From: an uncultured delta proteobacterium
GTDB lineage: Bacteria; Desulfobacterota; BSN033; UBA1163
Length of the DNA stretch: 64,000 nt
Assembly (NCBI GenBank): GCA_963827685.1
Contig: CAWHBU010000006.1
Location: 497,932 to 561,931 of the forward strand
Direction: 5' to 3'
Shown: piece by piece, positions 1 through 64,000 of the stretch
How positions within the stretch are numbered: the stretch's first letter is position 1
Layout: each line of letters begins with the position of its first letter
Made by a program: the position numbers and the translations under genes
Notes under the pieces: generated by a model
What the model saw: only the letters and a program-made list of their open reading frames with translations
The model's database searches: none
What the model was told of the DNA's origin: nothing

Positions 1-132
1 AGCGCCGCAGAAGGTGCACTTCTCATCGACAACCGCAATCCCTTCCTTCATGCTCAGTGCGCCAAAGGGACAGGCGGAAATACAAGATTCGCATCCGGTG
101 CAGGTATCCTTGTCAATCAATAATCTAGCCAT
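1..132 (-). CDS. etfA: Electron transfer flavoprotein alpha subunit with N-terminal 2x[4Fe-4S] ferredoxin domain (5' part only, runs off the window)
   Basis: Manual translation from ATG at 132: MARLLIDKDTCTGCESCISACPFGALSMKEGIAVVDEKCTFCGA (CxxCxxCxxxCP plus start of a second cluster motif). Directly downstream of etfB, with AGGAGG RBS. The etfA identity is inferred from context. Confidence 0.75.
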   Translation of the reverse strand, partial: MARLLIDKDTCTGCESCISACPFGALSMKEGIAVVDEKCTFCGA

Positions 133-220
133 TCGCTTCTCCTCCTATATTCAATAAGGAATTAAGGAATTTAGGGATTATTTTCCCAAGTTCGCAATTC
201 CTCAATCCGCAATTCCTCAA

Positions 221-1021
221 TTACTTTATGAACTTGGTATCCATCAATTTGTTGACCAGCAGAGGAACCACTTCTGGTAATTCCCCCTGCAAAATCTCGC
301 CGCCGCCCCCCCTGGCCTCGGGAGAAAAAACTTTCGTCACCCAGGTGGGGGACCCCTTCAATCCAATACGATTCTCATCCGCGCCGATATCGTTTGCAGT
401 CAAAGTGGGAATCTGTGCCTTGGCTGCCTTCTTGATCCCTATCAGAGAAGGGAGTCTCGGTTCATTGATGTCCTTCATAACTGTCAACAGAACGGGAAGC
501 GAAGATTCCACGATCTCTCTCCCGTCCTCCAGCAACCGTTCCACCACGATCCTCTTCTTGGCGGGATCAATCTCCTTGACCTTTGAAACATAAGTCAATT
601 GCGGAATTCCCAGGCGGGTGGCAATGCCCGGTCCCACTTGAGCTGTATCCCCATCAATGGCTTGCTTTCCGCAAATGACCAAGTCCACTTCCCCTACGAT
701 CGCCTGAATCGTCTTCGCCACGGTATAAGCCGTAGCCAGGGTGTCTGCTCCTGCAAAGGCTCTGTCTGAGACCAGATAGACCTTATCCGCACCCACGGCC
801 AGTGCGTTTTTCAATACCTCGCTGGCCTGTGGGGGGCCCATACTGATCACGTGGATTTCTCCGCCATGCTTCTCTTTGATGAGAAGCGCTTCTTCTATCG
901 CGTACTCATCGAAGGGATTGGTAATGCTTGCCACACCCTCCCGGACCAGTGTGTTGGTCTTCGGGTCAATCTTCACATCCGTCGTGTCCGGAACCTGTTT
1001 AATACATACGGCGATCTTCAC
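221..1021 (-). CDS. etfB: Electron transfer flavoprotein beta subunit
   Basis: KIAVCIKQVPDT, NPFDEYAIEEA, GKQAIDGDTAQVGPG, GLKGSPTWV. Start placed at GTG 1021 after GAGGAG. Confidence 0.95.
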   Translation of the reverse strand: MKIAVCIKQVPDTTDVKIDPKTNTLVREGVASITNPFDEYAIEEALLIKEKHGGEIHVISMGPPQASEVLKNALAVGADKVYLVSDRAFAGADTLATAYTVAKTIQAIVGEVDLVICGKQAIDGDTAQVGPGIATRLGIPQLTYVSKVKEIDPAKKRIVVERLLEDGREIVESSLPVLLTVMKDINEPRLPSLIGIKKAAKAQIPTLTANDIGADENRIGLKGSPTWVTKVFSPEARGGGGEILQGELPEVVPLLVNKLMDTKFIK

Positions 1022-1031
1022 TTTTTCCTCC

Positions 1032-1826
1032 TCATTTTCCTTTGAAATTCGGTTTCCTCTTTTCAATAAATGCCGTCATTCCCTCCTTCTGATCCTCGCT
1101 GGCAAAACCAAGACCGAAGGCATAGGATTCTAAAGAACATGCCTCTGCCAAATCCATATTGAAACCAGCATCCACCGCCATCTTAGCCAATTTCACCCCG
1201 ATGGCTCCGTTGGCCGCGATCTGCAGGGCCACTTTCTTGGTCTCCTCCATCAGAGAAGCATGGGGAAAGACTCGATTGACAATCCCCATCTGATAGGCTT
1301 CCTGAGCAGTAACCATACTTCCTGTCAAGAGCAGTTCTTTCGCTTTCCCTTTCCCGATCAGACGAGGAAGTCTCTGTGTTCCTCCGAAACCTGGGAAGAT
1401 GCCGAGGGTGACCTCCGGAAAGCCGAACCTTGCATTCTCAGAGGCATAGATGAAATCACAGGCAATGGCGATTTCCGTTCCTCCTCCAAGCGCGTAGCCA
1501 TTGACGGCAGCGATGACCGGCCGATCAAGATCCTGGATCATTTTTAAGGTGAGATGGCCCAGCTTCGAAAAGTTCAGGGCCTCGAAGGAGTTCATCCCCT
1601 TCATCTCCCCGATATCGGCCCCAGCGACAAATGCTTTCTCTCCACTCCCCGTGATGATGAGAACCTTCAGCTCTGAATGGTCCTTCACTTCCTGGATCCC
1701 TGCCTGGATATCTTTGAGCGTCTCAATGTTTAAGGCATTGAGCGCCTTGGGTCGGTTAATCGCCAGGATCCCGATTTCCCCTTCAAAAGACACCAAAATA
1801 TTTTTATAATCCATCTTACTCTCCAT
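1032..1826 (-). CDS. crt: Enoyl-CoA hydratase (crotonase family)
   Basis: NRPKALNAL, AFVAGADI, NGYALGGGTE, FGFPEVTLGIFPGFGGTQRLPR motifs. Confidence 0.9.
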   Translation of the reverse strand: MESKMDYKNILVSFEGEIGILAINRPKALNALNIETLKDIQAGIQEVKDHSELKVLIITGSGEKAFVAGADIGEMKGMNSFEALNFSKLGHLTLKMIQDLDRPVIAAVNGYALGGGTEIAIACDFIYASENARFGFPEVTLGIFPGFGGTQRLPRLIGKGKAKELLLTGSMVTAQEAYQMGIVNRVFPHASLMEETKKVALQIAANGAIGVKLAKMAVDAGFNMDLAEACSLESYAFGLGFASEDQKEGMTAFIEKRKPNFKGK

Positions 1827-1880
1827 TAGTTCGGAGTTTCTAAATCTTATTTCTTACTCCGAACACCGAACTCTTAACTC

Positions 1881-3164
1881 CTAACTTCTTTCAACAATCA
1901 TGGCCATGCCTTGACCACCCCCAATACAGAGGGTGGCAAGACCGAGATTGACTTTCCGGCGTCTCATTTCATGAAGAAGCGTCACGATCAACCTTGCGCC
2001 CGAGCATCCAATCGGATGCCCCAGAGAGATTCCGCTCCCATTGACATTCGTCTTTTCCATGTCGAATTGCAGCTCCCGAATGCACGCAATCGCCTGAGAA
2101 GCAAAGGCCTCGTTCAGCTCAATCAATCCAATGTCGTGAAGCGTGACTCCGGCCTTTCTCAAGGCCTTCCTCACAGCAGGAATAGGACCTAAGCCCATAT
2201 AGGCTGGGTCAACGCCTCCGGCGGCATAGGACCGAATCGTTCCCATGGGTTCTAAATTCAACGTCTTCGCCATTTCTTTAGACATCAACAGGACAGCGGC
2301 AGCCGCATCATTGATCCCGGAGGCATTTCCTGCGGTAACGGTTCCTCCTGGTTTAAAGGCGGTCGGGAGTTTTGCCATCTTCTCCAATGAAGTATCCATA
2401 GGCCTCTCATCGGTATCGAAGAGGATGGGTTCACCCTTCTTTTGGGGAATCACCACTGGAACGACCTCTTCCTTAAAAATTCCGTTTTTGATAGCCGCTC
2501 TCGCCCTCTGATGGCTCAGCAATCCCAGTTCATCCTGTTCCTTTCTCGAAATGCCATACTTCTCGGCGATGTTTTCAGCAGTGAGTCCCATGTGGTATCC
2601 ATAAAAGATTTCAAAGAGACCATCAAAGACCATCAAATCCACCATCTCTTGGTTGAACATCCTGGCACCCCATCGACCTTGTGGAAACGCATAGGGAACC
2701 TGACTCATGTTCTCCATTCCCCCTGCCACCACCACCTCTGCCTCCCCTGTCAGGATCGATTGAGCACCTAAGGCAATGGCCTTAAGACCCGAAGCACAGA
2801 CCTTGTTAATGGTAAAGGCATTGGTCTCCTTCGGAACCCCGGCATGAATCGTCGCCTGACGCGCTGGATTCTGTCCCTGTCCAGCCTGGATGACATTGCC
2901 CATGATCACCTCATCGACTTGAATTCCCTTCATGGACTCATCCCATTGGTAATGGGATTTCTCCAGTTCTGTCATTCCTGTCCCTTTAAAGACATCAGGG
3001 GCAACCTCAAGAAGCTCCTTCTTGACGATCGGCTTAAGACCCACTTTCTTAAGAGCTTCTCTGATGACAAGGGCCCCTAATTTAATGGCCGAAACCTCCT
3101 TCAGGGAGGCCCCGAATGTACCGATGGCCGTTCTAACTCCACTCACAATGACAACCTCTCTCAT
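1881..3164 (-). CDS. Acetyl-CoA C-acyltransferase (thiolase)
   Basis: INKVCASG, NEAFA, GHPIGCSG, LCIGGGQG catalytic motifs. Confidence 0.95.
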   Translation of the reverse strand: MREVVIVSGVRTAIGTFGASLKEVSAIKLGALVIREALKKVGLKPIVKKELLEVAPDVFKGTGMTELEKSHYQWDESMKGIQVDEVIMGNVIQAGQGQNPARQATIHAGVPKETNAFTINKVCASGLKAIALGAQSILTGEAEVVVAGGMENMSQVPYAFPQGRWGARMFNQEMVDLMVFDGLFEIFYGYHMGLTAENIAEKYGISRKEQDELGLLSHQRARAAIKNGIFKEEVVPVVIPQKKGEPILFDTDERPMDTSLEKMAKLPTAFKPGGTVTAGNASGINDAAAAVLLMSKEMAKTLNLEPMGTIRSYAAGGVDPAYMGLGPIPAVRKALRKAGVTLHDIGLIELNEAFASQAIACIRELQFDMEKTNVNGSGISLGHPIGCSGARLIVTLLHEMRRRKVNLGLATLCIGGGQGMAMIVERS

Positions 3165-3298
3165 TTGATTCTCCTTTTTATTACCCCCCTCATGACAAAT
3201 TTGAGATGAAATATAAAAATAGGCTGCTCGTTAATTCAAAAGAAAATTTTCACGGGTATGTTTTTTAGCCCAAAACACCCCTTTTGTCAACTTATTTC

Positions 3299-3344
3299 TT
3301 CCCCTCCCCTCTTCCCTTGGAGGGAGAGGGATAGGGTGAGGGTG
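3299..3344. repeat. CCCCTC(T)CCC...GGGAGAGGG palindromic intergenic repeat
   Basis: CCCTCTTCCCTTGGAGGGAGAGGG-ATAGGGTGAGGG; related copies at ~16420-16470, ~42525-42617, ~50407-50500. Confidence 0.7.
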
Positions 3345-3407
3345 AATTACTATTCTCTTAAGAGCATTCGTCACGGAATTGGGGATGCTTTCTCTTGGGT
3401 TGGAATA

Positions 3408-4412
3408 TTAATGACTTAATTTCAATTTCGAAAGGTCAGCAGCAGTGGAGATAGCTTTGATAAGATTGGTTGGATCGGCCACTCCTTTTCCGGCAATGTC
3501 ATAGGCTGTCCCATGATCGACCGATGTCCGGATGAAAGGTAGTCCCAAGGTGAAATTGACGGCTTCCTTAAAATCGAGCATCTTAATCGGGATGAGGCCT
3601 TGGTCGTGATACATGGAAATGACGGCATCAAAGTCGTAACGGCCTGAAAGGTTGAAAAAGGAGTCAGCGGGAAAAGGCCCTTCAACATCCATTCCAAGGG
3701 ATTTCGCTTCTGCAATGGCCGGAAGGATCTCCCTTTTCTCTTCTTCTCCCAAGAGTCCATCTTCTCCGCAATGGGGATTGAGGCCGAGGACGGCAATTCT
3801 GGGGTGGGCAGTCCCGAAATATTTTTTCATCCCATCAGCCGTCAAACGAATGGTAGAAAGGATACGATTCGAAGTGATCCATTTTGAAATATCCTTCAAG
3901 GGAAGATGGGTCGTCACCAGAACGATTTTCCATTTTGATCCCAAAAACATCATGGCGACAGGGGAAGTTTGAGCCAAATGGGCCAAAAGCTCAGTATGGC
4001 CCGGGAATGAGTAACCGGCTGAATTCATCGCCTGCTTATTGATCGGACAGGTAGTAATCGCATCCAACTCTCCTCTCCTCACCCGCTTGACCGCCTCTTC
4101 AATATATTTCACCATTGCCTCTCCGCACGCTCTGTCCGGTTTTCCGAAACGGAGAGAAGGTACCTCTAATTGGCTTAACGGAAGGAGGAATATTTTCTGG
4201 GGAAGGTATCCGTCTTCGGGAATTTTCTCGATGACCTCAATGGTGACAGAAAGCTTTTGAATTTGGATGGCTCTTGAAAGCACCTCCCGGTCACCGAAGA
4301 CGATCGGCCGGCAGGCTTGAAACGGCTCTCCCATGGAGAGAGCCTTCACGATAATTTCCGGTCCGATGCCGGTCGGATCCCCCATCGTGATCCCGATGAT
4401 AGGAAGTGTCAT
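3408..4412 (-). CDS. pdxA: 4-hydroxythreonine-4-phosphate dehydrogenase
   Basis: ITMGDPTGIGPE, GHTE, GLNPHCGE, MYHDQGLIPIK, RTSVDHGTAYDIAG. Confidence 0.95.
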   Translation of the reverse strand: MTLPIIGITMGDPTGIGPEIIVKALSMGEPFQACRPIVFGDREVLSRAIQIQKLSVTIEVIEKIPEDGYLPQKIFLLPLSQLEVPSLRFGKPDRACGEAMVKYIEEAVKRVRRGELDAITTCPINKQAMNSAGYSFPGHTELLAHLAQTSPVAMMFLGSKWKIVLVTTHLPLKDISKWITSNRILSTIRLTADGMKKYFGTAHPRIAVLGLNPHCGEDGLLGEEEKREILPAIAEAKSLGMDVEGPFPADSFFNLSGRYDFDAVISMYHDQGLIPIKMLDFKEAVNFTLGLPFIRTSVDHGTAYDIAGKGVADPTNLIKAISTAADLSKLKLSH

Positions 4413-4438
4413 ACAATTAACCTCTATCAGAAATCATC

Positions 4439-5562
4439 CTAGTATCTAATTATATAAATAAGCGTACTTATTTTTAGGGTGAACTGATTTGACATAACGC
4501 TTGGTCCATTCAAACGGGGCTGCCTTTTCGTTATGGACGGAAATAAACTCATCGATCGCCTGGCGCAACTGTCGGACGCTTGTAAAGGAGGCGCCCCTCA
4601 AGGCATAGCGGCTCAGAAGACTGAACCAGATTTCGATCTGGTTCAGCCAGGAAGCATGTGTGGGCGTAAAATGAAAATGAACCTTCGGATGGCGTTTAAT
4701 CCAATGATCCCTCTTCGGTCGATGAGTCTTCAAATTGTCCATAATCACATGGATTTCCTCGTCCGGATGTTCGGCAACGATCTCGTTCATAAAATCCAGA
4801 AACTCCCGGCGACAACGGCGGCCGTAATGGCCCGCCTTCACTTGTCCCGTGGCCACATTCAAGGCTGCAAAGAGGGTACTCGTTCCATGCCGTCTATACT
4901 CATGGTTGGCTCCCGTCAGCGCCTTGCCATTGGGCAGTTTAAGCCACCCCTGAGCCCGTTCCAACGCCTGAATGGCTGGCTTCTCATCCATGCATACCAC
5001 CATGGCGTTCTCAGGAGGATCCAGGTAAAGCCCAACAATATCAGCGGACTTCCGTGCAAATTCAGGGTCCGTCGAAATACACCAACTGCGCCGTCTCTGA
5101 AGGCTAATCCCATACTTGCGCAACACCGCCCACACTTCATAATCCGGGATGCTCGTCCTCTCCCCCAGAAGCCTTCCGTTCCACTGGGCATATCCCTTCG
5201 GAGGAGCTTCATCGATCTTGCGCAGAATTGTGTGTTCGGTCTCTGCGGTGTACTTACGTGGCTGCCCGGGGCGCGGTTCATCAAGCAAACCTGCCAACCC
5301 TTCTCTGACGAAACGGCTACGCCATTTGCAAACGCGTGCAACACGAGTCCTCAGCCTTTTGGCAATCTCCGTGTTACTCTGCCCTTCAGCACCCCAGAGA
5401 ATAATTTGCGCCCTCTCCGCCATACGCTTGGGAGTGGTATGGGTTCGAACCAATCGATCCAACTCAGCCCGTTGCTCGGGCTCCAACGTGATTTCTTTTG
5501 CTTTCCTGCTCATAATACAGGAAAGTTAGCATATTACGCTTATTATGTCAAGTAGATACTAG
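4439..5562 (-). mobile_element. IS630-family insertion sequence (single-ORF type)
   Basis: Imperfect terminal IRs CTAGTATCTA(A/C)TT..AATAAGCGTA at both ends, CTAG at both junctions; carries DDE transposase 4446..5513. Confidence 0.9.
4446..5513 (-). CDS. IS630-family transposase
   Basis: N-terminal HTH, CMDEKPAIQA, YRRHGT, IMDNLKTH, SWLNQIEIWF (DDE). Confidence 0.95.
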   Translation of the reverse strand: MSRKAKEITLEPEQRAELDRLVRTHTTPKRMAERAQIILWGAEGQSNTEIAKRLRTRVARVCKWRSRFVREGLAGLLDEPRPGQPRKYTAETEHTILRKIDEAPPKGYAQWNGRLLGERTSIPDYEVWAVLRKYGISLQRRRSWCISTDPEFARKSADIVGLYLDPPENAMVVCMDEKPAIQALERAQGWLKLPNGKALTGANHEYRRHGTSTLFAALNVATGQVKAGHYGRRCRREFLDFMNEIVAEHPDEEIHVIMDNLKTHRPKRDHWIKRHPKVHFHFTPTHASWLNQIEIWFSLLSRYALRGASFTSVRQLRQAIDEFISVHNEKAAPFEWTKRYVKSVHPKNKYAYLYN

Positions 5563-5704
5563 TGCAGTGAATCTAACGCTTCTTTACATTAATTTCCTAG
5601 GCCGTCATTCCCGCGAAGGCGGGAATCCAGCCCAAAAACAATGGATTCCGGGTCAAGCCCGCAATGACAAATAAAGGAAAGAGATTTCTGAATCACTACA
5701 CTAG
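5559..5704. mobile_element. MITE-like element with CTAGTG(C/T)AGTGA ends carrying a GTCATTCCCGCGAAGGCGGGAATCC repeat
   Basis: Left CTAGTGCAGTGAATC vs right GAATCACTACACTAG; internal double hairpin 5604-5668; no ORF. Confidence 0.7.
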
Positions 5705-5840
5705 CATTTTATACACATTATACACTACTGCAAGGTGAAAATCTTATCAACTGCTTGGGTGCCTCGCCTGCGGCGTGGAGGTATGGAAAAAAGCAGGTTA
5801 TCCTGTCAATCATTTCACGTCGGTTGAATAACGTTTTTTT

Positions 5841-5930
5841 TCACAAACCATCCAATGGACTTCTAATTTCGGAAGGTTTCTTCCGTATCACATGGGTGTA
5901 AATCATCGTCGTATTCACATGCTTGTGACC
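5841..5930 (-). pseudogene. intI: C-terminal remnant of an integron integrase (IntI-like tyrosine recombinase)
   Basis: Manual translation GHKHVNTTMIYTHVIRKKPSEIRSPLDGL* matches the IntI C-terminus (GH..V.TTMIYTHV......SPLD) with catalytic Tyr; upstream part missing. Confidence 0.8.
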
Positions 5931-6094
5931 GTGAAAGAAACATCTCAAAATCTCTGAGTTCACCCAGTTCTCTGTCCATCAATTGACCGAATAATAATTT
6001 TGATAGTTTAATGATACGCAACATAACATTAATTTTGCAATAAATTATTCATTCCCCAAGGAATGTTTATGCCGTTATTAAGACTCTAAATAAT

Positions 6095-7203
6095 TAATAC
6101 AAACGTCCTAAATAAAGTGACATAACAGTTTATTTATGTTAATATGTGGGCATGAAAAATCCCACATTAATCTTAGAGCATAAAGAGGCCAATAAAGAGC
6201 GTTTATTAGCATTAGCCGAACAAATATCAGGGGCTTGGATAGGCATAAAGATAGCCGCCTTACTCCTGGTGCTTGAAGGGCAACGTCCGGGATGGATAAC
6301 CGAGGTGTTAGGGTTGACCCGGATGAGTTTAAGCCGATGGATTCACGGGGTGAACAAAGACGGCTTAGAGTTCTTAAAATCCAAGCCAAGATCGGGAAGG
6401 CCTCCACGGTTAGAGACAAAGATTCAAAGGGTGCTGGAGGGACACTTAGAGAAGTCTCCGCGGGAATTTGGTTTAAACCGGACTCAATGGGATGGGCCAA
6501 CGGTTGCGATTCATCTGAAACGGTCTTTCGGGATAAACCTGAAGGTGCGGCAAGCCCAACGCTGGATGCATCATTTGGGTTATCGGTTAAAGAGAGCGAG
6601 TTATTCTTATCTTCAAGCACAAAGCCAAGAAGCCCGAAAGTTCCAGCGGGCTTTAAAAAAAACTTGAGTCCCTGGGGCCAAAAGAGACAATTGTATTCCA
6701 GGATGAGACAGGCTTTACGATGCACCCCAGGCTTAGCCGGGGCTGGGCGAAAAAAGGAAAGCGTCTTAAGATTCCCACGACCAGCCAGCATCGTATCCGT
6801 TTGAATATCTCTGGGTGGGTCAATCCTTTGCTTGGACGCTATGGCATGATTCAGACAAAACGGGGGGATAGAGAAGGGTTTCTCAAACTTTTGCGCCACC
6901 TCTATGGAAGGTTTAAAGAATATACCATTTGGCTTTATGTCGACAGGGCCCGCTGGCACAGAGGCGATCCCATCGAACAATTTCTTAAAAAACATCCGAG
7001 GCTCCATATCGAATATTTACCCCCGTATCAACCGGGATTAAACGTGCAAGAACGGATTTGGCGCAGTGTTCGCTATGAATCCACCACCAACCGTTGGTTT
7101 GAAAACCTTGATAATCTTTGGTCTGTCGTTTGTAAAACAACTCGCTCATGGTCTTGTCAAAAGATTCGTAGGCTATGTAACATTACTTAATGCGTTTGTA
7201 TTA
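6095..7203 (+). mobile_element. IS630-family IS, two-ORF frameshifted type, copy 1 (1109 bp including flanking TA)
   Basis: Terminal IRs TAATACAAACG...CGTTTGTATTA; near-identical inverted copy at 61186-62294. Confidence 0.92.
6146..7190 (+). CDS. IS630 transposase, OrfA (HTH) plus OrfB (DDE) joined by a frameshift at an A8 run (~6655-6662)
   Basis: OrfA 6146..6667 ends ALKKT*; the OrfB frame reads KKLESLGPKETIVFQDETGF..YVDRARWH..LNVQERIW; same split in both copies. Confidence 0.85.
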
Positions 7204-7221
7204 GGATCATTTAGATTTTAA

Positions 7222-8734
7222 TGTTTAAGCGAAGTCAATATGTCCCCTTAACTGCAACGTGAAAATGTCCCCTCCAAGGGTTTTGATCTTGACCCTTGAG
7301 TGAGTGGATGAACTTCAATTTGAGTTTCTTTTTTTTAAGTGAGCTCTCATAAGAGATCCCTATTAATGGGCAACAAGCGAAATGTGAATCGCCAGGTTGC
7401 GCTACAATCAACGATGTTCGATGAGCAGGGGGTAAGGGTCACCTTCCCTGGAGGGTGCTGAAGCGAGATAGACCCAGTGGTAATCTTTAACTCCTTTTGC
7501 ATGGTGTTTCTTTCGGGGAAGAGCTCTCACCGGTTCCCGGAGGGAAGTAGGAGGATGTTTCGCAATCAACTGATCTTGAGCGTAGATTCTCCAAGATCCG
7601 TTGAGAAGCTGCCGAGCTTCCACCTTGAGCTTCGCATAGGATCTTCTTTGAGGGCCAGGGGGAATATCGAGAACCAATCCTCCCAGCCGAGCCGTATTAT
7701 CGTTGCCGACCGTAGCCGTATAGCGAAAGCTGATGATTCGATCCAGGTCCAGATGGTTTGGGACTTCTCTCCAGGCTTTTTGGGATTCTCTGGGTCTGAC
7801 GGCAAAGCGACGGTTAAAGTCTTTTAAAAAGGTTGATTGTAAAAAGCGATTGGCCTCTTCCATCGTTACAATTTCTTTTAAACGGAGTTCTGCTCCCAGA
7901 CGATCCTGCAGGGTGGCAAAGAGTTTTCTATCCTTCCTTTGGCCTGAGGAGAAAGAGCCGAGATCGGCTCAATCCCCAAGGCTTCGAGAGCTAATCCGAC
8001 TTGAGTCGGTTCCTGTCGGCCAGCGAGTTGCTCTTCCAAGCTCCAGTGAGGGTCATTCCGATGCAACGACCCGTGGCGATCCTGATAGATCATCATTGGG
8101 ATTCCATATTTTTTAATCATCTCTTTAAGAAGCCAGAAATAGCCTGCGGAACCTTCAAAGGGAAAGAAACGGGCGGCCAGCAGTTTCCCGGTCGCATCAT
8201 CGATGGCAGCCATCAGACAGCAAGGTGGAAGGTCTCGGCCAAACCAGGGGTGGGGACTCCCATCCCAGAGGACCATCCATCCTTCTTGAGCCATTCGCTC
8301 CCGTCGCTTTCGATGCTTAGGTCCCCGACGCCTGCGCTTGGGTGCCATCCCCGCCTCCCGCCGTAACTTCCTCACCGTCTCTCGATTCAAATCGATCCCT
8401 TCGCACTCCCGAAGTTTCTCCGTAAAATGGGTATCGTTAAAGTCCCAGTAAACCTCTTCCGACAGCTTTAATACCCTTTCTCGTAAGGACTCCTTGAGCC
8501 GGTGGTTCGAAGGTCGTCCCCTGTTACCATGCACCAAGGCTTTGATCCCTCTCTCCCGGATCGCTTGCCCAATCCGCTTCGCCTGACGGTAGGACACACC
8601 TATCCTCTCTCCAGCCTCCCTCAAGGTGATCTTCCCTACCTTTACGATCTCCATCAGATGCCACCTCTTTAACTCCCTCTGCCCCATGAGTATCTTCTCC
8701 TGTTCCATGGGGACATTTCTACTTTGCTAACACA
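7222..8734 (-). mobile_element. IS1202/ISNCY-like insertion sequence with 16-bp target duplication
   Basis: TGT...ACA ends with imperfect IRs (TGTTTAAGCGAAGTCAATATGTCCCC / TGTGTTAGCAAAGTAGAAATGTCCCC); direct repeat ATCATTTAGATTTTAA at 7206-7221 and 8735-8750. Confidence 0.88.
7408..8708 (-). pseudogene. ISNCY/IS1202-family DDE transposase, frameshifted near 7925
   Basis: LWDGSPHPWF, IDDATG, YQDRH, SPQAKGRIE then a 1-nt loss; continues LFATLQDRL..MEEANRFL in ORF 7408..7863. Confidence 0.85.
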
Positions 8735-8750
8735 ATCATTTAGATTTTAA

Positions 8751-8779
8751 TTGACAAAACATATTTATGAACGTATCGT
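8751..8779 (+). promoter_or_regulatory. Candidate sigma70 cassette promoter (Pc-like)
   Basis: TTGACA-17 bp-TATCGT pointing toward the cassette gene. Confidence 0.5.
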
Positions 8780-8810
8780 CTTATCAAAATATAACTTGCA
8801 GTTCAATAAT

Positions 8811-8952
8811 CGTTCGGCGGTGACAAAACCAAAATGCTGTCCCCGCCGAACGTGCGGCGTTGTGCTTCGCTCATCGCACCTGGCCCGGCGGCTGACGGTA
8901 GAAATCAATAACAAAATAAACCAAACGGCATCTGGCGCCGAGCGTTCGGTGC
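8811..8952 (+). other. Candidate integron attI region ending in core site GTTCGGT (8944-8950)
   Basis: IR CGTTCGGCGG/CCGCCGAACG (8811-8852); GTT core 19 nt before the cassette ATG, complementary to the downstream GCATCGAAC. Confidence 0.55.
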
Positions 8953-8962
8953 ATAGGAATTT

Positions 8963-9340
8963 ATGTCATTAACAATTGCTTTAGCCATTGTTGGGTTCGT
9001 AGGAATTGTCGTGGGTGTTTATTGTCTTAGTCAAAATTTAAAGTTGACCCACTCACCAGCTCAAGGAATTCATTCCCGCAAAAGCGTGGTAATTCTTTTA
9101 ATCATCGGTGCGATCTTAGGAATATCTACGTGGCCAGCAACTTTCTTCATGGGTTACACTGTTAAACTTGAGGAGGGCATAGGTCGAATGGTTAGTCTTC
9201 CATTCTTCGTAGCTTGCTTCGATGCACATGGTGCGGATTTTGTGGGACCTCTGACAATGCCTGAAGTAATAGGCAACGTTATCTTTTGGTTTTTAATACC
9301 ACAAATAATCTTGTTGTTAGTTTGGAAAAGGAGCCGATAA
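8963..9340 (+). CDS. Integron cassette gene, hypothetical ~3-TM membrane protein
   Basis: AT-rich 125-aa hydrophobic ORF, AGGA RBS, flanked by core and inverse-core sites. Confidence 0.7.
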   Translation: MSLTIALAIVGFVGIVVGVYCLSQNLKLTHSPAQGIHSRKSVVILLIIGAILGISTWPATFFMGYTVKLEEGIGRMVSLPFFVACFDAHGADFVGPLTMPEVIGNVIFWFLIPQIILLLVWKRSR

Positions 9341-9344
9341 TTGG

Positions 9345-9371
9345 GCATCGAACAAATCAATGAACCAGACG
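9345..9371 (+). other. Truncated attC (R''-spacer-L'' half)
   Basis: GCATCGAAC-AAATC-AATGAACC-AGACG right after the cassette stop codon; GCATCGAAC is 8/9 complementary to GTTCGGTGC at 8944. Confidence 0.6.
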
Positions 9372-9805
9372 TTACCCAGGGCGGAATGCATTTATAAACA
9401 ATTTATGAATCAAAAAATTAACACGCATTATTTAAAAATGATAAAGACAAAGGGACAGATCTGGGGGACGTTGCTCAATTCTTTCACTTTTCGTCTCACC
9501 TTCTCGAAAAATTCACATGAACTATGTAGCTCTCAGATCTTCCGGAGATGCAATTGTCCGTATATTTGGGAAGAGGGGTTAGTCCATGAGTCCATGAAAT
9601 TCCTTCTAATCATTTTTCAATCTCATAAGGGCGATATTCTCAAAATCTCGGACTGACCCCATCTTCTGCTCGGCAAGGTTATTGATCTGGCAGAGGAGGG
9701 AGGCATAAATTGGAATGTTTCACAAGATTGAGAGATATTCGAGATGAGTGGAGGCCGAGTCAGAGTGGGGGAAAAACACGCATATCGCAAACTGGGGTTT
9801 CAAAT

Positions 9806-10768
9806 CTAAAGCTTGATTTCGATGGCGGCTTTTTCTTTCAAGGTGCTGAGATATTGTTTAAGGGCCTTCGCCATTTCACCTTCATAATAATCCGCCCGAA
9901 CTTTCTCCTTAACTTCCTCAAAAGGAAGAGGTTCCAATCCTTTTCGATCGAGGAGTTTGATAATATGGAAACCAAATTCCGTTCGGACGATCTCACTTAC
10001 CTCTCCGACCTTGAGACGCAGCGCCTCTCTTTCAAAGGCAGGGAGGAGTTCTCCCTTCTTAAAATAACTTAAATCTCCCCGATTCTTACTCGATGCATCT
10101 CCTGAATAGAGAAGAGCCATCTCCCCAAAATCCTCTCCCCTTTTAATTTTTTGTAAGACTCCCTGAGCCTTCTTCCTAATATTACGAATCTCCTCCGGTG
10201 TTGCCCCTTTTGGAACGACGAATAAGATGTGGCTGGGTCGATAGGTTTCATTGGTTCGATAGCGACCGACATTCTTTTGATAAAATTCCATTAACTCTTT
10301 TTCTCCAGGTTTCGCTTCGACCTTCACCGACCAATTGATTAATTTCTGGCGCTGGAGGCCTTTTTCGATCTGTTTCTTATAAGTCTCTAACGTCAGACCT
10401 TCGACGGCTAATGCCTTTTCCAAATCCTCTTGAGTGGCAGCGTTTCGCCGCTTCACTTCCTCCAGAGTGGTTTCTATCTCTTTACTGGAAATTTTGATTC
10501 CAGATTTCTTCACTTCCTGGTCAATCAATTTCTCCTCAATCAGCTTCTCCAACACCTGTCGACAGAGCGCCTCCATTCGTTCCCGCTTCTCCAAACGATC
10601 CTCGGTCACGATCTCTTGTTTGAGAGGGTTAATCCACTTTTCGACTTCGGAGAGGGTGATAATTTCTTGATTGACCACAGCCACCACACGATCAACGACT
10701 GCTTCACTTAATGAAATCGGTCCGCATAAAAAGAGAAGGACCACAAATAGTAAAAGGAACTCTTTCAT
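9806..10768 (-). CDS. surA: SurA-like periplasmic chaperone/parvulin PPIase
   Basis: Signal peptide, VVDRVVAVVNQEIITLSE, SHILF, GDLSYF, TEFGFHII; start reset to ATG 10768. Confidence 0.85.
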   Translation of the reverse strand: MKEFLLLFVVLLFLCGPISLSEAVVDRVVAVVNQEIITLSEVEKWINPLKQEIVTEDRLEKRERMEALCRQVLEKLIEEKLIDQEVKKSGIKISSKEIETTLEEVKRRNAATQEDLEKALAVEGLTLETYKKQIEKGLQRQKLINWSVKVEAKPGEKELMEFYQKNVGRYRTNETYRPSHILFVVPKGATPEEIRNIRKKAQGVLQKIKRGEDFGEMALLYSGDASSKNRGDLSYFKKGELLPAFEREALRLKVGEVSEIVRTEFGFHIIKLLDRKGLEPLPFEEVKEKVRADYYEGEMAKALKQYLSTLKEKAAIEIKL

Positions 10769-10785
10769 CTTCTCGCTTCTCCCTC

Positions 10786-11718
10786 TTATGATCTGAGCCA
10801 TTTCTTGTTGATCTTCACTCTTGCCTTCCGTTTGAGGCCCTTCAACCACTTCTGATAATTCTCCTCCCCCTTCTTTTGCTCAAGCTCCTGCAGAATCCCC
10901 AACCTGGCTTCTTCAAAAGAAATCTGCCGGGGTTCGGTTTTTTCTTCCAATTTGAAAATATGATACCCATACGGGCTTTTGATCACCTCACTGATCGCTC
11001 CAACCTCCATGTTAAAAACACAGTCGAACTCGCTTGGCTTCTCTCCTTGGCTGAAATAGCCCAAATCTCCACCCTGAACCTTTTCAGGCCCCAGAGATTT
11101 CTCCATCGCCACCTTCTCAAAGCGCTCTCCTTTTTTTAGCCGTTTCAGGATCTGTATCGCTTCCTCCCCATCTGCCACAACGATCTGACGTACCCTCACC
11201 TTCTGGCCAATCTGAAATGAGGACCGATGGTCTTCATAATAGCGAAGGGCTTCCTTTTCATCGACTTTCTCTCGGGAATGCAAGACACCCCGGATGACTT
11301 TCTCGGCTAATAATTTTTCTTCCAGCCGGACTTTCCATTCTTCCAGGGTCATCCCCTTGAGATCCAATGTCTCTCCAAATCCTCCCCCAGAATAATCCAT
11401 TTTTATTTCAGAAATGGCCTGATTCAACTCTTCCGGAGAGATCTTGACTCCCAAGCGTCGGGCCTCCTGGACGAGAATCTTGCGTTCGATCACCTGATCG
11501 AGATAAGCCTGCCTCAGGTTTCCAAGATCTGCTCCTTTCGCCTCCCTACCTGGTTCTAATATCAACTCCTTCAACTCACGGTCAAATTCTTCAACCGAGA
11601 TCTGTTCCTCATTGACTTGAGCGATAATATGCTCAGGGAGTCCCGTTTCCCACAGGTCACATCCGCACGGGAAAAATAATAGGAGGGTTAAGATAAGGAG
11701 GGCGGAAAATTTCTTCAT
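10786..11718 (-). CDS. PpiC/parvulin PPIase, probable lipoprotein
   Basis: Lipobox-like PCGC, VRQIVV, GGDLGYF, SPYGYHIF. Confidence 0.85.
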   Translation of the reverse strand: MKKFSALLILTLLLFFPCGCDLWETGLPEHIIAQVNEEQISVEEFDRELKELILEPGREAKGADLGNLRQAYLDQVIERKILVQEARRLGVKISPEELNQAISEIKMDYSGGGFGETLDLKGMTLEEWKVRLEEKLLAEKVIRGVLHSREKVDEKEALRYYEDHRSSFQIGQKVRVRQIVVADGEEAIQILKRLKKGERFEKVAMEKSLGPEKVQGGDLGYFSQGEKPSEFDCVFNMEVGAISEVIKSPYGYHIFKLEEKTEPRQISFEEARLGILQELEQKKGEENYQKWLKGLKRKARVKINKKWLRS

Positions 11719-12626
11719 TTCTTCCCTTCTTTTGGTTTCACCTCCTTTTTCTCCTCTTCAGTCCACAGCTTCTCATTGACGAGCACCTTGGCTTTCGATT
11801 TTGCTTCCTTCACATATTCAAGATAGGCGTCCTGCCTTTTCTTCGGCTGGAGAAAAAAGTGGATCCTTTCTTTGACTTGATTCAGGGGCCTCAAGGTGCT
11901 CCCCCGCATATCTTCCAATCGGATGATATGGTATCCATAGGGCGTGCTGATCACCTCACTGATCTCCCCTCTCTTTCTGAGGGAAAAGGCCGCTTCTTCA
12001 AACTGAGCAAAGGGAGGGGCCAACTGCCCTCGGCGAATATAGCCAAGATTTCCCCCATCCTCCTTGAATTTACCGATATTGTAGGTAGAGGCTAACTTCT
12101 CAAAACTTTCACCCTGCGAAAGTTTCGTCACCACTTCCTTCAGAGCAGGCTCCGTATTGACAACAATGTGACGAATCTTTATCTCCTGCGGTTCCGTAAA
12201 AAGGGCTTGGTTCTCTTTATAGTACCGTTGAATCTCCTCATCTGAGACTTCCCCTCTTCCTCTCAATCCCTCTTCGAGAAGGGCTTCGATGAGGATCGCC
12301 CTTCTCGCATCTTCGATCTTAGCCTGAGTTTCTTTATTCTTATCCAGGCCTCTCTTCTTGGCTTCCTGGTAGAGCACCTCTCGGGGGATCACATAATTTT
12401 CGAGAAAATCTCTTGTCCCCTTCTCGCTCAACAACCTCATCTTTCCTTCCAAGGGTTGCTTTTCCAACATCTGCTGAAATTCTTCCAGAGAGATGGAGAC
12501 ATTGTTGATCCTGACCAGTTCCTTCTCCCCTAACGCCTTCTCCCCTGATTTCTGACAGCCCGAAATCAAGAAAGAAAGGGAGAGCAAAATTCCTAAAAAA
12601 ATCAGTCTCTTCATCATCGCCCTCAC
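11715..12626 (-). CDS. PpiC/parvulin PPIase, probable lipoprotein
   Basis: ISGC lipobox, IRHIVV, GGNLGYI, TPYGYHII. Confidence 0.85.
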   Translation of the reverse strand: MRAMMKRLIFLGILLSLSFLISGCQKSGEKALGEKELVRINNVSISLEEFQQMLEKQPLEGKMRLLSEKGTRDFLENYVIPREVLYQEAKKRGLDKNKETQAKIEDARRAILIEALLEEGLRGRGEVSDEEIQRYYKENQALFTEPQEIKIRHIVVNTEPALKEVVTKLSQGESFEKLASTYNIGKFKEDGGNLGYIRRGQLAPPFAQFEEAAFSLRKRGEISEVISTPYGYHIIRLEDMRGSTLRPLNQVKERIHFFLQPKKRQDAYLEYVKEAKSKAKVLVNEKLWTEEEKKEVKPKEGKK

Positions 12627-12715
12627 CTTGTGAATCTATCAATAAGCTTATTTCCCCTTCTTTATGGAGCCCGAAGTCCCCCGTCTAAGGTCGGGACAGG
12701 CCGGCCAAAAGCCGT

Positions 12716-12782
12716 GCCTGCACGCCGAAGTGCCTGCTTTCGCCGTAATGCCTTCTGCAGGTAGGCGTTACGGCACGCAGGC
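12716..12782. repeat. Nested GCCTGC...GCAGGC palindromic element
   Basis: Outer GCCTGCACGCCG/CGGCACGCAGGC; inner GCCGTAATGCCT/AGGCGTTACGGC (12742-12774). Confidence 0.65.
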
Positions 12783-12831
12783 GTAGCCTCCCCTGCCGGG
12801 GCCAAAAAGGGGCACGATGATATTTACCATA

Positions 12832-15800
12832 TCAAGCCAATGCTTGCAATAGCTTTTTAGCCGCCCCGAAAGGATCTCGCCTTGCATCAGGCCACCCTTC
12901 AATAACCAATTTAGAGTCCGGGGTGAATCGATGCTTACCCTCCCCTTGCTGTACAAGATCCACTACCCTTTGTGGAGAAACCCGGGTGCTCTCGTCAAAG
13001 GTGAGCACAAACTGAGAAGGAGTCTGTTCAAACTTTTTGATCGACATTCTCGTCAGGAGGATTTTCACCTTGATCACCTCCAGGAGATGATCCACCTCTT
13101 TGGGAATCTTCCCAAATCGGTCGATCAGTTCCTCTCGAGTCATCTCCACCTCTTCCTCGGAACGAGAAAGAGAAAGCCTTCGATAGAGACTCAGTCGCTC
13201 TCCCGGATCCTCCACATAGGCCTCCGGAATGAAGGCGGGAAGATGGAAGTGAATCTCCGGAGTAATCTCTTCGACAACTTCCTCCCCTTTTAATTCCCTG
13301 ACTGCCTTCTCCATTAATTGGGTGTAGAGTTCAAATCCCACGGCAGTGATGTGCCCGGATTGCGATGGCCCCAGAAGGTTTCCCGCTCCCCGAATCTCCA
13401 AATCTTGAATGGCCAGTTTGAATCCGGAACCCAGCTCACTCAATTCTTGAATCGCCCGGAGCCTTCTCATGGCATCGTTGGAAAGGATGAGATCTCCTGG
13501 AGTGATAAGATAAGCATAGGCTTGGTGGCTCCCCCGTCCCACCCGGCCACGAATTTGATAGAGGTCTGCCAGACCAAAACGCTCCGCGTGATTGATCAAG
13601 ATGGTGTTGGCGGTCGGGATATCCAAACCGGATTCGATGATACTGGTACAGACGAGAAGATTCACTTCCTTCCTGACGAATTGGAGCATCACCTTCTCCA
13701 ATTCCCTTTCCCTCATCTGACCATGAGCAATGGCCAGAGAGGCCTCTGGAACAAGCTGTTTCAAATGGTGAGCGATCGTATGGATGTTTTGAACGCGATG
13801 ATGGACGAAGAAGACTTGCCCCCCTCGATCGAACTCCCTCTGGATGGCATCTCGGATGACTTCGTCATCATAACGGGTCACGAAAGTCCGAATCGACAGG
13901 CGATTTTCAGGGGGGGTCTGGATGAGACTGAGATCCCGAATTCCGGAGACAGCCATCTGAAGCGTCCTCGGAATAGGGGTTGCCGTGAGCGTGATCACAT
14001 CCACCAATTTTCTCATCTGCTTCAATTTCTCCTTATGGGAGACGCCGAATCGATGCTCCTCATCAATCACCACCAGCCCCAGATCCCGGAAGGACACATC
14101 TTTCTGCAAAAGTCGGTGGGTCCCGATCACAATATCCACCTTCCCTTCTCTCAGCCGTTGAAGGATCTCCTTCTGCTCCCGGGGACTTTTAAACCGGCTC
14201 AATACCTCGATCACCACCGGATAAAGCTTGAAGCGTTCGCGAAAGGTCTGGTGGTGCTGTTGGGCCAGAACCGTGGTAGGGACTAAAATAGCGACCTGTT
14301 TTCCGCTCATCACGGCACGATAGGCCGCCCGGAGTGCCACCTCTGTCTTACCATATCCCACATCTCCACAGATCAAGCGATCCATCGGCTTGGGGCTGCT
14401 CATATCTTTCGTCACCGTATCAATCGCTTCCATCTGATCCGGGGTCTCCTCATATTCAAACGCGGCTTCAAACTCTTTATAAAACTGGTCTAAGGGAGGA
14501 AATTTGAAACCCTCGAAAACCTGTCTGGCTGCATAGAGGTCCAGGAGTTCTTTCACCATCTCTGAAACAGCAGCCTTCGCCTTCTTCTTCGCCCTCTGCC
14601 ACGAATGGCTTCCCAGTTTATCCAGTCCGGGGGGTTTTCCGTCTCCTCCAATATAGCGTTGAATTAAATTGAGCCGGTCCACGGGAAGATAGAGTTTATC
14701 TCCATCCTGATATTCTAAGAGCAGGTAGTCGTTCGAGACCCCTCCAATCTTCAAATGCCTCAGTCCTCTATAATGACCGATCCCGTAGTCGATATGGACG
14801 ATGAAATCATCTTCTCGAAGTTCACGGTATGCAGAGAGGGTCGGGCTCCCTCTCTGCCATGAAGCAGAAGCCATGGAAGTCCGAATCCTCCCTTCGGGAA
14901 GCCTCCTTCTCTCGCCAAAGATTTCCTCTTCGGTCAGAATCACCCACCCCTCCCAAAGGTTTCGAAACCCTGAGGAGAGGGAGCCGACAAGAAGAACAAG
15001 ACTTCCTCCGGATGGATCGAGGGCCTCTCCGAACCTCTTCGCTTTTTCCAGGCGTGGTTCCACTCCATACTCGGAGAAAAGTTCTCTCAATCGCTCAGCC
15101 TGACCCGGGGTATGGGAAACGACAAAGACCCCCATTCCTTTTGCCTGCCAGTCATGAAGGTTCTTCAGGAGGATTGAAAAAGGAGAAGTTTCCGGGAAAC
15201 CGGCTTTTGAAGCGAGGACGGTTTTCATCTCCCTCTGGAGATTCTCATTGCTCTCCATCTCAAAAGAAAAAACTTGTTGACACGGGGAAGGCGCGAGGGG
15301 CCCTCCTTGAAGATAGACCGTTTGAAATTTTTCTAAACGAAGGGAGACCTCTTCATCGCGAAGATAAACGGTTTCTGGCGGGAGCACAGATTTCTTTTTT
15401 AACAAGGCCTTCTCATAATGTTCTTCAATCAGACGAGAAAAGGCCTCGACCTCTTTCTCCACTTCGTCACCTTCTTCAATAAAGACGATTTCATTCCCTT
15501 TCAGGTAGTCCAAAAGTGTCTTCAAAGGTTGAACGGCGGCATCTCTTGAAATATCCCTTGTCGGGAGAAGGATGGCATTTCCCATCACCCCCTGCGGAAG
15601 AGAACGCTGAGTCTCTATCTCGAATAAGCGAATGGACTCTAATCGGTCTCCATCAAATTCCAATCGAAGGGGTTCTTCATAAAATGGAGTAGAAAGGTCG
15701 ATGATGGCCCCCCGGACGCTAAAATCTCCCCTCTCTTCCACAATCTTTGCCGGGAGATATCCTCCTTCATGAAGAAAATGGATCACTCGGTCACGATCCA

Positions 15801-16242
15801 CCTCTTCGCCCACCGAGAGAGAAAAAACAGATTCTTTTAAATCGACTGGAGCCAGAACCTTCTGCATCAAAGCCTTGATGGAAGAGACGATCACTGCTTC
15901 CTCCCCTTTGAGAAGGGAAAAAAGGACTCTCACCCGCTCCCTGGTGATTTCGGGATGAGGAGGGATTTCATCGTAAGGGAGGGTTTCCCATTGAGGGAAG
16001 AGAAAAGATGGAACCTCCGAATCTTTCATAAAAAATCGGAGATCTTCGAGGAGGACCTCCGCATTCCTCAGGTGGGGGACGATGACCAACAAAGGCCCCC
16101 TCACCTTATCTCTCCAACGAGACAAAAGATAGGCCTTGGAAGAACCCGCAAGACCGGTCAATCCAATACGCTTCCATTCTCTCCAGGGTTCTGAGCCGAA
16201 CCACGAATCAATGGAAAGGTTTCTCTGTGACCATTCATCCAT
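12832..16242 (-). CDS. mfd: Transcription-repair coupling factor
   Basis: GDFSVRGAIID, CarD-like VHIDYGIG, GDVGYGKTEVA, IDEEHRFG, TATPIPRT, QIRGRVGR. Confidence 0.97.
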   Translation of the reverse strand: MDEWSQRNLSIDSWFGSEPWREWKRIGLTGLAGSSKAYLLSRWRDKVRGPLLVIVPHLRNAEVLLEDLRFFMKDSEVPSFLFPQWETLPYDEIPPHPEITRERVRVLFSLLKGEEAVIVSSIKALMQKVLAPVDLKESVFSLSVGEEVDRDRVIHFLHEGGYLPAKIVEERGDFSVRGAIIDLSTPFYEEPLRLEFDGDRLESIRLFEIETQRSLPQGVMGNAILLPTRDISRDAAVQPLKTLLDYLKGNEIVFIEEGDEVEKEVEAFSRLIEEHYEKALLKKKSVLPPETVYLRDEEVSLRLEKFQTVYLQGGPLAPSPCQQVFSFEMESNENLQREMKTVLASKAGFPETSPFSILLKNLHDWQAKGMGVFVVSHTPGQAERLRELFSEYGVEPRLEKAKRFGEALDPSGGSLVLLVGSLSSGFRNLWEGWVILTEEEIFGERRRLPEGRIRTSMASASWQRGSPTLSAYRELREDDFIVHIDYGIGHYRGLRHLKIGGVSNDYLLLEYQDGDKLYLPVDRLNLIQRYIGGDGKPPGLDKLGSHSWQRAKKKAKAAVSEMVKELLDLYAARQVFEGFKFPPLDQFYKEFEAAFEYEETPDQMEAIDTVTKDMSSPKPMDRLICGDVGYGKTEVALRAAYRAVMSGKQVAILVPTTVLAQQHHQTFRERFKLYPVVIEVLSRFKSPREQKEILQRLREGKVDIVIGTHRLLQKDVSFRDLGLVVIDEEHRFGVSHKEKLKQMRKLVDVITLTATPIPRTLQMAVSGIRDLSLIQTPPENRLSIRTFVTRYDDEVIRDAIQREFDRGGQVFFVHHRVQNIHTIAHHLKQLVPEASLAIAHGQMRERELEKVMLQFVRKEVNLLVCTSIIESGLDIPTANTILINHAERFGLADLYQIRGRVGRGSHQAYAYLITPGDLILSNDAMRRLRAIQELSELGSGFKLAIQDLEIRGAGNLLGPSQSGHITAVGFELYTQLMEKAVRELKGEEVVEEITPEIHFHLPAFIPEAYVEDPGERLSLYRRLSLSRSEEEVEMTREELIDRFGKIPKEVDHLLEVIKVKILLTRMSIKKFEQTPSQFVLTFDESTRVSPQRVVDLVQQGEGKHRFTPDSKLVIEGWPDARRDPFGAAKKLLQALA

Positions 16243-16288
16243 ATTTATCTATTTTCCATTTAAAGTGGCAAATGTGTCAAGTTAGGAT

Positions 16289-16538
16289 AAGCACCAAATC
16301 CCAAGCACCTGCCTGCGCGAAGCCGCTCTCGCCTGCCAAAGAACTTGTCCGGCGAGTAGTTCGGCGAAGGCAGGCCAAATAACAAATAATGACCAAAGCT
16401 CCAATGACCGAAATTTAAATCCCCTCACCCCGTCCCTCTCCCCTCAGGGGAGAGGGGAAGGGTGAGGGGCGGGTTGGGTTATTTGGACATTGGGAGTTTG
16501 AAATTTATTTGGAATTTGTGACTTGGAAATTGGGATTT
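16289..16538. repeat. Composite intergenic repeat: degenerate heptamer inverted arms with nested CCTGCC..GGCAGG (16308-16374) and CCCTCTCCC/GGGAGAGGG (16420-16470) elements
   Basis: CCAAAT-rich left arm, ATTTGG-rich right arm, internal palindromes. Confidence 0.65.
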
Positions 16539-16568
16539 CAAGAAATCGTTTGGGGATGATTGCCCCCG

Positions 16569-17054
16569 TCATCTCCCTCTGCGTGATCGATAGAACCGAA
16601 TCCATTTTAAGGAGAGAGGATAGGCAACGAAACTGAGGAGGGTGCAGAGAATTAATGAACCGATCCCAAAAGAGAGGAGGAGACCCGATTGAGATGTGAT
16701 ACGACTCCAAAAATTTGAACTTATAAATTCATGATCCATTCCAAATTGAAAAATCCCCTTGAGTGTCGCCCAATCAATCCAAAACCCTGTCACCCGCATT
16801 CCTACCCATGTAGCAATCACATAATATGGGACGATCCACCAAGGATTGTTTGTCCAGACTCCTAAAAGAATGGCCACCCGGTTCAAACCGAATAGAAAAG
16901 CAATCGCCAAACCAACAAGGGTGTGAAGACCCAAAAATGGCGAAAAACCCAAGAAGATGCCGATGGCATAGGCCAAGGCCGTTCTTTCAGGGGTATCTTC
17001 GATATGGAGAAGTTTTTTAATCAAGTCTTTGAAACCAGTCATCCGACGATCCAT
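16569..17054 (-). CDS. DUF2062-family membrane protein
   Basis: TPERTALAYAIGIFLGFSPFLGLHT, NNPW motif. Confidence 0.8.
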   Translation of the reverse strand: MDRRMTGFKDLIKKLLHIEDTPERTALAYAIGIFLGFSPFLGLHTLVGLAIAFLFGLNRVAILLGVWTNNPWWIVPYYVIATWVGMRVTGFWIDWATLKGIFQFGMDHEFISSNFWSRITSQSGLLLSFGIGSLILCTLLSFVAYPLSLKWIRFYRSRRGR

Positions 17055-17063
17055 AAGGATTGC

Positions 17064-17133
17064 TGTCTTTCCTGCGAAAGCAGGAATCCATTATCCTCAT
17101 TGGTCCTGGATTCCCGTTTTCACGGGAATGACA
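17064..17133. repeat. GTC(A/T)TTCC.GCGAA.GC.GGAATCCA...TGGATTCC..GGAATGAC double-hairpin repeat
   Basis: Same family as 5604-5668. Confidence 0.75.
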
Positions 17134-17146
17134 CTTCCGCTCTATT

Positions 17147-17845
17147 TCAATCCGGGTGCGCGGAAAACCAGAGACATTCAATGCTCAGAAGACACTTATT
17201 ACACTCAGGCTTCCTTACCTTACAAATAGATCTTCCAAATCGGATGAGGTTGAGGTGAAGTGACAAGGACTTTTCCTTCGGGATGAGGGAAATCATCCAT
17301 AAATGAGCCTTTTCTGCATCCATCCGTTCCGGAATGAAACCGAGACGCTTCCCAATCCGAAGGATATGAGTATCAACTGGAAAGGCCTCCCTTTCAAGAC
17401 CAAAGAGTAGGAGGCAGTGAAGCGTCTTAGGACCGATCCCTTTCAGGGCGCCAATCATTTTCTTAATCTCCCCAGAATCCATCTTTTTTAAGAACGAAAG
17501 ACTCAATCTCCCCTCACGTTTTTTGATCCAATGAAGGATTTCACGGATACGCCTTGCCTTTTGTTCAGCCAATCCACCCGGTCGAATAGCTGAAACGATA
17601 CTTTTTGTTTTCGCCTCCAGGACATCCTCCCAGCGGGGAAAGCGTTTTTTCAACCTCTGATAAGCTTTGTCTCGATTTTGATCGTTGGTATTCTGCGAAA
17701 GAATGGTTTCGATGAGAATATTAAGAGGGTTCTCGAGACCCTTTCTCCGGGGGATGCCGTATTGCTTTTCCAGAAGGAGGGTAATTTTTCTTACCTTTGC
17801 TTTTAGATCCTCACATCCTTGCCATCGCTTCTTTGATCTTCTCAC
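17147..17845 (-). CDS. nth: Endonuclease III-like HhH-GPD DNA glycosylase with [4Fe-4S]
   Basis: ILSQNTND, LKGIGPKT, FPVDTHI, C-x6-C-x2-C-x5-C. Confidence 0.85.
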   Translation of the reverse strand: MRRSKKRWQGCEDLKAKVRKITLLLEKQYGIPRRKGLENPLNILIETILSQNTNDQNRDKAYQRLKKRFPRWEDVLEAKTKSIVSAIRPGGLAEQKARRIREILHWIKKREGRLSLSFLKKMDSGEIKKMIGALKGIGPKTLHCLLLFGLEREAFPVDTHILRIGKRLGFIPERMDAEKAHLWMISLIPKEKSLSLHLNLIRFGRSICKVRKPECNKCLLSIECLWFSAHPD

Positions 17846-19013
17846 TCAGTTGTCCTTTGAGAAAGTCCTTGATCCTTGTCTTGACCTTCCTCACAAACCC
17901 CTGATAAGTTTCTCTCCCCGCCAATGTCTGAAGATAGAACTCCCCCATTTCAGGATAGCGTTTCAGAGTTCGATAGGCTAATTTCGTAAAACGAAAAACG
18001 AAATGAGATAGAATGAGCGCCCATTTCAGGTTTCCATAGATATCATCATGAACTGCTCTTTGATAAAAATCAGAAGGAGCCATCTCCCCCTTTTTCCATT
18101 CCATGATCGCCTCACCAGCCAGCATCCCGCTTCGAACGGCATAGTAAATCCCCTCTCCTTGCAGGGGATCCATCAGATGGGCCGCATCGCCGACAAGAAG
18201 AATTCTTCCCTGCGAGACCTTCTGTTTTTCATCATAAAAAGAAGGGAGGGGATGACCCGTGATCTTTCCTGTCTTCCCTTCCGGGATATAGTCCAACCCT
18301 TTGAGGAAGGATTTGAAGTATTGGCGAGGATTCATCTTCTTCGTTTCTCTAAACATTCCGCCGATGCCGATGGAGAGCCATTCCTTTTTTGGAAAGACCC
18401 AACCATACCCATTGGGAATTCCCCCAAAATCCAAATGGACGAGCTGGAGTTCCTTTGCGGGGAACGGGATGGAGGAATCAAAAGGGATCTCACTTTCGAT
18501 GGCTATCCCACTTCCATCGCTTTTCTGGGGCCTTAACGATAAAGACCTCGCCACAATACTCTCTGCTCCGTCCGCGCCGATGAGATATCGACAATGAAGC
18601 CTCTCCCCGTCTCCCAACGCCACCTCAACCCCATTCGCCTTTTCCTCTACTCTCGTCACTTTCTCCCCTTCCAGGACGGCCGCTCCCTCCTCTAACGCTT
18701 TGTTGACCAAAAGCTGATCGAAGCGGTCTCTCATCACCAAATATGCAATCGGATCTTTGGATTCGATGAAAAAAGGATCTTTGGAGCAATAAGTGAATTT
18801 TGCTCCGTAGATGGTGTTCTCAACGACTGGACTGAGATCAAAGCCAAGCAGATGGACCGTTTTAGTGGAAAGACAACCCCCGCAGGGTTTGTATCTGGGC
18901 AATCGTTCCTTCTCAATGAGAAGAATCTTTAACCCCGCCTTGGCACAGAACCTCGCCGCCGTCGATCCTCCCGGCCCTCCGCCCACCACAATCACATCGT
19001 AGTCCCAATGCAT
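17811..19013 (-). CDS. Geranylgeranyl reductase-family FAD oxidoreductase
   Basis: VVGGGPGG, RYKPCGG, GADGAES, YGWVFP, GDAA..DPLQGEGI. Confidence 0.88.
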   Translation of the reverse strand: MHWDYDVIVVGGGPGGSTAARFCAKAGLKILLIEKERLPRYKPCGGCLSTKTVHLLGFDLSPVVENTIYGAKFTYCSKDPFFIESKDPIAYLVMRDRFDQLLVNKALEEGAAVLEGEKVTRVEEKANGVEVALGDGERLHCRYLIGADGAESIVARSLSLRPQKSDGSGIAIESEIPFDSSIPFPAKELQLVHLDFGGIPNGYGWVFPKKEWLSIGIGGMFRETKKMNPRQYFKSFLKGLDYIPEGKTGKITGHPLPSFYDEKQKVSQGRILLVGDAAHLMDPLQGEGIYYAVRSGMLAGEAIMEWKKGEMAPSDFYQRAVHDDIYGNLKWALILSHFVFRFTKLAYRTLKRYPEMGEFYLQTLAGRETYQGFVRKVKTRIKDFLKGQLSEKIKEAMARM

Positions 19014-19093
19014 GGCAGTTATCCTACAATCACTTTATCAAAATTACCACGAAACCAAGATTTGTCAACAGATAAGAAAGAATTGGCAAGTTT

Positions 19094-20143
19094 CTATTTT
19101 ATGATCTTCGCCACATATTCAGCGATGGCAGGGGCCGCCGTCAACCCTGGAGATTCAATCCCCAGGAGATGGACCCTTCCCTTTTCTTGCTTCTGGATCA
19201 CAAAATCTGCTTGCAACTCACCATGGCAGTAAACTTTGGGGCGGTTGCCAGAATAGCCCGGATAGATTCTCTGAATATTGAAGTCAGGAACAATGGCAAG
19301 GGCCCCTTTCGCAAATTCCTCACGAGGTGTCTGAATTTCATAATCCTCTCTATCGGATACTTCGACAGCCGAAGGGCCGATCAGGGTTTCTTCTCCAAGC
19401 GTCCGGGTCAGATGGATCCCCAGGCTGTGGGGGGAATCTGGAACAGGGTAGACTAATCCTCTAATCACCTCTTCGGTCGTATTATAGTAATCACCCTTGT
19501 GCGGAACGATTTCGTATCCCTCAAGGCCACACATCTCTGCAATGCTGTCGCTATAAAGTCCTGCGGCATTGATGATCATCTCAGCCTCCATTTCGCCTCG
19601 GGTAGTTGTCAGACTATTATGGTCGTCAATGGATAGGACCTTGCATTGCCTCACGATCGTTACTCCCAGTCCTTTCAGCGTCCTTTCTATGATCCTCATA
19701 TAGGCGGCCATGTCGAGAATCCCCGTTTCAGGAGAGTGGAGGGCTGCCAAGCACCTCACTCGGGGCTCGATCTTCTGAACCTCAGCCTCATTTAACAGCC
19801 TCAGGTTTTCCACGCCGTTTTCGTCACCTCGTTTTCTTAGGTCTTCCAGTGCCTCCAATTCCGAAGAGACGAGGGCTACAATGATCTTCCCGCATTTCCA
19901 ATGGGGGATATTGTGGTTTTGCAGAAATTCATAGGTCAAATGGCGACCTCGAACGCAAAGTCTGGCCTTGAGGGAACCTTGGGGATAATAGATTCCTCCA
20001 TGAATCACACCACTGTTTCGTGTGCTCGTGTGCTCCCCTAAGGCCTTCTCCTTCTCCAAGAGAAAAACCTCTTTCCCCTCTTTCGCCAAACGATAAGCCA
20101 TATGACATCCCACAATGCCTCCGCCGACAACGGCCACTTCCAT
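19094..20143 (-). CDS. LhgO-like FAD-dependent oxidoreductase (DAO family)
   Basis: VVGGGIVG, TSTRNSGVIHGGIYY, LGIHLT, GIESPGLTAA. Confidence 0.85.
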   Translation of the reverse strand: MEVAVVGGGIVGCHMAYRLAKEGKEVFLLEKEKALGEHTSTRNSGVIHGGIYYPQGSLKARLCVRGRHLTYEFLQNHNIPHWKCGKIIVALVSSELEALEDLRKRGDENGVENLRLLNEAEVQKIEPRVRCLAALHSPETGILDMAAYMRIIERTLKGLGVTIVRQCKVLSIDDHNSLTTTRGEMEAEMIINAAGLYSDSIAEMCGLEGYEIVPHKGDYYNTTEEVIRGLVYPVPDSPHSLGIHLTRTLGEETLIGPSAVEVSDREDYEIQTPREEFAKGALAIVPDFNIQRIYPGYSGNRPKVYCHGELQADFVIQKQEKGRVHLLGIESPGLTAAPAIAEYVAKIIK

Positions 20144-20296
20144 GGATGATCCCTTTCCAGAAATGAATTTATTAGGAAATCTATATCATAATCATCTACT
20201 TCATTTAAACCAATTTTTTCTCTTTGTTTAATGCTGAGAGGAATTCCTCCGTCTCGCATTGGAAAACAGCCATCTCTTAGGTATAATGGGGGCGGG

Positions 20297-21631
20297 ATGA
20301 AAGAAACAGTTTGCCTTGTCAGTCTGGGATGTCCCAAGAACTTGGTCGATTCCGAAGTGATCCTCGGCCTTCTTTCAAAAGAGGGCTATCTTCTGACGAC
20401 CGATCCTTTAAGGGCTGAAGTTCTCATCGTCAACACCTGCTCCTTTATTGAGAAGGCAACGAAGGAGGCCATCGAAACCATTCTTCAACTCTCCCGTTTT
20501 AAGAAAGAAGGGCGCTGCCGTCTCCTCATCGTTTCTGGATGCCTCCCCCAGCGATATGGAGAAGTTTTGGAAAAGGAATTACCAGAGGTGGACCTCTTCG
20601 TCGGCACCGGAGCGTTTCAAAACCTTCCCAAGTTGCTCTCTCAGAAACCGAAGCGAAAGAGTTTCCTTCCCAAATCCACTTTTCTTTATGATGAAAAGAC
20701 ACCTCGAATTCTCTCCACCCCTCCTTTCATCGCTTACCTGAAGATTGCAGAGGGTTGTTCCAATGCCTGCACCTTTTGCACGGTTCCGAAGATCAGGGGT
20801 CGTTACCGAAGCAGAAAGCTTCGATCCGTCCTGGAAGAAGCCCAGAGGCTTGCAGATCAAGGGGTTCAGGAACTTATTCTGATCGCTCAAGACACCACGG
20901 CTTATGGAAGAGACCTCCGGGATGGAACCCATTTAGAAAAGCTCCTGAAAAATCTGGTCAAAATAGAAGGGCTTCGTTGGATCCGGATCCTCTATTCCTA
21001 CCCCAAAACAGACAATTTCACCGATGGGCTTCTCGAACTGATGGCTCAAGAAGAAAAGACCTGCCCCTATCTCGATCTCCCCATCCAACATATCGATGAT
21101 GAAATCCTCAAACGAATGGGGCGAAGGTCGAAAGGAGCAGAAATTCGGAGTCTCTTAAAAAAGATCAGAGCCTTTCTCCCGGAAGTCAGCTTGCGTTCTT
21201 CCTTGATTGTTGGTTTCCCCGGGGAGAAAGAAAGCCAATTCAAAGCACTCCTGGATTTTGTGGAGGAGGTTCAGTTCGATCACCTCGGTGCCTTTAAATA
21301 CTCTCCAGAAGAAGGAACGCCTGCCTTCCGACTCCCTCATCCCATCCCGGAGAGCGTCAAGGGCGAACGTCTTAGAACTCTGATGGAGATTCAGAAAAAG
21401 ATCTCTCTGAAAAAATACCAGGAAATCGTGGGCCAGAGGAGGGTGGTTCTCGTCGAAGGCCCACAACATGAACGAGGCGTTTTACAGGGGAGGCTTCAAA
21501 CACAAGCCCCTGAGATCGACGGCTCTGTCTTCTTGTATGGAAAAGCTCAACCTGGCGATCGGGTAGAAGCCCGAATCGCTGAAGCCCTTCCCTACGATCT
21601 TGTCGCCAAGATTGAAAGGGTACTCCCTTAG
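20297..21631 (+). CDS. rimO: Ribosomal protein S12 methylthiotransferase
   Basis: SLGCPKNLVDSE, NTCSFI, CSNACTFC radical-SAM motif, QAPEIDG TRAM domain. Confidence 0.95.
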   Translation: MKETVCLVSLGCPKNLVDSEVILGLLSKEGYLLTTDPLRAEVLIVNTCSFIEKATKEAIETILQLSRFKKEGRCRLLIVSGCLPQRYGEVLEKELPEVDLFVGTGAFQNLPKLLSQKPKRKSFLPKSTFLYDEKTPRILSTPPFIAYLKIAEGCSNACTFCTVPKIRGRYRSRKLRSVLEEAQRLADQGVQELILIAQDTTAYGRDLRDGTHLEKLLKNLVKIEGLRWIRILYSYPKTDNFTDGLLELMAQEEKTCPYLDLPIQHIDDEILKRMGRRSKGAEIRSLLKKIRAFLPEVSLRSSLIVGFPGEKESQFKALLDFVEEVQFDHLGAFKYSPEEGTPAFRLPHPIPESVKGERLRTLMEIQKKISLKKYQEIVGQRRVVLVEGPQHERGVLQGRLQTQAPEIDGSVFLYGKAQPGDRVEARIAEALPYDLVAKIERVLP

Positions 21632-21978
21632 GGTTTGGATTTTAGATCTCAAATTTCAGATCGAAGACTTCTCATGGCTGCCCTGTACCAGTTCGGTTCA
21701 GGGCCTGCCAGCTCGCCGATACGCGCCAAGAAAATTACCTCTGTCCCACTCATTGGATTCCCAAGGCCCGCTCTTACGGAGTAGACAGGGGGTAATATAA
21801 TCAGTTTCAAACCAATATCCAATCTTAAATCTGCAATCTCAAATATGAAATAGCCCCTCAAACTGCCTTTTCGCTTGACGGATATGTGAAAATGGGTTAG
21901 TTTGGTACGTCTTAAAACTTTCCTAAATCTCAATGAGATTAATACCATAGGAAAGATCTTCACTCACAAGCAGAAGAA

Positions 21979-23460
21979 ATGGATGAAACGAGCGAGCTGA
22001 TCCAACAGAGGATCAAGAAACTGGAGGTCTTGAGAAAGGAAGGAGTCGATCCTTATCCGAACGATTTCAGGGTGACCCATACCTCCGGAGATCTTCATGA
22101 GACCTTCGACTCCCTTTCTGATGAGGAATTGAAATCGGTTGGAGAGACCTTCTGCCTGGCGGGTCGGATCATGGCGATCCGTGACTTCGGAAAAGCCAGT
22201 TTTATCCAGATTCAAGATCGGAGGGGAAGAATCCAGGCTTACCTTCAAAAGGATATTGTCGGCGAGGCTGCCTTTCAGCTCTTCAAAACATTCGATATCG
22301 GAGACTTCATCGGATTGGAGGGTAAAATTTTTCGAACCAGGACCCGTGAACTTACTCTCCAGGTTCAGAGCTTTCGACTTCTTGTGAAGTCTCTTCGACC
22401 CCTTCCGGAGAAGTGGCATGGTCTCACTGACATCGAAGCCCGCTATCGACAGCGATACTTGGATCTCATCGCGAATTCCAAGGTCAAAGAGATTTTCCTC
22501 ACACGAACTAAGGCAATTCAAAAGATACGGGATTTCTTTACCCAACGGGATTTCATGGAGGTGGAGACCCCTATGCTTCACCCTATCCCCGGGGGTGCGA
22601 CAGCCAGGCCTTTCAAGACCCATCACAACGCCCTTGACATGGAGCTCTATATGAGGGTGGCCCCTGAACTCTTTCTCAAACGATTGGTGATCGGAGGACT
22701 TGAAAGAGTCTTTGAGATCAATCGCTGTTTTCGAAATGAAGGGATCTCTACGCAACACAATCCCGAATTCACCATGCTCGAGTTTTATCAGAGCTATGCC
22801 AGTTATGAAGATATGATGAAGATGACCGAGGATCTTCTCTGCTCCATGGTCAAAGAAATTCACGGTGGACTCCGCCTGACCTATCAGGGGAAGGAAATCG
22901 ATTTTACTCCTCCCTGGAGGAGAATCCCCTTCAAAGAATCTCTTTTGGAGTACGGAAAGCTCGACCCAGTTGCCCTGAAAGAACCATCCAAAGCGATCGA
23001 GGTGGCCAAGGGGCTCGGCCTCGAACTGAAAAGGGGAACCTCCCATGGAAGAGTTTTGGCCGATCTCTTTAAAGAGAGGGTCGAGCCCCATCTTCGTCAA
23101 CCTACCTTTGTGATTCATTATCCTACAGAGGTCTCTCCTCTCTCTCGCCGGAACGGGAAGGACCCTGAGGTGGTAGACCGATTTGAGCTCTTCATTGCAG
23201 GCCGGGAGATTGCCAATGGTTTCTCCGAACTGAATGATCCCGTCGATCAACGGGAACGTTTTGTCGAACAGTTGAAAGAGAGAGAGGAGGAAGCCGGTAT
23301 GGTTCTCACCCTCGATGAGGATTTTCTTCGGGCTCTTGAATTCGGAATGCCTCCCACGGCTGGCGAAGGAATTGGGATCGATCGTTGGATCATGCTCCTC
23401 ACGGACGCGCCTTCGATCCGGGATGTCATCTTCTTCCCTTTACTCCGGATGGAGAAATGA
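21979..23460 (+). CDS. lysS: Lysine--tRNA ligase (class II)
   Basis: GKASF, YRQRYLDL, FRNEG..HNPEFTMLE, GMPPTAGEGIGIDR. Confidence 0.98.
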   Translation: MDETSELIQQRIKKLEVLRKEGVDPYPNDFRVTHTSGDLHETFDSLSDEELKSVGETFCLAGRIMAIRDFGKASFIQIQDRRGRIQAYLQKDIVGEAAFQLFKTFDIGDFIGLEGKIFRTRTRELTLQVQSFRLLVKSLRPLPEKWHGLTDIEARYRQRYLDLIANSKVKEIFLTRTKAIQKIRDFFTQRDFMEVETPMLHPIPGGATARPFKTHHNALDMELYMRVAPELFLKRLVIGGLERVFEINRCFRNEGISTQHNPEFTMLEFYQSYASYEDMMKMTEDLLCSMVKEIHGGLRLTYQGKEIDFTPPWRRIPFKESLLEYGKLDPVALKEPSKAIEVAKGLGLELKRGTSHGRVLADLFKERVEPHLRQPTFVIHYPTEVSPLSRRNGKDPEVVDRFELFIAGREIANGFSELNDPVDQRERFVEQLKEREEEAGMVLTLDEDFLRALEFGMPPTAGEGIGIDRWIMLLTDAPSIRDVIFFPLLRMEK

Positions 23461-23570
23461 TAAAGGGATTGATAAACTGGGGAATTTAAGAATTCGTGTA
23501 ATTTAAAAACCCAAGAAATTGAGGAATGATATAATTCGAAATTCCTCTATCCCCAAATTCGAGAATAATT

Positions 23571-24821
23571 ATGAAATATGAATGGTTTATCGGTCTGAGA
23601 TATCTCAAAGCTAAACGAAAACAGACCTTCATCTCGATCATCACGATCATTTCCATTGTCGGGGTCGCGGTGGGAGTGATGACCTTAATCGTTGTCTTGG
23701 CCGTGATGAATGGTTTTGAAAAGAATCTGAAGGAGAAGTTTTTAGGTACTCAGGCGCACCTCCATCTCATTAAGGCTACTCAAGAAGGAATTGACCATTA
23801 TGAGGAAGTGATCAAGCAGGTTGAAGAGGTGAAAGGTGTGGCCGCGGCAGCCCCCTTCATTTTCAACCAGGTGATGCTCTCTTCCGAATCGAATGTTTTT
23901 GGTGTCGTCCTCAACGGGATCGATCCGGACCGAGTTGGAAAAGTGACTGACTTGGCCCGCAATATGAAGGCCGGGCGCCTCCAGGATCTAAAGGGGGAAA
24001 CTGATTCTCCAGGCATCATCCTCGGAGTTGAATTAGCCAAGCATCTCGGTGTGACACTCAACGATGCGATCCAGGTGATCTCTCCTCTTGGCACCATAAC
24101 GCCCATGGGAATGATGCCCAAGATGAAGCGTTTTCGTGTCGTAGGAATCTTTTACTCGGGTATGTATGAGTTCGACAATACACTCGCCTATATCTCGATT
24201 GAAAGCGCACAAAAGTTTTTCGGCATGGGAGCCCGCGTCACAGACATTGAGATCAAAACCAACGATATCTATAAAGTGAAAGAAATTGGCAAGGAGATCC
24301 GGCAAAAGCTGGGATTCCCCTTCTGGACGAAGGACTGGATGGAGATGAACAGAAATCTCTTCTCTGCCATGAAGCTGGAGAAGATCGCCATGTTTATCAT
24401 TCTTGTACTGACTGTACTGGTCGCTGCTTTGAATATCATTTCTACACTCATTATGGTCGTGATGGAGAAGAATAAAGACATTGCCATACTAAAATCGATG
24501 GGGACGCCGTCGAAGGGTATTTTGAGAATTTTTATCATCGAGGGAGGCATCATCGGAATGGTCGGAACGGCTCTTGGAACAATCCTTGGTTTGGGTATCG
24601 CATTCAATTTAGATAAGATCGTTGCATTTTTAGAAAACCGTTTTGGTTTCAAAATTTTTTCGCCAGACGTATATTATATTGAAAAATTTCCTTCTCAGGT
24701 CAATCCGATGGATGTTGGGCTAATCATCATGACCGCAATCCTCATCAGTCTCCTGGCTACTCTTTATCCTTCTTGGAGGGCATCGAGACTTGACCCCGCT
24801 GAGGCATTGCGATATGAGTAG
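23571..24821 (+). CDS. lolE: Lipoprotein-releasing ABC transporter permease LolC/E
   Basis: IGLRYL, AVMNGFE, DIAILKSMG, YPSWRASRLDPAEALRYE. Confidence 0.93.
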   Translation: MKYEWFIGLRYLKAKRKQTFISIITIISIVGVAVGVMTLIVVLAVMNGFEKNLKEKFLGTQAHLHLIKATQEGIDHYEEVIKQVEEVKGVAAAAPFIFNQVMLSSESNVFGVVLNGIDPDRVGKVTDLARNMKAGRLQDLKGETDSPGIILGVELAKHLGVTLNDAIQVISPLGTITPMGMMPKMKRFRVVGIFYSGMYEFDNTLAYISIESAQKFFGMGARVTDIEIKTNDIYKVKEIGKEIRQKLGFPFWTKDWMEMNRNLFSAMKLEKIAMFIILVLTVLVAALNIISTLIMVVMEKNKDIAILKSMGTPSKGILRIFIIEGGIIGMVGTALGTILGLGIAFNLDKIVAFLENRFGFKIFSPDVYYIEKFPSQVNPMDVGLIIMTAILISLLATLYPSWRASRLDPAEALRYE

Positions 24822-25995
24822 GGATAGGATGTCCTTTAAAGAAAAGGCTCAGAAGGCTCTCTCCCGTGGGGAATGGAAGAAGGCACTTGAATGCTTTCGA
24901 AATCATTGCGCCTCAGAACCAGAGGATCTTCGATCCCAGCTGAAGGTGGCCGAAGTGCTGGAGCGCTTAGGTCAAAAGGAAGAGGCCGTCCAAATGTATC
25001 GAAAGGTGGCCGAAGTGTATGCCCTGGATGGCTTTCTGCTTCAAGCCATTTCGATCAATAAAATGATCTTAAGGGTTGATCCAACCTCTCAGGATGTCAA
25101 TCATCGGTTGGCACAACTCTATGCAGAAAAAACGAGAGAGATGAAACCCCTGCGTCCATTCCCGCACATCCCTCTCTTCTCTGAGCTCAATGAACAGGAG
25201 CTTCAATCCCTGCTCTCCCACCTCGAAAGCAAAACCTTTCCGAAGGGAGCCTTGATCTGCCGGGAGGGAGAAGGGGGGGATTCCCTCTTTGTCATCAGTC
25301 GGGGAGAGGTGTCTATTACCAAGCAGATGCCAGAGAGGAGGGAGGTGCGTGTCCGCAACCTCAGGGATGGGGATTTCTTTGGAGAGTTTGGTTTCTTTAT
25401 AGATCAAAAAAGACATGCCACGGTCCGGGCCATCACAGAATGTGAGATTCTGGAAATCTCCAGAAATGCGCTGAACAAGATGATCGAGATCCATCCCAGA
25501 CTGAACGAGGTGCTCCAGAACCTCTTCAAGGAAAGAATTTTGGATAACTTCTTCGCTCTTTCCCCCATCTTCTCATCCCTCGCCTCCAGCGAGCGAGGAG
25601 AGTTCATGAAACGATTTCATCTTCGTGAAATCCCCGAAGGAACGACGCTCTTCAAAGGAGGGGATCCTCCCACCTCCCTCTATATGGTGAGAAGCGGCGA
25701 AGTGGAGATATTTACTCAAAACCGTCATGGGAAAAAAGTGTTATTAGCACTTTTGGAAAGTGGAAATTTTTTTGGTGAGATCGGGCCTCTCTTCGATAAA
25801 CCCCGCACAGCGAATGCGAGGACTACCCGTCCTACCGAATTAATGGAAATGACAAAGGAAGACTTCAACGCCTGCCTCCTTCGATTCCCGAACCTTCAGA
25901 CGAAACTCAAAGAGATTTCTCTGAAGCGCCTCTCGCAGACAAAAGAACTTCTCTCCCAAGAGGCCATTCAAAAAGCTAAGGAGGCAATGGTTTGA
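24814..25995 (+). CDS. TPR-repeat plus tandem cyclic-nucleotide-binding domain protein
   Basis: N-terminal helical TPR-like region; two CNB cassettes FFGEFGFF..KRHATVRA and FFGEIGPL..PRTANART. Start at 24814 or 24829. Confidence 0.85.
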   Translation: MSRDRMSFKEKAQKALSRGEWKKALECFRNHCASEPEDLRSQLKVAEVLERLGQKEEAVQMYRKVAEVYALDGFLLQAISINKMILRVDPTSQDVNHRLAQLYAEKTREMKPLRPFPHIPLFSELNEQELQSLLSHLESKTFPKGALICREGEGGDSLFVISRGEVSITKQMPERREVRVRNLRDGDFFGEFGFFIDQKRHATVRAITECEILEISRNALNKMIEIHPRLNEVLQNLFKERILDNFFALSPIFSSLASSERGEFMKRFHLREIPEGTTLFKGGDPPTSLYMVRSGEVEIFTQNRHGKKVLLALLESGNFFGEIGPLFDKPRTANARTTRPTELMEMTKEDFNACLLRFPNLQTKLKEISLKRLSQTKELLSQEAIQKAKEAMV

Positions 25996-26666
25996 AAGAA
26001 TTCATTCAAGTCCAACAGCTTTTCAAGGCTTATGGAAATGGAGCCAAACGGGTCGAGGTCCTCAAGGGAGCAGATCTCACTTTTTCCCGAGCGGAGAAGG
26101 CTGCCATTGTTGGCGCCTCGGGTGTAGGGAAAACCACTCTCCTCCACATCTTAGGTACGCTTGATCGGCCCACCGCAGGAAAGGTTCTCTATGAAGGAAA
26201 AGACATCTATACCTTGAATGAAAAGGATCTTGCCCTCTTCCGAAATCGTGAGATCGGATTTGTCTTTCAATTCCATCATCTGCTTCCCGAATTCAATGCC
26301 TTGGAGAATACGATGATGCCTTGTCTGATCCAGGGAATCCCGAAACGGGAGTCAGCCTCTCGGGCGGAAGCGATTCTCACGTTGGTGGGACTTAAGGAGC
26401 GCCTTGCTCATAAACCAGGGGAGCTTTCCGGCGGAGAACAACAACGCGTGGCAGTAGCCAGAGCTTTGGTTTTGGAACCGAAAGTCTTGCTGGCCGATGA
26501 ACCCACCGGAAACTTGGATACCAAGACAGGAGAGTCTGTCTTTGACCTTCTCCGGGAAATGAACCAGATCAAAGGGATCACCCTCATCGTCGTCACGCAC
26601 AACATAAAATTGGCTGAAAAATTGTCCCGCCAGATCCAGCTCATCGATGGAAAGGCGTTGGGATAG
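25992..26666 (+). CDS. lolD: Lipoprotein-releasing ABC transporter ATPase
   Basis: GASGVGKT, GFVFQFHHLL, LSGGEQQR, DEPTGNLD. Confidence 0.95.
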   Translation: MKEFIQVQQLFKAYGNGAKRVEVLKGADLTFSRAEKAAIVGASGVGKTTLLHILGTLDRPTAGKVLYEGKDIYTLNEKDLALFRNREIGFVFQFHHLLPEFNALENTMMPCLIQGIPKRESASRAEAILTLVGLKERLAHKPGELSGGEQQRVAVARALVLEPKVLLADEPTGNLDTKTGESVFDLLREMNQIKGITLIVVTHNIKLAEKLSRQIQLIDGKALG

Positions 26667-26796
26667 ACAATGTCCCCTTTACAAAAAAATAAAGATTTGA
26701 TATGAAGATGAAAATTTTTTCATCCCATCCGCTCCCCTGTAAAAATTGGGGCAGAGGGGCTGTATCAGATTTCAAAGAATGGGAAGGAACCTGAAC

Positions 26797-29058
26797 ATGA
26801 TTATGAGACAAATTGGGCTTGTGCTCCTTGCCTCCTCTCTTCTCATAGGAATAAGCGTTGGAATAGGCGCTGGAGCGGAGGAAAACATTTACAAGGTCAT
26901 GATCCTTGGAAATGTAAAGGTTGAAGAAGGGGTCATTCGAGGAGCGATCAAGAGCCGGGAGGGAGGTCCCTTTTCTGTCGAGAAGGTCCGTGAGGATCTA
27001 CGATCTATTTTTGATTTGGGTTCCTTCACCGATGTTCAAGTGGACATCAAATCGACCCCTCAGGGCAAAGAAGTGATCTTCATTGTCGCGGAAAAGCCTT
27101 CGATCAAAGAGATCTTGATCAAGGGAAATGACAAGGTGAAGCTGGACGATATCAAAGAGAAGATGACCCTCAAGACACGCTCGATCCTCAACCTCGAAAA
27201 GGTGAAAGAGGATTCGGAACAGATCCGGAAACTTTATTTCTCGAAAGGTTATTATGGGGTCAAGGTGGAATATAAGGTCGACTATCTGGAAACCAATGAA
27301 GCCATAGTCACTTTTACAGTCTCGGAAGGCCCTAAGGGACATATCCAAAAAATAGTCTTCAAGGGGAACAAGCATATTAAAACCTCCGAATTGAAGAAGG
27401 GGATGACGACCAAACGGAGGAATATTTTTTCCATCATCACCAAGACCGGGACCTTAGATGAAGATGTTCTTAAAAATGACCTTCAACTCCTGACCGCCTA
27501 CTATTATGATCATGGGTATCTCGAAGCGAAGATCTCTGAACCCAAGGTCGATCTCTCCAACCCGAAAAAGATCCGGATCGAGATTGGGATTGTGGAAGGA
27601 CCTCAATATCATCTCGGGAATATCGACTTCAAAGGGGATCTCCTCACCACCAAAGAAGCCCTCTTCAAAGTTCTCAAAATAAAGCGGGGAGACGTCTTTA
27701 GCAACACGGCCATTCGAAAGGAGGTCAATGCCCTCACGGAAAAGTTTGCCAATCAAGGCTATGCTTATGTAGAGGTCAACCCTGAAACCTCCGTGGACAA
27801 TAAGAATCTCTTAGTCCACCTCACCTTTGAAATTGAAAAGAAGAAAAGCGTCTATTATGAAAAGATTCAGGTCGTTGGGAATACGAAGACCCGTGACAAG
27901 GTGATCCGCAGGGAGCTCCGGGTGGCCGAAGGAGACCTTTACAACGCTACCGATATGAATTATAGTCGCGACCGACTGAAAAGGACAGGGTTCTTTAAAG
28001 AGGTGGACTTTACCACCAGCCGTGGGAGCACCGAAGAAAAAATCAACCTTGATATCAAAGTCGAGGAGGCTCCGACAGGTGCCCTCAGTTTCGGAATTGG
28101 GTATAGTACCATCGAGAGCGTCGTGGGCTCTGCCTCGATCTCCGACCGCAATCTCTTCGGTTTGGGCTATTTTGGAATGTTGAAGTTCAGCCTGGGATTT
28201 GAAACCCAAAGTGCTCGGTTGAGCCTTACAGACCCCTATTTTTTGGGATATCCTTATGCGGCAGGTTTTGACCTCTATCACGAAAGGGTGGAGATCTTCA
28301 CAACTTATTCCTGGAAAATTACAGGAGGGGATATCCGTTTCGGAAAGGAATTGACCGATAAGATTCGCATTGATGCGATGTATAAATTGGAGAACGTCGA
28401 TGTCTATAATGTGGCAAGTGATGCCTCGATCTATATCATAGACCAGCAAGGGAAGAGGACGACCAGCTCCATTGCTTTAACCCCTTCCATTGACACCCGT
28501 GACGACTTCTTCAATCCTCGTCGGGGAGGTCGACACAGCTTTTCCATTCAAGACGCAGGAGGGTTTTTAGGGGGGGATAACTATTTCGTCAAGGTATTGG
28601 GACAGACCAGTTGGTTTTTCCCGTTACCTTTAAGAACAACCCTCAATCTTCGTGGCCAGGCCGGGTTCATTGCTCCTTATAGTGGAAAGGCTTTACCGAT
28701 CTATGAAAAATTCTTCGTCGGAGGTATCAACACTGTCCGAGGTTTCGAATACGGAAAGGCGGGACCGATCGATACACCAACCGGAGATCCCCTTGGTGCG
28801 AAAAAGATGGTGGTCTTCAATCTGGACTGGATCTTCCCTTTGTCCCGTGAGATTGGCTTGCAAGGAGCTTTGTTCTTCGATATAGGGAAGGGATTTGATA
28901 AGTTTAGCGATATCACCCCGTTGAGATTCGGGGCGGGGCCTGGAATTCGTTGGTTCTCTCCGTTTGGCCCCATCCATATCGATCTGGGGTTTAACCTCAA
29001 CCGCAAAAAAGGGGAGAAAGGACAAGTGATTGAATTTACTGGTGGATCCGTTTATTAA
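26797..29058 (+). CDS. bamA: Outer membrane protein assembly factor BamA
   Basis: POTRA repeats, KTRDKVIRRE, VRGFE, SPFGPI; start uncertain (26779-26803). Confidence 0.95.
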   Translation: MIMRQIGLVLLASSLLIGISVGIGAGAEENIYKVMILGNVKVEEGVIRGAIKSREGGPFSVEKVREDLRSIFDLGSFTDVQVDIKSTPQGKEVIFIVAEKPSIKEILIKGNDKVKLDDIKEKMTLKTRSILNLEKVKEDSEQIRKLYFSKGYYGVKVEYKVDYLETNEAIVTFTVSEGPKGHIQKIVFKGNKHIKTSELKKGMTTKRRNIFSIITKTGTLDEDVLKNDLQLLTAYYYDHGYLEAKISEPKVDLSNPKKIRIEIGIVEGPQYHLGNIDFKGDLLTTKEALFKVLKIKRGDVFSNTAIRKEVNALTEKFANQGYAYVEVNPETSVDNKNLLVHLTFEIEKKKSVYYEKIQVVGNTKTRDKVIRRELRVAEGDLYNATDMNYSRDRLKRTGFFKEVDFTTSRGSTEEKINLDIKVEEAPTGALSFGIGYSTIESVVGSASISDRNLFGLGYFGMLKFSLGFETQSARLSLTDPYFLGYPYAAGFDLYHERVEIFTTYSWKITGGDIRFGKELTDKIRIDAMYKLENVDVYNVASDASIYIIDQQGKRTTSSIALTPSIDTRDDFFNPRRGGRHSFSIQDAGGFLGGDNYFVKVLGQTSWFFPLPLRTTLNLRGQAGFIAPYSGKALPIYEKFFVGGINTVRGFEYGKAGPIDTPTGDPLGAKKMVVFNLDWIFPLSREIGLQGALFFDIGKGFDKFSDITPLRFGAGPGIRWFSPFGPIHIDLGFNLNRKKGEKGQVIEFTGGSVY

Positions 29059-29101
29059 AAAATTTGTATCGGTGTTAAACTTAATTTAAGAGAGAGGAGC
29101 A

Positions 29102-29623
29102 ATGAAGATGCATGGAAAAAAGTTAGGTGTTGTGGTAGGAATGGTCCTGTTGGGATGGTTTGGGTCTGTTTGGGCTGCGGATTTAAAGGTGGCTTACGTC
29201 GATATCCAGAAGGCGATGAATGAATGCAATTCAGGAAAAGAGGCTAAAAAAGCGATTCAAAAGGAAATGGACAAACTTCAACACCAATTCCAAGAGAAAC
29301 AAAAAGAGCTCCAAACGATGAAAGAGACGTTAGATAAACAAACCTCCATGCTCACCCCGGATGCCAGGGCAAATAAGGAAAAGGAATTCCAGACGAAAGT
29401 CCGGGATTATCAGAGATGGTTGGATGACAATCAGAAGGAGATCCAACAAAAGGGGATCGAGATGGAACGAAACATCACTAGCGGCCTCCAGAAGGTGATT
29501 CAAAAAGTGGGTGCAGACGAGGGTTACACACTTATCCTGGAAGGGGGCATTTTGCTCTATGGCTCCAAGACCCTTGATATTACCGATCGGGTGATCAAAG
29601 CGTACGATGCCCAGAAAAAATAA
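29102..29623 (+). CDS. skp: Skp/OmpH periplasmic chaperone
   Basis: Signal peptide, KVAYVD, coiled coil, DITDRVI. Confidence 0.9.
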   Translation: MKMHGKKLGVVVGMVLLGWFGSVWAADLKVAYVDIQKAMNECNSGKEAKKAIQKEMDKLQHQFQEKQKELQTMKETLDKQTSMLTPDARANKEKEFQTKVRDYQRWLDDNQKEIQQKGIEMERNITSGLQKVIQKVGADEGYTLILEGGILLYGSKTLDITDRVIKAYDAQKK

Positions 29624-29719
29624 CCTTTCAGATTGCAGATCCTAGATTGCAAATTGGAAAAATCTTAAATCTACCATCTGAAACTTACAATCCGAATCGA
29701 CTGAGATTAGGCAACGAGG

Positions 29720-30766
29720 ATGAAAAAGAAGCTCAAAGAATTGGCCCAATGGGTGGGTGGAACAGTGGTTGGAGATGGAGAGATAGAAATCTCTGGAGTG
29801 GCAGCTATTGAAGAGGCCCGAATTGGAGAGATCACTTTCATCGCCAGCCCGAAATACCTCCCGAACCTCAGGGAAACCAATGCCTCGGCGATCATCGTAT
29901 CGAAAGAGGTGACCCAGGCGAACAGACCTCTCCTTTGCGTGGCCAATCCCCATTTAGCCTTTACCAAGATTCTCACCCTCTTTTCCGAAAAACCTTACCA
30001 ACCCAAAGGGATCGATTCCCACACCTGGATCAGCCCTACAGCAAAATTAGGAAAAGATCTGACCCTCTATCCGTTCGTCTATATTGGTGACCGCTGCTCG
30101 ATTGGAGATCGGGTCACCCTTTATCCTGGGGTCTATGTGGGCGAGGACTCCGCCATCGGAGAGGACTCGATCCTTTACTCCCATGTCTCCATCTATTCCG
30201 GGACACTCATTGGAAAACGGGTGATTCTTCACAGCGGGGTGGTGGTCGGAAGTGATGGATTCGCATATGTGAAGGAAGGAAAGAAGAATGTGAAAATCCC
30301 CCAGGTGGGAAGAGCGGAAATTGAGGACGATGTCGAAATCGGCGCCAATACCACGATCGATCGAGCCGCATTGGGCAGGACGATCATCCGGAGAGGGGTG
30401 AAGATCGATAACCTTGTTCAGGTTGCCCATACTGTCGTGATCGGTGAGGACTCGATCCTCTGCGCCCAGGTGGGAATTTCAGGCTCCACAAAGATCGGAA
30501 GCAATGTCACCTTGGCTGGGCAGGTGGGAGTGGTGGATCACGTTGAAATTGGAGACGATGTCATGGTGGGCGCTCAATCCGGAGTGATGAACGATCTGCC
30601 TTCCAACCAAGCCTACATCGGAAGTCCTGCATTGCCTCATCGTGAGTTTCTCCGGGCGGCCGCTCTCTTTCCGAAATTGCCGGAGATGAGAAAGACCCTC
30701 ATCGAAATCGAGAAGCGCCTAAAAAAGATTGAAGAGACGCTCTCTTCGAGAGGGAAGGAGAAGTAG
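29720..30766 (+). CDS. lpxD: UDP-3-O-acylglucosamine N-acyltransferase
   Basis: Hexapeptide repeats, GSDGF, KIPQVG, IGANTTIDR, KIDNLVQVAH. Confidence 0.96.
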   Translation: MKKKLKELAQWVGGTVVGDGEIEISGVAAIEEARIGEITFIASPKYLPNLRETNASAIIVSKEVTQANRPLLCVANPHLAFTKILTLFSEKPYQPKGIDSHTWISPTAKLGKDLTLYPFVYIGDRCSIGDRVTLYPGVYVGEDSAIGEDSILYSHVSIYSGTLIGKRVILHSGVVVGSDGFAYVKEGKKNVKIPQVGRAEIEDDVEIGANTTIDRAALGRTIIRRGVKIDNLVQVAHTVVIGEDSILCAQVGISGSTKIGSNVTLAGQVGVVDHVEIGDDVMVGAQSGVMNDLPSNQAYIGSPALPHREFLRAAALFPKLPEMRKTLIEIEKRLKKIEETLSSRGKEK

Positions 30767-31204
30767 ATGATTGAGATTAAAGAGATCATGAACATCCTCC
30801 CCCATGCTTATCCTTTTCTATTGGTGGATCGGATTGTGGAAGTGGAGCCCGGAAAGCGGATCGTTGGGATTAAGAACGTCACTTACAACGAACCCTTTTT
30901 CCCGGGTCATTTTCCAGGTCGCCCCATTATGCCGGGTGTGCTGATTGTGGAGGCCATGGCCCAGACGGCTGGGATGCTCGTTTTCAAATCGACGCCTGAG
31001 GAAAGCCACAAGAAGCCGGTCTTCTTTTTGGGCATGGACAATGTCAAGTTTAGAAAACCGGTCATCCCAGGAGATCAACTTCGTCTCGAGATCGAGATCA
31101 CCAAGCATCGTCAATCGATCTGGGGATTTAAAGGAAAGGCATTGGTCGATGGAAAATTAGTGGCTGAAGCAGAACTCTTAGCCATGTTAGGAGAAGAAGA
31201 ATGA
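30767..31204 (+). CDS. fabZ: 3-hydroxyacyl-ACP dehydratase
   Basis: LPHAYPFLLVD, GHFPGRPIMPGVLIVEAMAQ. Confidence 0.97.
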   Translation: MIEIKEIMNILPHAYPFLLVDRIVEVEPGKRIVGIKNVTYNEPFFPGHFPGRPIMPGVLIVEAMAQTAGMLVFKSTPEESHKKPVFFLGMDNVKFRKPVIPGDQLRLEIEITKHRQSIWGFKGKALVDGKLVAEAELLAMLGEEE

Positions 31205-31974
31205 TTCATCCCACTGCCATCATCGACCCAAATGCTGAAATCGGTGAGGAAGTTGAGATCGGTCCTTACTCGGTGATTGAAAAGGGTGTTTTCATTGGCG
31301 AGGGGACGAAGATCGGGCCCCATGTCGTCATCCGGGGAGGGACTCACATCGGGAAACGATGTCAGATCTTTCAGTTTGCCTCCATTGGAGAAGCCCCTCA
31401 GTCCTTCGGATACAAGGGAGAAAAGACCTTTCTTCAGATTGGCGATCAAAATATCGTCCGAGAGTGTGTCACGCTCCATCGAGGTACTCCTCATGGGGGC
31501 GGGAAGACCGTTATTGGGGATAACAACTACTTCATGGCCTACTGCCATGTGGCTCATGATTGTCAAATTGGAAATGATGTCGTCATTTCTAATGCAGTAG
31601 CCCTGGCCGGACACATTGTGATCGAAGATCGGGCCATCATCGGAGGGATCGTCGCTATCCACCAGTTCTGTCGAGTCGGTACCCACGCTTTTATCGGCGG
31701 TGTCTCCGGTGTCACTTTAGACATCCCTCCCTATATGTTGGCTTCCGGAAGCCACGTTAAACTCTTTGGGCTCAACAACGTCGGTCTCAAAAGGGCGAAC
31801 TTTTCAGAGGAGACCATGAAGGCCCTGAAGAAGGCCTACCGCATTATTTTTCGTTCCGGTCTGACATTGGAGAAAGCGATGAAGAAGGTGGGGGAAGATG
31901 AAATCTCTCACGTCCCAGAGGTCCAACATCTCCTCCATTTCATTCAGCATTCGAAGAGAGGGATTGCCCGTTAA
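31201..31974 (+). CDS. lpxA: UDP-GlcNAc acyltransferase
   Basis: IHPTAIID, HRGT, HVAHDC, HQFCRVG. Confidence 0.96.
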   Translation: MIHPTAIIDPNAEIGEEVEIGPYSVIEKGVFIGEGTKIGPHVVIRGGTHIGKRCQIFQFASIGEAPQSFGYKGEKTFLQIGDQNIVRECVTLHRGTPHGGGKTVIGDNNYFMAYCHVAHDCQIGNDVVISNAVALAGHIVIEDRAIIGGIVAIHQFCRVGTHAFIGGVSGVTLDIPPYMLASGSHVKLFGLNNVGLKRANFSEETMKALKKAYRIIFRSGLTLEKAMKKVGEDEISHVPEVQHLLHFIQHSKRGIAR

Positions 31975-32928
31975 GTGAATAAACTCAAGGTCGGCGTTGT
32001 CGGTGTCGGATACTTTGGCCAATTCCATGCCGAGAAATATGCTAAGATAAAAGAAGTGGAATTGGTGGGTGTGGTGGACGTCGATACCTCTCGTGCCAGG
32101 GAAATCGCTAAACGTTATCGAACCCAACCCTTCGAGCATCACATTGACCTTTTCAAGAGAGTTCAGGCTGTCAGCATCGCCGTTCCCACTCCTTTTCATT
32201 TTTCGGTGACGAAAGATTTTTTTCTGCAAGGAATCGATGTTCTTTTGGAAAAGCCTATCTCGAGCACAATCGAAGAGGCTGATGAATTGATCGGATTGGC
32301 TGAATCAAAGGGTTTGATCTTTCAGCTTGGCCATCTGGAACGATTCAATGGAGCTTTGTCCGGCTTGGAGGGAAGGGTCCAACATCCATGGTTCATTGAA
32401 TCCTATCGGTTAGGTCCTTTCTCAGGGAGGGGGGCAGAGGTCGATGTCGTGTTAGATCTGATGGTTCATGATATCGATATTATTCTGAACCTGGTGAACT
32501 CAAAGGTGAAAGAGTTTCAGGCCGTCGGCATTCCCATTCTCACCCATTCCCCGGACATTGCCAACGTCCGCGTTGAATTCGAAAATGGATGTACAGCGAG
32601 TTTGACCGCAAGCCGAGTTTCTGAGGAGAAAACTCGGAAAACCCGAATCTTCCAGCCGGATGGAATCCTTTCCATCGATTACCTTTCTCAAAAACTCTTC
32701 CTCTCTAAAAAGGGGGTTCGCCTCGGGGAGGAAAAGATTCCTGAAATGAAAACCGAGGAGATTCCGGTCAAGAAGATCGATCTTCTGGAGGCTGAGATTC
32801 GTTCATTTCTCCAGAGCGTGAGGAATCGAAAAAATGCTCGGGTCTCTGGGTTGGATGGGAAGCGGGCATTGGAGTTGGCACTCCAGATCATCCAGAAGAT
32901 TGATGACCTCAACAAAAAAAAGAAATAG
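31975..32928 (+). CDS. Gfo/Idh/MocA oxidoreductase (GnnA-like by position)
   Basis: VVGVGYFG, LEKPI, GHLERFN, DLMVHDID; lies between lpxA and lpxB. Confidence 0.85.
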   Translation: MNKLKVGVVGVGYFGQFHAEKYAKIKEVELVGVVDVDTSRAREIAKRYRTQPFEHHIDLFKRVQAVSIAVPTPFHFSVTKDFFLQGIDVLLEKPISSTIEEADELIGLAESKGLIFQLGHLERFNGALSGLEGRVQHPWFIESYRLGPFSGRGAEVDVVLDLMVHDIDIILNLVNSKVKEFQAVGIPILTHSPDIANVRVEFENGCTASLTASRVSEEKTRKTRIFQPDGILSIDYLSQKLFLSKKGVRLGEEKIPEMKTEEIPVKKIDLLEAEIRSFLQSVRNRKNARVSGLDGKRALELALQIIQKIDDLNKKKK

Positions 32929-32944
32929 TGGGGCGACTGAACAG

Positions 32945-34093
32945 ATGAAATCGAAGAAGATCCTGTTGGTCGCTGGAGAAGTTTCAGGAGATCTTCATGG
33001 CTCCCACCTCATCGAGGCCGTTCAACGCATCGATCCGGAAATCCAGTTTTTCGGGGTCGGCGGAGAGGGGTTGGAAAGAGCGGGGATGAAACTCCTCTAT
33101 CATTCTCAATCTCTTTCCGTTGTGGGGATTACAGAGGTTCTCTTGAAATTAAGACCCATCCTGAAAGCGCTTCGGGGATTGAAGGAATCTCTTGACCGGG
33201 AAAAACCAGGCCTCGTCATCTTGATCGACTTTCCTGATTTCAATCTTCGGCTGGCTAAAATTGCCCACCGAAGAGGAATCCCGATTCTCTATTATATCAG
33301 TCCGCAGGTATGGGCTTGGAGACCCAAAAGGATTAAGTTGATCGCTCGGCTGGTGAAGAAAATGATTGTCCTCTTCCCTTTCGAGGTCCCTTTCTATGAG
33401 GCAGCAGGTGTCGATGTCGAGTGGATAGGCCATCCGCTTCTCGACATCGTGAAGCCGACACTTTCCCAGGAAAAGGCCTTCCAACAATTTGGTCTGGATC
33501 CCAAACGAAGAACCGTCGCCTTACTCCCCGGAAGCCGAATGCATGAGGTAGAAAGACTTCTCCCTCCCCTTCTGGCCTCCGCTTGTCTCCTCCAAAAAGA
33601 GATCCCGGATCTCCAGTTCGTCATCCCTCTCGCCTCTGGCATTCCTAAAACGATCTTGTCATCCTGGATGGAAAATATTTCAGTGCCTGTGAAAGTGGTG
33701 GAGGGTTTTACTTACGATGTGATGAACCTCTCTGAACTTCTGATCGCTGCCTCCGGGACGGCCACGTTGGAAGGAGCGATTCTTGGAAAACCCATGATCA
33801 TTATTTACAAAGTTTCTTTCCCCTCCTATTGGGTCGGCAGGGCATTGATTCGGGTGGATCACATCGGCCTCGTCAATTTGGTGGCAGAAAAGGAAATTGC
33901 TCCAGAATTAATTCAGAAGGAGGTCAATCCCCGCAGGATTGCTGACGAAGCCTTTCGTATCTTAAGAGATCCCATCCTGAGTCGAAAAATGGCCGAATCC
34001 ATGAGTGAGGTGCGTCAGAAACTCGGGGAACCCGGAGCGGCACAAAGAGCTGCCCACATAGTTCTTTCCTTGATGAAAGAGGCGGGAGCTTGA
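32945..34093 (+). CDS. lpxB: Lipid-A-disaccharide synthase
   Basis: AGEVSGD, IDFPDFN, SPQVWAWR, LPGSR, SGTATLE. Confidence 0.96.
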   Translation: MKSKKILLVAGEVSGDLHGSHLIEAVQRIDPEIQFFGVGGEGLERAGMKLLYHSQSLSVVGITEVLLKLRPILKALRGLKESLDREKPGLVILIDFPDFNLRLAKIAHRRGIPILYYISPQVWAWRPKRIKLIARLVKKMIVLFPFEVPFYEAAGVDVEWIGHPLLDIVKPTLSQEKAFQQFGLDPKRRTVALLPGSRMHEVERLLPPLLASACLLQKEIPDLQFVIPLASGIPKTILSSWMENISVPVKVVEGFTYDVMNLSELLIAASGTATLEGAILGKPMIIIYKVSFPSYWVGRALIRVDHIGLVNLVAEKEIAPELIQKEVNPRRIADEAFRILRDPILSRKMAESMSEVRQKLGEPGAAQRAAHIVLSLMKEAGA

Positions 34094-34290
34094 TATCAAT
34101 AAGATGATCGATAAGCAAATTCCAAGGACAAATATTCAAATTCTTTTGAATCATCGATTATTATTTGGAGATTGGAATTTGATCATTGGTAATTATTTGG
34201 AATTTGGAATTTGCTTATTGGAATTTAGCGTATTAGGTAAATTCCATACAGTGATATAAATAGAAGGAAGGGATTGGGGTAATAATAAGT

Positions 34291-36138
34291 ATGTCTCTCT
34301 ACCGAAGACTCCTTGAATTTGTAAAACCCTACTGGTTCAAATTAATTCTTGCCGTAATCTGTATGGTCGCCGTCTCTCTTCTGACCGCGGCGACAGCATG
34401 GCTTTTCAAACCTGTTGTGGACGGTGTTTTTTTCAAGAAAGAAGGGATGCCTTCAATTACAATTCCACCATTCGTAAATAATATCATTGTTCATCTTCAT
34501 CTCGAAGACCTCTTACTCAAAAGGGGTATGGAGATGCTCCGCTTACTCCCTATTATTCTTGTCCTCCTGTATCTGCTAAAAGGTATCTTCAATTATGGTC
34601 AGGCGTACTTCATGAATTTTGTGGGTCTGAGAATTATCGCGGATGTTAGGGAGAAACTCTACAATCATCTCCAAACTCTTTCTCTCTCTTTTTTTACAAA
34701 AACACCCACCGGCATTATCATCTCCCGGATCACAAATGATGTGACGTTGATTCAAGGAGCGGTCTCCAGTACCACGGCAGGTGTTTTCAAAGATATCTTT
34801 ACCTTCTTCGGCCTGGTGGCTGTGGCCTTTCTTCAAAGCTGGAAATTGGCGATCATTGCTTATATTATCTTTCCTTTGGCCATCATTCCTATTAGAGGAT
34901 TTGGAAAGAAGATGCGGAAATTCGCCCGGAAGGGGCAGCAACGACTAGGCCTTCTTACAACCTTTCTTCATGAAACGATTACCGGAAACCGGATTGTCAA
35001 GGCATTTAATATGGAAGAGTATGAGAACCGGCGTTTCACTGAAGAGAATGACCGATTATTCAAAACATTCCTCAAAAGGATCAAGGTTCGTGCGCTTAAT
35101 ACCCCCCTGATGGAATTCCTGGGAGGAATCGCAGCAGCAATCATCATCTGGGTAGGGGGTCACATGGTCATGCGAGGGGAATTAACCCCGGGCACCTTTG
35201 GGTCATTTCTGTTAGCCGTTTTTATGTGCTATGGTCCGATCCGTGATTTAAGCAAGGTCAACCTTGAAATTCAAGAAGGTCTGGCAGGGGCAGCACGTAT
35301 CTTTGAGCTTCTCGATACCACCACTGATATTAAAGATGCAGAGGATGCAGCTTTACTCCCCCCGATCGCCCAAGGAATAGATTTTCAAAAGATCAATTTT
35401 AAATATGAAGATGAGGTTGTGCTCAAAGACATATCCCTTAAGGTGAGGGTGGGAGAAGTGATCGCTTTGGTGGGAATGAGCGGTGCAGGAAAAACTTCTT
35501 TAGTAAACCTTCTGCCCCGTTTTTATGATGTGGGACAGGGAGAAATTCTTATTGATGGTTATGATATTCGAAAAGTCACTTTGAAATCCCTCAGGGGTCA
35601 GATCGGTTTGGTTACGCAACAAACCATCCTCTTTAACGATACGGCTCGGAATAATATTGCCTATGGAAATCTAAAATCTTCCGATCAAGAGATCATCGAG
35701 GCAGCCAAGGCAGCCAATGCCCATGACTTCATCCAGAGATTGCCCAAAGGGTACGATACGAACATCGGTGAGCAGGGTGTCAAGCTATCCGGAGGGGAAC
35801 GTCAACGCATCTCCATCGCGAGAGCCCTCTTGAAGAATGCTCCCATTCTGATTTTAGACGAAGCCACCTCTTCTCTGGATTCCGATTCTGAAACAGAAGT
35901 CCAAAAGGCATTGGAAGAGTTGATGAAAGACAGAACGGTCTTCGTCATCGCCCATCGGCTCTCGACCATCCGAAACGCCCACCGGATCGTCGTCCTTTCC
36001 GAAGGCCAGATTGTGGAACAAGGAACGCATGAGGAATTGATGGCCTCCGATGGTGAATATCGCCGCCTCTATAGTCTTCAGTTCAAAGATGATGGAACGA
36101 GAATTCGGACAGCGTTCAAAACACAGAAGGTCTATTGA
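34291..36138 (+). CDS. msbA: Lipid A export ABC transporter MsbA
   Basis: TMD plus NBD (GMSGAGKT, LSGGERQR, LDEATS) within the lpx operon. Confidence 0.9.
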   Translation: MSLYRRLLEFVKPYWFKLILAVICMVAVSLLTAATAWLFKPVVDGVFFKKEGMPSITIPPFVNNIIVHLHLEDLLLKRGMEMLRLLPIILVLLYLLKGIFNYGQAYFMNFVGLRIIADVREKLYNHLQTLSLSFFTKTPTGIIISRITNDVTLIQGAVSSTTAGVFKDIFTFFGLVAVAFLQSWKLAIIAYIIFPLAIIPIRGFGKKMRKFARKGQQRLGLLTTFLHETITGNRIVKAFNMEEYENRRFTEENDRLFKTFLKRIKVRALNTPLMEFLGGIAAAIIIWVGGHMVMRGELTPGTFGSFLLAVFMCYGPIRDLSKVNLEIQEGLAGAARIFELLDTTTDIKDAEDAALLPPIAQGIDFQKINFKYEDEVVLKDISLKVRVGEVIALVGMSGAGKTSLVNLLPRFYDVGQGEILIDGYDIRKVTLKSLRGQIGLVTQQTILFNDTARNNIAYGNLKSSDQEIIEAAKAANAHDFIQRLPKGYDTNIGEQGVKLSGGERQRISIARALLKNAPILILDEATSSLDSDSETEVQKALEELMKDRTVFVIAHRLSTIRNAHRIVVLSEGQIVEQGTHEELMASDGEYRRLYSLQFKDDGTRIRTAFKTQKVY

Positions 36139-36220
36139 ATTTAAGCTCGGAGTTTGGAGTTCATAGTTCGGAGTCAAAAAATTTAATACTCCGAACTCCG
36201 AACTATTTTAAAGTCCACGC

Positions 36221-36880
36221 ATGTCTCTTAAACCCTTAAAGAAGAAATTGGTCTCCTGGTGGGGATCGTGGTGCGCCTACTGGATCATCAAGATTTTGGC
36301 TTGGACGATGCGGTTTGAAGAGATCAATCCAGAGATTCCGAGACGGTTTTGGGAGAAAGGGATTCCTGCCATTGGGGCCTTCTGGCATGGTAGGTTATTC
36401 TTGATGCCTATTGTCTATAAAGGGAAAAAATTGAGTTTTCTCGTTTCTCCCCATCGGGATGGCCAGGTGGTGGGAAAGGCCCTAAGACGGTTTGGTTTCC
36501 ACGCCATCTTGGGTTCAACCAGGCGAAAAGGGTTTTCCGGTTTCAAACAGATGGTCAAGGCTCACGGGTCCGATATCGCCATTGTCCCGGACGGACCGAG
36601 GGGACCTCGTCACCAGGTACAAATTGGTGTGATCGAGTTGGCCAGACTGACAGGGAGGGCTGTAGTCCCATTAACCTTCAGTGCCTCGAAAAGGAAGATC
36701 TTCAACACCTGGGATCAGTTTCTCCTCCCCTATCCTTTCTCAAAAGGTGTATTCATCTGGGGAGAACCGATTGAGGTTGATCAAAATGGGGACCGGGCCC
36801 ATCTCGAGGAGAAAAGAATCCTTTTGGAGAATCGTCTCAATCAGTTGACCGAGAGGGCAGACCACTATTTTGATTCTTAA
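36221..36880 (+). CDS. DUF374 lysophospholipid acyltransferase-family protein
   Basis: FWHG, SPHRDG, PDGPRGP, WDQFLLPYPF. Confidence 0.85.
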   Translation: MSLKPLKKKLVSWWGSWCAYWIIKILAWTMRFEEINPEIPRRFWEKGIPAIGAFWHGRLFLMPIVYKGKKLSFLVSPHRDGQVVGKALRRFGFHAILGSTRRKGFSGFKQMVKAHGSDIAIVPDGPRGPRHQVQIGVIELARLTGRAVVPLTFSASKRKIFNTWDQFLLPYPFSKGVFIWGEPIEVDQNGDRAHLEEKRILLENRLNQLTERADHYFDS

Positions 36881-37080
36881 CGAAACGCATACAATACCAT
36901 ATTATTTTTCAGGCTATGGCAAGAAATCCAAAATGCAAAATCCCAAATTCCAAACAATTTCAAAGCATCAAATTCAAAACTCTTAATGGCTCCATCTTTT
37001 TGGAAATTGGGATTTAGGATTTATTTGGGGTTTGCCTGCCGGTAGGCAAGGAAACTGAGATTTGCGATTTACAAAATCAT

Positions 37081-38379
37081 ATGGCCTACTATCTCTATAA
37101 TATCCTTATTACAATTTTCCTCCTCCTTTCTGCTCCCTACTTTCTTTTGCGGAGTCTCATCTCCAAGCGGTTTCGAAAGGCATTGCCTCAACGAATGGGA
37201 TTTTTTAAGAGCCCATCCTTCAAAAGACCGATTTGGGTTCACGCGGCATCGGTCGGAGAGGTATTCTGTTCAATCCCTCTTTTGAAGAAGATCAAAAGGG
37301 AGTTCCCTCATTCCAAGATTGTTTTAACCACGATGACCTCTACTGGGAATGAAACCGCCAAACTCCACCTCCCTGATGCAGATCAAATCCTTTTTGTACC
37401 GATCGACCATCCCCTCATCGTCCGGAGAACCATCAAAAGAATCCGACCCGGCCTTCTTCTCATTGCGGAGACAGAACTCTGGCCTAACTTGCTCCGTTCC
37501 TGTGGAAAAAAGGGAATTCCCATCATCCTCTTCAATGGAAGGATCTCCGAGAAGTCATTTCGGCGTTACCTCCTCTTCAAATTCTTTTTCAAAGAATGTC
37601 TGAGATACATCTCCCTCTTCTTAATGCAGACGGAAGAAGATCGAACTCGAATGGTTGAGATCGGAGGGGAGTCTCAAAAGACAAAGGCAGTGGGAAATTC
37701 TAAATTCGACCAGACCTTCCCTTCCTACACCCAAGAAGCATTGGTGGATATGTCCAAAGCGCTCCGCCTTCAAGGAAAAGAGAAGATTCTCATCGCAGGC
37801 TCCACTCATTCCGGAGAAGAAGAAATCCTCGCTGGCCTTTACAAAGAATTGAAAAAAATGGACCCTTACCTTGTCCTCATTCTTGCCCCGCGACACCTCG
37901 AAAGGTTGGAGGAAGTGGAGCGGATCTTAAGAAAAGAGTCTATCTCATGGTTAAGAAAAACTTCTCTCCCAATGGATACAGGCCGGTCTGCTCAAGGACA
38001 CCCCGAAGTGATTCTCCTCGATACGATGGGGGAGTTGATGGGGATTTACAGTCTCGGGACACTGGTCTTCGTAGGCGGAAGTCTTGTCCCAATAGGAGGT
38101 CATAACCCACTCGAACCTTTGTTTTTCAGAAAGTGTGTCTTCTTCGGTCCTTATATGTTTAATTTCTTGGAAATCTCTAGCCGTCTGATTAAGACAGGAG
38201 GAGCAATCCAGGTGTCTGGAAAAGAAGAACTCTTTTCTCAATTGAAACGCCTCCTTTTTGACGAAGTGGCACGCAAAGAGATAGGGGAGAAAGGCTATCA
38301 ATTTCTTCAGAAACATCAGGGTGCAACAGAAAGAATGTTGGAGGAGATCCGACCGTTCCTGATCCAATGCGGAATGTAG
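37081..38379 (+). CDS. waaA: Kdo transferase
   Basis: WVHAASVGE, ETELWPN, AGSTH, APRHLER, GGHNPLEP. Confidence 0.95.
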   Translation: MAYYLYNILITIFLLLSAPYFLLRSLISKRFRKALPQRMGFFKSPSFKRPIWVHAASVGEVFCSIPLLKKIKREFPHSKIVLTTMTSTGNETAKLHLPDADQILFVPIDHPLIVRRTIKRIRPGLLLIAETELWPNLLRSCGKKGIPIILFNGRISEKSFRRYLLFKFFFKECLRYISLFLMQTEEDRTRMVEIGGESQKTKAVGNSKFDQTFPSYTQEALVDMSKALRLQGKEKILIAGSTHSGEEEILAGLYKELKKMDPYLVLILAPRHLERLEEVERILRKESISWLRKTSLPMDTGRSAQGHPEVILLDTMGELMGIYSLGTLVFVGGSLVPIGGHNPLEPLFFRKCVFFGPYMFNFLEISSRLIKTGGAIQVSGKEELFSQLKRLLFDEVARKEIGEKGYQFLQKHQGATERMLEEIRPFLIQCGM

Positions 38380-38433
38380 AATGCGGAATGCGGAATTTAT
38401 TTAGAAATCCGCAATCCGAAATCCGAATTTGAA

Positions 38434-39504
38434 ATGTGGCGTATCGACCAATTCCTATATCAACAAGAGAAATCCTTCTGGAAACGAGGGCTTCTTTTTC
38501 CTCTTTATCTCCTCTCTTTACCTTATGGAGGGGCTGTTCGAACAAGATCTTTTTTCTATTCGCTTCAATTATTGAAAACAAAAACTCTTCCCTGCCCTGT
38601 CATCAGCGTCGGGAACATCACGGTGGGCGGAACAGGCAAGACCCCTTTAGTCATGGCCTTAGCAAAAGGGTTGATGGCCAAGGGAATCCCTGTAGCCATT
38701 CTCAGCAGAGGGTATAAGAGAACGAAGACCTCAGAACCGGTAGCAAGCGACGGCAAGACGATTTTTCTCTCGCCCGAGGAATCAGGAGATGAGCCTTTCC
38801 TGATGGCCAAGGCTTGCAAAGGCATCCCTGTCCTGGTTGGGAAAGATCGATTCGTAAACGGTCTGATCGCTCTTCAACGGTTTGGTGTGAAGGGACTGAT
38901 ACTGGACGATGGCTATCAGCATCTTCCCCTCTACCGAGATATCAATATCCTGCTCATCGACTCACACATTGGTTTTGAAGACCGTCACCTTCTGCCGAGA
39001 GGGATTTTAAGGGAACCTTTATCTCACCTTCGTCGGGCCGATCTCTTCTTGCTCACCAAAGCGGAGGACCCAGAGACCTGTCAGCCTTTGGAGAAAGAAA
39101 TTTCTGAAATCCATCCTGGCACACAGGTGTTTCACAGCCATTACGAACCGGTGAGTTTCGTGGGGCCTAACGAGGAACAAGAAGAGCTTAATGCTTTAAA
39201 GGGAAAGAAGATCCTCGCCCTTTCCGGGATCGCTCATCCCGACACTTTCTCTTCCATTCTAAGAAAATGTGAAATGAAGATTGTCAGGGAAGCAATCTTC
39301 CCGGATCACCATCTTTACACCACCAAAGATTTGTCGTACATAGAAGAGAAAAGTAAAGGAGTCGATGGCATTGTCACAACGGAGAAAGATATGGTAAAAT
39401 TGAAAAAATTGAATATTGATCATCTTCCCATCCGAGCCCTTCGCATCGAAATGAAAATCTGGGAAGAGGAAGCATTCTTTAAGAGGATTATCTCACTATT
39501 TTGA
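38434..39504 (+). CDS. lpxK: Tetraacyldisaccharide 4'-kinase
   Basis: VGNITVGGTGKTP, SRGY, GDEP, LDDGYQH, FPDHH, TTEKD. Confidence 0.96.
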   Translation: MWRIDQFLYQQEKSFWKRGLLFPLYLLSLPYGGAVRTRSFFYSLQLLKTKTLPCPVISVGNITVGGTGKTPLVMALAKGLMAKGIPVAILSRGYKRTKTSEPVASDGKTIFLSPEESGDEPFLMAKACKGIPVLVGKDRFVNGLIALQRFGVKGLILDDGYQHLPLYRDINILLIDSHIGFEDRHLLPRGILREPLSHLRRADLFLLTKAEDPETCQPLEKEISEIHPGTQVFHSHYEPVSFVGPNEEQEELNALKGKKILALSGIAHPDTFSSILRKCEMKIVREAIFPDHHLYTTKDLSYIEEKSKGVDGIVTTEKDMVKLKKLNIDHLPIRALRIEMKIWEEEAFFKRIISLF

Positions 39505-39519
39505 GAAGGAGAGGAGAAA

Positions 39520-41046
39520 TTGAAAGCACAGGTCAAGATATTCGATACGACTTTACGCGATGGGGAACAATCCCCCGGGGCGACCATGAATGTAGCGGAA
39601 AAGGTGAGGATCGCCCAACAATTGGAGAAATTGGGAGTTGACATCATCGAGGCGGGTTTTCCCATTTCATCACAAGGAGACTTCGATGCGGTCAAGGCGA
39701 TTTCCAGAGCGATCACGCGTTCGGAGGTAGCGGCACTGGCCAGGGCGAATCCTCAGGATATTGATCGGGCTTGGGGGGCGGTCAAGGGGGCTAAATTTCC
39801 CCTCCTTCATACATTTATCTCCACCTCTGACATCCATCTCAAGCACCAGTTGAAGATGACCAAGGATGAGGTTATCCAGATTGCTGCCCAATCAGTGGCG
39901 AGGGCAAAGCGGTTTACCCCGAATGTTGAATTCTCGGCCATGGATGCCACCCGAAGTGATGTTAAGTTTCTTGCTGCGGTGATCGAAGCTGCCATCCGAT
40001 CCGGGGCCACCACAATCAATATTCCCGATACAGTGGGCTATGCGATTCCCTCTGAGTTTGGAGAACTGATCCGAACTCTTCGGCAAACGGTAAAAGGAAT
40101 AGAAAAGATCACTCTGAGCGTCCACTGCCACAATGATCTTGGCCTGGCCGTTGCCAATTCCCTCGCTGCGATCCAGAACGGCGTAAGACAGGTGGAGTGC
40201 ACGATCAATGGGATCGGGGAGAGGGCAGGAAATACCTCCCTCGAAGAAGTGGTCATGGCCATCCGTACACGGAAGGATCTGTTCCCGTTCTATACCCAGA
40301 TTGCTCCCAAGCATATCTTTACCACCAGCCGTTTGGTTTCAAAGATCACCGGGATGGTCGTCCAACCCAACAAGGCCGTTGTCGGTTCGAATGCCTTTGC
40401 CCATGAATCTGGGATTCATCAGGATGGTGTCCTCAAGAAGAAACAGACTTATGAGATCATGACACCCGAATCCGTGGGAATCCCTAAATCCTCTCTCGTC
40501 CTGGGGAAACTCTCCGGACGTCACGCTTTCAAAGATAGGCTGAAGGATTTAGGGGTTCGGCTTTCAGAGAAGGATTTTCAATTGGCCTTCACCCGATTCA
40601 AAGAGTTGGCAGACAAGAAGCGTGAGATTTATGATGAGGATCTCGAGTCGATCGTGGTGGAAGAGATCCTCCGGATGCCCCATCGTTTCAAGCTCATTTA
40701 TCTCAATGTCATCGCTGGAAACGTCACCGTTCCGACTGCCACGGTCAAGATGGAAGTAGATGGAAAAGTCATTCAGGAGGCGGGATTTGGCGATGGGCCG
40801 GTGGACGCCACTTTTAAGACGATCAAGAAGATCACCCGTACGAGATCGAAGCTCCTTCAGTTTAACATCAACGCCATCACCGGTGGAACAGAGGCCCAGG
40901 GAGAGGTGACCGTGAGGCTGGAAGAGAAAGGCCAAGCAGTGATTGGCCAGGGTGCGGATACGGACGTGATCGTAGCCAGTGCCAAGGCCTATATCAATGC
41001 CCTGAACAAAATTGAATTCAAAAAAAAGAAGTTGGTGGTGATGTAG
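39520..41046 (+). CDS. leuA: 2-isopropylmalate synthase
   Basis: FDTTLRDGEQSPG, HCHNDLG, GERAGN, HESGIHQDG, C-terminal regulatory domain; TTG start. Confidence 0.96.
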   Translation: MKAQVKIFDTTLRDGEQSPGATMNVAEKVRIAQQLEKLGVDIIEAGFPISSQGDFDAVKAISRAITRSEVAALARANPQDIDRAWGAVKGAKFPLLHTFISTSDIHLKHQLKMTKDEVIQIAAQSVARAKRFTPNVEFSAMDATRSDVKFLAAVIEAAIRSGATTINIPDTVGYAIPSEFGELIRTLRQTVKGIEKITLSVHCHNDLGLAVANSLAAIQNGVRQVECTINGIGERAGNTSLEEVVMAIRTRKDLFPFYTQIAPKHIFTTSRLVSKITGMVVQPNKAVVGSNAFAHESGIHQDGVLKKKQTYEIMTPESVGIPKSSLVLGKLSGRHAFKDRLKDLGVRLSEKDFQLAFTRFKELADKKREIYDEDLESIVVEEILRMPHRFKLIYLNVIAGNVTVPTATVKMEVDGKVIQEAGFGDGPVDATFKTIKKITRTRSKLLQFNINAITGGTEAQGEVTVRLEEKGQAVIGQGADTDVIVASAKAYINALNKIEFKKKKLVVM

Positions 41047-41232
41047 CTGGCAAAGCGCATAGTGGGCAAAATCCCAAATTACAAATTCCAAATAAGCTCA
41101 AAATTCCAATTTCAAATGACCAAACAGATTTTGTTTCGAATTTAGGTGATTGGGATTTATTTGAGATTTGGTGCTTGGGATTTGGTGCTTTTCTTGACGC
41201 TATGCGCCATGCTTCATCTCAGACAGAGGAAT

Positions 41233-42513
41233 ATGAAAACGAAACAACCGATGACGATTACAGAAAAGATACTGGCCTCCCATGCCGGGAAGAAAGAAGT
41301 TTCTCCTGGCGATCTGATCGATGCTCGGGTCGATCTGGCCCTCGGCAATGATATCACCGCGCCCCTTGCCATCCAGGCCTTTGAGGAGATGGGGGCGAAA
41401 AAGGTATTTAATCGTGAGCGTGTTGTGTTGGTCCCTGATCACTTTACGCCTGCCAAGGACATTCTCTCTGCCCAACAATGTAAAGTCCTCAGAAACTTTG
41501 CAAAGGCCCATCGCCTCACCCATTATTTTGAGATCGGCGAGGTGGGGATCGAACATGCCCTTCTCCCTGAGAAAGGGTTGGTCCTGCCAGGGGATGTAGT
41601 CATCGGGGCTGATAGTCACACCTGTACCTATGGTGCACTCGGGGCCTTTTCAACCGGGGTGGGCAGCACAGACCTTGCGGCTGTGATGGCTACTGGAAGG
41701 CTCTGGTTTAAAGTCCCAGAGAGTGTCAAGTTCATCTTTTATGGAAAGCTGAATCCGTGGGTTTCTGGAAAGGATCTTATTCTCTTCACGATCGGGCAAA
41801 TCGGCGTTGACGGAGCCCTCTACCAGGCAATGGAATTTACCGGAGATGCAATCACAACACTACCCATGGAGGGCCGATTCACAATGGCTAATATGGCAAT
41901 TGAAGCCGGAGGAAAGAGCGGCATTTTTGATCCGGATCGGATTACCCTTCAGTACATCAAGAAGAGGGCGATGAGACCTTATAAACTCTACCATAGTGAC
42001 CCTGACGCCAAATACAGAGAGGTGCATGAATACGATGTCTCGAAGATCAACCCACAGGTCTCACTTCCTCATATTCCTTCCAACGCCAAAGATGTAAGGG
42101 AGGTTGGAAAGATCGAGATCGATCAGGTGGTCATCGGCTCCTGCACCAATGGCCGTCTTGAAGACCTCCGCGTGGCAGCAAAGATTTTGAAAGGGAAAAA
42201 GATCGCGCCTTCGTTGAGACTGATCGTTATTCCCGCCACTCAGGAAATCTACCGGCAGGCATTGAAGGAAGGCCTGTTTGAGATATTTCTTTCGGCCGGT
42301 GCAGTGATCAGCCCGCCCACGTGCGGCCCTTGTCTTGGGGGTTATATGGGTGTTTTAGCAGAAGGAGAGAGGTCATTGGCCACGACGAATCGCAATTTTC
42401 GCGGAAGGATGGGCCATGCCCAGAGTGAGGTTTATCTCGCAAGCCCAGCCGTGGCGGCCGCCAGCGCAGTTAAAGGAAGAATCTGTCACCCTGAAGAAGT
42501 GTTAAGAAAATAA
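41233..42513 (+). CDS. leuC: 3-isopropylmalate dehydratase large subunit
   Basis: [31 protein letters not shown]. Confidence 0.93.
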
Positions 42514-42524
42514 ATGCCGCTGAT

Positions 42525-42617
42525 TCCCCTCCCCCTTGACGGGGGAGGGTTAGGGTGGGGGTAAAAGGTAGGCTTAGTCCCCCTCCCCTTCATCCCCTCC
42601 CGCCAAGGGAGGGGAGA
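42525..42617. repeat. CCCCTCCCCC/GGGGGAGGG double palindromic repeat
   Basis: Two hairpins closely similar to 50407-50500. Confidence 0.75.
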
Positions 42618-42638
42618 GTATTGTGTTAGGAAAATACC

Positions 42639-43139
42639 ATGAAACTTGAAGGAAGAGTTTGGAAATTCGGATCGGACGTGGATACAGATGCGATCATTCC
42701 TGCCCGCTACCTCAATCAGACGGATGCGGGAGAATTAGCCAAGCATGCGATGGAGGATGAGCGGCCTGAGTTTAAGAAAGAGGTCAAACAAGGCGACGTC
42801 CTGGTAGCCGAAAGGAATTTTGGTTGCGGATCATCCCGGGAACATGCTCCTCTTGCCTTGAAGGCAGTGGGAATCTCGTGCATCATCGCAGAGAGTTTCG
42901 CTCGCATCTTCTACCGAAATGGATTTAACCAGGGGCTCCCTCTCCTCGAATCTTCGGAGGCGTCGAAGGAGATACAAGATGGCGATCAAGTTCAAATCGA
43001 TCTGACGACCGGAGAGATTTTTGATCTGACACAGCAGAAGAAATTCTTTGCAAAACCCATCCCACCCTTTATGCAGGAATTGATCGAGGATGGCGGATTG
43101 ATCCCGCATCTCCGGAAAAAGGAAACCAGGAAGAGATGA
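42639..43139 (+). CDS. leuD: 3-isopropylmalate dehydratase small subunit
   Basis: VDTDAIIPARY, NFGCGSSREHA, SFARIFYRN. Confidence 0.95.
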   Translation: MKLEGRVWKFGSDVDTDAIIPARYLNQTDAGELAKHAMEDERPEFKKEVKQGDVLVAERNFGCGSSREHAPLALKAVGISCIIAESFARIFYRNGFNQGLPLLESSEASKEIQDGDQVQIDLTTGEIFDLTQQKKFFAKPIPPFMQELIEDGGLIPHLRKKETRKR

Positions 43140-43311
43140 CCCTGAAGGATACATGAATATATACAAATTTCTTGGCGGCTGAATGAAATCCTAAATGCAT
43201 ATAAGCAAGTCCGGCCCCATTTCCTCCCCCTTATCCCGGAATCCAACGACAGCATCACTTTGACAGCCTGTGCGTACGTGCTTATATTTATATAATCAAG
43301 AAGGTAATCCA

Positions 43312-43485
43312 ATGAACCGAAAGCTATTAAAATGGTTTATGATTGTATTGTTCTTGATATCAGCCCTGACCGGGTGTTTTATACGTCATGACCGGGATTA
43401 CTACTGGGATCGCGATGATCGGCACTATCATGATCGGTATGATTGGCAACATCACGATCGGGACGATATGCACCATAGGTACTAA
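43312..43485 (+). CDS. Small His/Asp/Arg-rich lipoprotein
   Basis: Signal peptide with LTGC lipobox, then HDRD-like repeats; GAAGG RBS. Confidence 0.65.
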   Translation: MNRKLLKWFMIVLFLISALTGCFIRHDRDYYWDRDDRHYHDRYDWQHHDRDDMHHRY

Positions 43486-43497
43486 CGAATTTTCCTC

Positions 43498-43523
43498 CCT
43501 CTGACTCTGAAAAGAGTCGGAGG
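43498..43523 (+). terminator. Stable hairpin after the lipoprotein gene
   Basis: CCTCTGACTCT-GAAA-AGAGTCGGAGG, 11-bp stem, no U-tract. Confidence 0.4.
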
Positions 43524-43926
43524 CAACGGACCCGTCCTCCTCATCATCGAATGCAAAAATGGTCGACCCTGTCTCTGGATGTGACGAGTGGGAAAAATTT
43601 TCAATCCATACAAGATTCGCTAATCCCTTAAAGCAGGCCCTTGGTCGTGCATCTCAGCAAGAAGTGAAATTGGGAAGTCTGGCTCTGATAATCCTTTTGG
43701 AACGAGAACATGGGAATTGGAAAAAGATCTCCCTTTACCGATCGGGGATAAAAAAAGGAATGGATACTTTCAAAAATCTAAAGAGGCTGATTAGATTGGG
43801 ATGAGTTCACTAAAACTTTTTTCTATAAATAGAAACGCCCTCTTTCCTCCGCAAAAAACAAGATCATTTATGCTGACTTAAGCAAGTTGTTTTAGAACCA
43901 ACGTCCCCTTATTCTGCATCTCGGAG

Positions 43927-44643
43927 ATGGATAGCCACTATGGGCGATCGGAGACGGAAGGTTTATCGATTGTGAGGTGGTGCTTTCCTGCCTCTCAAAT
44001 AACTGAAATAGACGTTGATCCTTTTATCCAGCGGGTGACGTCACGACGGATCCGTATGGAGAAGAGGCGGCGATTAGAGGAGGTCTGGGAGAAAGCGGGA
44101 GAGTCGATTGGCTGTGAGACAGTGCCTGGAGTGGAGCATGAGGCAAAGGTAATGGTGGAGGGGCTGAGGCAGATACGAGAGACGATCAAGGAGACGGAAG
44201 ACAAAATTCAGGAACTATGCGAACAATTCTCGGAATATCGGCCCCTGTTGAGCATTCCTGGCTTTGGTCCTGATGTATCGGCCAAAGTCTTAGGAGCGAT
44301 AGGAGATCCGGATCGATTTCAGAATGGAAAACAAGTGCTGAAGCAGTCCGGGTTAGACCTCAGTGCGAATCGGAGTGGAAAGAATTCGGACAAGGCGATT
44401 CCAGAGATTTCCAAGAGAGGCAAGGCCGATCTTCGCTATGCACTATATCAGGCGGCCCTGATTGCCTCGACGAGGAATCAGGATTTTATGCGCTACTATA
44501 CGAGGAAGCTTCGTGGCCGGGAGAGAGAAAAAGGGGTTCATATGAAGCTGCGAGTGAAGCTATCGGCCAAAATGCTTCTGATCGCATGGACCTTAATGAA
44601 GAAAAAGGAGGCGTTTAATCCGGCTTATCTAAACGCCGAATGA
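43927..44643 (+). pseudogene. IS110-family transposase, C-terminal part only
   Basis: LLSIPGFG, RFQNGKQV, NRSG (Tnp serine), ISKRGKADLRYALYQAA; RuvC-like N-terminus absent. Confidence 0.85.
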
Positions 44644-45151
44644 AACCATTTGTCATTTTCGACGAGAGAGCCGAGAACCAACGTGGAGGCTCATTGGAGA
44701 CCTCGTGCGGGACAATGCTGGGCCTCTCGCTGAACTTTGGAATCTGGATAAAGGATGATAGGCGGTCCCGCTTTGGCGGGACACACCGGATAATGATAAC
44801 GCTGAGATTCAGAGTTCGTTATGGGCGAGAGATTCGTCGAAACCAAAACAACAGACTCTCTGAAGTGATTTGACGGGAGAAGTGTTCTCAGCAACAAGCG
44901 ATCATTTAGAATCTGTTGTTTTTAAAGGTTTTATTTTTTCTTACTTTTTCTCTTGACAGAAGCAATATAGGATGTCCCCTTTATAGGACAGAACGTGATG
45001 TTACGACATTAAGTTCAGCAGCGAAGCGGTTACAGATAAGGTCTAAGACGGGCTTGGATTTATCGGAGAGAAAGTTATGAGAAGCCGCTCCCTAAATTTC
45101 AATATTGCAACCCCGACCCGAGACCCCCCCTCATAAATTTAAGAAGTCTCA

Positions 45152-45191
45152 TCAAGGTTACTTAAATAACTTAAGAACGTCCCCATGGTTC
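45152..45191 (+). repeat. 40-bp direct repeat, copy 1 (copy 2 at 48125-48164)
   Basis: TCAA(G/A)GTTACTTAAATAACTTAAGAACGTCCCC(A/C)TGGTTC, 38/40 identical. Confidence 0.9.
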
Positions 45192-45316
45192 CTCCTGCTC
45201 TTGTAAGACCTCCATCCGTCCCTCCCCTTCTGCCCTTTGCTGGGTACACCAGAAAGTAACCTTGGGCTCGTTCCGATTGTCCGAGGGTATGCCGTTATCT
45301 TTACCACAGTCAGAGA

Positions 45317-45342
45317 ATACTATAGTCTGTAGATTTTTAGTC
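45317..45342 (+). promoter_or_regulatory. C-box operator of an R-M controller protein
   Basis: ATACTATAGTC-TGTA-GATTTTTAGTC resembles the PvuII/BamHI-type GACT-N3-AGTC-TGTA-GACT-N3-AGTC box; upstream of the C gene. Confidence 0.75.
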
Positions 45343-45386
45343 TACACTGATAGAACATATATTTTGTTCTAACTCGCAAAGGAGAG

Positions 45387-45659
45387 ATGATTATGACCCC
45401 GGAAGAGGCTTTTGGTAAAGTTCTCAAAGAAATCCGGCATGAGCGTTCTCTTTCACAGGAAGAACTTGGCTTCGAGAGTGGCTACCACCGAACGTATATC
45501 AGCCTCCTTGAACGGGGGAGAAAGAGTCCTTCTCTAAATACGATATTTCAGTTGGTTGCTGCCTTAGGAGTCTCACCTTCTGAGATTCTCCGCCGAACTG
45601 AAGCTCGAATTAGTAAACTCAGCAGAAGAGGTAGCGGAGAAAGGAGAAAGACGAGATGA
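45387..45659 (+). CDS. XRE-family controller (C) protein
   Basis: FGKVLKEIR..LSQEELG..HRTYISLLERG..PSL; overlaps the REase start (ATGA). Confidence 0.9.
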   Translation: MIMTPEEAFGKVLKEIRHERSLSQEELGFESGYHRTYISLLERGRKSPSLNTIFQLVAALGVSPSEILRRTEARISKLSRRGSGERRKTR

Positions 45660-46264
45660 AAATAATTAGAGTTGAGCGCTTGATCGATGCCGGGGAATTT
45701 TCTGGCACTGAAACATGGAAGACGATAGAGAAGCATATCATGGACGCTATCAAAGCTATAGAATGGCCACCTGGCTCAGGTTCCTTCACACTTTACGACC
45801 AACCAGGTAAGGCCAGAGGCGAAGGGAGTGGTGTGAAACCAATCAAAGATGCTTGTATGGCCTATTTGAAGTCTCTTGGCTGGACCCTCGAAGCATCAGT
45901 TGATATTGCTACTTTGAAACACCCGGGTCCCATGGATGCTACCTACCCAGTCGGGGACCGCCTTTTTTGTGCAGAGTGGGAGACAGGAAATATATCTTCA
46001 AGTCACCGTGCAGTTAATAAGATGGCCTTAGGGATTCTTAAGAAGGTCCTGATAGGTGGTATATTGATTCTACCGACAAGGGGGATGTACAAATACCTTA
46101 CAGATCGGGTCGGCAACTTCCCTGAATTGGAGCCCTATTTCCCCCTTTGGAAGGCTTTGAAAGTAGAGGAAGGGCTTCTTGCTGTTATTGCAATTGAACA
46201 TGACGCAGTGAGCCAATCTGTGCCTCGTATCCCGAAAGGTACAGATGGTAGAGCTCTTCAATAA
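45656..46264 (+). CDS. BamHI-family Type II restriction endonuclease
   Basis: SGVKPIK, GPMD, EWETGNISSSHRAVNKM, YLTDRVGNFPELEPY resemble BamHI motifs. Confidence 0.85.
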   Translation: MKIIRVERLIDAGEFSGTETWKTIEKHIMDAIKAIEWPPGSGSFTLYDQPGKARGEGSGVKPIKDACMAYLKSLGWTLEASVDIATLKHPGPMDATYPVGDRLFCAEWETGNISSSHRAVNKMALGILKKVLIGGILILPTRGMYKYLTDRVGNFPELEPYFPLWKALKVEEGLLAVIAIEHDAVSQSVPRIPKGTDGRALQ

Positions 46265-46269
46265 TTGGA

Positions 46270-47691
46270 TTAGCTTCGCTGCAACATGACAATGAATTCG
46301 GTTCTCATGGTATTCGCCATTCCAGTTATTTGGCGACTGAGTTTCCGAATAAGGTGTAAACCATGTGGTTTTCCGAGTTCGACCAATAGCTCATCGATAC
46401 CCTTCACCTCATCAGCAGATACCTCAAGAATCTTACTTAATTGATTGTTATTTGTCCCTACGACAATTGTGCATATCCGACCTGGCCGCAGTACCCGCGC
46501 ACATTCGGAAAGTATCTTTTCCATATCTGTCTTATATAGGTCAAATTTTTGCCGAAGAGTCCTTCCTCTTAAACCGATCATTTCTTCTCGAAGTTTGTCA
46601 ATGTCAGTACCCAGAAAACTTAGGTGAAAGGAATCGTTCTCTAGATAGTCGATAGCAAAACTGTAAGGCGGGGAAAAAATAATACCTTCAATACAGGAGT
46701 CTTGAATAGACAGACCCCGAGCATCTCCTTCCAGGGCTTTTGACTCGGCGAGTTCTGATTCTGCTCCAGCAAGCACGAGTTGAATCTTTTCTGCCACGAA
46801 TAAGTAGCGTTCAAGGATAGCACGAAATTGATCATAAGGAGACTTTCGGTCACTTCTTTCCGAGTATCCAGCTCCATCCAAATAAGCCAGAAGGAGGAAA
46901 TTATAAACTTCCGGTATCTCACATCCTTCGGGAAGATCTCCTCTACTTGCAGACCTCGCTACGTATTTGTCACCTGAGTCCTTTATGGAAAACAGGTCTC
47001 CAGAGTCTCTTTCAAAGCGTTTCTTACTGCCTTGTTTTGGCCGACCGGCCAGTCTCACGAAATGGTCATACACTGACCTACAATTTTTCAGAGCTTCACG
47101 CACAGGGGCCAGCGGAACGGTCAGCGCATCTATTTTTACCTGAGTCATAAATTGACAAAAAGGACTTGCATCGACTCCAATAGACTTGATCCCCATAAGT
47201 TTTGCTTCTATGAGGACAGTTCCAGACCCCATCATTGGGTCGAGAACCGTATCCCCGGGTTTTAGACCCATTACGTTGATCACCCCTTTAATCATCTGGG
47301 GATGGAATTTGCCTCGATAAGGGAATAAACCGTGGGTTGCGTACCCGGTCTTAAACTGATTTGTATGGAAGAACGAGCGTAACCTTGAAGAAGAATGCTG
47401 AGGTAATCGAACTGGTTCACCACTGCACATAAGGAAATGTCTCGTTAATGTGTCGCCAACCCTAGCGAAATAAGCTCCGTTCCGAATGATTTGCTCATCG
47501 GTCAGAATCTTGCTTTCATAATAAGCTAATTCCAGTTCATAAACCTCGTTCAACTGGGGCACGAGCTCAAGGTGCTTGGGAAAAAGATTATCTTTAGTTC
47601 CGCGAGACAAAATGCCAGTAATGTTCTCAGTTTGATAGGATGCCTCCTCTTCCTTTATAAGTGAAACCTGTCTACTATGCGATCTTTTCAT
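46270..47691 (-). CDS. Amino (probably N4-cytosine) DNA methyltransferase, alpha motif order
   Basis: HGLFPYRGKF, LDPMMGSGT (motif I) before FSPPY (motif IV); convergent with the REase. Confidence 0.88.
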   Translation of the reverse strand: MKRSHSRQVSLIKEEEASYQTENITGILSRGTKDNLFPKHLELVPQLNEVYELELAYYESKILTDEQIIRNGAYFARVGDTLTRHFLMCSGEPVRLPQHSSSRLRSFFHTNQFKTGYATHGLFPYRGKFHPQMIKGVINVMGLKPGDTVLDPMMGSGTVLIEAKLMGIKSIGVDASPFCQFMTQVKIDALTVPLAPVREALKNCRSVYDHFVRLAGRPKQGSKKRFERDSGDLFSIKDSGDKYVARSASRGDLPEGCEIPEVYNFLLLAYLDGAGYSERSDRKSPYDQFRAILERYLFVAEKIQLVLAGAESELAESKALEGDARGLSIQDSCIEGIIFSPPYSFAIDYLENDSFHLSFLGTDIDKLREEMIGLRGRTLRQKFDLYKTDMEKILSECARVLRPGRICTIVVGTNNNQLSKILEVSADEVKGIDELLVELGKPHGLHLIRKLSRQITGMANTMRTEFIVMLQRS

Positions 47692-48124
47692 CCTGGTTTA
47701 TTCCCCGTTGCCTATTCAATCTGGTCTTCTCTATCTCTGCAATTTAATATCATTAACAAAGCTCTTTTGCAAGGAGATTAGAGGAGGGCGTAGGTTCTAA
47801 AACAAAGAATTTGGCATCAGAGTTGCTACATGCTGCGAAATCAACCGAAGCATGTGCATCTGTCGCTCGAAAAGTCTCTATTCGGATTTACGCATTCCTG
47901 CATAGCCAACGCGGTAGCCTCCTGCGTAGGCGGAGGAAATGGAAACTGGAAAAAGGTCTCTCTTTACCGATCGGGATAAAAAAAAGGAATGGATACTTTC
48001 TAAGAATCTAACAAACCTGATTGGATTGACATAAATAGAAATGTCCTTTTATTGATTAATTTATAATTTTATGGACGTCTCTCCTTTCCAACGAAATCAG
48101 ATGAAGAGACATTCGTACGGTTCT

Positions 48125-48164
48125 TCAAAGTTACTTAAATAACTTAAGAACGTCCCCCTGGTTC
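48125..48164 (+). repeat. 40-bp direct repeat, copy 2
   Basis: See 45152-45191. Confidence 0.9.
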
Positions 48165-48812
48165 TGTCAATTTAGCTGAAAACTCAAGCCACTCCCTGTG
48201 GTTCGTAAGTATGTCTCGTCTTACGCGGATCAACCATTGGCGGGTGGTCACTCCGTTGAGAAGGTCCCGCCTAAGAGGCAATGAGCAATACTTCTTGGAC
48301 ATTAAAAGGAATTCCTTTTCCTTCCGCGACATGTTTGCCTGAACCATGTCAACCATGTCGAAGAGCTTGAGATATGTAGTGAAGAGCAAGGCCAGATAGT
48401 CCCACCTTGAGTCGTCATATTTGAGATTCTCAGCGAGATCAATTTCATTCTGGAAATGGGCAACTTCTGGGCAAGGGTTTCCAGAGTAAAACTCGCAGAC
48501 AGACATTGCATTCAACAGGAATCTCACTAATAGCTCCTTATTGATTTTTGTGTCGGGATCTCTAGGAAAATCATCAGGCCCGTAGTGAGGCAATGGTTCG
48601 GTAAGACCTTTGCCTAGTGAAATGTTATCACCGCCCCAAAAGTCACTGGCATCCCTGAAGCTGCTACCTATTCTGCTTTTTATCCGACGGTACCATTTTT
48701 CTTCCCCATTAACTTTTCGATTGACGGCCCACAGCAAGAGATCACAACACTGAACTCCTGCATTGGATTTGTCCACAATCGTGAATGAGACTTCAGGGAA
48801 GGGGGGGGTGAG
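48144..48812 (-). pseudogene. 5'-truncated hypothetical gene (DUF3800-like GVQCCD motif)
   Basis: DKSNAGVQCCDLLLWAVNR; no credible start, overlaps the truncated nuclease ORF. Confidence 0.45.
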
Positions 48813-49170
48813 GATTTGTTTTAATAGTTCCAGAAATTTTGTATTTCCTTCTAGTCCATAGTGTCCGAGGGACTTCAAAAGGAATCCCCTCACGTTTTGC
48901 CTCAACTAAAACCAAGTTTCTTTTTCCATATGTAAGTAGAAAATCCAAATATCCCTCGTGAACGGGTACTTCCCTGCTGAAAGTATCTTCAGGCCAGCCT
49001 AAAGCTTCCTTTAGTATCCGGTCGATGACCTTTGCTCTGGTGTCCGCTTCGCTCACTTGCCCTCTCTTCTTACAGAAATCGCCAAAAGTAGTGTAGATTT
49101 CTGACAGAACGCTTAGGCCTTGATCTGGATCTATCATACCCCTCTGCACCCTGGTAGTTTTGGGGGCCAT
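48793..49170 (-). pseudogene. Truncated HsdR_N-like PD-(D/E)xK nuclease domain
   Basis: SEADTRAKVIDRIL..LGW..EV..YLDFLL..VEAKR, then an abrupt end. Confidence 0.65.
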
Positions 49171-49459
49171 TCTATCTGCTCTTGATAAAATAATCAATGA
49201 GAAAAATGCATCTTATTTAGACCCACCTGTAGCCGTCTTGGCCTTGGGGAAAATACCTATCATTTAGATAGAGTAGGCGAGCGGGGCGTTGTTGACTGAG
49301 TTGACTTATTCAGATCCAATCATTCGTGGGGTTTTTTCAAAAGCTAAAAGGGGACAACTGTATTACTTAAATTCAAACATGAACGCAGCGCTCGCCGATG
49401 CAAATGAAGGGAACAGGGTGTCAGCTCGTTTAAATATGACAGATTCGATCTTGGGTAAT

Positions 49460-49488
49460 TTGACATAACAGCGGAGTGATAGTATAAT
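49460..49488 (+). promoter_or_regulatory. Consensus sigma70 promoter of the vapBC operon
   Basis: TTGACA(49460)-17 bp-TATAAT(49483). Confidence 0.8.
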
Positions 49489-49516
49489 GGTAGCAAAATG
49501 GTATCGGAGGTCGGTG

Positions 49517-49735
49517 ATGGCTGCTTTGTTGATAAAAAATATTCCCCGCGAATTGCATAAGTGGTTAAAACGCGAAGCGGAACGAAACCGTCGCTCCATG
49601 ACTCAACAGGCGATTGTGGTTCTTGAGGAGAGGATGCGGCGTTTTCGGCCGGTGAGGTTTCCGCTTCCCGTGCAGACCCGGACGGTCCTGACGGCGGAAT
49701 TTATCGATCGAGCCAAGCGCGAAGGTCGTGTATGA
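49517..49735 (+). CDS. vapB: Ribbon-helix-helix (FitA/Arc-like) antitoxin
   Basis: LLIKNIP.ELH..LK..A..NRRSM; GGAGG RBS; ATGA overlap with the PIN gene. Confidence 0.8.
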   Translation: MAALLIKNIPRELHKWLKREAERNRRSMTQQAIVVLEERMRRFRPVRFPLPVQTRTVLTAEFIDRAKREGRV

Positions 49736-50205
49736 TCGTTGTGGATTCGAACATCGTCGCGGCGCGAAACCTAACAAGTTCTCTGACAGCTGAAGCCAAA
49801 CAGGTTGAAGAAAAGGATCCCGTATGGATTGTCCCTGTCCTATGGCGATACGAATTCCAGAATATCCTGGCCTTCGCGATCAAAGCGAAACAAATCAAGC
49901 CGGAACAAGCTTTGGATACTTGGGGAAAGGTTTCGAAGGTCCTGATTGAGAACGAATGCGAACCTTCTGCGTCCAAGGTAATCGACCTCGTCGCACAATA
50001 CGGGATCACCGCCTATGACGGGCAGTTTATTGCCGTAGCCCTGGAGATGGGAATTCCATGCTTGACCGAGGACCGAGAACTACAGGAAAAATTTCCCGGT
50101 ATTGCGATTTCAATGGTTGAATTCCTGAAGCCCGAATCTACCCCCGAGCCTACATATGTCGTTCGGGAAGCCAAGGCGAGGTATCGCAAGAGGAAAAGGA
50201 GATAG
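49732..50205 (+). CDS. vapC: VapC-family PIN domain toxin
   Basis: IVVDSN, YEF.N, TAYD, LTEDREL acidic PIN residues. Confidence 0.88.
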   Translation: MIVVDSNIVAARNLTSSLTAEAKQVEEKDPVWIVPVLWRYEFQNILAFAIKAKQIKPEQALDTWGKVSKVLIENECEPSASKVIDLVAQYGITAYDGQFIAVALEMGIPCLTEDRELQEKFPGIAISMVEFLKPESTPEPTYVVREAKARYRKRKRR

Positions 50206-50334
50206 GGAGACGCGATGTTGAGGAGAATGAATCATGCATAAAAAGGTTCATTATTTAAATCGCAGAGCACAGAGATCAAAACTGAATGTTCAGGGCCGGG
50301 GACGGGAAGGAGGCGAACGTGGATTCTAATACAA

Positions 50335-50546
50335 CTTACTAATCAGTCCAAAATTGTATGGACGTGAAAGATTAACAAAGAATATTTTCAAATCTCCCCA
50401 ATAATACCCTCCCCCTTTGATGGGGGAGGGCGGGGGTGGACAAGACGAAGACCTTTTTGGTCCCCCCTCCCCTTCGTCCCCTCCCACCGTGGGGAGGGGA
50501 TATTTTTGGAAGAATATGTCTAATCAATTATGGACTCATTAGTAAG
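50335..50546. mobile_element. MITE-like element with 22-bp terminal IRs carrying CCCCTCCC/GGGAGGGG hairpins
   Basis: CTTACTAATCAGTCCAAAATTG vs CAATTATGGACTCATTAGTAAG (20/22); no ORF. Confidence 0.75.
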
Positions 50547-50718
50547 AGAAGTTTTGAGGCCACCCCGGGGACATTCTCGAAAAATTACACTTTAAGAAAT
50601 TGATAGGTCTTTGGCCGATCCCTCAAGGATTTTAGAAACCTGCTGGAGTTTTGGAAAAACAAAATTGGGCTTCAAAAAAGGGGGGAGATTGCTTTATCCC
50701 GGATGAGCGCCTTGCTTT

Positions 50719-52403
50719 CTAATTTCTTGTCAACTGCCGGTATTTGATCCGGTGGGGCTGATCCGCCGCAACTCCAAGACGACTCTTTCGGTCGGCCTCG
50801 TACTCGGAATAGTTTCCTTCGAACGAGACAATGTTGCTCTCACCTTCAAAGGCCAGAATATGGGTGGCGATACGATCGAGGAACCACCGGTCATGGCTGA
50901 CCACCACCACGGAGCCCGCAAAGTTTTCGAGGGCCTGCTCCAGTGCCCTCAGGGTATTCACATCCAGGTCATTTGTCGGCTCGTCCAGAAGAAGGACGTT
51001 CGCTCCTTCCTTGAGCATTCGTGCGAGGTGGACGCGGTTTCTCTCTCCCCCAGAAAGGACCCCAACCTTCCTCTGCTGATCGGCGCCCGAGAAATTGAAG
51101 CGGGCCACATAGGCCCTTGAATTGATCTGTCTGCTGCCAAGCTGGATGGTATCCTGTTTTTCGGAGATCACCTCCCAGATGGTCTTCTCCGGATCGAGGA
51201 TGTCGCGGCTCTGGTCGACGTAAGCCATTTTGACCGTTTCGCCCATTCGTATCGTTCCGGAATCCGGGTTTTCCTGTCCTGTAATCAATCGCAAGAGCGT
51301 GGTCTTGCCTGCACCGTTCGGACCGATAATCCCGACGATCCCGCCGGGTGGAAGCGAAAAGGAGAGATTCTCCATCAGAATCCGATCCCCATATGCCTTG
51401 GTGACGCCACGGCTTTCAATCACGACGCCTCCGAGCCGTGGTCCAGGAGGAATATAGATTTCGAGCTCCTTCGCCACCTTTTCACTCTCGTCTGTAAGGA
51501 GGGTTTCGTAAGAGGTGATTCGGGCTTTCGATTTCGCATGTCTTCCTTTTGGCGACATCCGGATCCACTCCAGCTCCCGCTGCAGCGTCTTCCGACGCTC
51601 GCTCTCCGCCTTTTCCTCCAGCCTGAGGCGATTCTCTTTCTGCTCAAGCCATGAAGAGTAGTTTCCTTTCCACGGAATGCCTTCCCCCCGGTCGAGCTCC
51701 AGAATCCATCCGGCAACATTGTCAAGAAAGTAGCGGTCATGAGTCACAGCGATGACCGTTCCGTCGTATCGCTTCAGATGCTGTTCAAGCCACGCCACGG
51801 TCTCCGCATCGAGATGGTTGGTCGGCTCATCCAGAAGCAGGATGTCGGGCTTTCGCAGCAGGAGCCGGCACAGGGCCACGCGCCTTCTCTCTCCGCCCGA
51901 AAGGACCTTCACCGGTGTATCGCCTGGAGGGCAACGGAGGGCATCCATGGCCATTTCGAGGCGTGAATCGAGGTCCCAGGCATCGAGGGCATCGAGTTTC
52001 CCCTGTACTTCACCCTGTCGCTCGATGAGGCGATTCATCTTCTCTTCCGAAAGAGGTTCGGAGAACCTCTCGCTGATCCGGTTGAATTCTTTTAGAAGGT
52101 CGACCATCTCCTGAACCCCCTCTTCCACCACCTCCTGCACCCTCTTGGTCTCGTTGAGTTTGGCTCTTGTTCAAGAAAGCCGATGGTGAAACCGGGCGTG
52201 AGGATCGTCTGTCCGTTGAATTCTTTATCGACATCGGCCATGATGCGCAGGAGAGAACTCTTCCCGGAGCCGTTGAGACCGATCACGCCGATCTTGGCTC
52301 CGTAAAAATAAGATAGGGAAATGTCCTTCAAAATCGACCTTTTTTCGTGATACTTGCTCACGCCGATCATGGTGTAAATGATTTTCTGTGATTCGTTCGC
52401 CAT
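50719..52403 (-). pseudogene. ettA: Energy-dependent translational throttle EttA (ABC-F), split by a 1-nt frameshift near 52159
   Basis: YGAKIGVIGLNGSGKS..QEP in ORF 52092..52403 continues LNETKRVQEVVEEG in ORF 50719..52140; GIPWKGNYSSWLEQK; two ABC domains. Confidence 0.9.
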
Positions 52404-52794
52404 TTCGCTTTAAATGCTCCCCCTTCTCGTCCGGGGCCTCCCGGAATGAGGCATCAAAGATTCCACCTTTAATCTTATGAATAAAAACTTACTAAATCAG
52501 GAAGAGGACGTCAATGCGAAATGGAATGGAATAGGGTTTGAGGCTCACATCTTGACTTGTTATTTATTCTGGTCGAAGTGCATGAAGGTATTGATCGAAG
52601 GCGTATTCTTACTCCAGTGATATGTCCTGAATAGGATCAACCTGAGAGACACTGTCGAATTATATATGACGAGGGTGACAAGTAGATGGGGAGACGCGAA
52701 GACAGAATTTTCCGAGTAAATATAGCAGGGCAAAGCAAAGGGAGCAAGGTCAGACCTGGATACAGGATGGAAGCAAAACCAACCTGGAGAGCGA

Positions 52795-53043
52795 TCAGCG
52801 GTTAGTATCGACCTGCTCTTCTTTTTCTTCAATCAGTTTACTTTTCTTCTCTGAGCCTGAACCGACAAGGATCGTGACGATATAAAACAATCCCACTAGG
52901 ACAAGACCGATGGAGAAAATACTGAAAAACAGCTTCGGTTTCCGGACCATGAGGTAGAGGAGGCCCAGCACAATAACGATGGCGATTATCGCATGGTTCT
53001 GAGCAAAGGAAACAATGCTGTTCACGAATCCTGAAAAATCCAC
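52795..53043 (-). CDS. Small 2-TM hypothetical membrane protein
   Basis: GGAGG RBS, GTG start, two hydrophobic segments, charged tail. Confidence 0.7.
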   Translation of the reverse strand: MDFSGFVNSIVSFAQNHAIIAIVIVLGLLYLMVRKPKLFFSIFSIGLVLVGLFYIVTILVGSGSEKKSKLIEEKEEQVDTNR

Positions 53044-53241
53044 GAGGCCTCCCTGCTATAAGGCATTATACCATCAGCAAGGTCGATTGCCCTTCTTTCC
53101 AAATCCCGTACGATCAGGTGCTGCAAAAGTCTGAGTATGTCTAAGTGAGACACCCAGGGCACCGGGTCAGATCAAGACTTAAAAATACTCACATAGAAAA
53201 CAACGTCTCCTGGGTTCTTCTGCGGCTTTATGTCCTGATCA

Positions 53242-54210
53242 TCATTCGCCGTATAGAGTGGTCTCGATTTGTTCCCTCGACCGAATCTCTCCTGCCAACT
53301 TTTGGGCAGCCTTTCTGTCCTCATACTTGCTGACAAGTACCCTATAGATAGGGGACCTGTCTTTCGTGACGCCCGGCTGGGTAAACGCATCGTATCCTTT
53401 TTCCCGAAACGTCTTCGTGAGGGCCTGTGCCCTCTCTTCATTCTTGAAGGCTCCCAGCTGGACGGAGTAGAGCGGTTTGCGCGGTGGTTGGGACGGGGAC
53501 TCCGATGAGACCGAAGAGGGCTGCTCAAGTGGTGTGGATGGTACTGAGGATGCGGGCACAGAGGCGTCTGCAGCGTTCCTCGCAGGGGGCAACTGCGATT
53601 GCGATCCCGCCTTAGGAACTGCCGATGGAACTCTCACGGGAGCTACTATTGCCGGAGAGGGCGGAACCTTCCGGGTTGGCATGAACTCCTGATAAGCCAG
53701 ATAACCCGTTCCGGTAATCACCATGAGGACCACGATGCCAATCGCCGGCAGAAGAAAGGCAGGGCGTTTTTTCTCCGCTCTCCCGACGGTCCGTGGCGAG
53801 GCGGGCGGTTGGTTTTCTTTGGGGTGCTTGGAAGGAGGCGTCTTGCCCAAAATCGCTCCTGTCTTCTCGGTAAGCTTTTCCGGATCGAATGTCAGTTCCA
53901 GAAAATCCACGATCCCGTAATCCTTGAAGTACTGGGAGCCCAGTGCTTTTTTCAGGGATGCGAGAATAACGATAGGGACCTTTGTTAAGAGCGGAATGTC
54001 ATGAATTGCCTTGCAGGGTTCGAGTCCTGTCGGGCTCAGCTCAGGGGGCCTGATGTAGATAAGCGAAGGCCTGAGCAATTCGGCCATTTCAGCATTCACA
54101 TCTTGGCTTGAGACGGGATAGATCAGGTAGTTCTCTGCCTCGAGAGTGGTGGTCATTCTCTGATCCATGTCCTGGCCTGCGTCTATGACGAGTATCGTTT
54201 CACCTGCCAT
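53242..54210 (-). CDS. Pseudo-receiver / TM / Pro-rich linker / SPOR domain protein
   Basis: CheY-like N-terminus (TILVID..LRPSLIYIR..GLEPCKAI..VPIVIL) lacking the phospho-Asp and Lys; one TM; C-terminal YSVQLGAF..A....KGY..YRVLV SPOR. Confidence 0.85.
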   Translation of the reverse strand: MAGETILVIDAGQDMDQRMTTTLEAENYLIYPVSSQDVNAEMAELLRPSLIYIRPPELSPTGLEPCKAIHDIPLLTKVPIVILASLKKALGSQYFKDYGIVDFLELTFDPEKLTEKTGAILGKTPPSKHPKENQPPASPRTVGRAEKKRPAFLLPAIGIVVLMVITGTGYLAYQEFMPTRKVPPSPAIVAPVRVPSAVPKAGSQSQLPPARNAADASVPASSVPSTPLEQPSSVSSESPSQPPRKPLYSVQLGAFKNEERAQALTKTFREKGYDAFTQPGVTKDRSPIYRVLVSKYEDRKAAQKLAGEIRSREQIETTLYGE

Positions 54211-54270
54211 AAGTTCTCTCGGGGTCGTACGAAGGGCCGACGCCTCATGCCTTCAAGCATCGGCATAGAC

Positions 54271-55299
54271 TCAAAGTGTTTCCCAATATTTGGACGGCAT
54301 GTCCTGGGCAAGCTTGAGCGCGCCGTTCGCGCCTGCAAAGAGTGGGTCTGCAACGCGGGTGACCTTGCAGGTGCCGTATTCCTTCAAGGCATCCTGCAGG
54401 TACTCGGCAATACCTCTGATAAGGCTCCCTCCGCCCGCAAGAACGATATTGTTCTTGATCTTCATCTGGAATTCGGGATCAAACCGGGCGATCATCTCGG
54501 TCGTGGTCTCGACGAGTGACGGCAGCATACTCTCGCAGGCCCGCCGGATCTCATCCTTGATGTCATGCATGACCGGCTTGCCATCCACCGGCAACTCTAC
54601 GCGAATCTGTTCATGGATGTCCCGCACAAAACTGAATTTCTCCTTAAACTGCCGCACCATGTTCTTGTTGAATTTTGAGTTTGGATATTTCTCGATGAGA
54701 TAATTGAAGAGCTGTTCGTCGATATAGTCGCCCGCCGTGAGGATCGTCCTCTGGTCTTCTTCGGAGGGAATCGTCCCATGCATGATGCAGAAATCGATGG
54801 TCCCGGCACCGATGTCGATGATGAGTGCGTCGTTCAGCAGATTCATTCCGTAGGCGATCGCAAAAGGCTCCGATACCACCATGAGGGTATGCACATATTC
54901 CGCAACCGCCCTCCGGATCGCGAGCTTGTTGACTTTTAGCGATTCGGCGGGCACCCCAACCACCGCATGAATCTTCTGGCCGGGCTCAGGCTTTGCAAGA
55001 TCGATAAGATGTCTGATGATTTCCTTGACCGCCCTCTCGCTGCTTTCGATCCCTTCCTTGATGATGCCTCGTTCAAGGGGCCTGCAGAAATCGAGGGAAA
55101 GCCGGTGCTGCAAAGCCTCGGCTCCGAAGAGTACCGGTTTGCCGACGACCTGCTCCGCGATGAAGTCCTTCGGCCAGCCGACGTAGCTCTCAATCCATTC
55201 CCGGATACCATGACTCGAAGAGATCGCACTTCGTGATGTTCCAAGATCGATGCCGACAAACAGGACATTTTCTTGCTTCTGCTCATCTTTTGGCTTCAT
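54271..55299 (-). CDS. MamK-like actin-family ATPase
   Basis: GIDLGTS, VVSEPF, IDIGAGTID, AGGGS actin motifs plus MamK-like segments (VGWPKD, GTIPSEEDQ, KEKFSFV, P..YW.L); AAGGAG RBS before ATG 55299. Confidence 0.88.
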   Translation of the reverse strand: MKPKDEQKQENVLFVGIDLGTSRSAISSSHGIREWIESYVGWPKDFIAEQVVGKPVLFGAEALQHRLSLDFCRPLERGIIKEGIESSERAVKEIIRHLIDLAKPEPGQKIHAVVGVPAESLKVNKLAIRRAVAEYVHTLMVVSEPFAIAYGMNLLNDALIIDIGAGTIDFCIMHGTIPSEEDQRTILTAGDYIDEQLFNYLIEKYPNSKFNKNMVRQFKEKFSFVRDIHEQIRVELPVDGKPVMHDIKDEIRRACESMLPSLVETTTEMIARFDPEFQMKIKNNIVLAGGGSLIRGIAEYLQDALKEYGTCKVTRVADPLFAGANGALKLAQDMPSKYWETL

Positions 55300-56386
55300 G
55301 GGTAAGGGCTCCTTTATTGAGATAATCGAAAATACCGGCTGCAAGATACCTGGCAATATTCTCTCTGTGACTTTCAGAGCTGAGTTCCCGCTCCTCTTCG
55401 CGATTGCTGAGGCACGAGACCTCTGCCAGCACGGCGGGTACGTCCACTCCGAGAAGGACCACGAAAGGTGCCCTCTTTACGCCGTGGTTTTGTATGTCTT
55501 CACTATGTTTTCTGCTGTTCAGAAACAGATTTGCCTGAATGGATTCTGCGAACTCTTTGGACTCCTGAAGCTTCATGGTCTTACCAAGCCTTTCCATGAC
55601 TTCCTTGAAATCGCTCAGCCCGTATTCCAACCCTGTGTTTTCTTGCTGGGCGAGCCTGAGTGTTTTTTCGTCGTTGGAAGGTCCAAAATAATACGTCTCA
55701 ATGATGTTAATGGGTTTGCGCGGCAAGTAATTGAGATGAATTGAGATGAAGAGGTCAGCTTTCGCTTCCTGGGCAAGGGTAACCCTTTTTTGAAGAGGTA
55801 TTGACGAATCGTCCTCCCTCGTCATGAGCACATGGTAGCGGCCGCTTTTGACCAGATGGGTCTTCAATCTCTTAGCGATATCGAGGGTAATATCCTTTTC
55901 CATGGTGCCCATCTTTCCGATGGTGCCCGAGTCGGTCCCGCCATGGCCCGCATCGATCATGATCGTCTTAATTTTCAGGCCAAGCATGCGGCTGAAAGAT
56001 ACATTGTGATTGTTTACAAAGGCAATGAACTCGGAGGTGTTCGCTGTGCTTTCCGAAGAAACGTCTGCCGTGGGAACAAGAGGGTATTCACTCATATCCG
56101 GGGTCAGTTCTGCTGAAGCACCTACCGCGGGAACGGGAGCAGGGAGTGTGTTCATATTCGCGGTCTGTTCTGCTGGCGCGAACGAACTGCCCATGTACTG
56201 GCCGTGTATCAGAACCGCCAAGACACCGAGCACCGCGGACAAGAGAATTTTCTTCAGGGGGAAGGATCTCCGTCGTGATAGGGCTGGGCGGCCACTACGG
56301 AGCATGAGAAGGTTCTCTTCATACACACCACGGAGCATGTTTTGACGAGTTTTGAACTCATTCTTTCCAGTAAAGATGGAAATCAT
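55283..56386 (-). CDS. N-acetylmuramoyl-L-alanine amidase (Amidase_3)
   Basis: IDAGHGG, EKDITL, FISIHLN, VLAEV Zn/catalytic residues; N-terminal SRRRSF plus hydrophobic segment; start uncertain. Confidence 0.92.
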   Translation of the reverse strand: MISIFTGKNEFKTRQNMLRGVYEENLLMLRSGRPALSRRRSFPLKKILLSAVLGVLAVLIHGQYMGSSFAPAEQTANMNTLPAPVPAVGASAELTPDMSEYPLVPTADVSSESTANTSEFIAFVNNHNVSFSRMLGLKIKTIMIDAGHGGTDSGTIGKMGTMEKDITLDIAKRLKTHLVKSGRYHVLMTREDDSSIPLQKRVTLAQEAKADLFISIHLNYLPRKPINIIETYYFGPSNDEKTLRLAQQENTGLEYGLSDFKEVMERLGKTMKLQESKEFAESIQANLFLNSRKHSEDIQNHGVKRAPFVVLLGVDVPAVLAEVSCLSNREEERELSSESHRENIARYLAAGIFDYLNKGALTHEAKR

Positions 56387-56535
56387 GGCACGATGAAGCC
56401 TTAATTAAGTTATAGGCCAAGATTCGATTCAAATATATTGGGCAAGGCCTCTTGAACCGTTTTGCGACGAACCAGTTTTTCTTCTGGCTCCTCAAGAGAC
56501 ACCGGTTCCCTTAAGAAATTCTAAAAAGTTTAATA

Positions 56536-56552
56536 AGCATATATTATACCAA
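56536..56552 (-). promoter_or_regulatory. Candidate promoter of the amidase-actin operon (sigma54 GG-N10-GC and/or extended -10)
   Basis: TTGGTATAATATATGCT on the minus strand. Confidence 0.5.
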
Positions 56553-56838
56553 ATTTTGGACGCTTGCAAGCTTTTGTTTTTTAATAGTTTTTTCAAAATA
56601 GAGTATGGCGAAGTGCCGAATTTTGTGGCTCAGTTTGAGCGCATGGCAAAAAATTGTCCACATTTAACCCCAAGGGCTGGCCTGTAAGATTGGGGACTCC
56701 ATTAAAGGGCACCTTCAAAAAAAATGCCTCCCCATTCAATTATGTCTGATGCTCGCTCCCAGAAGTATACTCGACATTTGTCACTTTATTAATTTTTCGA
56801 GGTTTGGGCATCAGGGCGCACTTTTGAGAAGAAAGTAG

Positions 56839-56886
56839 TTGACAAGGGGATGACAAAAATGGTAGATTGTTCGAAAGTCATGAAAC
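56839..56886 (+). promoter_or_regulatory. sigma70 promoter with overlapping ArsR-type operator
   Basis: TTGACA(56839)..TGG-TAGATT(56863); GTTCGA-N6-TGAAAC at 56869-56886 overlaps the ATG. Confidence 0.65.
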
Positions 56887-57185
56887 AGTTGAACATTACA
56901 AAAGTCTTCAGGGCCTTGTCAAATGAGCAGCGGCTAAAGCTTTTTAAGATGATCTATGACTGTCAAATGGAGAACCGTTCAAATAAAGGTTCTAGCTGTG
57001 CTGCGGGTGTCGATAAAGCGTTTACCAAGGCGTGCAAGCATTTGAGTATTGCCCGGTCTACGGTTTCCCACCATATGAAGGAATTGGAAAATGCCGGCTT
57101 GATTTCCACAACAAGGAATGGGCAATCCTTTACCTGTGAAATAAATATGGATGCAGTAAAGGCAATACGGCAATTCTTGGGGTAA
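56880..57185 (+). CDS. ArsR/SmtB-family transcriptional regulator
   Basis: VFRALSNEQRLKL, STVSHHMKELENAGLI..RNG; four Cys. Confidence 0.92.
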   Translation: MKQLNITKVFRALSNEQRLKLFKMIYDCQMENRSNKGSSCAAGVDKAFTKACKHLSIARSTVSHHMKELENAGLISTTRNGQSFTCEINMDAVKAIRQFLG

Positions 57186-57200
57186 ATTTTTTTTGGGTTA

Positions 57201-57224
57201 AAAGTTCGATACTATTAGAACTTT
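57201..57224 (+). promoter_or_regulatory. Second ArsR-type operator
   Basis: AAAGTTCGA-TACTAT-TAGAACTTT inverted repeat. Confidence 0.65.
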
Positions 57225-57263
57225 CTAACTAACCCATCATGATTTTTTGAAAGGAGTGGTCTT

Positions 57264-57638
57264 ATGTCACTTTTGTCACTGTTCTCGCTCGCGGAGCTAT
57301 CAGCACTATCACATCTCATCATGCGGATACTTGTCCTCTTGCTGGTGGAGGGTGAATGCGTGCAGCTTGTCCAGCAATCAAGCGGTAGGCCTGCAGTGCT
57401 GATCAATTTCATACTAATAGGGATCTATGCTCTCGGATTTATCTTGGGCGCAGCCAAGATAAACATGGGTTATATGATAGGCATGATTGCCGGCGCTATA
57501 AACATCATCCTCAAGGTTGCCGTGGTTATTCAGGGACACGAACATTGGCCCCATAGGCCCTATCTGTACATATTCCAGTCCCTTGTGGTCATTTACTTTT
57601 GCTATATAGCGTACGAAGGCGCGGCATCCCTTCCATGA
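57264..57638 (+). CDS. 4-TM membrane protein, paralog A
   Basis: AAGGAG RBS; clear paralog of 58564..58941 (SHL..R, E.ECV, GHEH.P, QS..YFCY). Confidence 0.85.
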   Translation: MSLLSLFSLAELSALSHLIMRILVLLLVEGECVQLVQQSSGRPAVLINFILIGIYALGFILGAAKINMGYMIGMIAGAINIILKVAVVIQGHEHWPHRPYLYIFQSLVVIYFCYIAYEGAASLP

Positions 57639-57722
57639 GGCTGATAAGTTCCCTCCCCTCGCATTTTGTCGGCGGGGTGGCAGAGAGTTGCGCTCGCTGA
57701 AACGCCGAGGGCAACCAGGTCA

Positions 57723-57752
57723 TGGAGTCGGGAAGCTACTCCAGCTTTTTTT
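57723..57752 (+). terminator. Intrinsic terminator-like hairpin
   Basis: TGGAGT..ACTCCA stem followed by T7. Confidence 0.5.
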
Positions 57753-57825
57753 CACGAGAGGAAAGATGGTTACATCATAATCTTAGGATAGATAATCACC
57801 ATTACGCATAGGAGGGGCAGATCTT

Positions 57826-58386
57826 ATGGAGAAGATAATCATACCGGTTTTATTTCTCATATTTCTCATTGCAGCAATAGTTCCAAGAATCATTCAAAAA
57901 CGAAAAAAAATCGAAACCGTGGGATGTATAGGAATCGATACAAAACTTTTTATTCTTGGAAAATTATCGCTTCTTACATCATTTATATTAATACTTGTTC
58001 AGCTGTTTTTTGTTAATCTCTCTCTATTTGAAAAGAAGAGTATCTTTTTATGGATATGCGCAGCGTTACTCGGCATCGGCGTTATGCTCTTCACGCTTGC
58101 GATAATCCGCCTTGGGACATTCTCACTTCGTGTTGGACTTGCACAAGAAAATACCTCTCTTCGTACTACTGGTATATACCGTTTCAGCCGTAACCCCATG
58201 CTTCTCGGCCTTTACCTGATAGCGCTGGGGTCGGCTATTTATGTACAGAATCCGATTAACTGGATACTTGTAATGGTAGCATTGATTGTTCATCATAAAA
58301 TCATTCTTGCGGAAGAAAATTTTTTACATAAGCAATTCGGAAACCAATGGCTTGAGTACCGGAACAAGGTGCGGCGGTACATTTAA
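57826..58386 (+). CDS. Isoprenylcysteine carboxyl methyltransferase / PEMT-family membrane methyltransferase
   Basis: TTGIYRFSRNPM, EENFL..FG..W.EY..VRRYI. Confidence 0.88.
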   Translation: MEKIIIPVLFLIFLIAAIVPRIIQKRKKIETVGCIGIDTKLFILGKLSLLTSFILILVQLFFVNLSLFEKKSIFLWICAALLGIGVMLFTLAIIRLGTFSLRVGLAQENTSLRTTGIYRFSRNPMLLGLYLIALGSAIYVQNPINWILVMVALIVHHKIILAEENFLHKQFGNQWLEYRNKVRRYI

Positions 58387-58563
58387 AATTTGAAAAGTTG
58401 GCTGTCACCGGCTTTGAACAGTCTATATACTTTATGGAGTCGTGCTACTTTCCTAAAGCAAAAGGGTCAGCCTGCTGAGATACACTCCATGAATTTAATT
58501 TTCTTCAAACACTAGCGAACAATTGTTCGTTATTAAATATTATATCACAAGGAGGAATAATCA

Positions 58564-58941
58564 ATGAATAGTTTAAGAAAAATTCGATCTGAGACCCTGG
58601 CGGCGATGTCACACCTTTTACTGCGTGCGCTCTGTTTGCTGATTATTGAATACGAATGTGTACTTTTTTTCCAGCAATCATTGAGAAACCGCGCAGTGAT
58701 CTTCAATTCTAGTCTGGCGTCTATCTTTGTACTCGGATTTATTATCAGTATGATAAACAGAAGAATCGGGTTGATCATCGGGATGAGCGCTGGGATTTTC
58801 AACATCATCGTGAAGATCATAATAGTGGTATCCGGGCATGAACATTATCCCTATTGGCCAATTGTATGGATTACACAGTCTGCGATGGTAACCTATTTTT
58901 GTTATAGAGCATTAAAAGCGGAAGCTATACACGTGCAATAA
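58564..58941 (+). CDS. 4-TM membrane protein, paralog B
   Basis: AAGGAGG RBS; paralog of 57264..57638. Confidence 0.85.
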   Translation: MNSLRKIRSETLAAMSHLLLRALCLLIIEYECVLFFQQSLRNRAVIFNSSLASIFVLGFIISMINRRIGLIIGMSAGIFNIIVKIIIVVSGHEHYPYWPIVWITQSAMVTYFCYRALKAEAIHVQ

Positions 58942-59113
58942 TATCAGTCTCCTTAGCAACACCGGGGGGACAAGAACAACAGTCTCATTGACGGGAGGGA
59001 GCCCTTTTCTCCCAATCCGGTGGTTTTAGAAGATGTTCATATATCTATCAAAAAGATTTCAGAAGAGAAATTTAATAAGGAATTGTGAAAAGAGTAAAAG
59101 GAGGAAAAATGAG

Positions 59114-59506
59114 ATGAGCATTAAAATGAAACCCATAGGTTATGTATCCACTGATGCGAAAGAGATCCCGCGGAGTTGGACCATGTCGGACGTTGAAGGG
59201 GCCTTGGTAATGGATGAGACTTATCTGGAGGGCCTCAGAGATATTCAACCAGGTGCCCGAATATATGTGATTTTTCACTTTCACAAGAGTCCCGGGTTCA
59301 CCTCAGAGTTTATGAGAATCAAGCCCCCCATGCGTGAAAAGAAACTAGGAGTCTTTAGTACTCACTCGCCGTTTCGGCCTAACCCTATAGGCCTCTCCAT
59401 ACTTGAGGTAACCGGAGCAGAGGGTAATGTCATCCGAGTTAAGGGGATTGATATGCTGAATAAAACACCCATTCTGGATATAAAGCCTGAGGCTTGTCAG
59501 GAATAG
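59114..59506 (+). CDS. TsaA/TrmO-like SAM-binding beta-barrel protein (single domain)
   Basis: MKPIGYV, IFHFH, GVFSTHSP.RPNPIGLS, TPILDIKP. Confidence 0.85.
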   Translation: MSIKMKPIGYVSTDAKEIPRSWTMSDVEGALVMDETYLEGLRDIQPGARIYVIFHFHKSPGFTSEFMRIKPPMREKKLGVFSTHSPFRPNPIGLSILEVTGAEGNVIRVKGIDMLNKTPILDIKPEACQE

Positions 59507-59521
59507 AAGGGGATGTAGAAA

Positions 59522-59959
59522 ATGCCAATTTCACCAGAACTACTCAAAGTAATGAAGGAACGTATGCGGGGAACCATGATGGAATTGATTGGCTTCCTGC
59601 CTGTTGAGGTCAGTAAAGAGCGGGTTGTAGCTGAGCTCCCCTTCCGGGATGACCTTACCCAGCCGACGGGACTTTTACATGCCGGGGCCATCCTTACCCT
59701 TGCCGATACAGCTGCCACGATCCTTGCAAATCAGAACACAATGCCCAGACCGGGCAAATGTGACCCGTCGCGGTTTGCCATGACGGTACAGCTTAGTGCT
59801 AACTTCGTGAGAAACAGCAGCACGAAAAAGATCGTGGCTGAGGCAATTCCTGTTCACGTTGGTCGAAGAACACTAGTGGTTCAGACCACAGTTTGCGATG
59901 AGGATGGTAATCTCTTTGCCACAGTGACTACCACCATGATGACTTCAATTGCAACGTGA
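59522..59959 (+). CDS. PaaI-family hotdog-fold thioesterase
   Basis: QPTGLLHAGAILTLADT, SANF, HVGRRTLV. Confidence 0.88.
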   Translation: MPISPELLKVMKERMRGTMMELIGFLPVEVSKERVVAELPFRDDLTQPTGLLHAGAILTLADTAATILANQNTMPRPGKCDPSRFAMTVQLSANFVRNSSTKKIVAEAIPVHVGRRTLVVQTTVCDEDGNLFATVTTTMMTSIAT

Positions 59960-60157
59960 TGCTGTACAAAATTGTAAATTAAGGGAGTGTCACAATGATT
60001 TTTAAGGCGTGTTTTAAACTGCGTGGCAAAAATCGGGACAGTGATTGTTCTACTTGAACTGGTGCGGATGTTGATGCTCTTGCCGGTTTTCTTTACGGTT
60101 CTGTTTTAAACCTCAAGTTCCAGCAGGGCCATCATTTTCAGCATGAAGGAGGCTAAT

Positions 60158-60541
60158 ATGGTAGAAACAGAAAAATCAAAGTCATTTAATACCATATCTT
60201 TTCTCAAATGGATATCTATCGGTCTAATATGTGCTCAATTGCTTGTTAAATTCTATCTCGAACTGCCAAAGGCTGCCGAGCTATTATCAACAAATCCATT
60301 TGTGTTGGAAACGGCTGGTATTTTGACAGTTGTATGGATTATTCTTGTGCCTCTCTGTGTGTTGAATAATAGAGGGGCTTTTCTTGTTGGTTCAATTTGG
60401 GGTATTCTGCATGTTTTTGCTGGTATAGCAACACCCGCATCAGGAACATGCAATCATATTTATTTTGGGCCCTTCGTAGTTGGTTCTCATGGATTGTTAA
60501 TAACAGTTTTTTGCTTTCTTGTATATAAAAAGCTGAAATGA
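60158..60541 (+). CDS. 4-TM membrane protein, divergent paralog C
   Basis: AAGGAGG RBS; KFYLELP, LVG..WG, SG..HG..VFC pattern shared with A/B/D. Confidence 0.75.
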   Translation: MVETEKSKSFNTISFLKWISIGLICAQLLVKFYLELPKAAELLSTNPFVLETAGILTVVWIILVPLCVLNNRGAFLVGSIWGILHVFAGIATPASGTCNHIYFGPFVVGSHGLLITVFCFLVYKKLK

Positions 60542-60650
60542 TAGGTTGGCCTGCGGTTCAGGAAGAGTCTGGATTGATCAGCGCTGTATGGCAGAGGTCG
60601 GAAATGGAAAGCTTAAACCACCAAAAACAAAATATTGAAGGAGGAAAATT

Positions 60651-62546
60651 ATGGATCAAATAAAATCACCATCCATTTATATTCAAGTCGCTGTAGCTGC
60701 ATTGCTCTATAATCTATTGCACATGTTTGCTTGGGAGTTACCCATAGCAATAAGGCTCGGCTGGAGGATCAATGTTATTGGGGATGTCTTTATTATTTCA
60801 ATTTCAACCATGAGTATTATTCTTATATCCTTTAGAAAAAAAATAGGGCTAATTTTGGGGATGATACCTGCTCTCTGGGCGATACTGCTTCAATGGCTTT
60901 TAGTATATATCATCTCCGGCTATAGAGAGCCGAATGGCGTTTGGTGGTATCCTATCTTCCCAATTTTTCAAGGCATCATGATTGGGTATTTTTCTATTCT
61001 CACATACAGGGACGATAACCTTCAACATGAAAGCGGGCTGGAAATCACGAAGGGGTTAAAATCACCATCCATCTACCTTTACGCTGTCAGTGGCTTCTTG
61101 CTGGTGCAAACCGGGCAAAAATTCGTCCGTGAAATGGTTGTAGGATTTCAAGAAGGAGGAATAAGAGGTGTATTAAGTGTCATATTAATACAAACGCATT
61201 AAGTAATGTTACATAGCCTACGAATCTTTTGACAAGACCATGAGCGAGTTGTTTTACAAACGACAGACCAAAGATTATCAAGGTTTTCAAACCAACGGTT
61301 GGTGGTGGATTCATAGCGAACACTGCGCCAAATCCGTTCTTGCACGTTTAATCCCGGTTGATACGGGGGTAAATATTCGATATGGAGCCTCGGATGTTTT
61401 TTAAGAAATTGTTCGATGGGATCGCCTCTGTGCCAGCGGGCCCTGTCGACATAAAGCCAAATGGTATATCCTTTAAGCCTTCCATAGAGGTGGCGCAAAA
61501 GTTTGAGAAACCCTTCTCTATCCCCCCGTTTTGTCTGAATCATGCCATAGCGTCCAAGCAAAGGATTGACCCACCCAGAGATATTCAAACGGATACGATG
61601 CTGGCTGGTCGTGGGAATCTTAAGACGCTTTCCTTTTTTCGCCCAGCCCCGGCTAAGCCTGGGGTGCATCGTAAAGCCTGTCTCATCCTGGAATACAATT
61701 GTCTCTTTTGGCCCCAGGGACTCAAGTTTTTTTTAAAGCCCGCTGGAACTTTCGGGCTTCTTGGCTTTGTGCTTGAAGATAAGAATAACTCGCTCTCTTT
61801 AACCGATAACCCAAATGATGCATCCAGCGTTGGGCTTGCCGCACCTTCAGGTTTATCCCGAAAGACCGTTTCAGATGAATCGCAACCGTTGGCCCATCCC
61901 ATTGAGTCCGGTTTAAACCAAATTCCCGCGGAGACTTCTCTAAGTGTCCCTCCAGCACCCTTTGAATCTTTGTCTCTAACCGTGGAGGCCTTCCCGATCT
62001 TGGCTTGGATTTTAAGAACTCTAAGCCGTCTTTGTTCACCCCGTGAATCCATCGGCTTAAACTCATCCGGGTCAACCCTAACACCTCGGTTATCCATCCC
62101 GGACGTTGCCCTTCAAGCACCAGGAGTAAGGCGGCTATCTTTATGCCTATCCAAGCCCCTGATATTTGTTCGGCTAATGCTAATAAACGCTCTTTATTGG
62201 CCTCTTTATGCTCTAAGATTAATGTGGGATTTTTCATGCCCACATATTAACATAAATAAACTGTTATGTCACTTTATTTAGGACGTTTGTATTAGTTACG
62301 CTGATCATGATTGTAGCGGCGGTTATGGTATTAAAAAGAATGAAGTGGGGTGTGGGGTTAGCGCTATTTTCGGGGGTTATAGTGCTGATGCAACCCATCG
62401 TATATCACATGATCATGGGAAAGCCTTGCCTTGGCGGGATATGGTGGTATCCAATTTTCACCGCAATTCAAGGTACATTTATCGTATATTTTTCTTTGCT
62501 TGCTTTTTTTAATAAAAGGAAAATCACTGATCAAATACATTCATAG
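60651..62546 (+). pseudogene. 8-TM protein (tandem duplication of the 4-TM domain) interrupted by IS630
   Basis: Removing the IS and one TA restores the frame (..VIL|VTLIMIV..), giving 262 aa; internal repeats KSPSIY and WWYPIF..QG..YFS. Confidence 0.88.
61186..62294 (-). mobile_element. IS630-family IS, copy 2 (inverted relative to 6095-7203)
   Basis: Same IRs and length; OrfA 61722..62243, OrfB 61199..61669; TA target duplication. Confidence 0.93.
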
Positions 62547-62685
62547 TGTGGCTGGCGTCTTGCTATATCCTAAGCAACAATGAGCAGAACCGTCAACAAG
62601 GAATGGAATAATAGATTATCATAATGCAAGACCTAACCATCGCTCCTTATGGAGGGGTGATATTATTAGTGAGAGGAGAGAAATT

Positions 62686-63678
62686 ATGGAGAAAGGCGCT
62701 GTTGTAATTCTTGCTGTTCTCGTTTTAACGGTTTCAGGATTATTAATGTATTTTTATCTTGATTTCAAATGGGGCACTCAAAAGGTGGATTCATTCTGTC
62801 GGAATTTAACTATGAATAAAATTAAAAACCTCGGAACTACAAAGACGCTGGAAATTTTACCCCTGATCGACTGGTATGCAGATAGCAACGATTTGAAGGG
62901 CGAAGCGGGGGTGTCTTATCTGGTGAAAACAGATGAATCTCTAATCCTCTTTGATGTTGGCGCAAACTTTAAAAATGAAGACCCATCGCCTTTACTCCAT
63001 AATATGAAGAAATTGGGTGTAGAACTGGACAAGATAGGTGTTATTGTAATCTCCCACAACCATGTAGACCATGTTGGCGGATTCAAATGGAGTAAAGGAA
63101 AATCGTTTTCACTGACAACCAATCAGACTGATTTAGGGGCAAAGAGGGTATATACGCCTGTTCCCATGACATACCCGGGATTAAAGCCTGTATGCGCAGA
63201 TAACGCGGCAATTATTTCAAAGGGCGTTGCTACTACCGGAACAATCCCGCGCTATCTTTTCTTTAGTGGCTGGACGCCGGAACAGGCGCTGGCAATCAAT
63301 GTAGAGGGCAAAGGTGTTGTCCTTGTTGTGGGCTGTGGGCATCAGACAGTTCCAAGGTTAATTAAGCGAGCTCGGGAACTCTTTGAGGCGCCGATTTATG
63401 GTATAGTGGGTGGCCTTCACTATGCGGTCACAGATAGCAGGATGAAAATACTCGGTATTCCTATCCAGAAGTTATACGGGACGGGTAAACCGCCATGGAA
63501 CTTTATAACCATGGAGGAAGTAAATAGAGACATAGAAGTTCTAAGGAAAATCAAGCCAGGAATTGTTGCGCTTTCAGCGCACGATAGCTGTGATGCAAGC
63601 ATAGATGCCTTCAGGAAGGCCTTTCCTTCTGCTTTCAAGGATATTAGGGTAGGTAAAAAGTTGGTGATCGGAGGCTAG
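62686..63678 (+). CDS. Membrane-anchored MBL-fold metallo-hydrolase
   Basis: N-terminal TM, LFDVG, SHNHVDHVGG (HxHxDH), GCGH, GGLH. Confidence 0.9.
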   Translation: MEKGAVVILAVLVLTVSGLLMYFYLDFKWGTQKVDSFCRNLTMNKIKNLGTTKTLEILPLIDWYADSNDLKGEAGVSYLVKTDESLILFDVGANFKNEDPSPLLHNMKKLGVELDKIGVIVISHNHVDHVGGFKWSKGKSFSLTTNQTDLGAKRVYTPVPMTYPGLKPVCADNAAIISKGVATTGTIPRYLFFSGWTPEQALAINVEGKGVVLVVGCGHQTVPRLIKRARELFEAPIYGIVGGLHYAVTDSRMKILGIPIQKLYGTGKPPWNFITMEEVNRDIEVLRKIKPGIVALSAHDSCDASIDAFRKAFPSAFKDIRVGKKLVIGG

Positions 63679-63765
63679 CTGAACCAGGGAGGTATTTAAG
63701 GAACGTCGTTACCTAAATTGCAAAGAACTTGAAAACGTGGTGAGAATTCAAGAACACATTCTTAG

Positions 63766-63924
63766 ATCACCGCAAGATCAACGATCCTGCGAAAAGGGAA
63801 ACAGATTCTCAATGCCCAGTGTGAACTCTTGGACGCTAACGGGGGCATCATAGCCAGGGGGATCTCAAACCTGGTGAGATCGAAAATCCCGGCATACGAG
63901 CCAGAGAGGATGCAGCTACACTAA
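63766..63924 (+). pseudogene. C-terminal fragment of a second PaaI-like thioesterase
   Basis: Manual translation ITARSTILRKGKQILNAQCELLDANGGIIARGISNL..*, preceded in frame by TAG. Confidence 0.55.
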
Positions 63925-64000
63925 GTCAGAACAGGGTCTTGACAGGCTTACCGAGAATACCCAGTTATACCCATCAAATTTTCAGACAAAAAAGAGGAAG

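What the first reader, a model, noticed from the sequence alone, without database searches (positions are those of the whole stretch)
52795..56386. MamK-like actin in an operon with a peptidoglycan amidase and a pseudo-receiver-TM-SPOR protein, without magnetosome genes
Seen: three co-oriented genes. The amidase overlaps the actin gene by 17 nt (55283-55299), the SPOR gene follows 60 nt later, and a small 2-TM gene lies further on. The actin lines up along its length with Magnetospirillum MamK as I recall it (VGWPKD/VGYPKD, AVVGVPA/AVIGVPA, VVSEPF, DIGAGT, GTIPSEEDQ/GTVPGPEDQ, KEKFSFV/KEQFSFV, NIVLAGGGS, P..YW.L) rather than with MreB. No mam/mad or mreCD genes are in the window. Established: MamK filaments position magnetosomes, and SPOR domains bind glycan strands denuded by amidases. 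Inference: a self-contained cytoskeleton-guided wall-remodelling or positioning module, in which the amidase marks peptidoglycan and the bitopic SPOR protein couples it through its cytoplasmic receiver-like domain to the filament. It could serve cell shape, filament septation, or anchoring of an organelle or machine.
Basis: partly seen in the sequence, partly recalled or inferred. Interest (0 to 1): 0.88.

Follow-up and report, generated by a model that had tools for sequence, protein, structure and literature searches.

The report
MamK-type actin tethering a wall amidase
A gene cassette conserved in many uncultured non-magnetic bacteria pairs a MamK-type actin with a membrane-anchored cell-wall amidase whose cytoplasmic tail is predicted to dock onto the actin, pointing to an undescribed cytoskeleton-guided wall-cutting system.

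Summary
On the minus strand lie a TM-anchored Amidase_3 gene (55283-56386), a MamK-family actin (54271-55299, 17-nt overlap), a pseudo-receiver-TM-SPOR gene (53242-54210) and a 2-TM gene. The actin passes NCBI's MamK model (421 bits, cut-off 400). It matches solved MamK far better than MreB (306 vs at most 60 bits).

The 5.2-Mb genome shows no magnetosome cluster.

Amidase-actin adjacency is found in 42 of 42 evaluable genome loci and in 55 of 55 loci of a sister clade that is about 50% identical. These actins form their own clade, apart from magnetosome-cluster MamKs.

The third gene varies. REC-SPOR is present in 33 of 41 loci. The sister clade has other bitopic proteins instead, some with SPOR or PilZ domains.

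New here: the amidase has a conserved cytoplasmic N-terminal helix. It is predicted to dock in the actin's IA/IIA groove (ipSAE 0.82, best control 0.00).

Best reading: a filament-tethered, AmiC-type amidase for spatially controlled wall remodelling, analogous to FtsA-FtsN-amidase. The four literature searches aimed at this pairing found no description of it. The physiological role is not established.

The parts
55283..56386 (-). Bitopic N-acetylmuramoyl-L-alanine amidase (367 aa): cytoplasmic N-tail, one TM helix, variable periplasmic linker, AmiA/B/C-type catalytic domain
   Evidence: Amidase_3 at E 1.8e-46 over residues 142-352. Aligns over its whole catalytic domain with AmiC 4bin (116.6 bits), AmiB 3ne8 and AmiA 8c2o. 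H148, E163, H217 and E322 are invariant in 40 homologues.
56300..56359 (-). Conserved cytoplasmic N-terminal helix of the amidase (residues 10-29, motif ..ILRGVYEENL..). Predicted docking peptide for the actin.
   Evidence: N25 and L26 are invariant; L18, G20, Y22 and E23 are at least 90% conserved among 40 sequences. A like motif (LLRxxVxxN) occurs in the sister clade. These residues form the predicted interface: ipSAE 0.82 against a best control of 0.00. A helix at 6-30 appears in a low-confidence model.
56195..56248 (-). TM helix of the amidase (residues 47-64), preceded by a basic stretch (N-in topology inferred)
   Evidence: Hydrophobic stretch read and numbered. Helix 44-64 in the model. 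The topology is an inference from the positive-inside rule.
55508..55681 (-). Insert in the catalytic domain (residues 236-293) that aligns with the regulatory-helix region of AmiA/B/C
   Evidence: The insert aligns with 4bin, 3ne8 and 8c2o. The roughly 180-residue amidases 5emi and 1jwq align only up to about residue 235, and 5emi resumes at 294. L245, A246, E249 and N250 are invariant. That this insert is autoinhibitory is my recollection of AmiB/AmiC work and was not tested here.
54271..55299 (-). MamK-family actin-like ATPase (342 aa), amidase-linked subclade
   Evidence: NF040964 MamK at 421.4 bits, cut-off 400. Solved MamK 305.9 bits against MreB at most 59.7 bits. Mean column identity of 86% in 37 homologues, with D18, D162, G164 and G289-291 invariant and E144 at least 90% conserved. 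Forms its own clade with SH-aLRT 99.
55309..55312 (-). GGAG ribosome-binding-like site 9 nt upstream of the actin ATG, inside the amidase coding end (translational coupling inferred)
   Evidence: Sequence read
53242..54210 (-). Bitopic pseudo-receiver-TM-SPOR protein (322 aa)
   Evidence: SPOR at E 8.4e-15. In 30 homologues, SPOR is found in 27 and Response_reg in 25. Model: a (beta-alpha)5 fold over residues 1-125 at pLDDT about 94, a helix at 158-171, and SPOR over 248-321 at pLDDT about 95. The top fold matches are receiver domains: CheY4, MtrA and FrzS.
53836..54210 (-). Receiver-like domain (residues 1-125) without the phospho-acceptor Asp (R54 here)
   Evidence: The position after beta-3 is N in 15, K in 10, R in 3, Q in 1 and D in 1 of 30 sequences; D10 is invariant.
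53692..53760 (-). TM segment of the SPOR protein (residues 151-173)
   Evidence: Hydrophobic stretch; helix 158-171 in the model
53248..53469 (-). SPOR domain (residues 248-321)
52795..53043 (-). Small 2-TM protein (82 aa). An accessory found only in the Thermodesulfobacteriota group of loci, at varying positions in the cassette.
   Evidence: tblastn hits at 56-95% identity in 10 loci (L004-L012, L041) and in none of the Nitrospirota loci. It lies upstream of the amidase in L008-L010. No family match over threshold.

Best explanation
The cassette encodes a cytoplasmic MamK-family actin filament that holds a cell-wall amidase in place from inside the cell.

How it is proposed to work:
1. The amidase is anchored in the inner membrane by one helix. 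Its AmiA/B/C-type catalytic domain, with a regulatory insert, faces the periplasm.
2. Its short conserved N-terminal helix stays in the cytoplasm and docks in the groove between subdomains IA and IIA of the actin, next to the actin's C-terminal helix.
3. The position or dynamics of the filament would therefore decide where peptidoglycan is stripped of its peptides.
4. The third protein is also bitopic. Its SPOR domain would bind the denuded glycan strands the amidase leaves. Its cytoplasmic pseudo-receiver would report back to, or recruit, the filament or the amidase tail. This would give a self-reinforcing patch of wall remodelling, much as FtsA-FtsN-AmiABC does at the E. coli septum.

What is shown: the gene architecture, family memberships, conservation of the linkage, absence of a detectable magnetosome cluster, and loss of the phospho-acceptor Asp.

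What is predicted only: tail-groove binding.

What is inferred: filament formation, topology, autoinhibition of the amidase, SPOR feedback, and the cellular site of action (septum versus side wall).
For: 1. Families: Amidase_3, MamK-family actin and SPOR.
2. Linkage: the amidase lies directly upstream of the actin in 42 of 42 evaluable loci among 46 close loci from two phyla. It does so in all 16 amidase-type loci of a 401-genome Nitrospirota sample. It does so in 55 of 55 evaluable metagenome loci of the sister clade at about 50% actin identity. The two genes overlap by 17 nt, with a GGAG inside the amidase end.
3. Only these genes are conserved. Flanks vary and are chromosomal (ScpA, glycosyltransferases, PPDK, histidine kinase).
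4. The amidase tail motif is conserved in both clades.
5. Predicted complex of the actin with tail residues 1-45: ipSAE 0.82, 0.82 and 0.84. The best of 3 controls scored 0.00. The runs agree in at least 77% of contacts, and partner pLDDT is at least 63. In the tool's calibration the mark was reached by 58 of 80 solved complexes and 2 of 110 mismatched pairs; my own alignments were used, so these counts hold only roughly.
6. Interface residues are nearly invariant in the clade.
7. The actin and amidase trees are congruent, so the pair is inherited and transferred together.
8. The third gene is always some bitopic protein: REC-TM-SPOR in 33 of 41 loci. In the sister clade it is X-TM-SPOR (19 loci), PilZ-TM-domain (14 loci) or a small TM protein (11 loci) among 80 loci.
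9. The genome keeps canonical FtsA, an MreB-like gene, three other SPOR proteins and one other Amidase_3, so the cassette is an extra system.
Against: - There is no experiment and no expression data. No RNA run holds the locus (which is not evidence either way).
- The complex score is a model's confidence. Helices docked in the barbed-end groove of actin-fold proteins have been solved (ParM-ParR and actin-WH2, recalled from memory), so the pose may partly be remembered.
- If the groove is also used for subunit contacts in the filament, the tail might bind only monomers or filament ends. This was not tested.
- The groove is largely conserved in magnetosome-cluster MamKs too, so it is not specific to this clade.
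- The amidase AlphaFold model was poor (pLDDT 51), so autoinhibition is unsupported by structure here.
- REC-SPOR is absent in 8 of 41 loci, so the feedback loop cannot be essential.
- Distribution is patchy. The actin was not found in a 100%-complete genome of the same genus, nor in the other 10 sampled genomes of the same family. The function is therefore dispensable.
Confidence: 0.55

Rival explanations
1. The components are as in the best explanation, but the role is different. The filament runs along the side wall and places amidase activity there, to set cell curvature or shape or to open the wall locally, rather than acting in septal splitting or daughter-cell separation.
For: MamK-family filaments in magnetotactic bacteria run along the cell axis. 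The related Mad28 is reported to localise by cell curvature (title and abstract of PMC12713370 seen in the listing). The genome already has FtsA, other SPOR proteins and a second amidase for division.
Against: SPOR domains and AmiA/B/C-type amidases are best known from the septum (established knowledge). No shape genes are linked to the cassette. The morphology of the carrier organisms is unknown.
Confidence: 0.2
2. Co-transcribed but functionally separate. The amidase is an ordinary separation amidase, and the actin positions some other, unidentified cargo. The operon link reflects co-regulation only.
For: No direct binding data exist. The actin groove is conserved across MamK clades with other partners.
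Against: Adjacency in 42 of 42 and 55 of 55 loci across about 50% actin divergence, overlapping reading frames, congruent trees, a conserved cytoplasmic tail on a periplasmic enzyme, and a predicted interface scoring 0.82 against 0.00.
Confidence: 0.12
3. A mobile-element module: a ParM/Alp-like segregation actin together with a membrane-tethered (SAR-like) lysin of a prophage, plasmid or integrative element.
For: - Patchy distribution, and the clade holding the window is nested inside Nitrospirota sequences, implying transfer between phyla.
- A second, partial copy sits next to a repeated 1.4-kb element at the end of contig C1.
- An IS110 transposase, VapBC and a BamHI restriction-modification system lie within 10 kb in the window.
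Against: - None of the 20 flanking proteins scanned matched a phage or plasmid family; the other flanking ORFs were only clustered, not annotated.
- Contigs reach 2.2 Mb, and neighbours are housekeeping genes.
- No centromere-binding adaptor gene is present.
- The amidase carries the AmiA/B/C-type insert rather than the short lysin form.
- The actin is 86% conserved column by column across the clade.
Confidence: 0.06
4. A magnetosome-related MamK: either the organism is magnetotactic with an unassembled cluster, or the gene is a relic of a lost cluster.
For: The actin passes the NCBIfam MamK cut-off. Magnetosome clusters are reported to have moved between Nitrospirota and Thermodesulfobacteriota, including Syntrophales (passages of PMC9376291).
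Against: - MamI, MamP, MamQ, MamO and MamE models give only sub-threshold, scattered generic hits in the 94.5%-complete genome. The MamI hit lies among housekeeping genes.
- Of 22 ORFs of a magnetosome cluster from genome G111, 15 have no tblastn hit. The other 7 hit scattered generic genes.
- Cluster-type MamKs form a separate clade with support of 100.
- None of 37 Nitrospirota genomes with a MamK-family hit carries both types.
Confidence: 0.03

Closest known systems
MamK (magnetosome actin; solved structures 5jyg, 5ljv, 5ljw)
   Same: Same sequence family: gap-free alignment at 306 bits, passes NF040964, and shares the nucleotide-binding motifs and the C-terminal P..YW helix.
   Different: There is no magnetosome cluster in the genome. 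The actin forms a separate clade from both the Nitrospirota cluster-type MamKs and the representative nearest to Magnetospirillum MamK. Its partner gene is an amidase.
FtsA-FtsN-AmiA/B/C loop of the E. coli divisome
   Same: An actin-fold protein on the cytoplasmic side, a bitopic protein with a cytoplasmic part and a periplasmic SPOR domain, and an AmiA/B/C-type amidase that makes the SPOR ligand. This comparison rests on established knowledge and concerns how the system works, not family membership.
   Different: The actin is MamK-type rather than FtsA; a true FtsA is encoded elsewhere. The amidase itself is membrane-anchored and is predicted to touch the actin. The SPOR protein carries a pseudo-receiver instead of the FtsN N-terminal peptide.
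MreB-RodZ and the elongasome
   Same: A cytoplasmic actin homologue coupled through bitopic membrane proteins to periplasmic wall enzymes.
   Different: MreB guides synthases, whereas here the partner is a hydrolase. MreB models score at most 85 bits. An MreB-like gene exists separately on contig C4.
ParM-ParR (plasmid R1)
   Same: A short helix of the partner docks in the IA/IIA groove of the actin-fold protein. For ParM-ParR this is recalled from memory; for the present pair it is predicted.
   Different: The partner is a membrane enzyme rather than a DNA-binding adaptor. There is no centromere and no plasmid context.
BeeR (Verrucomicrobiota; 8r2n)
   Same: A MamK-related actin in non-magnetotactic bacteria, of unknown function (passages of PMC11929497).
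   Different: Much more distant: 148 bits to 8r2n and 221 bits on the BeeR model against a cut-off of 530. The passages I read report no amidase link.

Membership tests
MamK family actin-like protein (NCBIfam NF040964) | Scores over the curated cut-off of the family model | tested here: met
   421.4 bits against a cut-off of 400; 422.2 bits in the genome scan
MamK family actin-like protein (NCBIfam NF040964) | Closer to solved MamK than to MreB, ParM-type or other actin-fold proteins | tested here: met
   5jyg 305.9 bits, BeeR 148.3 bits, best MreB 59.7 bits. Falls inside the MamK-family part of the tree rooted on the genome's own MreB.
MamK family actin-like protein (NCBIfam NF040964) | Actin-fold nucleotide-binding motifs intact | tested here: met
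   D18 (DLGTS), D162/G164 (DIGAGT) and G289-291 (AGGGS) are invariant, and E144 (SEPF) is at least 90% conserved, in 37 homologues. The assignment of roles to these residues is recalled, not tested.
MamK in the functional sense (magnetosome chain organiser) | Encoded in or with a magnetosome gene cluster (mamABEIMPQ and others) | tested here: not met
   No Mam model over its cut-off and no clustering of hits. Of 22 cluster ORFs from G111, 15 have no hit. The genome is 94.5% complete, so absence is not proven.
MamK in the functional sense (magnetosome chain organiser) | Branches with cluster-encoded MamKs | tested here: not met
   The amidase-linked clade (support 99) is separate from the Nitrospirota cluster-type clade (support 100) and from the P0140 clade nearest to Magnetospirillum MamK.
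Filament-forming bacterial actin | ATP-dependent polymerisation | not testable with these tools
   Inferred from family membership only
Amidase_3, AmiA/B/C type (cell-separation amidases) | Amidase_3 catalytic domain with conserved metal-binding and catalytic residues | tested here: met
   PF01520 at E 1.8e-46. H148, E163, H217 and E322 are invariant in 40 sequences. Which of them bind zinc is recalled, not tested.
Amidase_3, AmiA/B/C type (cell-separation amidases) | Roughly 50-residue regulatory insert, absent from short lysin-type amidases | tested here: met
   Residues 236-293 align with 4bin, 3ne8 and 8c2o. 5emi aligns in two pieces that skip them, and 1jwq aligns only up to about residue 234.
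Amidase_3, AmiA/B/C type (cell-separation amidases) | Soluble periplasmic enzyme with a cleaved signal peptide (plus an AMIN domain in AmiC) | tested here: not met
   The N-terminus is a conserved 45-residue tail followed by one TM helix and a variable linker. No AMIN match.
SPOR-domain division proteins (FtsN/DedD/DamX-like) | C-terminal SPOR domain on an N-in bitopic protein with a long low-complexity linker | tested here: met
   SPOR at E 8.4e-15. Present in 27 of 30 homologues. Model shows a TM helix, disordered linkers and a SPOR fold. FtsN and DedD models score far below their cut-offs, so it is not an orthologue of either.
Response-regulator receiver domain | (beta-alpha)5 receiver fold | tested here: met
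   Model pLDDT of about 94 over residues 1-125. Foldseek top hits are CheY4 (TM 0.84), MtrA and FrzS receivers. Response_reg is found in 25 of 30 homologues.
Response-regulator receiver domain | Phospho-acceptor Asp at the end of beta-3 | tested here: not met
   R54 in the window protein. The position is N, K, R or Q in 29 of 30 homologues and D in 1.

The most novel reading that the evidence does not exclude
A third actin-based wall system exists beside MreB and FtsA. In it, a dynamic MamK-family filament grips the cytoplasmic tail of an autoinhibited amidase in its barbed-end groove. It moves, clusters or switches the enzyme from inside the cell, while interchangeable bitopic sensor proteins (pseudo-receiver, PilZ or other, joined to SPOR or AMIN-like domains) tune it.

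The same groove is conserved in magnetosome MamKs. The magnetosome cytoskeleton would then be an offshoot of, or a sister to, an older wall-remodelling actin, and the groove would be the family's general adaptor site.
Probability: 0.2. Interest if true: 0.9.

Novelty: new variant of a known kind. Interest (0 to 1): 0.8.

Why it matters
Bacterial actins are known to guide wall synthesis (MreB) and to anchor the divisome (FtsA). MamK is regarded as an organelle-positioning actin specific to magnetotactic bacteria.

This finding is different. A MamK-family clade is common in uncultured sediment, peat, wetland and groundwater bacteria, and it is invariably married to a membrane-tethered peptidoglycan hydrolase, with a predicted direct contact between the two.

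If confirmed, three things follow:
- It would show a new way of controlling a potentially lethal wall-cutting enzyme from the cytoplasm.
- It would give the MamK family a function outside magnetotaxis and bear on how the magnetosome cytoskeleton arose.
- It is a caution for surveys that use mamK as a marker gene for magnetotactic bacteria. These genes pass NCBI's MamK threshold in genomes where I found no magnetosome cluster: the window's genome was tested in detail, and the other amidase-type genomes were judged by actin clade and amidase adjacency.

The prediction is directly testable with a 45-residue peptide and one soluble protein.

Tried and rejected
Magnetosome genes
- I guessed neighbouring NCBIfam accessions to find Mam models. 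NF040962 (near_HgcAB) and NF040967 (cytc_ExtN) turned out to be unrelated families.
- The weak MamI hit (25 bits) lies between ribosomal L25/YchF and pyrB/pyrC genes. I rejected it as a hydrophobic-segment match.
- I first fetched the wrong side of the G111 MamK locus (L090: actin-like, response-regulator, purL and purF genes). I then fetched the cluster side (L092).

Structure
- The AlphaFold model of the amidase was poor (mean pLDDT 51). I did not use it for fold search or for the question of autoinhibition.

Promoters and terminators
- The scan gave counts no higher than shuffled sequence.

Expression
- No RNA holder was listed for the locus. I did not use read laying, because all holders are contigs, which cannot show expression.

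AMIN domain
- The C-terminal domain of the PilZ-TM proteins gave an AMIN match just under threshold in one of two sequences tested (20.3 bits against 20.5) and nothing in the other. This is inconclusive.

Not run or not informative
- Receiver-actin co-folding, and co-folding of the tail with an actin dimer, were not run.
The supplementary genome tables of PMC9376291 might list whether non-magnetotactic Nitrospirota MamK homologues were seen.
- The first homologous-protein search returned only near-identical sequences (at least 86% identity) and was of little use for the phylogeny.
- Lefevre et al. 2013 is cited in bioRxiv 10.1101/682252 for MamK homologues in non-magnetotactic genomes. I did not read it.

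Full report
**The observation**

The region 52795-56386 holds four co-oriented ORFs on the minus strand:
- a 367-aa protein at 55283-56386 with an Amidase_3 domain (E 1.8e-46, residues 142-352)
- a 342-aa actin-like protein at 54271-55299
- a 322-aa protein at 53242-54210 with a C-terminal SPOR domain (E 8.4e-15)
- an 82-aa protein with two hydrophobic segments at 52795-53043

The amidase stop codon and the actin ATG overlap by 17 nt, and a GGAG lies 9 nt before the ATG.

The actin passes NCBI's MamK family model (NF040964: 421.4 bits, cut-off 400). BeeR scores 220.7 bits and MreB models at most 84.9 bits. It aligns without a gap over residues 6-341 with solved Magnetospirillum MamK (5jyg, 305.9 bits). 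The best MreB chain reaches 59.7 bits.

**No magnetosome cluster**

The window lies at the end of a 562-kb contig of a 5.23-Mb, 14-contig assembly that is 94.5% complete with 8% contamination.

NCBIfam models for five Mam proteins give only sub-threshold hits to generic PDZ, protease and LemA genes, scattered over contigs:

| Model | Best score (bits) | Cut-off (bits) |
|---|---|---|
| MamI | 25 | 80 |
| MamP | 38 | 300 |
| MamQ | 84.6 | 250 |
| MamO | 91 | 800 |
| MamE | 166 | 800 |

The MamI hit sits among housekeeping genes.

As a stricter test I took a 20-kb cluster next to a cluster-type MamK from Nitrospirota genome G111. It has 22 ORFs on one strand, and two MamQ-like genes lie within 10 kb of the MamK. 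Fifteen of the 22 ORFs have no tblastn hit in the window's genome. The other seven hit scattered generic genes: LemA, HtrA, TPR, one CDF transporter and others. Absence cannot be proven in an incomplete assembly, but nothing points to magnetosomes.

**Conservation of the linkage**

A scan of species-representative genomes found 49 loci. Forty-six of them encode an actin 74-96% identical to the window's. They come from Thermodesulfobacteriota (some titled Syntrophaceae) and from many Nitrospirota/Thermodesulfovibrionia assemblies.
- The amidase lies directly upstream in 42 of 42 loci with enough flank.
- The receiver-SPOR gene lies directly downstream in 33 of 41. Two of the eight exceptions keep only short remnants of it.
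- Clustering all flanking ORFs shows that only these three families recur.
- The 10 neighbour-family representatives scanned from these loci are ScpA, glycosyltransferases, MarC, a phosphoesterase, a TPR protein, a hexapeptide transferase, a radical-SAM protein, PPDK and a histidine kinase. None is a phage or plasmid protein.

In an even sample of 401 Nitrospirota genomes, 37 carry a MamK-family gene. Of the 30 loci returned:
- 14 score 447-507 bits, are 43-45% identical to the window's actin and have no amidase.
- 16 score 417-441 bits, are 63-81% identical, and all have the amidase.

In four of five genomes of the first kind, MamQ-like genes lie on the same contig within about 10 kb, so these are cluster-type MamKs. 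No genome in the sample carries both kinds.

In a like sample of the window's own phylum, 17 of 401 genomes have a MamK-family gene. Only the window's genome and two others (L098, L104) have the amidase-linked kind. A 100%-complete genome of the same genus and ten further genomes of the same family have no MamK-family match at E 1e-40 or better.

**Phylogeny**

I built a quick IQ-TREE (LG+G4, SH-aLRT only) of 143 sequences, rooted on the genome's own MreB-like protein.
- All 51 amidase-linked actins plus one unnamed representative form one clade (support 99).
- Its sister (support 99 for the pair) holds representative P0122.
- The Nitrospirota cluster-type MamKs form a separate clade (support 100).
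- The representative nearest to solved Magnetospirillum MamK (P0140, 463 bits to 5jyg) falls in yet another clade.
- The order of these clades is unresolved, with many open forks and long branches. I therefore claim only that the amidase-linked group is distinct.

The Thermodesulfobacteriota sequences, including the window's, are nested within Nitrospirota sequences in both the actin tree and the amidase tree. The two trees agree, so the pair has moved between phyla as a unit. Published work reports such interphylum transfer for magnetosome clusters (passages of PMC9376291). That paper also states that BLASTp found no magnetosome genes in non-magnetotactic Nitrospirota. These MamK-family genes therefore appear to have gone unremarked there.

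**The sister clade**

I used P0122 (51% identical to the window's actin) to fetch 80 metagenome loci.
- An Amidase_3 gene lies directly upstream of the actin in 55 of 55 loci with enough flank.
- The window's receiver-SPOR protein finds a match downstream in only 1 of 55.
- Instead, 19 loci carry a protein with an unknown cytoplasmic domain, a TM helix and a SPOR domain. Fourteen carry a PilZ-TM protein whose C-terminal domain is AMIN-like in one of two sequences tested (20.3 bits, cut-off 20.5). Eleven carry a small N-terminally anchored protein. All lie on the actin's strand.

The invariant core is therefore amidase plus actin. The third component is an exchangeable bitopic protein.

**Anatomy of the proteins**

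*Amidase*
- It has a conserved N-terminal segment. N25 and L26 are invariant, and L18, G20, Y22 and E23 are at least 90% conserved in 40 sequences.
- A basic stretch follows, then one TM helix (residues 47-64), a variable linker and the catalytic domain.
- A like motif (LLRxxVxxN) precedes the TM helix in the sister clade.
- The catalytic domain aligns end to end with AmiC (4bin), AmiB (3ne8) and AmiA (8c2o), including residues 236-293. The roughly 180-residue amidases lack that stretch.
- From memory, this insert is the autoinhibitory helix of the division amidases. That is not tested here, and my AlphaFold model of the amidase was too poor to use (pLDDT 51).

*Actin*
- It is unusually conserved, with 86% mean column identity. 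The amidase shows 57% and the SPOR protein 32%.

*SPOR protein*
- Its model shows a confident (beta-alpha)5 receiver fold over residues 1-125, a TM helix, disordered linkers and a SPOR fold.
- The best structural matches are receiver domains, among them the FrzS receiver.
- The phospho-acceptor position is R54 here. It is N, K, R or Q in 29 of 30 homologues.

**The test of binding**

A periplasmic enzyme with a conserved cytoplasmic tail, translationally coupled to a cytoplasmic filament protein, suggested direct contact.
- ipSAE was 0.82, 0.82 and 0.84 in three runs. The best of three controls scored 0.00.
- The runs agree in at least 77% of contacts. Partner pLDDT is 63-65.
- In the tool's calibration the mark was reached by 58 of 80 solved complexes and 2 of 110 mismatched pairs. 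My own alignments were used, so these counts hold only roughly.
- Tail residues 10-29 (the conserved motif) touch actin residues 113, 125-129, 139-142, 150-156, 175-177 and 330-342. This is the cleft between subdomains IA and IIA together with the C-terminal helix.
- These actin residues are nearly invariant in the clade, and many are shared with cluster-type MamKs.

The model supports binding; it does not show it. Helix-in-groove complexes of actin-fold proteins have been solved (recalled), so part of the score may reflect likeness to them.

**Interpretation**

The most likely reading is a filament-tethered amidase. The MamK-family filament fixes, moves or gates a membrane-anchored AmiC-type amidase through its tail. 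A bitopic partner then reads the product through SPOR or a similar wall-binding domain, and feeds back through a cytoplasmic signalling-type domain.

The closest working analogy is the FtsA-FtsN-amidase loop. The genome also has a true FtsA (484.8 bits), an MreB-like gene, three further SPOR proteins and one other Amidase_3 gene. The cassette is therefore an additional, dispensable system.

Whether it acts at the septum or along the side wall is open. The rivals carry less weight, for the reasons given under each: independent functions, a mobile-element segregation and lysis module, or a magnetosome relic.

**Literature**

Full-text searches gave the following:
- No paper holds both 'MamK' and 'SPOR domain'.
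- No paper holds both 'MamK' and 'N-acetylmuramoyl-L-alanine amidase'.
- No relevant paper appeared for MamK / non-magnetotactic / actin-like / amidase, nor for actin-like / Amidase_3 / SPOR / neighbourhood terms.
- The BeeR paper describes a more distant MamK relative in non-magnetotactic Verrucomicrobiota, of unknown function (passages).
- A 2019 preprint notes, citing Lefevre 2013, that some non-magnetotactic genomes hold MamK homologues (passage).
- Awal et al. 2023 treat only actins of magnetotactic bacteria in the passages I read.

Subscription journals and supplementary files were not searched.

**Verdict**

This is a real, strongly conserved and apparently undescribed cassette. It is a new variant of cytoskeleton-guided wall remodelling, built on a MamK-family actin. 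It comes with a specific, cheaply testable prediction of how the filament holds the enzyme.

Noticed in passing
Genome contig C1, last 1.9 kb (locus L002); outside the window: A second copy of the amidase-actin pair runs off the contig end at actin residue 132 (95% identical). Its amidase is read in two frames, which may be a frameshift or an assembly error. A 1.4-kb element repeated at least 8 times in the genome lies about 1 kb upstream. In the amidase tree this copy groups with other assemblies (L006, L007), not with the window's copy. It is therefore a second acquisition or a binned second strain (contamination is 8%).
   Followed up: partly
window 50719-52403 (-): An ABC-F (EttA-like) ATPase gene is split into two overlapping ORFs (103 aa and 473 aa, overlapping at 52092-52140). 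This is a frameshift or a sequencing error.
   Followed up: no
window 43927-50205: A stretch rich in mobile and defence genes lies next to the cassette: an IS110-family transposase, a BamHI-type endonuclease with a DNA methylase, and (judged only from the translations, not scanned against any family library) a VapBC-like antitoxin-toxin pair.
   Followed up: partly
Genome C4:642651-642854 and C5:303698-303907: Two matches over the cut-off to the 'near_HgcAB' family (NF040962). The genome may carry mercury-methylation genes, possibly in two copies.
   Followed up: no
L043 and L044 (two Nitrospirota assemblies): The actin gene is interrupted by an ORF of 150-166 aa on the opposite strand, of the same family in both loci. 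This looks like an insertion element. The assembly that holds L032, L044 and L052 has three cassettes in different states of decay.
   Followed up: no
Proteins P0126-P0146 and P0160, from the representative search: Fourteen representatives form a clade of 523-1232-aa proteins with a C-terminal MamK-like domain and a long N-terminal part. In the three scanned, that part has no Pfam match. P0160 is an FtsZ (Tubulin + FtsZ_C) fused to a MamK-like domain.
   Followed up: partly
L090 (G111:C1:2424000-2443999), next to a cluster-type MamK: A 415-aa divergent actin-like protein (48 bits on the MamK model) and a 296-aa response-regulator-like protein lie just beside the cluster-type MamK. The genome has a second copy of the divergent actin elsewhere.
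   Followed up: no
window 57264-57638 and 58564-58941 (+): Two paralogous 124-125-aa membrane proteins with no family match flank a PEMT/ICMT-like methyltransferase gene, downstream of an ArsR-type regulator.
   Followed up: no
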